From a virus (lineage: Duplodnaviria > Heunggongvirae > Uroviricota > Caudoviricetes): a DNA stretch of 11,452 bases. The notes below the pieces were generated by a model. The model was not told where the DNA came from and did no database searches. It saw only the letters and a list, made by a program, of their open reading frames with translations. Both the position numbers and the translations under genes were made by a program. The stretch's first letter is position 1; each line of letters begins with the position of its first letter. Where the stretch lies: IMG/VR virus record IMGVR_UViG_2660238548_000003, positions 1 through 11,452 of that record. One strand, given 5' to 3'. Positions 1 through 11,452 of this stretch are shown piece after piece.

Positions 1-110
1 TTATCAGTGTCTTTTTTCGTTACCGATTCCAATTCAAGTTCGTTCAGACGATGACGAAGTGTGTGTGCTGCAATCTCCTGGATTGAAGGAGGTAAATCTT
101 TAAATTCCAT
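1..110 (-). CDS. Small protein, 5' end present and 3' end running off the window (YdfB-like by position in a dicB-type operon)
   Basis: Minus-strand ATG at 110-108 preceded by GAGG 6 nt upstream and directly after the ydfA-like stop; reads MEFKDLPPSIQEIAAHTLRHRLNELELESVTKKDTD to the window edge. Not in the ORF track because it is truncated. Assignment rests on synteny only. Confidence 0.45.
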   Translation of the reverse strand, partial: MEFKDLPPSIQEIAAHTLRHRLNELELESVTKKDTD

Positions 111-121
111 CGTCAACCTCA

Positions 122-274
122 TCAGTCAGTGTTTCTGGCTAACCAGCGACGCGCGCCAGCTTCAGTTTTAAACGTTTTGCTTCTGGTATACGTCATCGCG
201 GTAAACGTGCCGTCCAGGTTGGGGAATACTCCGTATACCAGAGATTCGTTGTTGCCAAGATCGATAGTATCCAT
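122..274 (-). CDS. ydfA: YdfA-like small protein (50 aa), first gene downstream of dicA in the dicB-type operon
   Basis: Track ORF 122..418 trimmed to the internal ATG at 274-272, which has a GAGG Shine-Dalgarno 5 nt upstream; the longer start would overlap the operator repeats. Product MDTIDLGNNESLVYGVFPNLDGTFTAMTYTRSKTFKTEAGARRWLARNTD. Size and position immediately downstream of dicA match ydfA. Confidence 0.6.
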   Translation of the reverse strand: MDTIDLGNNESLVYGVFPNLDGTFTAMTYTRSKTFKTEAGARRWLARNTD

Positions 275-351
275 GTTGACCTCATTTCCCCTTAACGCCG
301 GGTAGCGGAACTGTTTGCTGAGAACACCGTGCGGTGTCTTGATGCAAGCAA

Positions 352-404
352 GATTAGTCATGGCTAACAAATTGGTCAAGCATTTTTGTTTGCCATGACT
401 AACA
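352..404. promoter_or_regulatory. Two operator-like sites (352-369 and inverted 387-404), consensus TGTTAG-TCATGG-CTAACA; likely DicA operator at the promoter of the leftward ydfA operon
   Basis: 17-bp exact repeat TTAGTCATGGCTAACAA at 354-370 and 900-916; an inverted 16/17 copy at 386-402. Sits between the dicA terminator-like palindrome and the ydfA start. A -35-like TTGACC lies on the minus strand at 374-379. Confidence 0.55.
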
Positions 405-420
405 TTTTGGGCAACCAAAA

Positions 421-445
421 AGATAACGCATTGATTGCGTTATCT
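421..445 (-). terminator. Palindrome AGATAACGCA-ttgat-TGCGTTATCT overlapping the dicA stop; candidate intrinsic terminator insulating dicA from the downstream operon
   Basis: Perfect 10-bp inverted arms with a 5-nt loop; on the minus strand it is followed by a U5 run, and on the plus strand by TTTTGTTTGTT, so it could act in either direction. Stem is only moderately GC-rich. Confidence 0.45.
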
Positions 446-847
446 TTTGTTTGTTCGTTGACGGGCTTTTAATAACTCTTCAAAGAGTTTGTTGAAATTT
501 TTTACTCGGGCGCGCATCTCGGTGAGCTGAGCATCCTGTTCTGATTCAGGCAATGCATTAAAAAGCTCAAGGAGCTCATGTTCTTTGGGGGATAGAGCAA
601 CTGGCTCCTCAATAGGTGGTGATGGCTGCTTGTCTTCATCGCCAAATAGAATCCATGTTGGCGAGCACTGCAGTACTTTGCTGAGGGCAAAAAGATTCTT
701 TCCTGTAGGTTCGCTATCATCCCGCTCCCATTGTGAAACCGATACGTGAGAAATTTTCAGGGCTTTAGCAAGAGACCTTTGGGTGTATTTGAGGTTTTTT
801 CGGCGATATCTAATGCGTTCGCCAATGGTTAAATTTTTTGTATCCAT
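440..847 (-). CDS. dicA: DicA-like repressor (135 aa, XRE-family HTH, no S24 peptidase domain)
   Basis: Track ORF 440..847. N-terminal HTH segment TQRSLAKALKISHVSVSQWERDDSEPTGKNLFALSKVL; 135 aa; divergent from a 76-aa Cro-like gene, with ydfA-like and ydfB-like ORFs downstream. Sequence matches my recollection of E. coli DicA closely. Confidence 0.85.
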   Translation of the reverse strand: MDTKNLTIGERIRYRRKNLKYTQRSLAKALKISHVSVSQWERDDSEPTGKNLFALSKVLQCSPTWILFGDEDKQPSPPIEEPVALSPKEHELLELFNALPESEQDAQLTEMRARVKNFNKLFEELLKARQRTNKR

Positions 848-869
848 AGTTAGCTAATGCTAAATCTTA

Positions 870-915
870 TTGACTATGTTTTTGTTAACATCTATTTTGT
901 TAGTCATGGCTAACA
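870..915 (+). promoter_or_regulatory. Candidate dicC promoter (-35 TTGACT 870-875, -10 TATTTT 893-898) overlapping a perfect palindromic operator TGTTAG-tcatgg-CTAACA (898-915)
   Basis: 17-bp spacing between the hexamers; the operator is the third copy of the repeat seen at 354-370 and shares the 6-bp inverted arms. Lies in the dicA-dicC divergent intergenic region. Confidence 0.5.
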
Positions 916-930
916 ATTAAGGTGCTTTAA

Positions 931-1161
931 ATGCTTAAAACTGACGCACTTTTGTATTTCGGTTCAAAAACAAAACTTGCACAAGCTGCTGGTATTCGTT
1001 TGGCTTCGCTTTATAGCTGGAAAGGGGAGCTAGTACCTGAAGGTCGCGCGATGCGCCTGCAAGAGGCATCCGGCGGGGAACTTCAGTACGACCCCAAAGT
1101 TTATGACGAATATCGTAAGGCAAAGCGGGCGGGGCGGTTGAACAATGAAAATCACCCCTGA
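931..1161 (+). CDS. dicC: DicC-like Cro-type regulator (76 aa)
   Basis: Track ORF 931..1161. AAGGTG Shine-Dalgarno 6 nt upstream of the ATG; 76 aa; divergent from dicA; matches my recollection of DicC (MLKTDALLYFGSKTKLAQAAGIRLASLYSWKG...). Confidence 0.8.
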   Translation: MLKTDALLYFGSKTKLAQAAGIRLASLYSWKGELVPEGRAMRLQEASGGELQYDPKVYDEYRKAKRAGRLNNENHP

Positions 1162-1666
1162 ACAGGTTTGTGAGGCTCTGGATGCCTGGGTATGTCGACC
1201 AGGAATGACACAGGAGCAGGCGACGATATTAATCACGGAAGCATTCTGGGCTCTGAAAGAACGCCCGAACATCGATGTTCAACGCGTCACGTTTAATGAT
1301 GGCGAGGTTGATCAACGGGCGCTGGGCGTTAACCGGGTGAAGATATTCGAACGCTGGAAAGCTATCGACACCAGGGATAAGCGGGAAAAATTCACGGCGC
1401 TGATTCCGGCAATTATGGAGGCTATCCGGATCAGCGATTTCAGATTGTATTGTGAAATTACTGACGGAAAAAGCATTACGTACATGATCGCCGGGTTAAA
1501 CAAAGAATATGGCGATGTGGTGGAGTCCGGGCTGCTTTTTGCGGATCCAGCTGTTGTGGAACGTGAAACTGACGAGCTTATAGAAAAAGCTATTGCTTTC
1601 AAGCATGCGTATCGTCAGCAATATCAACAAAAAGCCGGATGGAATTATGAGTCTTCTTTTTGCTGA
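1145..1666 (+). CDS. YdaT-like (CII-like) early regulator, 173 aa
   Basis: Track ORF 1145..1666; overlaps the dicC stop by 17 nt. Position immediately after the Cro-like gene, and N-terminus MKITPEQVCEALDAW plus a KIFERW...LIPAIMEAI segment, resemble Rac YdaT as I recall it. Family assignment unverified. Confidence 0.55.
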   Translation: MKITPEQVCEALDAWVCRPGMTQEQATILITEAFWALKERPNIDVQRVTFNDGEVDQRALGVNRVKIFERWKAIDTRDKREKFTALIPAIMEAIRISDFRLYCEITDGKSITYMIAGLNKEYGDVVESGLLFADPAVVERETDELIEKAIAFKHAYRQQYQQKAGWNYESSFC

Positions 1667-2612
1667 ACGCCCACTGGTTATTAACACTCAGCTGGCGATG
1701 AAAATAGGTCTGAACGAAGCCATTGTGTTACAGCAGCTGCATTACTGGTTGAGAGATACCGGTTCCGGCATGGAATGTGATGGTGTTCGCTGGATTTATA
1801 ACACAACAGAACAATGGCTGGAACAGTTCCCGTTCTGGTCAGAGTCAACGTTAAAACGCGCATTTGCAAGTCTGAAAACGCTGGGGCTTTTGCGTTGCGA
1901 AAAGCTCAACAAATCAAAGCGTGATATGACTAATTTTTACACGATTAATTACGAGAGCGAGCTTTTAGATGGTGGCAAAGTGAGCGAATCCATCAGGTCA
2001 AAATGCGCCGCTCCATCAGGTCAAAATGACACGATGGAAGAGGCCAAAATGGCACGCTCCATTGGTTCAAAACGACCCAATGTCATCGGGTCAAAATGGC
2101 CTGATGATCTTACAGAGAATACAACAGAGATTACTACAGAGAATAAAAACACTTCTCGTCCGGAAGCTTCGCAACCGGACATGCAGACGGCTGAACAGGA
2201 TTTTTTAAACCGACACCCTGACGCGGTTGTGTTCAGTGCGAAAAAACGCCAGTGGGGCAGCCAGGAGGATTTAGCGTGTGCGCAGTGGATCTGGGGACGA
2301 ATCGTGAGTCTTTACGAGCAGGCTGCCAGCGATGATGGCGAAATCATGCGACCGAAAGAACCAAACTGGACTGCATGGGCCAATGATGTGCGCACAATGC
2401 GGATGCTGGATGGCAGAACTCACAGACAAATTTGCGAAATGTTTGGTCGGGTACAGCGGGATCCATTCTGGGTAAAAAACGTCATGAGCCCGTCAAAGCT
2501 TCGCGAAAAATGGGATGAGCTGGTTATTCGTCTGGGGCGTTCGCCTGTACAGCGTTGTGTAAAACATATTTCTGAACCGGACACCGAAATTCCGCCGGGA
2601 TTCAGGGGGTAA
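1647..2612 (+). CDS. Replication initiator, lambda O-like / YdaU-like, containing the ori iterons
   Basis: Track ORF 1593..2612 begins at a TTG; I prefer ATG 1647 (MSLLFAERPLVINTQLAMKIGLNEAIVLQQLHYWL), with ATG 1605 as an alternative. Internal direct repeats at 1987-2099 are typical of an origin inside an O-type gene; immediately followed by a DnaC-like gene. Confidence 0.7.
   Translation: MSLLFAERPLVINTQLAMKIGLNEAIVLQQLHYWLRDTGSGMECDGVRWIYNTTEQWLEQFPFWSESTLKRAFASLKTLGLLRCEKLNKSKRDMTNFYTINYESELLDGGKVSESIRSKCAAPSGQNDTMEEAKMARSIGSKRPNVIGSKWPDDLTENTTEITTENKNTSRPEASQPDMQTAEQDFLNRHPDAVVFSAKKRQWGSQEDLACAQWIWGRIVSLYEQAASDDGEIMRPKEPNWTAWANDVRTMRMLDGRTHRQICEMFGRVQRDPFWVKNVMSPSKLREKWDELVIRLGRSPVQRCVKHISEPDTEIPPGFRG
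1987..2150. repeat. Origin-like iteron array: five ~19-bp direct repeats at ~23-bp spacing with core TCAAAATG, then an AT-rich tract with three tandem ACAGAGA(A/T)TA 12-mers
   Basis: Repeat units start at 1987, 2010, 2033 (degenerate), 2056 and 2081; for example AATCCATCAGGTCAAAATG and GCTCCATCAGGTCAAAATG. AT-rich repeats lie at 2111-2145. All are inside the O-like CDS, as in lambda ori. Confidence 0.7.
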
Positions 2613-2618
2613 CGAAGC

Positions 2619-3359
2619 ATGAAAAATATTGCGACAGGCGGTGTTCTTGAACGCATCCGTAAGCTGGCTCCGCAGCATGTAACCGCGCCATACCGAACAG
2701 TGGACGAGTGGCGCGAGTGGCAACTTGCAGAAGGCCAGAAGCGTTGTGAGGAGATCAACCGCCAGAATCGTCAGTTGCGGGTGGAAAAAATTCTGAATCG
2801 CTCCGGCATCCAGCCGTTGCACCGCAAGTGCTCGTTTGCGAATTACCAGGTGCAGAATGACGGCCAGCGATACGCGTTGAGCCAGGCGAAATCCATCGCC
2901 GATGAACTGATGACCGGATGCACAAATTTCGCATTCAGCGGAAAACCTGGTACCGGGAAAAACCACTTAGCGGCGGCTATCGGGAATCGCCTGCTGAAAG
3001 ATGGCCAGACAGTGATTGTGGTTACCGTGGCTGATGTTATGAGTGCTCTACACGCCAGCTATGACGACGGGCAATCAGGCGAAAAATTTTTGCGGGAACT
3101 GTGCGAAGTGGATCTGCTGGTTCTTGATGAAATTGGCATTCAGCGCGAGACGAAAAACGAGCAGGTGGTACTGCACCAGATTGTTGACCGCCGGACGGCA
3201 TCACTGCGCAGTGTCGGGATGCTGACAAACCTGAATCATGCCGCAATGAGCACGCTTCTTGGTGAGAGGATTATGGACCGGATGACCATGAACGGTGGTC
3301 GTTGGGTGAATTTTAACTGGGAGAGCTGGCGGTCAAACGTTGGACGTCAGGGTATGTGA
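2619..3359 (+). CDS. DnaC-like helicase loader (AAA+ ATPase), YdaV-like, 246 aa
   Basis: Track ORF 2619..3359. Walker A FSGKPGTGKNHLAAAIG and Walker B LLVLDEIG; length and motifs match DnaC/IstB-type loaders; directly downstream of the O-like gene. Confidence 0.85.
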   Translation: MKNIATGGVLERIRKLAPQHVTAPYRTVDEWREWQLAEGQKRCEEINRQNRQLRVEKILNRSGIQPLHRKCSFANYQVQNDGQRYALSQAKSIADELMTGCTNFAFSGKPGTGKNHLAAAIGNRLLKDGQTVIVVTVADVMSALHASYDDGQSGEKFLRELCEVDLLVLDEIGIQRETKNEQVVLHQIVDRRTASLRSVGMLTNLNHAAMSTLLGERIMDRMTMNGGRWVNFNWESWRSNVGRQGM

Positions 3360-3384
3360 GAATTTTTAACGAGGTGAATTTTCG

Positions 3385-4155
3385 ATGGAAACCGTATTAC
3401 ATGCACTGAAAGCGATGGGAAAAGCCAATTCTGTTGAACTGGCGGCACGAATTGATATCAGCCGTGAAGAAGTTCTCAACGAACTGTGGGAGCTCAAAAA
3501 AAATGGCGTTGTTGATAAAACGGGTCACACCTGGTTTCTGGCTGTCGAAGGTGAATCCCGGGTAACCGAAGAGCGGCCAGTAAAATCTGAAACACAGGAT
3601 ATGCTGACCGAAGAGGTCGCTCCAAAAGTTAGCGCTAACATGATGATTGAGTTTATCGGTCAGGATGGGGCTAAAACCTGTGAAGAAATAGCGGGTAAGT
3701 TCGGTGTCAGTACTCGCAAGGTTGCTTCCACGCTGGCGGTGGTAACCGCAACGGGGCGGCTGGCACGCGTTAATCAGAACGGTAAATTTCGTTACTGCAT
3801 GCCGGGCGATAATTTACCAGCAGAGCCGAAAGCCGCGCTGGTAACGGAAAGTGATGGTAAGGCCTTTTCTCAGCCAGCAGGTGCTGCGTTACCAGTCCGG
3901 GAAGCCGCAACACAGGAAGAAATTAAAACAGAAACTGTGGCGGACATTGTGCAGCCGTTGCCATCGTTTACCGAAACGCAAGCAGATGAGCTGATTTTTC
4001 CGTCCCTTCGCAGGGCAAACCTGGCGCTGCGCAGGGCGAAAAGTGATGTTCAGAAGTGGGAGCGAGTCTGCGCCGCGCTGCGGGAGCTGAACAAGCACCG
4101 GGATATTGTTCGACAGATTACTGATTCTTCCCGCCGTGTTGTATCGGAAAAGTGA
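3385..4155 (+). CDS. Hypothetical protein, 256 aa
   Basis: Track ORF 3385..4155. GAGGTG Shine-Dalgarno 8 nt upstream of the ATG; long clean ORF in the operon direction. No family recognised with confidence. Confidence 0.6.
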   Translation: METVLHALKAMGKANSVELAARIDISREEVLNELWELKKNGVVDKTGHTWFLAVEGESRVTEERPVKSETQDMLTEEVAPKVSANMMIEFIGQDGAKTCEEIAGKFGVSTRKVASTLAVVTATGRLARVNQNGKFRYCMPGDNLPAEPKAALVTESDGKAFSQPAGAALPVREAATQEEIKTETVADIVQPLPSFTETQADELIFPSLRRANLALRRAKSDVQKWERVCAALRELNKHRDIVRQITDSSRRVVSEK

Positions 4156-4170
4156 TTGCCGGAGGCGCTT

Positions 4171-4563
4171 ATGGCAAAAGTATTTACACCAGAAGAGCGG
4201 GAAGAAGTGAAGGCGCGCATTGTGGAATTCGTGCGCCTGAGCGGACGAGAAACTTTTCGACAACTGGCAGATAAAACGGGTGTCAGTAAGACCGCTATTC
4301 GTCGTTTATCTGGTGCGCTTGCGGCCAGTGGTGATGTCTGGCTCTCTGGTTGCGGGGTATTTCCATCAGAGCAGGCGTATCGCGTATGGCGTAAGACACC
4401 GGAGAAGGCTGCTGACCCGACACTGATTCGAAAGTTACCTGACGGAGAAATACGTCGTTACAACAGACGGCAGAACATAATTTGTCGTGAGTGCCGCCAG
4501 AGCGAAGTTATGCAGCGTGTGCTGGCGTTCTATCGGGGAAACTTTCAGGAGGTGATGGAGTGA
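4171..4563 (+). CDS. Hypothetical protein, ~130 aa, with an HTH-like segment and a C-terminal CxxC
   Basis: Track ORF 4156..4563 starts at a TTG; ATG 4171 has GGAGG 5 nt upstream. Contains FRQLADKTGVSKTAIRRL and ICRECRQ. Confidence 0.55.
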   Translation: MAKVFTPEEREEVKARIVEFVRLSGRETFRQLADKTGVSKTAIRRLSGALAASGDVWLSGCGVFPSEQAYRVWRKTPEKAADPTLIRKLPDGEIRRYNRRQNIICRECRQSEVMQRVLAFYRGNFQEVME

Positions 4564-4856
4564 GGGTGAGAGTTTATATTGCCGGTCCAATGACGGGATA
4601 TGAAAATTTCAACCGTGAGGCGTTTCACAAGGCGGAAGAGGAACTGAAACGGGAAGGGCATACCGTCTTAAACCCGGCAGTACTTCCGGACGGGCTGACA
4701 CAGCCGCACTACATGGATATTTGCATGGCAATGATTCGTTGCGTGGATGCGATTTACATGCTGAATGGCTGGCAGCGGTCAGCGGGCGCTAAGGCAGAGC
4801 TGGCACTGGCGGAGAAACTGGGACATGCGGTGATTTATCAGGAGGTGGCTCAATGA
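4560..4856 (+). CDS. DUF4406-like protein (nucleoside 2-deoxyribosyltransferase-like fold family), ~98 aa
   Basis: Track ORF 4491..4856 trimmed to GTG 4560, which overlaps the upstream stop (GTGA) and has AGGAGG 8 nt upstream. Motifs VYIAGPMTGY, VLNP and NGWQRSAGAKAELALA match my recollection of DUF4406 proteins. Unverified. Confidence 0.6.
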   Translation: MRVRVYIAGPMTGYENFNREAFHKAEEELKREGHTVLNPAVLPDGLTQPHYMDICMAMIRCVDAIYMLNGWQRSAGAKAELALAEKLGHAVIYQEVAQ

Positions 4857-5467
4857 GAGAGGTTAACTATGAGGCGCTTCGTGAAGCAGCAGAGAAAGCA
4901 ACTAAAGGATGCTACATCGTAGGGCATACATCGGGCAATCAGCATGGGAATATAACAGGAGTTTTTGTTTGTCAAAAATGGAAAGGAGAACCCGGTGGCG
5001 TGATTGCGGAATGTCATGTTAACTGCCTGATTGAATCAGATGCTCAGGCTTATGCAAACGCTGAATTCATAGCAGAGGCTAACCCGGCTACCGTGCTGGA
5101 ATTACTGGATGAACTGGAAGCCCAAAGCAAACGCATTGCAGAGCTGGAGACTAATCTTGCTGCGCTTGCGGCGGAGAATGCGGGGCTGAATAAATTTATC
5201 GTACAGAGTTGCTACGTGTTTGATGGCGAGCAGGATGAACTATCTGATGCGTATATCTGTGCAATAGACGGAAGGATGCCGCAAATCCCAGCCACCGACG
5301 CTTTCCTGGCGGATGTGCGGGCTGGGGCGTTTAACGACCTTTGCGCGGCGTTTGTCAGGCACGCAAAAATTGCAGGACTGGACGATGGCGATCTCGTTAC
5401 GGTGAAAGAAGCGACTGATGCGCTGCTGCACTGTGCAGAACAGCTTCGGGAGGGATTCAAGCAATGA
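4853..5467 (+). CDS. ead/Ea22-like family protein, 204 aa
   Basis: Track ORF 4853..5467. ATGA start/stop overlap with the upstream gene and GGAGG 6 nt upstream. Contains NPATVLELLDELEAQSKRIAELETNLAALAAENAGL, a coiled-coil signature I associate with Ea22-like prophage proteins. Confidence 0.5.
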   Translation: MREVNYEALREAAEKATKGCYIVGHTSGNQHGNITGVFVCQKWKGEPGGVIAECHVNCLIESDAQAYANAEFIAEANPATVLELLDELEAQSKRIAELETNLAALAAENAGLNKFIVQSCYVFDGEQDELSDAYICAIDGRMPQIPATDAFLADVRAGAFNDLCAAFVRHAKIAGLDDGDLVTVKEATDALLHCAEQLREGFKQ

Positions 5468-5748
5468 GTGAATCAAAATGTCAGATTAATGGCAATCAGA
5501 TAGAGCCGTGCGCGGCGTTGTCAAAATCTCTCGAATATGGAAATCCAACGTTCAAGAGTAAAGGGATATTTATCCCGGAGCGTGTGAACATAAACACTGG
5601 CGAGTCAGGCTTGGATATTGCTCAAATTCACTCTGGGAAATATATCGGTCGTGGCGTTGCAATGTGCTTTTGCCCGTTCTGTGGTGAAAGTTTGAAAACG
5701 TGGGAGGAAACGAGTGAGCAATACAAAAAATCATGGCATGAAATTTAA
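5464..5748 (+). CDS. Hypothetical small protein, 94 aa, with a C-terminal CPFCGE motif
   Basis: Track ORF 5464..5748. ATGA overlap with the upstream stop (translational coupling). Function unknown. Confidence 0.5.
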   Translation: MSESKCQINGNQIEPCAALSKSLEYGNPTFKSKGIFIPERVNINTGESGLDIAQIHSGKYIGRGVAMCFCPFCGESLKTWEETSEQYKKSWHEI

Positions 5749-6319
5749 AGGAACACCAGGTCCATGGCATGTAAGTTTCCACGGTTCAGCTAATTGCTGG
5801 GTAGTGGATAGTGAACGCGATAAGGCAATTGCTAAGGTGACAGAATACAACAATGACTGGCAGATGCAGAAAGCTAATTTTCAGCTTTTAGCGGCAGCAC
5901 CAGAATTACTTGAAGCCCTGCAAGCGGTGGTTCGTGTTGCTGACAGAAAAACCGATGAATTCGAAATGGCCCATTCTGCAATTAACAAAGCATTAGGAGT
6001 GATACTGATGAACGTAATTAAAGAAATACCAGTAATGCGTGATGAATATGGCTGCTGGACGCATCCTGAATATGAAAAATTCTGTGATGGTCGGGAATAT
6101 ATTTCAACGGAAGAGTTTAACGCCTGGATGGAGGAAAATAATCTTCAATACGTCCTCTGCTTCAGAGATGAAGGATGTGCTGACCTTGATGCGTGTGATG
6201 CTGATATTTCTGCATGGGAACCGGAACGACCAGAGGGCGATGGCTGGTTTATTGGTTCCATTCATGATACGGAAGATGGCCCGGTTTGTGTCTGGTTGCG
6301 AAATAAGGCTGAAGCATAA
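5714..6319 (+). CDS. Hypothetical protein, 201 aa, with an Ea22-like N-terminal motif (GTPGPWHV...LLAAAPELLEAL)
   Basis: Track ORF 5714..6319. GTG start with GGAGG 6 nt upstream; overlaps the previous gene by 35 nt. An in-frame ATG at 5738 is an alternative start without a Shine-Dalgarno. Confidence 0.55.
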   Translation: MSNTKNHGMKFKGTPGPWHVSFHGSANCWVVDSERDKAIAKVTEYNNDWQMQKANFQLLAAAPELLEALQAVVRVADRKTDEFEMAHSAINKALGVILMNVIKEIPVMRDEYGCWTHPEYEKFCDGREYISTEEFNAWMEENNLQYVLCFRDEGCADLDACDADISAWEPERPEGDGWFIGSIHDTEDGPVCVWLRNKAEA

Positions 6320-6423
6320 AGGCGATAAACCAACTAACAACTAAATACTGAAGATTTAAATCAGAAACGATTTTTATTAAATCCTTAACCGGAGGGATTC
6401 CTGCACCCTCAGAACATCAGGAG

Positions 6424-6441
6424 GCCGCCCGAAAGGGCGGT
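6424..6441 (+). other. GC-rich hairpin with a GAAA (GNRA) tetraloop in the 6320-6516 intergenic region
   Basis: GCCGCCC-GAAA-GGGCGGT. No U-run follows on either strand, so it is not a canonical intrinsic terminator; possibly an mRNA-stabilising or processing element. Confidence 0.4.
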
Positions 6442-6516
6442 AATAAAAATGGCAGAACTAACTAAAGAATGGTTGCAACAAACAATTACTGATATTCAGA
6501 GCAATTGAGGTGAGAA

Positions 6517-6687
6517 ATGCGGATGGAAAATTGTTTATTGCCGTATCTGGTGCGGTTTGGGGCGTCGTCATTAACAGTTATTCCACATGTCATGATGGCT
6601 GACAATATTATCCCGGCACCAAAGCGCCATACCGGTATTGCAGCGGCGCGACGTGCAGCAAAGAGACGCAGGAGAGCAAAACGATGA
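6517..6687 (+). CDS. Small basic ORF (56 aa, or ~31 aa from the internal MMADN start), not in the ORF track
   Basis: ATG 6517 with GAGGTG 4 nt upstream; ends ...RRAAKRRRRAKR with a TGA overlapping the next ATG (ATGA at 6684). Coding status uncertain. Confidence 0.35.
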   Translation: MRMENCLLPYLVRFGASSLTVIPHVMMADNIIPAPKRHTGIAAARRAAKRRRRAKR

Positions 6688-6875
6688 AAAACCGTAAAGC
6701 AAAGATGCTTATTTCCCGTGTATACAGACGTTGCTATCCCAGCCAGTGGTTGAGAGTTAGCAATCGCCGTGTGGTGTTGTACTTATATTCTGGAATTGCC
6801 AGAGAGGGAATCAAAGATAAGCGCAGCGCGGCGCAAAACCGCTGGAAAAACCACTTGCGCACTAAAGGAGCTTGA
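6684..6875 (+). CDS. Hypothetical small basic protein, 63 aa
   Basis: Track ORF 6684..6875. GGAG ~9 nt upstream; tightly packed with flanking ORFs. Confidence 0.45.
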   Translation: MKNRKAKMLISRVYRRCYPSQWLRVSNRRVVLYLYSGIAREGIKDKRSAAQNRWKNHLRTKGA

Positions 6876-6876
6876 T

Positions 6877-7086
6877 ATGGCTATTGCCGCAAGTTACACC
6901 ATGCATCTCTACTGTGATTGTCGCCAGTGTACAAATGGTAAATATCAGTCACCAGACTTCGGTGAGTATATAGGTACGTCATGGGCTGGCTGTGCAAAAG
7001 AGGCGCGCAAGGATGGCTGGCGAATAAGCAAAGACAAAACGCGTGCTTTTTCACCCGGGCATAAAGTTTTGAGGATTAACAAATGA
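6877..7086 (+). CDS. Hypothetical Cys-rich small protein, 69 aa
   Basis: Track ORF 6769..7086 trimmed to ATG 6877 (AAAGGAG 6 nt upstream), which starts 1 nt after the previous stop. Product MAIAASYTMHLYCDCRQCTNGKYQ... Confidence 0.5.
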   Translation: MAIAASYTMHLYCDCRQCTNGKYQSPDFGEYIGTSWAGCAKEARKDGWRISKDKTRAFSPGHKVLRINK

Positions 7087-7322
7087 CAACATTTACCGAC
7101 GACGACAAGAAACTAATTAAAGAAATCAAAGAGCGTATCAGCAGCCTGGAGGTTCGAGACGATATTGAGCGCCGGGCTTATGAAATAGCGTTAGCCTCGC
7201 TGGAAGCAGAGCCGGTGGCATGGCTGCATTCAGACAATGGCTTAGGTATTCCGGCAATAACGAGGAGTAAAAACATTGCTGACAGTTATCAAAGAGCTGG
7301 TATGTTCAGCCGCTATATATAG
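7083..7322 (+). CDS. Hypothetical protein, 79 aa; possibly the N-terminal part of a gene split by a frameshift
   Basis: Track ORF 7083..7322. ATGA overlap with the upstream stop and GAGGA 8 nt upstream. The downstream ORF is open in another frame across 7283-7322. Confidence 0.5.
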   Translation: MTTFTDDDKKLIKEIKERISSLEVRDDIERRAYEIALASLEAEPVAWLHSDNGLGIPAITRSKNIADSYQRAGMFSRYI

Positions 7323-7330
7323 CCAAGCCA

Positions 7331-11452: not shown

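Follow-up and report, generated by a model that had tools for sequence, protein, structure and literature searches.

On sequence grounds, the dicA-dicC region of the window (the whole stretch of DNA analysed here, 11,452 nucleotides) is the ortholog of the dicA-dicC-dicBp immunity region of the Qin prophage in Escherichia coli K-12. It is very probably the lysis/lysogeny-type immunity switch of a Qin-family lambdoid prophage, in which DicA would act on 20-bp sites and a hairpin would serve as a terminator. The repeated 17-mer is the mark of the repressor sites of this Qin-type switch; as a finding it is real, ordinary and already known, because the switch has been described in E. coli K-12. 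The K-12 dicC-dicA-dicBp locus is reportedly the subject of papers by Bejar et al. in 1986 and 1988 (Bejar, Cam and Bouche, in NAR). What we say of the dicBp operator content in those papers is second-hand, by way of PMC10448788 and PMC3441716.

The calls of dicA, dicC and ydfA in the first-pass annotation are borne out by the Pfam families (Table 1) and by the identities with K-12: 126 of the 135 DicA residues are identical (93%), with an identical helix-turn-helix, as are 73 of the 75 aligned DicC residues (97%). The closest solved structure to the N-terminal domain of DicA is the DNA-binding domain of the P22 C2 repressor (E = 4e-20). The same annotation had included dicB in the leftward operon, and this part does not apply to the window itself, which ends about 120 bp past ydfA; dicB and dicF lie outside it, the closest E. 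coli relative having dicB ~1.4 kb farther to the left.

Table 1. Features of the switch region, in window coordinates
Feature	Position	Strand	Details
ydfA-like gene, gene 1 of the left operon	122-274	-	DUF1391, E = 6e-28
Leader RNA of the left operon	288-343	-	hairpin 1 at 338-323; GUUC at 311-308; H-type pseudoknot at 307-288
Pseudoknot stems	stem 1: 307-304 with 299-296; stem 2: 302-300 with 291-289	-	21-nt H-type
S1, predicted promoter-proximal left operator	351-370		AGATTAGTCATGGCTAACAA; degenerate half is the -10 hexamer
dicB-operon promoter (PL analog)	351-379	-	-35 TTGACC 379-374, 17-nt spacer, -10 TAATCT 356-351; +1 at ~343
S2, predicted promoter-distal left operator	386-405		TTGTTTGCCATGACTAACAT; 6 bp upstream of -35
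Hairpin, probable dicA intrinsic terminator	418-448	-	arms 418-430 and 436-448, 13 bp, 100% complementary; 5-nt loop
dicA-type repressor gene	440-847	-	135 aa; only HTH-type Pfam domains (HTH_3/Phage_CI_repr), without peptidase/cleavage domain
Oa-like site	847-866		core TTAGCTAATGCTAA at 850-863; exact TTAG-N6-CTAA; adjoins dicA start codon
dicC promoter	870-898	+	-35 TTGACT 870-875, 17-nt spacer, -10 TATTTT 893-898; promoter scan
Possible dicA promoter -10	873-878	-	CATAGT, without -35; predicted from sequence
Om-like fused half-sites	883-890		TGTTAACA; in the dicC promoter spacer
Oc, 20-bp inverted-repeat operator	897-916		TTGTTAGTCATGGCTAACAA; at the dicC promoter (PR analog)
dicC (Cro-type) gene	931-1161	+	P22_Cro, E = 1.3e-11; divergent from dicA

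Probable repressor sites at the two promoters

The 17-mer TTAGTCATGGCTAACAA occurs exactly at 354-370 and 900-916 on the + strand and as a 16/17 copy at 386-402 on the - strand, and the positions first noticed, including the inverted copy, were thus reproduced. With up to three mismatches allowed, four matches are found against 0.01 expected by chance, and none of 200 shuffles reached four; the match at 900-916 recurs on the other strand at 897-913 because the site is palindromic. The three copies belong to 20-bp sites, Oc on the right and S1 and S2 on the left, and the consensus of the DicA-type site is TGTTAG-YYATRR-CTAACA. The earlier statement that every site has TGTTAG/CTAACA arms is accurate for Oc, in which both arms are intact, but not for S1, one side of which reads ATTAG since this half also serves as the -10 hexamer TAATCT, nor for S2, which has TGTTTG. 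The count of three operator copies likewise stands for the full 20-bp sites, but further sites (Oa at 850-863 and Om at 883-890) exist.

Oc is identical with the K-12 Oc (TTGTTAGTCATAACTAACAA on the dicA-sense strand) at 18 of 20 positions, and both differences fall on central Y/R positions (TCATGG here on the window + strand vs TTATGA in K-12). It precedes the dicA ATG, in 93 of 96 loci at a distance of 69 nt. The hexamers of the dicC promoter, which was called by the promoter scan, are identical in K-12; with the transcription start put at ~905 by the -11A rule of Yun et al., Oc overlaps both the -10 hexamer and +1, in agreement with the earlier prediction of one site overlapping the dicC promoter. 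In K-12, where the dicC 5' end was mapped by RACE (Yun et al. 2012), Oc also overlaps the -10 hexamer, is bound by DicA in vivo, and mediates activation of dicA and repression of dicC, and an A-to-C change at position 16 of Oc abolishes DicA binding (PMC3441716). This A16 is invariant among all 30 unique S1 sequences and all 22 unique Oc sequences. These suggest a mechanism in which a dimer of the DicA-type repressor, with a P22-C2-like helix-turn-helix, would recognise the 20-bp consensus and, because Oc overlaps the dicC -10 and +1, would shut off dicC when bound there.

Bound at Oc, DicA may also activate its own gene. No consensus dicA promoter is evident in K-12, and Oc-bound DicA activates dicA there (PMC3441716); with the -10 hexamer predicted here, the weak leftward promoter would have the centre of Oc near its -41 position, which is consistent with these K-12 reports. 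Two other sites are found in this interval. The Om-like half-sites are invariant in E. coli-type loci, and the Oa-like site, a fourth TTAG-N6-CTAA site that was absent from the first reading, is nearly invariant across loci and fits the DicC ChIP motif TT[ACT]G..C[GAT]AA. Because Om and Oa show no DicA binding in the in vivo assay in K-12 (PMC3441716), a lambda-like picture of three sites on the right is unsupported; in place of three adjacent full sites per promoter, as in the lambda-type tripartite operator, we find one on the right, next to the degenerate Om and Oa, and a pair on the left. The Oa-like site is a candidate for DicC binding or auto-repression, and DicC, as a Cro-type protein, would most likely use the DicA sites plus Oa at the dicA start, thereby turning dicA off.

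On the left, S1 and S2 bracket the -35 hexamer of the dicB-operon promoter and S1 covers the -10, and the two sites that had been described as lying upstream of ydfA thus flank or overlap the left promoter there, in register with K-12 Qin. The promoter scan did not call this promoter because its proposed -10 is weak and matches at only 3/6 positions. The same geometry is kept with other hexamers in Citrobacter (TTGCCA/TAATCT) and Serratia (TTGCAA/TAACAT), and also in Pantoea, Klebsiella, Cronobacter and Erwinia. We infer that S1 and S2 are DicA sites: with S1 over the spacer and -10 and S2 just upstream of -35, bound DicA would exclude RNA polymerase, and the toxic left operon (ydfA ... dicF, dicB) would remain silent. 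S2 is found in 97/97 loci. Its centre is 35 bp from that of S1 in 83 of them, whereas 9 have a spacing of 36 bp and 5 one of 34 bp; a spacing of 35 bp (~3.3 helical turns) with a drift of 1 bp either way does not fit simple cooperative binding on the same face of the DNA.

The arrangement is conserved well beyond K-12 Qin, with which Oc, S1 and S2 all align in register at the DNA level. All three sites are conserved in position in ~100 loci, some from as far away as Serratia, Erwinia and Cronobacter, and none of the homologous enterobacterial dicA-dicC regions examined lacks the repeats, whose absence had been named in advance as evidence against the operator reading. Oc, S2, the -35 hexamer and S1/-10 are kept in 97 loci, which include Citrobacter, Serratia, Salmonella, Pantoea, Klebsiella, Cronobacter and Erwinia, genera in which DicA identity is 64-84%. 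Across genera the positions of the sites relative to the promoter hexamers are fixed and the arm bases are invariant, whereas nearby intergenic DNA diverges. In the Cronobacter P0117 repressor, the recognition helix reads ISHATISLWES vs ISHVSVSQWER, and loci of this type have altered operators (TTGTTAAGTTTTATCAACAA and similar) at unchanged positions, which is covariation of protein and site. Five of these loci came from a DicA scan of genome contigs, and the diversity of the sample came from viral contigs and from exact-protein look-ups of homologs. In complete E. coli genomes, 3,445 of 5,426 have a match, at up to 8 places per genome.

The position of Oc on one side of dicA and of S1 and S2 on the other raises the possibility that DicA, in addition to occluding the promoters locally, bridges Oc and S1/S2 and loops the intervening ~0.5 kb with its own gene (centres 511 and 546 bp apart) in the manner of lambda CI at OL and OR, which, if true, would give tighter repression and a tuned autoregulation of dicA. 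Identical high-quality sites do flank the repressor gene, their distance is set by the gene length in all loci, and DicA has a separate conserved C-terminal domain; this domain, however, is not that of lambda CI, and higher-order oligomers of DicA are without support. Looping is rather unlikely.

The hairpin at the end of dicA

A perfect palindrome with 10-bp arms at 421-445 had been noted on the dicA stop codon. The palindrome is real and does lie on the stop codon (440-442, inside its right arm), but it is longer, with 13-bp arms at 418-448. The dicA-sense strand folds at -17.1 kcal/mol (z = -3.8), and none of 200 shuffles folds as well. Variants of the arms keep the pairing (GCA/TGC, ACA/TGT and TCA/TGA). 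The U-tract on the dicA-sense strand (UCUUUUUGGUU) is short; it consists of five U followed by GGUU and lies partly inside the stem; in K-12 Qin, the stem is bulged and only four U follow, as opposed to the perfect stem and longer U-run here. The hairpin is a probable intrinsic terminator of dicA, which would reduce read-through from the constitutive repressor gene into the left operon. A search of the literature for a dicA terminator returned no papers.

It could be argued that the palindrome is a protein-binding site, or a terminator on the + strand acting against antisense transcription into dicA. The terminator scan called it on the + strand only (tail TTTTGTTTGTT), the + strand fold is the more stable one (-23.5 kcal/mol, z = -4.4), and the hairpin is missing from many related loci. 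On the other hand, the compensatory changes in the arms favour structure over sequence recognition, and the two single-sided arm variants (AAAAGG.. and ..GTTATTTTTT) give G.U pairs in the dicA-sense RNA, whereas the opposite strand would have A.C mismatches. To the left of the palindrome, the window has no gene or promoter on the + strand, and the T-run on that strand is simply the complement of the codons for the Lys/Arg-rich C-terminus of DicA. A role other than dicA termination therefore appears improbable.

The hairpin had also been read as a stop to read-through and as a defining part of the switch. Termination is plausible for a stable structure with preserved pairing, but the structure is lineage-specific: it is absent in five other genera (Citrobacter, Serratia, Pantoea, Klebsiella and one Cronobacter lineage). 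Since it is missing in several genera, we consider it accessory, with no defining role in the switch. The Cronobacter locus L098 has an independent strong terminator with a T9 tail at the same place.

The regulator of the left operon and related switches

The proposal that one repressor controls both dicC and the leftward operon is supported by the K-12 literature, in which DicA represses dicC and dicBp (PMC3441716, PMC10448788) and operators were predicted at both promoters (PMC10448788). It has to be weighed against the possibility that S1 and S2 serve mainly the Cro-type DicC, or both proteins, with DicA acting on the left operon in another way (a one-site roadblock or indirectly). ChIP-seq of K-12 DicC gives one peak on each side of dicA with the palindromic motif given above for Oa, which fits TTAG..CTAA (PMC11430063); the Reg-Seq survey lists the K-12 DicA site at dicBp as low-evidence and of unknown location (PMC7567609); and the 35-bp spacing is less than ideal for cooperative repressor binding. 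Against this, deletion of dicA in K-12 induces dicBp 22-fold, whereas deletion of dicC leaves the basal dicBp activity unchanged (PMC10448788). S1 and S2 moreover have the same invariant arm bases, A16 included, as the DicA-binding Oc. We regard S1 and S2 as mainly DicC sites as quite unlikely; because CI- and Cro-type proteins normally share operators, DicC binding would be an addition to DicA control more than an alternative.

That the repeats match by chance, or were left without function by gene conversion or duplication in the recent past, has next to no probability: the exact 17-mer identity of Oc and S1 is indeed incidental, but 0.01 matches are expected, and the comparative data (positions kept across genera amid diverging intergenic DNA, with invariant arms) contradict it.

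Of 63 unique related loci, 11 have the same centre in Oc as in S1, against 8.7 expected under random assortment, and gene conversion between operators, considered as a source of both the 17-mer identity and the hypervariable centres, was rejected on this count. The operator centres (YYATRR) are hypervariable inside clades and site-biased; within-clade diversity was used here, as the total per-column value is dominated by two clades. In the P22 and 434 operators, the central bases are read indirectly. The variability of the centres hints at a tuning of repressor affinity at each site by indirect readout.

K-12 Qin is alike in gene order, in its 93% and 97% identical regulators, in the overlap of Oc with the dicC -10, in the two sites around a promoter just downstream of dicA, in the hairpin after dicA and in the ydfA-type first gene; it differs in the central Y/R operator bases and in the gene that follows ydfA. 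K-12 Qin is also decayed, whereas the prophage here retains O-like and DnaC-like replication genes together with nin-region genes. The P22 immC region (c2, cro, OR/OL) shares the C2-like N-terminal domain, a P22_Cro-family partner, and inverted-repeat operators with conserved outer bases and a variable centre. Unlike P22 C2, DicA has 135 aa and no RecA-dependent autocleavage domain (the lack of which is also reported for K-12 DicA; PMC10448788), and the C-terminal halves are unrelated; here the right side has a single full site and the left side has two, vs three adjacent sites on each side in P22. The lambda switch is similar in its divergent repressor and Cro genes, in repressor sites that overlap PR- and PL-type promoters, and in a repressor that activates its own promoter from ~-41, as reported for DicA at Oc (PMC3441716). 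It differs in its tripartite cooperative operator, which the DicA system lacks, with left sites 35 bp apart, and in that induction in K-12 Dic is by the antirepressor Rem, in lambda by RecA cleavage (PMC10448788). Gifsy-type prophages also have a short repressor that is not cleavable, with the early-left promoter immediately after it, and their repressors are controlled by antirepressors; their repressor family differs, and therefore their operators presumably differ as well.

For annotation, the value of these results is in placing the predicted DicA sites at the left promoter, where the Reg-Seq entry gives no location (PMC7567609). The consensus can be used for predicting DicA/DicC targets, and this immunity type is common in E. 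coli, which bears on cross-immunity among co-resident Stx-type and cryptic prophages.

A conserved leader in the left transcript

As a side finding, S1 and S2 may gate a transcript whose first ~55 nt form an apparently undescribed RNA module (a covarying hairpin, GUUC and an H-type pseudoknot), a proposal that we make tentatively. Every DicA-type locus keeps the leader, even where DicA identity is as low as 64%, and at least 120 viral contigs have it behind promoters that are unrelated. In the pseudoknot, 93.7% of cells are paired and the covariation is 0.283 vs 0.125 in shuffles (0/500 reach it), in a test on a trimmed alignment with the structure specified, where five rows with another L3 length are out of register and lower the score; slid registers are 33-47% paired. 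RNAalifold on the MAFFT alignment of the whole leader recovered part of one stem only, because hairpin 1 was misaligned.

Across the whole window, no Rfam 15 family matched at E <= 1, and none matched the element in eight other loci, and literature searches found no description of the pseudoknot. Two known types of element were considered and rejected. An HK022 put site (~70 nt with two long stem-loops, just downstream of PL) has no evident similarity with the leader, a short hairpin plus a 21-nt pseudoknot, in a comparison with putL by eye, and for a lambda-type nut site (boxA, boxB with a 5-bp stem and a pentaloop, and N) the covariation supports a pseudoknot instead. Among the 96 distinct downstream ORFs, no Arg-rich N-like first ORF was seen by eye, and a search of the window for a second copy of the leader core, as an analog of putR, gave nothing convincing. 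The flanks of the leader, and only the flanks, presumably resemble nutR.

The candidate mechanisms for the leader are a translational operator, a riboswitch-like element and a factor-independent antitermination signal. If it is a cis-regulator, it would form a second, immunity-independent layer of control over toxic kil/dicB-type genes. The leader may even matter more than the operators: many enterobacterial prophages have this conserved pseudoknot upstream of toxic genes of the kil/dicB type. It is common to Qin-, Rac- and Gifsy-type prophages with unrelated repressors and promoters; in Gifsy-2, the same element lies between the repressor gene and the first early-left ORF, and the module precedes the Shine-Dalgarno sequence of the first early-left gene by 3-20 nt. 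The pseudoknot follows the pattern C-G-C-C-A-G-C-C-N-G-G-C-G-A-Y-A-A-N'-G-G-C, with nearly invariant loops.

An ortholog of the K-12 Qin switch

The window's repressor and Cro-type protein share 93% and 97% identity with DicA and DicC of the K-12 Qin prophage, the helix-turn-helix of the repressor being identical. In a DNA alignment with K-12 Qin, three copies of a putative operator (Oc, right of dicA; S1 and S2, promoter-proximal and promoter-distal on its left) and the hairpin after dicA are all in register. The switch is orthologous to that of K-12 Qin and shares its specificity. Among solved structures, the P22 C2 DNA-binding domain is the closest to the repressor (E = 4e-20). The first 1.7 kb of the window matches 3,445 of 5,426 complete E. 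coli genomes, at up to 8 places per genome; the RefSeq annotation at these places lists dicC, a helix-turn-helix protein and DUF1391. In the closest relative, dicB is found about 1.4 kb past ydfA.

Features of the window and of its leader pseudoknot
Feature	Position	Strand	Description
YdfA-like	122-274	-	DUF1391 protein (Pfam)
dicA-type repressor	440-847	-	HTH_3/Phage_CI_repr protein, 135 aa (Pfam)
dicC (Cro-type)	931-1161	+	P22_Cro-family protein (Pfam)
YdaT_toxin-family gene	1145-1666	+	right of dicC, in cII position
339-aa ORF			right of dicC, in replication O gene position
IstB/DnaC-like gene			right of dicC
lambdoid nin-type region	3385-11441	+	DUF1627, DUF977, Ead/Ea22, P63C, DUF968/HNH, RusA
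S1	351-370		20 bp, AGATTAGTCATGGCTAACAA; central Y/R positions 358-359, 362-363
S2	386-405		20 bp, TTGTTTGCCATGACTAACAT; central Y/R positions 393-394, 397-398
Oc	897-916		20 bp, TTGTTAGTCATGGCTAACAA; central Y/R positions 904-905, 908-909
Oa-like site	847-866		core 850-863, exact TTAG-N6-CTAA; adjoins start codon of ORF 440-847(-)
Om-like fused half-sites	883-890		TGTTAACA, within dicCp spacer
dicCp	870-898	+	promoter scan: -35 TTGACT 870-875, 17-nt spacer, -10 TATTTT 893-898
Left-operon promoter	379-351	-	read from sequence: -35 TTGACC 379-374, 17-nt spacer, -10 TAATCT 356-351
Putative dicA -10	878-873	leftward	CATAGT, without -35
Hairpin after dicA	418-448	- (dicA sense)	13-bp arms 418-430 and 436-448, 5-nt loop
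Leader RNA	343-288	-	hairpin 338-323, GUUC 311-308, pseudoknot 307-288
Pseudoknot pairing (core numbering)			stem 1: 1-4 with 10-13; stem 2: 6-9 with 18-21; L1 A; L3 AYAA

K-12 Oc is a 20-nt inverted repeat (TTGTTAGTCATAACTAACAA) that is bound by DicA in vivo and loses this binding on a single A-to-C change at position 16; it overlaps the -10 of the RACE-mapped dicC promoter, and DicA bound there represses dicC and activates dicA, while the predicted sites Om and Oa show no DicA binding in vivo (Yun et al., PMC3441716). Deletion of dicA raises dicBp, the K-12 promoter of the leftward operon, 22-fold, and Rem has been identified as antirepressor (Ragunathan & Vanderpool, PMC10448788). Passages of that paper citing Bejar et al. 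1988 place operators in the intergenic regions on either side of dicA (dicA-dicC and dicA-dicBp) and give promoter occlusion by DicA as a prediction. A DicA site at dicB is reported by Reg-Seq as low-evidence and of unknown location (PMC7567609). ChIP-seq of DicC yielded one inferred site on each side of dicA and a palindromic motif, TT[ACT]G...C[GAT]AA (2024 preprint, PMC11430063). The first-pass annotation, in which a single repressor controls both its Cro-like partner and the dicB-type operon, therefore matches the model accepted for the orthologous locus (PMC3441716, PMC10448788, PMC11430063); its observation is confirmed and its interpretation supported.

To the right, the start of the YdaT gene overlaps the end of dicC; in one Cronobacter lineage (loci L094 and L095) a Phage_CII-family gene takes its place, and YdaT is found in the other distant loci examined. 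A Pfam search gave no match for the 339-aa ORF or for four ORFs of the nin-type region (5464-5748, 5714-6319, 6769-7086 and 7331-7864, all plus strand), and no tRNA gene was found in 3385-11441.

Operators and promoters

The repeat TTAGTCATGGCTAACAA does occur exactly at 354-370 and 900-916, with an inverted 16/17 copy at 386-402. A search allowing up to 3 mismatches returned 4 matches against 0.01 expected, a number reached by none of 200 shuffles. All three operator copies first described are present, but the two further site-like sequences between dicA and dicC had been overlooked, and the TGTTAG/CTAACA arms ascribed to every site are both intact in Oc only. The additional sites are the counterparts of K-12 Oa and Om. 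The Oa-like site matches the DicC ChIP motif and could be where the Cro-type protein shuts off dicA.

Oc starts 2 nt into the -10 of dicCp and spans the start site, which the -11A rule of Yun et al. would put at about 905. At the left promoter S1 occupies the spacer and its outer half forms the -10, whilst S2 stops 6 bp short of the -35 on the upstream side. This promoter was not called in the scan of the window because its -10 matches only 3/6 positions; the comparative data across loci support it. The putative dicA -10 would bring the centre of Oc near -41, which fits the reported activation of dicA, and would place Oa at +1 to +20, a natural spot for DicC or for auto-repression.

We compared the window with 80 loci from viral contigs (DicA identity 93-100%), genome loci from Citrobacter (76%) and Serratia (65%), and homologs from Salmonella, Pantoea, Klebsiella, Cronobacter and Erwinia (64-84%). 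The order Cro-type gene, Oc, repressor, S2, -35, S1/-10, leader is common to all, and the repeats expected in homologous dicA-dicC regions are present in every locus compared. S2 and S1 are spaced by 35 bp in 83 of 97 loci, 36 bp in 9 and 34 bp in 5, and Oc starts 69 nt upstream of the dicA ATG in 93 of 96. The position matrix reads nTGTTAG-YYAT-RR-CTAACAA with invariant arm bases, and A16 is kept in all unique sequences of Oc (22/22) and S1 (30/30). The right arm of S1 serves as the -10 (CTAATCT, CTAATAT or CTAACAT); S2 has a degenerate right arm. The most divergent repressor, Cronobacter P0117 (64% identity), has the recognition helix ISHATISLWES instead of ISHVSVSQWER, and its loci (L098 and L099) bear different palindromes, e.g., TTGTTAAGTTTTATCAACAA, at the positions of Oc, S2 and S1. 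Such joint change of helix and sites would be expected of a repressor that reads the sites, and the P0117 loci look like a distinct immunity specificity within the DicA family.

The operator centres are highly polymorphic. When diversity in the 911-bp immunity region was ranked within each of two E. coli clades, the 12 central Y/R positions, four per operator, fell between 6th and 61st of 911 alignment columns, nine of them in the top 24. Every change at the centres in E. coli-type loci is a transition, and a few transversions occur in more distant genera; transversions also occur at neighbouring unconstrained intergenic positions. The centres of the three sites in a locus assort independently, so the exact 17-mer repeat of the window reflects variants that happen to coincide. 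The centres show a site-specific bias, S1 preferring ..ATGG. Non-contacted centres under purine/pyrimidine (shape) constraint are found in P22 and 434 operators. We read the centres here likewise as non-contacted and constrained in shape.

The hairpin after dicA

The palindrome noted first is real and holds the dicA stop codon (440-442); its arms, given as 10 bp, are actually 13 bp. It folds at -17.1 kcal/mol in the dicA sense (z = -3.8) and at -23.5 kcal/mol on the opposite strand. Related loci vary in the inner stem (GCA/TGC, ACA/TGT and (A)TCA/TGA), and two single-sided variants leave G.U pairs in dicA-sense RNA and A.C mismatches on the other strand, an asymmetry that speaks for a hairpin formed as RNA in the dicA transcript. 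The U-run is of modest length (UCUUUUUGGUU in the window, 4 U in K-12). Salmonella and Erwinia have weak hairpins at this place, and none was found in Citrobacter, Serratia, Pantoea, Klebsiella or the other Cronobacter lineage. The palindrome is thus probably an intrinsic terminator that shields the left operon from dicA transcription, as a lineage-specific accessory. Cronobacter L098 carries in the same place (~1900-1940) a non-homologous strong terminator with nine U. Such strong non-homologous terminators between repressor and early-left promoter (in L098 and in another locus, L119) suggest recurrent selection for insulation. In L119 a weak 'Trp_leader' match (2877-2965, minus strand) in fact reflects a terminator hairpin, which lies some 100 nt upstream of the leader element.

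A conserved leader element of the left operon

From the predicted +1 (~343) to the ydfA start (274), the leader is kept in all DicA-type loci, including those with a different first gene. It consists, in order, of a hairpin, an A-rich spacer, and GUUC with the core CGCCAGCCNGGCGAYAAN'GGC. The hairpin arms covary (ACACC/GGTGT, AATCAC/GTGATT, AACCAC/GTGGTT and AACAC/GTGTT). An exact scan of viral contigs gave at least 120 matches to the core; among those listed, nearly all have the same flanks, but unrelated upstream promoters and hairpins. Most of the loci picked independently by KilR homology have the element 10-25 nt upstream of kilR. It is also present in Gifsy-1, Gifsy-2 (flanked there by the repressor gene and the first early-left ORF) and mEp237, and a Rac-like variant has the same topology but another stem 1; the element is common to Qin-, Rac- and Gifsy-type prophages.

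The core fits a 21-nt H-type pseudoknot, with a stem 2 of 3 bp in the window. In a 26-sequence alignment the proposed pairing is satisfied in 93.7% of cells, compared with 33-47% for slid registers. Its covariation score is 0.283 vs 0.125 in shuffles, none of 500 of which equals it, and two-sided changes occur in 4 of 8 pairs (CG/AU, CG/UG/UA, GC/CG and CG/UG/GC/UA). Five of the 26 rows were taken from the pattern scan, so that in these rows ascertainment dictates stem 1 and the 5' strand of stem 2; the covariation seen in stem 1 and at pair 6-21 derives from DicA-based loci, unselected for the element. The frequent U.G pairs identify the pseudoknot strand as the operon sense strand. The constant location of the pseudoknot immediately ahead of the Shine-Dalgarno sequence suggests a role in translational control, and antitermination or processing may be alternative roles. 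An antiterminator RNA like HK022 putL was considered and rejected, the sequence showing no evident resemblance to putL on inspection by eye; among 96 distinct ORFs downstream of the element, likewise inspected by eye, no N-like gene was seen. Rfam matched no family to the element in the window or in eight other loci, and a literature search found no paper containing the leader sequence.

In two viral-contig loci (L074 and L076) likeness to the others stops inside the pseudoknot core (GTTCCGCTATGGTTATT... and GTTCCGCTATCCGGCGTTAATTGTTAAC...), and these break points look like mosaic recombination junctions. In Citrobacter L005 the leader does not run directly into a Shine-Dalgarno sequence and start codon but gives way to a terminator-like hairpin, AAAAAAGCGCCCTTTCGGACGC. 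A viral contig bearing the leader element (L106) also has an isrB sRNA match at 3655-3748(+), scoring 38.4 bits against the Rfam gathering score of 35.

Follow-up and report, generated by a model that had tools for sequence, protein, structure and literature searches.

A putative lambda-type replication origin within the initiator gene of a Qin-family prophage, with an A/T-rich tract conserved across bacterial phyla

Does the repeat array inside the initiator gene of this prophage region constitute a replication origin, and could such an origin still operate? The window, by which we mean the whole 11,452-nt stretch of DNA that was analysed, contains a gene whose middle carries five iterons, a tract of three 12-nt repeats and an inverted repeat. 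We consider it likely, at a probability of about 0.8, that positions 1987–2185 are the cis-acting replication origin of a Qin-family lambdoid prophage, lying in the middle of its own initiator gene where the linker is encoded. The intactness and conservation of these elements suggest that the origin would be functional.

Repeat structure of the candidate origin

The gene and the elements within it are:

1647–2612, + strand: initiator gene, 321 aa (PHROG 391, 'replication initiation O-like', 2e-96)
1991–2013, + strand: iteron 1, core GGTCAAAATG at 1996–2005
2014–2036, + strand: iteron 2, core GGTCAAAATGAC
2037–2059, + strand: iteron 3, core GGCCAAAATGGC, one mismatch
2060–2082, + strand: iteron 4, CATTGGTTCAAAACGACCCAATG; outer arms altered, dyad symmetry kept
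2084–2106, + strand: iteron 5, CATCGGGTCAAAATGGCCTGATG; 7-nt outer arms complementary at 6/7 positions
2111–2148, + strand: three 12-nt repeats, TACAGAGAATAC / AACAGAGATTAC / TACAGAGAATAA; presumed DNA-unwinding element
2158–2180, no strand assigned: inverted repeat GTCCGG-N11-CCGGAC, right of the tract; perfect arms 6 bp only

The first-pass annotation had proposed five direct repeats with a period of about 23 bp, and these were recovered by a repeat search, which placed five 23-nt direct repeats at 1991–2106 with spacings of 23, 23, 23 and 24 nt and 70–100% identity to the reference copy; TRF likewise reported a period of 23 at 1976–2029. The core TCAAAATG is found exactly at 1998, 2021 and 2091 and with a single mismatch at 2044 (CCAAAATG) and 2067 (TCAAAACG), and a sixth, degenerate iteron may be present at about 1968–1990 (core GGCAAAGTG). 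The 8-mer TCAAAATG is not enriched across the window (19 found against 17 expected) and its clustering alone is significant, with five same-strand matches in 110 nt, compared to no more than 3 in any of 500 first-order Markov simulations. Autocorrelation at a lag of 23 is 0.53, the window mean being 0.255 (sd 0.052). The consensus core of the iteron family, GGTCA-AAA-TGACC, is a palindrome; within the window, symmetry is seen in iterons 2, 4 and 5 and is poor in iterons 1 and 3. No Rfam family was matched anywhere in the window.

The 12-nt repeats begin immediately beyond the array, the first CAGAGAWTAC repeat lying one iteron period past the last iteron. TRF detected a period of 12 at 2112–2145 (2.8 copies, 86% matches), and the lag-12 autocorrelation of the tract is 0.67, compared to 0.27 (sd 0.09). 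A+T content is 70% over the tract (2107–2156), and the coding strand is purine-rich. No other 40-bp stretch of the initiator gene is as unstable as the tract (dG of −45.6 against −56.5 ± 3.4 kcal/mol), which falls in the top 0.9% of the window for instability. In the protein alignment with lambda O, the AT-rich segment of the lambda origin lies opposite the tract. The tract is thus likely to be the unwinding element, based on its A/T-richness, its low stability, its alignment with the lambda segment and the inverted repeat next to it. Inspection by eye for a DnaA box (TTATNCACA), DnaA-trios, the IHF consensus and −10 hexamers gave no convincing match to the tract. The inverted repeat is the positional counterpart of that found in lambda to the right of the AT-rich region, and a function is presumed for it; relatives have at this position GTCnGGTTGCG..CGCAACCnGAC or the lambda-like TCGTCGCAGAATTCTGGCGA, and longer versions than that of the window occur among them.

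The iterons and the 12-nt tract all lie inside the 321-aa open reading frame, as the first-pass annotation had stated, and the lambda-type organisation it had suggested is borne out: iterons, a low-stability A/T-rich tract, an inverted repeat, placement in the linker-coding middle of the gene and a loader gene directly following. A potential concern with repeats inside a gene is that they may be a by-product of coding, specifying a low-complexity linker peptide and having no function as DNA. The 12-nt tract is indeed in frame, encoding TENT-TEIT-TENK. The starts of the five iterons, on the other hand, are at codon phases 2, 1, 0, 2 and 2, so that all three phases are occupied and the array is not a peptide repeat.

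The initiator, its loader gene and the Qin-family setting

The domains of the initiator and the neighboring genes are:

1647–1970, + strand: N-terminal DNA-binding domain, aa 1–108; presumed iteron reader
2085–2528, + strand: lambda-O-type C-terminal domain, aa 147–294, aligned with lambda O residues 135–270
2553–2609, + strand: DnaT-like C-terminal tail, ...ISEPDTEIPPGFRG; near-identical to the extreme C-terminus of DnaT and Rac YdaU
2619–3359, + strand: intact DnaC-type helicase-loader gene, 246 aa (NF009043, Pfam IstB_IS21, PHROG 50)
440–847, − strand: dicA-like repressor gene (Pfam; comparison with K-12 Qin)
870–898, + strand: pR-like sigma-70 promoter TTGACT-17-TATTTT, between the dicA-like and cro/dicC-like genes (consensus scan only)
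931–1161: cro/dicC-like gene (Pfam; comparison with K-12 Qin)
1145–1666: cII/YdaT-like gene, between the cro-like gene and the initiator

The initiator is composed of a winged-helix-like N-terminal domain, a disordered linker encoded by the candidate origin, a lambda-O-type C-terminal domain and a DnaT-like tail. No Pfam (at E ≤ 0.01) or NCBIfam model matches it, and among the best 120 of 4,290 initiator homologues every named match is a 'hypothetical protein' in RefSeq. Residues 1–108 are 47% identical to the N-terminus of the 'DnaD domain protein' of Staphylococcus phage fPfSau02, which has the same iterons. A search with the N-terminal domain recovered 10,150 cluster representatives at E ≤ 1e-3, and neither Pfam nor NCBIfam holds a model for it. 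It gives weak winged-helix matches among PDB sequences. Its top Foldseek matches are the RepA_N initiators 4pql and 4pt7 (probability 0.99–1.0, E of 0.03–0.05, TM of 0.5 to the target), obtained with an AlphaFold model of low confidence (pLDDT 56), and these fold matches are for that reason taken as a lead only; Pfam RepA_N has no sequence-level match to the initiator. Residues 104–175, which are encoded by the candidate origin, are disordered in the AlphaFold prediction.

The C-terminal domain and lambda O share 35% identity across 148 aligned positions (E of 3e-27), and the identity to P41 of Bacillus phage BceA1 is 50% over 58 aa; the domain is presumed to be the contact for the helicase-loading partner. 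The N-terminal domain was rejected as a relative of lambda O, based on a profile score of 1.3 bits, an hhalign probability of 0.3% and no match to Pfam Phage_rep_O. By these sequence comparisons the initiator is a chimera, and the 'O-like' label of the first-pass annotation holds for the C-terminal half and fails for the N-terminal domain. The last 14 residues, SEPDTEIPPGFRG, match the extreme C-termini of DnaT and Rac YdaU, the genes for which are each located directly upstream of a DnaC-type gene.

The loader was called intact and DnaC-like from the outset, and this was confirmed by a score of 506 bits against NCBIfam NF009043 (cut-off 389), with profile positions 1–245 of 248 covered. Against the model for true DnaC it scores 307 bits, under the cut-off of 357, and it is therefore a YdaV-type paralogue; at the nucleotide level it is approximately 90% identical to ydaV of the K-12 Rac prophage.

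Several observations place these genes in a Qin-family setting. The products of the repressor, cro-like and DUF968 genes have the lengths of K-12 Qin dicA, dicC and ydfU (135, 76 and 349 aa). Downstream of the loader are a DUF1627 gene and then nin-region-like genes, DUF968 and RusA. The closest complete E. coli relative (strain 401651), 97.5% identical, has dicB, relBE and hokD nearby. The window is assigned to the early-right region of a Qin-family prophage. The predicted pR-like promoter would drive transcription through the origin.

The MG1655 annotation of Qin runs dicA-dicC-ydfX-ydfW, then ydfU, and includes neither an initiator nor a loader gene, in agreement with the remark of the first-pass annotation that K-12 Qin lacks replication genes. 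A rival reading is that the locus in the window is a genuine origin by descent that is now an inactive fossil in a defective Qin-type prophage, its sequence kept by recent common ancestry alone. Qin-type prophages are commonly cryptic, K-12 Qin has lost the whole module, E. coli 401651 has a frameshift in its loader gene and Shigella flexneri L104 carries the initiator as a pseudogene; the replication module thus decays in some hosts. In the window, however, both open reading frames are full length and none of the five iterons or three tract units is missing. The initiator gene is also found, at 91% identity, in the lambdoid phage genome records mEp460 and PhiR42_1. In mEp460 no loader gene follows the initiator, and the loader may therefore be dispensable.

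Conservation of iterons and tract

We examined DNA-level conservation in 54 distinct close relatives from viral contigs. Polymorphic third-codon columns number 52 of 108 in the N-terminal domain and 81 of 123 in the C-terminal domain, compared to 9 of 40 in the iterons and 2 of 15 in the tract. Third-codon polymorphism is thus approximately 3-fold rarer in the iterons plus tract (11/55) than in the two domains (133/231; Fisher p = 4e-7). The greater conservation of the origin relative to synonymous sites of the flanking domains indicates continuing selection on the DNA, and the repeats are not the coding coincidence lacking DNA-level conservation that the first-pass annotation had weighed. The gene retains its full 966-nt length in 78 of 81 copies (80 related loci and the window). 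Both results argue against an inactive fossil, a reading that we consider unlikely though plausible.

The iterons are inherited together with the N-terminal domain. The core GGTCAAAATG, at a spacing of 22–24 nt, is found in Izhakiella, Trabulsiella, Edwardsiella, Proteus, Xenorhabdus, Providencia, Aeromonadaceae and Staphylococcus phages, and the N-terminal domains of these carriers are 50–75% identical, those of the Staphylococcus phages about 50%. When the window was compared to the Staphylococcus phages by blastn, the iterons alone were detectable (87% over 61 nt). Divergent N-terminal domains are accompanied by quite different iterons at the same position. Such co-inheritance, as seen in sequence comparison, is the pattern that would be expected of a protein and its binding site.

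The tract has a far wider distribution. The exact 23-mer ACAGAGAWTACWACAGAGAWTAC gave at least 120 matches across bacterial phyla in a scan of one genome per species, where approximately 0.14 would be expected by chance (our own arithmetic, for 596 Gb and both strands). Hosts among the matches listed include Gamma- and Alphaproteobacteria, Campylobacterota, Bacilli, Clostridia, Negativicutes, Cyanobacteria, Chloroflexota, Fibrobacterota, Nitrospinota, Planctomycetota, Acidobacteriota, Bacteroidota and Patescibacteria. Four of the 120 matches listed (L015, L034, L093 and L106) were rejected as origins, being unrelated protein repeats without iterons. Apart from these four, the tract was found among the matches listed nowhere outside initiator loci, and there is therefore no sign of its use by host chromosomes. 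The tract is also present in 104 phage records, where the annotated genes listed are of replication type, transcriptional regulators or hypothetical proteins. By blastn it is 88–97% identical to O/DnaD genes of Stx, Klebsiella and Bacillus/Staphylococcus phages, genes that beyond the tract have nothing or one domain in common with the window.

The context of the tract is likewise constant. It is almost always positioned 3' of locus-specific iterons: among the matches listed, a periodicity of 21–24 nt (above the 99th percentile of control segments) was detected in the 110 nt upstream of the tract at 98 of 118 loci, and downstream of it at 1 of 117. Among those matches, too, the first CAGAGA lies 21–24 nt past the last core in 67 of 88 distinct loci, these being loci with an iteron core like GGTCAAAATG at no more than 2 mismatches. 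One N-terminal domain superfamily is common to 90 of the 91 tract-bearing ORFs listed. The C-terminal domains of tract-bearing initiators are of at least six types (Phg_2220_C, DUF6017, DnaB_2, DnaT, DnaA_N and lambda-O), and the gene that follows encodes a DnaB helicase, a DnaC-like ATPase, lambda P or another protein.

Iterons may have dual roles in plasmids (PMC10797057), and those described here are located within a transcribed gene, raising the question of whether their function is mainly regulatory, either in autoregulation, titration or handcuffing of the initiator or as a roadblock to pR transcription. The constant pairing of iterons with a low-stability tract at a fixed distance, together with positional homology to ori-lambda, makes a mainly regulatory function highly improbable; regulation would be a role added to that of the origin and is no alternative to it.

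The reading of the repeats as a coding by-product can also be evaluated with the larger set. In its favor, 117 of 123 pattern-matched sequences (the window, L002, L003 and the 120 listed genome loci) share one reading frame for the tract, giving T-E-N/I-T. Against this, Thermoanaerobacter (L076) reads the tract in a different frame, and the tract falls outside coding sequence in Planococcus (L029), Bacillus (L035), L109 and the rolling-circle plasmid pBSG3, an alphaproteobacterial MAG being included among such cases. We also analyzed an unbiased sample of 70 distinct viral loci, picked by N-terminal domain alone and with a GC content of 33–48%. Clustered CAGAGA units follow the iterons in 61 of the 70, with a unit consensus of (A/C)CAGAGA(n)TAC. 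The units are spaced by 12 nt (60 times), 11 nt (38 times, approximately 40%) or 13 nt (4 times), and as a consequence of this variable spacing CAGAGA occurs in all three codon phases (125, 28 and 10 occurrences), even within single ORFs. GAG is retained in genomes of 33–40% GC. These sequence data rule out a purely peptide-level explanation for conservation of the tract and, taken with the iteron phases and the suppressed synonymous variation, leave the reading of the repeats as a coding by-product scarcely credible.

The tract, (ACAGAGAWTACW)n, is by this comparison of sequences a specific DNA motif kept across more than 10 bacterial phyla. The first-pass annotation was thus correct that three 12-bp A/T-rich repeats are present, but to regard them as merely AT-rich does not account for a motif conserved across phyla. 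We found neither the tract string nor the peptide TTEITTE/TTENTTE in any paper; older papers on lambdoid origins lay outside this search, and an earlier description is possible.

A different explanation for the conserved patch is that it serves as a recombination linker, allowing origin-specific N-terminal and loader-specific C-terminal modules to be swapped, and that any AT-rich DNA would suffice for melting. Consistent with this, there is a mosaic break at the tract, the O genes of Stx phages sharing with the window just 40 nt at 97.5% identity. Phage BceA1 has the tract and the C-terminal domain, the Staphylococcus phage has the N-terminal domain and iterons, and the one N-terminal superfamily is joined to its six or more C-terminal domain types and to varied downstream partners. 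However, phages whose hosts never meet (cyanobacteria, Chloroflexota, Patescibacteria, Bacillota and Pseudomonadota) have the identical tract, its distance of 21–24 nt from the last iteron is fixed, and it occurs in orphan origins that are non-coding. We therefore regard a recombination linker as distinctly unlikely. Modules would be shuffled at the tract because a patch is conserved there, and shuffling is more likely to be a consequence of the conservation than its cause.

Proposed mechanism and comparison with known systems

For the origin that we favor, the following series of events is proposed. Transcription from the pR-like promoter would produce the initiator and pass through the origin. 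Dimers of the N-terminal winged-helix domain would occupy the 23-bp iterons, five or six in number and of dyad-symmetric consensus (core GGTCA-AAA-TGrCC), to form an O-some-like complex, which would open the adjoining least-stable tract with its three 12-bp CAGAGAWTAC repeats. One strand of the tract would probably then be held in a sequence-specific manner, as Rep and DnaA proteins do at unwinding elements. The lambda-O-type C-terminal domain and DnaT-like tail would bring in host DnaB by means of the DnaC-type loader encoded directly downstream. We infer binding by the initiator, opening of the tract, recruitment of the loader and present-day activity from the elements described above.

Conservation of this kind calls for a specific reader. 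The initiator is the leading candidate, by analogy with the action of Rep and DnaA proteins on single-stranded unwinding elements (PMC7466680, PMC10797057), because the tract co-occurs with the N-terminal domain superfamily alone and, among the matches listed, is found nowhere outside initiator loci apart from the four protein repeats; it co-occurs with no single loader or helicase. A universal host factor may instead read the tract, or the tract may have a purely physical role. We put forward as a tentative proposal, one that we rate at somewhat less than even odds, that CAGAGAnTAC (11–12 nt) is an undescribed, near-universal origin-opening element of a huge superfamily of phage, prophage and plasmid initiators, read sequence-specifically by the winged-helix domain or by a universal host factor, with the iterons free to diverge and to set replicon specificity.

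This analysis converts a RefSeq 'hypothetical protein' gene into an annotated initiator with a mapped putative origin, and suggests that the Qin-type prophage of the window, unlike K-12 Qin, may still replicate. It also draws attention to an N-terminal domain that is without a Pfam or NCBIfam model despite approximately 10,000 cluster representatives, and whose associated iteron sequence tracks it across phyla. The tract is conserved at the nucleotide level in more than 10 phyla, while iterons, C-terminal domains and partner genes vary and N-terminal similarity is remote. If the proposal is true, sequence alone would suffice to locate the origins of thousands of temperate phages; the tract would act as a melting module that is portable and independent of the host, and would offer a clue to DNA opening by winged-helix initiators. 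The data support the view that the origin is a further case of the lambda-type embedded origin and that it carries an unexpectedly universal DNA motif.

Among known systems, the ydaU-ydaV region of the K-12 Rac prophage has the same gene order as the window (repressor, cro-like, YdaT/cII-like, initiator, DnaC-type loader, DUF1627). Its similar loader has been noted above, and YdaU and the window initiator both end in an IPPGFRG tail. YdaU was nevertheless rejected as a relative of the initiator, being an unrelated protein whose gene lacks both the GGTCAAAATG iterons and the CAGAGAnTAC tract. The RepA_N plasmid initiators (RepA of pSK41 and pTZ2162) provide the best fold matches for the N-terminal domain of the initiator, 4pql and 4pt7, subject to the low confidence of the model. 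In RepA_N plasmids the iterons and origins are located within the rep (initiator) gene.

The closest organisational likeness is to ori-lambda, in gene O of lambda and of the Stx phages 933W and P27, where iterons, an A/T-rich purine-skewed tract and an inverted repeat are likewise located in the linker of the initiator gene and the origin lies downstream of pR-cro-cII (lambda organisation after PMC7466680). The two differ in that the N-terminal domain encoded in the window is not of the lambda O type. Lambda has four annotated 18-bp iterons of the TCCCTCAAAACGAGGGA type, with start-to-start distances of 20–24 nt, whereas the window has five 23-bp iterons with the core GGTCAAAATG. The partner is a DnaC-type ATPase rather than lambda P, and the tract consists of three precise 12-nt repeats where the lambda version is degenerate.

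With the 13-mers of oriC and RK2 oriV the tract has in common that short tandem repeats form the least stable DNA and adjoin the initiator-binding sites. These 13-mers are bound in a strand-specific manner by DnaA, TrfA and RepE, and the repeats of unwinding elements are said to differ in sequence between replicons (PMC10797057). Here, in contrast, one motif is kept across phyla while the adjoining iterons change completely.

Tail of the initiator and the adjacent loader gene

The initiator encoded in the window ends in a short tail whose location is as follows.

Window 2553-2612 (also 2480-2524 of locus L124): C-terminal tail ...SEPDTEIPPGFRG, at the end of the initiator

DnaT (PDB 2ru8, 6aep, 9zbt_D) and YdaU, the unrelated initiator of the Rac prophage, both finish at their extreme C-termini in a sequence nearly identical to the SEPDTEIPPGFRG tail. 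In all three cases (the window initiator, DnaT and YdaU), the next gene encodes a DnaC-type loader. The tail may thus far be viewed as a possible recruitment peptide, portable between proteins, for DnaC or for DnaB-DnaC; how DnaT recruits DnaB/DnaC is described as unknown in a 2026 paper (PMC13377028).

The initiator-loader module was also observed to have a differing fate from host to host. The loader gene carries a frameshift in E. coli 401651 (L125 6973-7718), the Shigella flexneri copy of the initiator gene (L104) is a pseudogene, and in phage mEp460_ev081 (L289 3507-3908) a small 'LygF' gene takes the place of the loader after the initiator.

Distribution of the N-terminal initiator domain

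No Pfam or NCBIfam model was found for the N-terminal initiator domain (window 1647-1970). Approximately 10,150 cluster representatives matched this domain at E<=1e-3. Its members are annotated as 'hypothetical protein', 'Primosomal protein I', 'GntR family transcriptional regulator' or 'transcriptional regulator', and some proteins of 400-880 aa contain two copies of it.

Putative origins on a plasmid and in MAGs

Three iterons (CCTACAGGGAAAG) and three ACAGAGATTACT units were found in non-coding DNA at positions 745-843 of pBSG3 (L288, NC_014104), an 8.4-kb Bacillus rolling-circle plasmid, and the same iterons and units are present in four plasmids near-identical to it. The annotated 'protein rep' gene lies approximately 550 nt downstream of these repeats and is, judged from our own reading of its sequence, of the rolling-circle type. 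No winged-helix initiator was found within the 2.8 kb viewed. The iterons and ACAGAGATTACT units of pBSG3 may represent an orphan origin dependent upon a helper phage.

Two loci from MAGs are unusual. At approximately 5580-5840 (motif orientation) of L077, from a Lachnospiraceae MAG, CRISPR-like direct repeats (GATTTTAGTACCTAAACAAATTACGTGACTGTAAAAC) directly abut a truncated copy of an iteron-plus-tract origin, an arrangement that could reflect either an assembly chimera or an array adjoining a prophage remnant. In L009 (1389-1849), from a Gracilibacteria MAG, in-frame TGA codons within the iterons interrupt the initiator ORF. The genetic code of this lineage is recoded such that TGA specifies Gly, and the in-frame codons are consistent with this recoding.

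An ORF-poor stretch of the window

One part of the window, approximately 960 nt in length, contains no ORF longer than 92 aa.

Window 9043-10004: ORF-poor stretch separating the P63C-domain gene from the DUF968 (ydfU-like) gene

Rfam gave no family within this stretch. Strain 401651, the nearest E. coli relative, has a hokD gene in the corresponding part of the prophage.

Follow-up and report, generated by a model that had tools for sequence, protein, structure and literature searches.

In phage lambda, the ren-nin region between P and Q is a chain of small non-essential genes, lying after the replication genes and ahead of the Holliday-junction resolvase gene and Q on the same strand, in which start and stop codons overlap by 4 nt or more. 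Along the P-ren-nin-Q stretch, 4-nt overlaps occur at six junctions, in addition to overlaps of 34, 11, and 23 nt. The Ea22 proteins of lambda and Stx phages, encoded in the exo-xis region, have a three-part layout that includes a helical linker, which is a coiled coil, and a variable C-terminal domain (PMC10834534, PMC7093339). The C-terminal domain has been solved and a pro-lysogenic phenotype is known for these proteins (PMC7093339, PMC10834534), having been described for the lambda and Stx-phage ea22 alleles (PMC7093339). The cryptic Rac prophage of E. coli K-12 has rzpR immediately after ydaW, the accessory stretch having been deleted.

The window, a stretch of 11,452 nucleotides, contains at 4171-6319 an interval that resembles ren-nin in its location, its single orientation, and its overlapping small genes (Table 1). 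The gene content is different: NinB-NinI are found in lambda, while DUF4406, Ea22-like, Cys4, PF27050, and phrog_1372 proteins are encoded here, with Ren common to both. Another difference is the presence of a DUF1627 gene that separates the replication genes from the Ren homologue. The upstream backbone is like that of K-12 Rac, with recE/recT, an immunity region, ydaS/ydaT, and ydaU/ydaV-type replication genes. We consider it highly probable that the interval belongs to a Rac-family lambdoid prophage of E. coli and makes up the accessory, promoter-distal portion of its rightward early operon.

Table 1. Features of the interval and of the DNA around it.
Feature	Position	Strand	Basis or remark
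pR-like promoter candidate	870..898	+	TTGACT-17-TATTTT just upstream of the cro-like gene at 931; consensus match only
Gene 1, DUF977/Ren-like protein, 130 aa	4171..4563	+	Pfam, PHROG, BLASTP; PGAP coordinates identical
Gene 2, DUF4406 protein, 98 aa, N-(deoxy)ribosyltransferase-like fold	4560..4856	+	
Gene 3, Ead/Ea22-like protein, 204 aa, reads as an intact chimera	4853..5467	+	Pfam, PHROG, alignments
Gene 4, small conserved protein, 94 aa, four invariant cysteines	5464..5748	+	phrog_4030, E 3.7e-30
Gene 5a, PF27050 (Phage_P22_Y8K6)-type module, about 98 aa, own stop codon lost	5714..6007	+	
1-nt deletion site fusing 5a and 5b in frame	6003..6004	+	Three-way DNA alignment
Gene 5b, widespread 103-aa phage protein, phrog_1372 family	6008..6319	+	
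Conserved 3' flank of the 5b module	6320..6447	+	Near-invariant in four different prophage contexts

The genes upstream are, in order, recT, a nuclease gene and dicB, the repressor gene, the cro-like gene, ydaT, the replication genes, and the DUF1627 gene. The interval is followed by genes for DUF551, P63C, hok, DUF968, RusA, and the antiterminator, which places it after the replication genes and ahead of the DUF968/RusA/Q block. A transcript covering the interval would most likely start from the pR-like candidate, and no promoter-like or terminator-like site was found in a consensus scan of the + strand from 899 to 6581, where such consensus matches are at background frequency. The preliminary description had assigned the genes to the early operon, and this was borne out by their co-orientation, the pR-like promoter, the absence of intervening sites, and the Q antiterminator downstream.

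The chain of overlapping stop and start codons that had been described was recovered at all four junctions. The first is GTGA at 4560-4563, where the GTG start of gene 2 (4560) overlaps the stop codon TGA of gene 1 (4561-4563). The next two are ATGA at 4853-4856 (ATG at 4853, stop TGA at 4854-4856) and ATGA at 5464-5467 (ATG at 5464, stop TGA at 5465-5467), which open genes 3 and 4, respectively. At the last junction, gene 4 and the ORF that begins with GTG at 5714 overlap by 35 nt (5714-5748), with the gene 4 stop TAA at 5746-5748. The starts of genes 1 to 4 are the same as those called by RefSeq (PGAP), which also calls a start equivalent to GTG 5714 in two relatives. GGAGG or AGGAG precedes each start in the interval by 5-10 nt, for instance GGAGG 5 nt before the ATG of gene 1 and 6 nt before GTG 5714. 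This is the layout of translationally coupled genes, with starts overlapping the upstream stops and ribosome-binding sites inside the upstream genes. Each module carries a strong Shine-Dalgarno sequence within the 3' end of the preceding gene, overlaps of 4 to 35 nt between stops and starts produce the compact packing, and ribosomes that end one gene can probably re-initiate on the next via the overlaps. The packing is not unusual; the lambda P-ren-nin-Q stretch is packed alike. Antisense and alternative-frame ORFs of the interval had no match to any PHROG family, and an Rfam scan of the window returned nothing at the gathering threshold.

Gene 1 is evidently a homologue of lambda Ren. It matches Pfam PF06163, DUF977 (E 2.1e-41; 141.6 bits against a cut-off of 22.1), and phrog_142, "Ren-like exclusion protein" (E 1.2e-43). 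BLASTP against lambda Ren gave 29% identity over 90 residues (E 4e-9), and both proteins have the C-terminal motif CRQS..M.RVLA.Y. A single-sequence search of the PDB with gene 1 returned no significant match. Weak Pfam matches of residues 3-57 to helix-turn-helix families suggest a probable winged-helix DNA-binding region at the N-terminus, and by homology the product may act as a DNA-binding protein of the Ren type.

Gene 2 had been described as a DUF4406 protein with a nucleoside deoxyribosyltransferase-like fold, which was confirmed by its match to Pfam PF14359 (129.7 bits against a cut-off of 22; E 5.7e-38; profile positions 2-91 of 91) and by fold superposition. Its three-layer alpha/beta fold superposes on those of NDT, MilB, and Rcl, which makes it a member of this superfamily. 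The score against Pfam PF05014, nucleoside 2-deoxyribosyltransferase, was 14.4 bits (E 0.042), below the cut-off of 28.8; the superfamily is shared with PF05014, the family is not. Single-sequence and profile searches of the PDB gave no significant match. Unlike nucleoside 2-deoxyribosyltransferase, MilB, and Rcl (DNPH1), which have about 135-165 aa, the 98-aa product of gene 2 lacks the C-terminal third. Residue E80, in the motif S74-x-G76-A77-x-x-E80, is invariant in 40 homologues and would be the counterpart of the NDT nucleophile Glu, as judged from the motif and not from residue-level superposition. Homology suggests a small protein that may bind nucleosides or nucleotides, or cleave the N-glycosidic bond. 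Literature searches found no functional study of DUF977 or DUF4406. The pair of genes 1 and 2, present in 480 of the 5426 complete E. coli genomes that were surveyed, is fairly stable, and a functional link between the two is possible.

The identification of gene 3 as Ea22-like was upheld by its match to Pfam PF13935 (E 2.8e-26; 93.2 bits against a cut-off of 27; residues 3-111), and phrog_368 matches it over its full length (E 3e-54). An N-terminal domain with the MSEI..ALREAAE motif, a conserved helical linker, and a variable C-terminal domain fit the published three-part layout (PMC10834534, PMC7093339). PGAP annotates only 4853-5137 and flags the gene as "incomplete". Despite this RefSeq partial flag, the gene reads as intact, with two Ea22-like alleles joined in a chimera: over residues 1-62 the product is nearly identical to gp13 of ArgO145, and from about residue 75 to residue 204 it is identical to a 193-aa Ea22-like protein of strain E2865 that is itself intact. 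The Stx2a phage ArgO145 encodes a full-length homologue with 68% identity, located in its leftward early region. Gene 3 lies instead in the rightward (pR-side) operon, while ea22 of lambda and Stx phages lies in the exo-xis region. BLASTP aligned only residues 1-16 and short linker segments with lambda Ea22, and no sequence similarity links the gene 3 C-terminal domain to the solved one. A single-sequence PDB search found nothing significant, including that domain. Gene 3 does not qualify as an orthologue of lambda Ea22 by its C-terminal domain, which is not shared, or by its location, which is rightward and beyond the replication genes. Homology points to an oligomeric, Ea22-type coiled-coil protein that might modulate the lysis-lysogeny decision. 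The PF27050 alignment and the N-terminus of gene 3 have the motif AN..IAAA.P..LLE.L in common, and a profile comparison asking whether this reflects homology gave a probability of 9%.

Gene 4 homologues form 51 clusters. Cysteines C6, C16, C70, and C73 are invariant in their alignment (A5), where C16 corresponds to Cys17 along the raw protein, and the product is a probable zinc-binding protein. Its profile had no significant match in the PDB, the best being the zinc ribbon of archaeal RNA polymerase subunit M (E 0.013). The gene was found in 26-28 of the 5426 genomes, adjoining DUF2737, DUF4752, or HNH genes, and its DNA homology ends at about 5706.

The ORF at 5714 had been counted as a single fifth gene. 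DNA alignment and the separate genes of two relatives revise this: the 201-aa ORF (5714-6319) is a recent fusion of two ancestral genes by frameshift. It is a single ORF here because of a 1-nt deletion near 6003/6004, where relatives have GATAACTG and this prophage has GATACTG. The ancestral genes overlap by 14 nt in relatives, and in strains A30 and CM2010-0578/1 5a is separate from 5b, as a 102-aa gene. In a search of 5.8 billion clusters, coverage of the 201-aa ORF by any one protein did not exceed 64%, and a PF27050-type profile (hmmsearch) had 0 matches among the best 150 representatives of the 5b family.

RefSeq PGAP leaves 5714-6007 unannotated. Residues 9-95 of 5a match phrog_1273 (E 2.6e-18). 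Its nearest homologues, at 59-60% identity, stand alone as proteins of about 110 aa and carry precomputed PF27050 hits, and the motifs TPGPW and AAPELLEAL are invariant in the alignment; 5a itself had no match to PF27050 in the local Pfam copy, and its profile had no significant match in the PDB. Here, 5a is not free-standing, as it has no stop codon of its own and reads in frame into 5b. The fused form occurs in six of the eight E. coli genomes that carry 5a; as the majority form, it may persist through tolerance or even selection and need not be a neutral lesion.

The ribosome-binding site and ATG (6008) of 5b are kept inside the fused ORF, and the 103-aa product can probably still be made from them. 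The 5b family has more than 1000 representative clusters. When 20 long homologues were compared with Pfam, an above-threshold match was found in one only (DHHA1). The fold predicted for 5b, modelled alone, is confident and has no relative among solved structures. In its 3' flank, GGAGG (6420-6424) is directly followed by a hairpin, CCGCCC-GAAA-GGGCGG (6425-6440), which precedes the start codon of whatever module comes next. The flank has a fold z-score of -2.2, the terminator scan made no call at the hairpin, and divergence begins at about 6448.

The state of genes 3 and 5a bears on a different reading, in which the interval is decaying cargo of a cryptic prophage, with several ORFs no longer functional and the tight packing a relic. 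The PGAP treatment of gene 3 and 5714-6007, the loss of the 5a stop codon, the frameshifts in the neighboring DUF551 and DUF1482 genes, and the disappearance of the whole region from K-12 Rac are compatible with decay. However, all ORFs of the interval are open, each with its ribosome-binding site intact, gene 3 can be aligned over its entire length with two proteins that are themselves annotated as intact, and all modules belong to families with strongly conserved residues. The prophage has also kept its recombination, immunity, and replication genes, RusA, and the antiterminator. We regard decay as unlikely.

The description of the genes as a coherent five-gene cassette did not hold in the survey of the 5426 genomes. 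The full interval was present in 4 genomes and parts of it in 2555, with 5a in 8 genomes and 5b in about 650, where its homology begins exactly at ATG 6008. DUF4406 is also preceded by other genes, its homology beginning at 4557. The homology breaks coincide with gene starts, and other gene orders were found in strains A30, CM2010-0578/1, O55:H7, E2865, and O103. The interval probably consists of six ancestral modules (Ren-like DUF977, DUF4406, Ea22-like, Cys4, PF27050-type, and phrog_1372-type), each of which lambdoid phages exchange independently of the others, through recombination at the start codons or shortly before them. In all likelihood, the set found here is one rare combination and not a co-adapted unit.

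The opposite proposal is that the coupled genes act together as a co-adapted anti-defence or host-takeover cassette, for example with the DUF4406 enzyme (deoxyribosyltransferase/TIR-like fold) destroying or sequestering nucleotide-derived immune signals and its neighbors helping. The interval does sit in a non-essential early accessory region, the DUF977-DUF4406 pair is recurrent, and gene 1 falls in the PHROG category "moron, auxiliary metabolic gene and host takeover". Nonetheless, we find the proposal very unlikely in view of the independent reshuffling and the rarity of the full set. In related prophages, DUF977 is directly followed by a gene-4-sized ORF (A30) and DUF1627 directly by 5a (CM2010-0578/1). 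TIR-like similarity is expected of any member of the flavodoxin-like superfamily. Literature searches linked neither DUF4406 nor DUF977 to anti-defence, and nothing joined nucleoside 2-deoxyribosyltransferase with prophage anti-defence. PADLOC, run on genes 1-5 and DUF1627, returned weak helix-turn-helix noise for gene 1 (E 0.008 or worse) and no match for genes 2-5, which is weak evidence as PADLOC models defence. There is only a slim chance that DUF4406 is a minimal early-expressed enzyme or sponge that cleaves or sequesters immune signals or nucleotide pools, and that 5b, with a fold not represented in the PDB, serves a host-directed role.

With the interval read as one rare combination of exchangeable modules, the earlier statement that none of its genes has a known function was too strong, given the homology of gene 1 to lambda Ren and the published Ea22 phenotype; the functions proposed here come from homology to families that are themselves poorly characterized. 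The analysis corrects the annotation in that gene 3 reads as intact, 5714-6007 as a real module, and the 201-aa ORF as a fusion. It also singles out two targets, a very small protein with a deoxyribosyltransferase fold and the widespread 5b with its confidently predicted fold. The region as a whole is a textbook case of lambdoid mosaicism, in which small accessory genes are set end to end and exchanged at gene boundaries.

The interval 4171-6319 had been described from its sequence as a translationally coupled five-gene accessory cassette with DUF4406-like and Ea22-like proteins. The family calls were correct, and the overlapping stop/start codons are present, with the same starts chosen by PGAP (the RefSeq annotation) for genes 1-4 and the GTG equivalent to 5714 called in two relatives. 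A functional unit of five genes was unsupported: the complete interval was found in four of 5426 complete E. coli genomes versus pieces in 2555, and the modules have varying neighbors. The DUF977-DUF4406 pair (genes 1 and 2), present in 480 genomes, is followed by an Ea22-like, an RseB-domain, or a DUF4752 gene. DUF4406 also occurs behind other genes, the homology beginning at 4557, 3 nt ahead of the start codon. Gene 4 has DUF2737, DUF4752, or HNH genes as neighbors in the 26-28 genomes that carry it, and its homology stops at about 5706, just 5′ of the ribosome-binding site that serves the next module. In strain A30, DUF977 is directly followed by a gene-4-sized ORF and then by 5a and 5b, the two parts of the fifth ORF; in strain CM2010-0578/1, 5a and 5b come directly after DUF1627. 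Breakpoints were located at the start (4852), in the interior (5076-5183), and near the end (5448) of gene 3. Because homology breaks and alternative gene orders fall at these places, each start/stop junction is also a recombination joint. Judging from these comparisons, the interval is a classic lambdoid phage mosaic, in which the tight junctions belong to the modules and not to the present set.

Features of the interval and its surroundings (window coordinates)
Feature	Coordinates	Detail
pR-like promoter match	870-898	
Replication-initiator-like gene	1593-2612	
Gene 1	4171-4563	DUF977/Ren-like
Gene 1/gene 2 junction	4560-4563	GTGA
Gene 2	4560-4856	DUF4406
Gene 2/gene 3 junction	4853-4856	ATGA
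Gene 3	4853-5467	Ea22-like
Gene 3/gene 4 junction	5464-5467	ATGA
Gene 4	5464-5748	four-cysteine protein
Gene 4/5a junction	5714-5748	GTG 5714, 35 nt ahead of TAA 5746-5748
5a	5714-6007	N-half of fifth ORF
5b	6008-6319	C-half of fifth ORF
3′ flank	6320-6447	GGAGG 6420-6424; GC hairpin with GAAA loop 6425-6440
19-aa ORF	6449-6508	next gene in the window
DUF551 gene	7083-7864	two ORFs, 7083-7322 and 7331-7864
Hok/Gef family toxin gene	9065-9187	+ strand

Each start is preceded, at 5-10 nt and within the preceding gene, by GGAGG or AGGAG; at gene 2 the spacing favors GTG 4560 (7 nt) over GTG 4566 (13 nt). Such packing is not unusual. It is comparable in lambda, where P-ren-NinB...NinI-Q includes six 4-nt overlaps plus overlaps of 34, 11, and 23 nt, and relatives of the window prophage with different gene sets are equally tight. 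Antisense and alternative-frame ORFs of the interval had no matches among PHROG families.

The segment 4100-6400 matches, at 100% identity, prophage DNA in the chromosomes of four completely sequenced E. coli strains (6817, 00_3230, 03_3503, and 7_11_88A). By its RefSeq annotation, the strain 6817 element is a Rac-like lambdoid prophage. Its leftward genes are the RecT recombinase, a PD-(D/E)XK nuclease, dicB, and then the repressor. The rightward genes are a cro-like regulator, ydaT, two replication genes, DUF1627, and the interval, followed by a frameshifted DUF551, a P63C protein, hok, DUF968, RusA, and an antitermination protein. This gene order places the interval at the position of the ren and nin region of lambda. 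K-12 Rac has lost the stretch, and there rzpR directly follows ydaW. Downstream of the pR-like match, no promoter-like or terminator-like matches were detected on the + strand from 899 to 6581, in scans where consensus matches occur at background frequency; a single long early transcript over the interval is a candidate compatible with this result. The DUF551 gene is split in the window, and an Rfam search of the window at the gathering threshold returned no Sok, hok-mRNA, or other RNA family. When the start that PGAP assigns to the strain 6817 replication-initiator-like gene (locus 6725) is mapped onto the window, it lands on a CAG codon at 1824; either the window departs from strain 6817 upstream of the matched segment or the coordinate offset fails there.

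Gene 1 belongs to DUF977 (E 2e-41), matches phrog_142 'Ren-like exclusion protein', and shares 29% identity with lambda Ren (E 4e-9), including the C-terminal CRQS..M.RVLA.Y motif. Residues 3-57 showed weak matches to winged-helix families, and the sequence suggests that the product may bind DNA.

Gene 3 passes Pfam Ead_Ea22 at residues 3-111. PGAP annotates just its first 285 nt (9754-10038 of the comparison locus), and labels the gene 'incomplete, missing C-terminus' in strains 6817 and O55:H7 RM12579. The 204-aa ORF is open and aligns end-to-end with two proteins annotated as intact. Residues 1-62 nearly match gp13 of the Stx phage ArgO145, a 211-aa Ea22-like protein of its leftward early region, and residues ~75-204 have an exact match in a 193-aa Ea22-like protein of strain E2865 that is itself intact. 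On these alignments, gene 3 is an intact chimera. Alignment with lambda Ea22 is limited to residues 1-16 and portions of the linker, which agrees with the published layout, where the N-terminus and coiled coil are conserved and the C-terminal domains interchangeable (PMC7093339, PMC10834534). A pro-lysogenic role of the lambda and Stx Ea22 alleles has been described (PMC7093339, PMC10834534). The Stx2a phage ArgO145 carries two different Ead/Ea22-like paralogues in the leftward early region (1488-2522 and 3501-4136 of its locus); the family is therefore multi-copy within single phages.

Gene 4 is a member of phrog_4030. Its four cysteines (C-x10-C ... C-x2-C) are invariant over its 51 homologous clusters, and the sequence suggests a putative zinc-binding protein. 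Past the conserved KTWE, the C-terminal tail varies among homologues; its codons lie in the 5′ overlap region, which moves with the downstream module. The DUF1627/5a overlap in CM2010-0578/1 is likewise 35 nt.

The comparisons resolve the fifth 'gene' into two. PHROG families matched the 201-aa ORF separately (phrog_1273 at residues 9-95, phrog_1372 at 61-200), and among 5.8 billion protein clusters none had a protein covering more than 64% of it; the N-half matched PF27050-type proteins of ~110 aa and the C-half separate proteins. The tblastn matches spanned residues ~97-201 only, in phages of Escherichia, Klebsiella, Yersinia, Erwinia, Pectobacterium, Pseudomonas, and others. In about 650 E. 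coli genomes homology starts exactly at ATG 6008, the PGAP start of a 103-aa protein, while the N-half was found in just eight. In two of these eight, A30 and CM2010-0578/1, PGAP gives separate genes, 309 and 312 nt long, that overlap by 14 nt. Alignment revealed that one A is missing in the window at 6003/6004 (GATAACTG -> GATACTG), which removes the 5a stop codon and puts 5a in frame with 5b. The deletion is probably genuine rather than a sequencing error, since the fused form is present in six genomes that were assembled independently and the site is not a long homopolymer. Because AGGAG is intact 8 nt 5′ of ATG 6008, synthesis of the 103-aa product probably remains possible. A search of the top 150 5b-family representatives turned up no PF27050-type N-terminus; thus, the fusion is not an architecture that recurs. 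The segment 5714-6007 has no annotated gene in the source genomes of the window, yet it encodes a nearly complete PF27050-type protein, and its counterpart is a separate gene in A30 and CM2010-0578/1. The fold predicted for 5b is confident and has no solved relative.

The 128-nt stretch 3′ of 5b hardly varies across four different prophage contexts, and the sequence diverges from ~6448. Its GGAGG is immediately followed by the hairpin, which was not scored as a terminator, and then by the start codon of the next gene, a DUF4014 gene in strains A30 and O103. The stretch may serve as a hairpin-bridged ribosome-binding site or mark the boundary of a module.

On the best-supported reading, which we consider likely, the interval strings together accessory genes that can each be exchanged on its own. 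The genes would share the transcript of the early rightward operon, with translation starting at the embedded ribosome-binding sites; re-initiation at the overlaps, and with it the proposed translational coupling, is possible. Gene layout, family relationships, and mosaic exchange are shown by the comparisons, while any transcript, coupling, or biochemical activity is an inference. Partial decay of a cryptic prophage would account for the 5a-5b fusion and the frameshifted neighboring genes, but it is improbable given the intact ORFs and ribosome-binding sites and the strong conservation of the families. Less probable still is that the DUF977-DUF4406 pair forms a co-adapted anti-defence cassette: the findings gave this no direct support, literature searches on DUF4406, DUF977, and anti-defence yielded nothing for it, and PADLOC, which models defence and not anti-defence, was silent on the interval genes. 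As a string of exchangeable accessory genes, the region is of an already known kind and is already in the RefSeq annotation. New, though minor, are the 5a-5b fusion, the intact chimeric Ea22-like gene flagged as partial by PGAP, and a confidently predicted fold for 5b without a solved relative.
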